Source: Naegleria gruberi (lineage: Eukaryota). Taken from it: 1,054 nt of DNA. This document shows, piece by piece, positions 1 to 1,054 of the stretch (its first letter is position 1; each line of letters starts with the position of its first letter). The stretch lies in assembly GCA_000004985.1 (NCBI GenBank), contig GG739592.1. One strand, 5' to 3'. The position numbers and the translations under genes are program-made. The notes beneath the pieces are model-generated. The model ran no database searches and had not been told where the DNA came from. It saw only the letters and a list, made by a program, of their open reading frames with translations.

Positions 1-1
1 G

Positions 2-439
2 GTCATGTTCGAGCCGGGCCGCTCGGTGGTCGGCAATGCCGGCCTGCTGCTGACCGAGGTGCAATACCTCAAGCATGGTGAAGAAAAGAACTTCGCCGTG
101 GTCGATGCCGCCATGAACGATCTGATGCGTCCGGCCATGTACGAAGCCTGGCATGGCGTGCAGACCGTGAAGGAAAACGCCGGCCAGCCCCGCATCTACG
201 ACGTGGTCGGGCCGGTGTGTGAATCCGGCGACTGGCTGGCCCGCTCGCGCGAACTGGCCATCCACGAGGGCGACCTGCTGGCCCTGATGTCGGCCGGTGC
301 CTACGGCATGACCATGGCCTCCAACTACAACACCCGTGGCCGTGCGGCCGAAGTACTGGTCGATGGCAGCCAGGTCCACCTGGTCCGTGCCCGTGAAAAT
401 CCGGCCGACCTGTTCGCGCTGGAAAAGATCGTGGACTGA
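2..439 (+). CDS. lysA: Diaminopimelate decarboxylase (last step of lysine biosynthesis), C-terminal ~145 aa; 5'-partial, the gene starts upstream of the window
   Basis: The reading frame is open from position 2; the ATG at 5 is internal. The stop codon TGA is at 437-439. The translation contains the conserved C-terminal beta-sandwich region of LysA-family decarboxylases: YDVVGPVCESGDWLA, GAYGMTMASNYNTRGRAAEVLVDG and HLVRARENPADLFALE. These are colinear with the E. coli LysA C-terminus, AGAYG..SNYN.R...EVL.D....L.R.R.T..EL. Third codon positions are strongly G/C-biased, consistent with a real coding frame in a high-GC genome. The match is from recalled family knowledge, not a database search. 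Confidence 0.88.
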   Translation, partial: VMFEPGRSVVGNAGLLLTEVQYLKHGEEKNFAVVDAAMNDLMRPAMYEAWHGVQTVKENAGQPRIYDVVGPVCESGDWLARSRELAIHEGDLLALMSAGAYGMTMASNYNTRGRAAEVLVDGSQVHLVRARENPADLFALEKIVD

Positions 440-462
440 AGCGGGTTATTGTCAGTCTGCCA

Positions 463-502
463 AGCGGCAGTCCCGGAAACGGGGCTGCCGTTTCCTTTTG
501 TG
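463..502 (+). terminator. Rho-independent (intrinsic) terminator of lysA
   Basis: Seen directly in the sequence. The left arm GGCAGTCCCG (466-475) pairs with the right arm CGGGGCTGCC (480-489), 10 bp with one G-U wobble. The loop is GAAA (476-479), a GNRA tetraloop. The stem can extend to 463-475/480-492. It is immediately followed by the T-rich tract GTTTCCTTTTGTG (490-502). It lies 24-26 nt downstream of the lysA stop codon. Confidence 0.7.
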
Positions 503-509
503 CATCATT

Positions 510-534
510 CCGGGCGCGATTATTGATAGCCCGG
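510..534. promoter_or_regulatory. GC-clamped inverted repeat or hairpin: CCGGGC, a 13-nt AT-rich loop GCGATTATTGATA, then GCCCGG. Candidate protein-binding site or secondary structural element
   Basis: Perfect 6-bp inverted repeat: 510-515 CCGGGC and 529-534 GCCCGG. The loop contains TTGATA, a -35-like hexamer, at 523-528. No downstream -10 element could be paired with it. Function unknown. Confidence 0.25.
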
Positions 535-587
535 CAAGTCCCGCTTGGCTTGGCTGCAGATATTTTTTGCAGAGCCGCATTTTTGTT

Positions 588-615
588 TTGCCTTTCAGAA
601 ATTTCGGCGCAAAAT
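588..615 (+). promoter_or_regulatory. Weak candidate sigma70-type promoter for the downstream ORF: TTGCCT, 16-nt spacer, CAAAAT
   Basis: The AT-rich core of the intergenic region is 555-650. TTGCCT at 588-593 matches TTGACA at 4 of 6 positions. After a 16-nt spacer, CAAAAT at 610-615 matches TATAAT at 4 of 6. The conserved first T of the -10 is missing, so this is weak. No better -35/-10 pair was found by eye. Confidence 0.15.
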
Positions 616-753
616 AGCCATCCGTCCGAAAAACAACCGAAGCATCAGAACATGCCTGGGGGCAGAGCTGCCCGCAACGCGAGACCTGGCAAGCATTCAC
701 GGACGTGAGGGAGCACATCAGGGCCACCGGGACGGCGGTCGCTAGCGTAATAC

Positions 754-759
754 AGGGGA
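754..759 (+). promoter_or_regulatory. Shine-Dalgarno ribosome-binding site for the ORF starting at 766
   Basis: AGGGGA at 754-759 is purine-rich and complementary to the anti-SD CCUCC with one wobble. A 6-nt spacer, ATTCCA, separates it from ATG 766-768. Confidence 0.5.
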
Positions 760-765
760 ATTCCA

Positions 766-1054
766 ATGCAAGTTCTGGAACGGTCAGAGGGAGATCGCGA
801 CCGTCGCGTCGCCAGCGAGGGCGTGGCGCAGGCCGGCCATGGCGATCCGTCCGGCCAGCTCATACACAGCAGTCAGTCCAGTCACGCCAGCCAGTCGCCG
901 GCACCGGCGCGCGCTGCGTCCGTGCAGCCTGACCTGAGCGAAGAGGAACTGGAAGTCCGGGCCTCGCACATCACGGCTGCCGCTGTTGCCGCAGCCGCCG
1001 TCACGGCGGCGGTGGCCACCTCGGCCGGCACCGCCAGCCTGCCGTATGAAGACA
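766..1054 (+). CDS. Hypothetical protein, 3'-partial, at least 96 aa with no stop before the window end. Low-complexity, charged, Ser/Gln-rich N-terminus, then an Ala/Val-rich hydrophobic segment; possible bitopic membrane protein
   Basis: Not in the supplied ORF track, which seems to report only stop-terminated ORFs. Frame 1 is closed by TAA at 748-750. The first start codon is ATG 766, with an SD 6 nt upstream. The frame is then open to position 1054. It is the only + frame with no stop across 766-1054: frame 0 stops at 930-932 and frame 2 at 935-937. G/C at third codon positions is about 75-80%. Translation: MQVLERSEGDRDRRVASEGVAQAGHGDPSGQLIHSSQSSHASQSPAPARAASVQPDLSEEELEVRASHITAAAVAAAAVTAAVATSAGTASLPYED... 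Its composition, Ala/Ser-rich with few Arg after the N-terminus, is protein-like. The perfectly antisense frame gives an Arg/Gly-rich product typical of a non-coding frame. Confidence 0.5.
   Translation, partial: MQVLERSEGDRDRRVASEGVAQAGHGDPSGQLIHSSQSSHASQSPAPARAASVQPDLSEEELEVRASHITAAAVAAAAVTAAVATSAGTASLPYED

Follow-up and report, generated by a model that had tools for sequence, protein, structure and literature searches.

Downstream of lysA, at the 3′ end of this stretch of DNA, a reading frame opens and does not close: is it a gene, and if so, what kind of protein does it encode? The window (the whole 1,054-nucleotide stretch analysed) carries an ATG at 766–768 on the plus strand, and no stop follows it in frame before the last position, 1054. 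An earlier note, made from the letters alone, had read it as an unannotated gene for a possibly membrane-anchored protein of no recognised family, with the Ala/Val-rich residues 69–92 as a possible anchor.

A conserved gene follows lysA

The argument draws on the following features, given by window position.

2–439, plus strand: 3′ end of lysA (diaminopimelate decarboxylase), an open reading frame with stop codon TGA at 437–439; the full lysA encodes 430 amino acids in locus L001.
462–500, plus strand: intrinsic-terminator-like hairpin (462–493; 14-bp stem with nine GC pairs) followed by the T-run CCTTTTGTGC.
556–635, plus strand: intergenic block conserved in an alignment of six loci, including Herbaspirillum lusitanum.
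588–593 and 610–615, plus strand: candidate sigma-70-like promoter, −35 TTGCCT and −10 CAAAAT, with a 16-nt spacer that holds the palindrome TTTCAGAAA.
754–759, plus strand: Shine–Dalgarno sequence AGGGGA, read from the sequence.
766–1054, plus strand: first 96 codons of a 315-codon gene, delimited from the full open reading frame (L001, 5241 down to 4294, minus strand), orthologs, substitution pattern and synteny.

Across 766–1054 this is the sole plus-strand frame free of stops, the remaining two being stopped at 930–932 and 935–937, and the Shine–Dalgarno sequence lies 6 nt 5′ of the ATG; all that the note had said of the sequence here was verified. Translation from 766 contains ERSEGDRDRR, DLSEEELEV and, at nucleotides 970–1041, ITAAAVAAAAVTAAVATSAGTASL. 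Because an in-frame TAA stands at 748–750, there is no start upstream of this ATG, and the N-terminal extensions of two database entries are precluded in the window by the same codon. The start is also kept across Herbaspirillum loci together with its Shine–Dalgarno sequence (ACAGGGGA at this site in the alignment of all core Herbaspirillum loci, and GGGGAAGGGAA in the aligned position in H. lusitanum). The ortholog alignment shows no variation at M1 or R11 and conservation of at least 90% at Q2, L4 and R6; the frame of the stretch 5′ of the ATG differs from strain to strain.

The window is an exact match to contig NZ_JBDHMT010000012.1 of Herbaspirillum huttiense subsp. huttiense LMG2199, on which the frame extends 219 codons beyond position 1054 to give an open reading frame of 315 amino acids; the early stop that the note had named as a sign against a gene is absent. 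GC content by codon position in this frame is 0.76, 0.58 and 0.75. This pattern is coding-like, but the in-register antisense frame mirrors it, so composition alone cannot choose the strand.

Forty-four homologous protein clusters were found for the 315-residue protein, and all of those that carry an organism name are from Herbaspirillum. Gene order is fixed as gspG, cyaY, lptM, lysA, the gene after lysA, an SSF symporter gene and otsB in every Herbaspirillum locus long enough to show the flanks. In H. huttiense the upstream neighbours are lysA (Pfam Orn_DAP_Arg_deC matches on the orthologous genes), a small lptM-type gene and a divergent cyaY, and downstream come a sodium:solute symporter (SSF) gene and otsB. 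The Herbaspirillum gspG, three genes away, is bona fide (TIGR01710, 106 bits against a cut-off of 88.85). Orthologs, fixed synteny and synonymous-biased substitution together establish that the gene after lysA is a real, conserved Herbaspirillum protein-coding gene. ‘Unannotated’ holds for the window's own track and not elsewhere: orthologs are in RefSeq and UniRef already, several as ‘phage tail protein’ or ‘hypothetical protein’, and the gene is in RefSeq under the wrong name.

The hairpin after lysA is kept in close relatives, as the alignment revealed, and suggests that the next gene is a separate transcription unit. Within the conserved block at 556–635, the core TTTnCCTTT..GAAATTT..GCAnAAT is invariant or nearly so in all six loci, H. 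lusitanum included. The promoter candidate there matches 8 of 12 hexamer positions, and a sigma-70 scan of the window at a 9-of-12 threshold reported no promoter; a promoter function for the block is plausible. Given the hairpin and this conserved promoter-like block, the gene is probably transcribed on its own, from a start that would leave a 5′ leader of some 140 nt. No Rfam family matched that leader, and a scan of the window gave only sub-threshold matches, around the lysA terminator, with no known RNA in the 326-nt spacer. A sigma-54 promoter at 547–571 was considered and rejected: its GG–GC elements are wrongly spaced, and other loci do not conserve the site.

The encoded protein is a chain of conserved modules and variable spacers

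Alignment of orthologs, hydropathy, AlphaFold2 models and codon differences divided the 315 residues as follows.

Residues 1–14 (766–807, plus strand): conserved N-terminal motif MQVLER-x-GEDRDKR, from the ortholog alignment.
Residues 15–57 (808–936, plus strand): variable Ser/Gln/His/Pro/Ala-rich tract with many indels, little conservation and pLDDT below 50.
Residues 59–87 (940–1026, plus strand): acidic cap and Ala/Val/Thr helix, EELE(V/I)RASHITAAAVAAAAVTAAVAT, near-invariant, modelled as a helix with pLDDT of about 56–61.
Residues 88–127 (beginning at 1027–1054, plus strand): variable Pro/Ala-rich spacer.
Residues 128–152 (beyond the window): strongly hydrophobic helix, pLDDT of about 83.
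Residues 153–195: second variable spacer.
Residues 196–257: Arg/Glu/Ala-rich helix of about 60 residues, pLDDT above 90.
Residues 273–315: terminal module QC-x10-C-LW-x2-C-xG-x-WG-x3-CPSY, with four invariant Cys.

The window therefore covers modules one to three and runs into the fourth, and the C-terminal domain that the note had placed beyond it turned out to be the four-Cys module. The charged N-terminus reads exactly as quoted there, ERSEGDRDRR. The conserved motif of residues 1–14 may descend, with its cysteines lost, from the first zinc-ribbon knuckle (MQCxxCxxEN) of a wider family described below; the H. lusitanum ortholog begins MQCVHCAAANRESAKFC at the ATG aligned with ATG 766. The Ser/Gln/His/Pro-rich tract is probably disordered, as had been proposed, being variable and indel-rich over residues 15–58, with low pLDDT (below 50). 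No Cys occurs in residues 1–279, and an N-terminal zinc ribbon is absent; the protein ends QCSTLSVFARESCLWKLCDGKWGKNGCPSYERNNEGA.

The most strongly conserved part of the protein is the Ala/Val stretch. Among orthologs only about 47% identical overall, with synonymous change saturated, residues 59–87 are nearly invariant, and L62, A66, S67, T70–A73, A75–A77, V79, T80, V83 and T85 are fully so. Over codon alignments of five Herbaspirillum loci, differences at codon positions 1–2 against position 3 were 0.105 against 0.555 for these residues, 0.189 against 0.418 for residues 196–257 and 0.136 against 0.342 for residues 273–315, and about equal (0.574 against 0.682) for the tract at 15–57. The excess at sense position 3 indicates selection on the sense-frame protein.

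The C-terminus defines a wider family of membrane proteins

A profile search over 1.84 billion representatives (E ≤ 1e-3) matched 172, nearly all through profile positions of about 250–292 (the last ~40), and these matches lay at the very end of proteins of 200–480 amino acids. The family motif, C-x10/11-C-x-W-x2-C-x2-3-WG-x3-C-P-(S/A)-Y within about 15 residues of the C-terminus, is present in the 315-residue protein; 183 of 189 retrieved sequences have it, with Cys spacing 10/11-4-8 and usually 4–14 residues from the end. Every relative inspected has one membrane helix. Many of the relatives carry one or two zinc ribbons at their start (Pfam DZR and Zn_Ribbon_1 matches), a feature frequent in the family but not universal: in about one-fifth of the sequences retrieved the N-terminal region has a zinc-ribbon-like pattern of Cys, and more have miscalled starts. 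The syntenic H. lusitanum ortholog is one that has been called too short; its full open reading frame has 429 amino acids and, read from the start aligned with ATG 766, opens with a double zinc ribbon (MQCVHCAAANRESAKFCLSCG...).

Named relatives come from Herbaspirillum, Noviherbaspirillum and Paucimonas and are all annotated as hypothetical. The form with the Ala helix is found only in the lysA context and is restricted to core Herbaspirillum. Core Herbaspirillum thus appears to have lost ancestral cytoplasmic zinc ribbons that the deep-branching H. lusitanum ortholog retains, and the gene is a lineage-specific variant of an uncharacterised membrane-protein family.

The note had recognised no characterised family, and the full-length protein bears this out, with no match in Pfam or NCBIfam at E ≤ 1 or in PHROG. 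Ten relatives searched against the same three collections gave nothing recognised beyond zinc ribbons. A PDB sequence search with the C-terminal profile found no match at E ≤ 10, and the module had no fold match; AlphaFold2 models it with moderate confidence (pLDDT 77) as a helix-turn-helix followed by a loop. When we searched with a 16-member alignment of distant relatives, six matches were returned, with no informative names. A literature search yielded nothing on the four-Cys module family; the text matches to ‘lysA’ in Herbaspirillum papers were to the word ‘lysate’.

The relatives also bear on topology. A zinc ribbon at the N-terminus of a protein without a signal peptide is cytoplasmic, so that after one membrane helix the four-Cys module should be periplasmic. 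By homology to these zinc-ribbon relatives, we infer an N-in, C-out topology for the 315-residue protein as well. In the periplasm the four Cys would form disulfides and not a zinc site, which the absence of CxxC knuckles also fits.

Residues 128–152 probably span the membrane

Two segments compete for the membrane. Residues 130–150 have the best Kyte–Doolittle 19-residue mean in the protein (2.47) and a Hessa-scale sum of −1.7 kcal/mol. For the Ala stretch at residues 69–87 the scales disagree, with a Kyte–Doolittle mean of 1.79 (the classical threshold being 1.6) and a Hessa-scale sum of +2.1 kcal/mol. AlphaFold2 pLDDT is about 83 at residues 128–150 against about 56–61 at 59–87. On these predictions the membrane helix is probably residues 128–152 and not the Ala stretch, which is a marginal membrane-helix candidate and probably a conserved cytoplasmic helix. 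The alternative that the note had allowed, an Ala-rich linker, does not fit: a linker would be expected to vary, whereas this segment is constrained more than any other in the protein, near-invariant and with few changes at codon positions 1–2. Positive-inside counts (a mean of 2.7 Lys+Arg in the 15 residues before the main helix against 2.0 after it) weakly favour the N-in orientation. The full protein looks like the single-pass, N-in membrane protein that had been proposed, with its anchor probably elsewhere. A signal peptide of the Tat or Sec type, with an extended n-region, was rejected, as it would leave the C-terminal module cytoplasmic.

A possible, if unlikely, alternative is a two-helix protein in which the Ala/Val helix 69–87 is the first membrane helix and pairs with 128–152, putting both the acidic N-tail and the C-terminal module in the periplasm, with the Arg-rich spacer 88–127 as a cytoplasmic loop. 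The Kyte–Doolittle mean of the Ala helix does exceed the threshold, but its Hessa sum makes insertion on its own unlikely, and AlphaFold2 confidence for it is low. Every face of this helix is invariant, as in tightly packed membrane helices, and the main helix has a conserved small/polar face (S135, T138, A145). Five to six Arg in the spacer of the window's protein and its close relatives, and a net acidic N-tail with EELE directly before the helix, fit the positive-inside rule, but in many orthologs the spacer has only two to three Lys+Arg, and a 68-residue N-tail with about 16 charges would have to be exported without a signal peptide. In H. lusitanum, moreover, the aligned region follows cytoplasmic zinc ribbons and holds only short Ala-rich runs.

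It is very improbable that residues 69–92 are instead, as first suggested, the only anchor of a RodZ-, anti-sigma- or SPOR-type protein with its N-terminus inside. The stretch is hydrophobic over some 19–24 residues and has a charged N-terminal flank, but the helix at 128–152 is far stronger on both scales, and if both segments spanned the membrane with the N-terminus inside, the four-Cys module would be cytoplasmic, unlike in the one-helix zinc-ribbon relatives. There is also no HTH, DUF4115, zf-HC2, RskA or SPOR domain, and no sigma-factor gene is adjacent.

The antisense frame and the phage label

Could the open frame be a by-product of high G+C, with no gene here or with the antisense frame as the real one? 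The antisense frame in register with the gene is nearly open, meeting just 1 stop in 948 nt of the source genome, and the two frames have symmetric GC by codon position. Since differences gather at sense position 3, which is the first position of an antisense codon, the antisense product is not conserved. In H. lusitanum the antisense frame is broken by 5 stops, and it is in the sense frame that start codon, Shine–Dalgarno sequence, length and C-terminal motif are conserved. The check that the note had proposed on antisense amino-acid conservation thus came out for the sense frame: the frame opposite the gene after lysA is not coding, and the alternative is refuted.

The reading as a phage tail protein, for which only the RefSeq/UniRef ortholog name speaks, is effectively refuted and the name unsupported, since no PHROG family matches at E ≤ 1, tblastn found no match in 50,697 phage records, and the gene keeps its place among chromosomal housekeeping genes, with none of phage origin close by.

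A proposed envelope tether

What the neighbours of the wider family offer is a lead only. One subfamily follows gspD-E-F-C, in some cases together with a PAS-GGDEF-EAL gene, and at one of its loci two genes overlap by 4 nt; another follows genes for TPR-Cds6_C and YkuD-Cds6_C (L,D-transpeptidase) proteins. Neighbourhoods differ by subfamily, and no operon partner is common to the family, but the neighbours lean towards the cell envelope and secretion.

We therefore propose, with a probability of about 0.6 for the whole picture, that 766–1054 encodes the N-terminal, probably cytoplasmic part of a 315-residue single-pass inner-membrane protein, oriented N-in and C-out and probably acting as an envelope tether. 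The N-terminal region would be a cytoplasmic interaction or self-association module, built on the invariant Ala-rich helix here and on zinc ribbons elsewhere in the family. A single inner-membrane pass at residues 128–152 would follow, flanked by flexible spacers, and the charged helix 196–257 would serve, like the stalk of TolA, to keep the knob at a distance from the inner membrane. The knob itself, the small, disulfide-locked four-Cys module, would contact an envelope partner.

More speculatively, and with considerable doubt, these proteins might form a previously undescribed class of periplasm-spanning tethers whose four-Cys knob docks onto an envelope machine, and in core Herbaspirillum the Ala/Val helix, with a partner of its own, might replace the zinc-ribbon input. 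The type II secretion system is a candidate for that machine because relatives lie directly after gspDEFC and the Herbaspirillum gspG is nearby.

For annotation, the gain is a correct gene extent and start and the removal of the ‘phage tail protein’ label. As for the anchor, it is probably not the hydrophobic segment that the window contains. A four-Cys C-terminal module has been defined that has no Pfam, NCBIfam or PDB counterpart and ends about 170 clusters of membrane proteins in the Oxalobacteraceae (Burkholderiales), and one lineage appears to have exchanged its cytoplasmic module, zinc ribbons giving way to an invariant Ala-rich helix. The value lies in a well-delimited domain of unknown function and not in a new mechanism.

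Comparison with known systems

The resemblance to RodZ, membrane anti-sigma factors and SPOR proteins that the note had drawn is architectural only, as the defining domain of none is present. With RodZ and the anti-sigma factors the protein would share an N-in single pass, an N-terminal module in the cytoplasm, a disordered spacer and a C-terminal domain in the periplasm. It differs from RodZ in having neither the N-terminal HTH nor the C-terminal DUF4115 (Pfam/NCBIfam, E ≤ 1), from the ZAS/RskA anti-sigma factors in having no zf-HC2 or RskA domain and in its neighbours (lysA and an SSF symporter gene, with no ECF sigma-factor gene), and from SPOR proteins in having no SPOR domain (PF05036, Pfam).

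TolA offers a likeness in layout: an N-terminal anchor, a long helical periplasmic stalk rich in Ala, Glu, Lys and Arg, and a small C-terminal domain. One relative matches TIGR02794 weakly, a compositional match (E 7.5e-4, 18.8 bits against a cut-off of 59.45), but the 315-residue protein has no match, the TolA C-terminal domain and an SHLS-type motif in the anchor are missing, and none of tolQ, tolR, tolB and pal is a neighbour. We also considered the Ala helix as the site of a TonB/TolA SHLS motif and discarded the idea, the spacing being wrong.

Disulfide-stapled hairpins of the saposin-like and twin-CX9C kinds resemble the predicted C-terminal module, a helix-turn-helix with Cys at the helix ends and then a Cys-bearing loop; saposin D was among its best Foldseek matches.

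The closest comparison is with the relatives in the Oxalobacteraceae and in related metagenomes, which share C-x10/11-C-x(W)-x2-C-x2-3-WG-x3-CP(S/A)Y at the extreme C-terminus. They also share one membrane helix ending in WW or W, and low-complexity Pro/Ala spacers and a charged helix before the module. They differ in gene context, lying after gspDEFC, a PAS-GGDEF-EAL gene or a YkuD gene in place of lysA. Whereas they combine a zinc ribbon, one membrane helix and the four-Cys C-terminus, the 315-residue protein has the MQVLER motif and the invariant Ala helix instead of the ribbon.

A conserved promoter-like block lies between lysA and the gene studied

The spacer between lysA and the gene studied holds a terminator-like and a promoter-like element:

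Window 462-500: strong terminator-like hairpin with a T-run, immediately 3' of the lysA stop
Window 556-635: conserved promoter-like block
Window 588-593 and 610-615: TTGCCT and CAAAAT, promoter-like elements 16 nt apart, inside the block
Window 594-602: palindrome TTTCAGAAA, inside the 16-nt spacer between TTGCCT and CAAAAT

The core of the block at 556-635 was invariant in all Herbaspirillum loci, H. lusitanum included, and the palindrome within it could be an operator. Weak, sub-threshold Rfam matches to the sRNAs RF02634 and RF02883 at the hairpin probably reflect mere resemblance to a terminator.

Start sites and unusual loci

The public gene call for the syntenic H. lusitanum ortholog begins at 6001 in its locus, L007, and gives 359 aa; the open reading frame (5791-7080) reaches upstream to an ATG at 5791, giving 429 aa and, with this extension, a double zinc ribbon. 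For the N. galbum relative (L011), the true start seems likewise to lie 5' of the called one, with MRCQYCGNEKSAAMTCPSCG.

Two additional genes lie between the ortholog and the SSF symporter gene in H. lusitanum (L007 7324-9714), one encoding a polytopic membrane protein with a zinc ribbon at its end and the other a product that combines a zinc ribbon at the N-terminus with a single membrane helix; the four-Cys module was absent from both products. On a metagenome contig (L015 1-455), similarity to the gene studied started only at about residue 150, just past the membrane helix, and the sequence 5' of it was unrelated. Either the assembly is chimeric here or the allele has been rearranged.

Some family members adjoin type II secretion genes or Cds6_C genes

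Zinc-ribbon family members were found directly 3' of a gspD-E-F-C cluster for type II secretion. A PAS-GAF-GGDEF-EAL gene usually comes between, and in L008 its 4 last nt are shared with the family member; of this neighbourhood, the L030 locus covers the PAS-GAF-GGDEF-EAL gene only.

Regions of zinc-ribbon family members with this neighbourhood: L008 3716-7050; L013 4688-8014; L030 9-3298; L012 5297-6921
gspG, encoding a major pseudopilin that scores above the TIGR01710 cut-off: L006 3105-3560, and at the corresponding place in every Herbaspirillum locus
Second subfamily (CKW motif, ELPYDG repeats): L010 4412-5659; L011 4536-5777; L035 2119-3345

Herbaspirillum gspG adjoins cyaY and is three genes away from the gene studied. 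It is apparently an orphan, as the flanks of 6-8 kb contained no further gsp genes. Members of the second subfamily always came after genes for a TPR-Cds6_C protein and a YkuD (L,D-transpeptidase)-Cds6_C protein, with mazEF and flhD downstream in L010 and L011.
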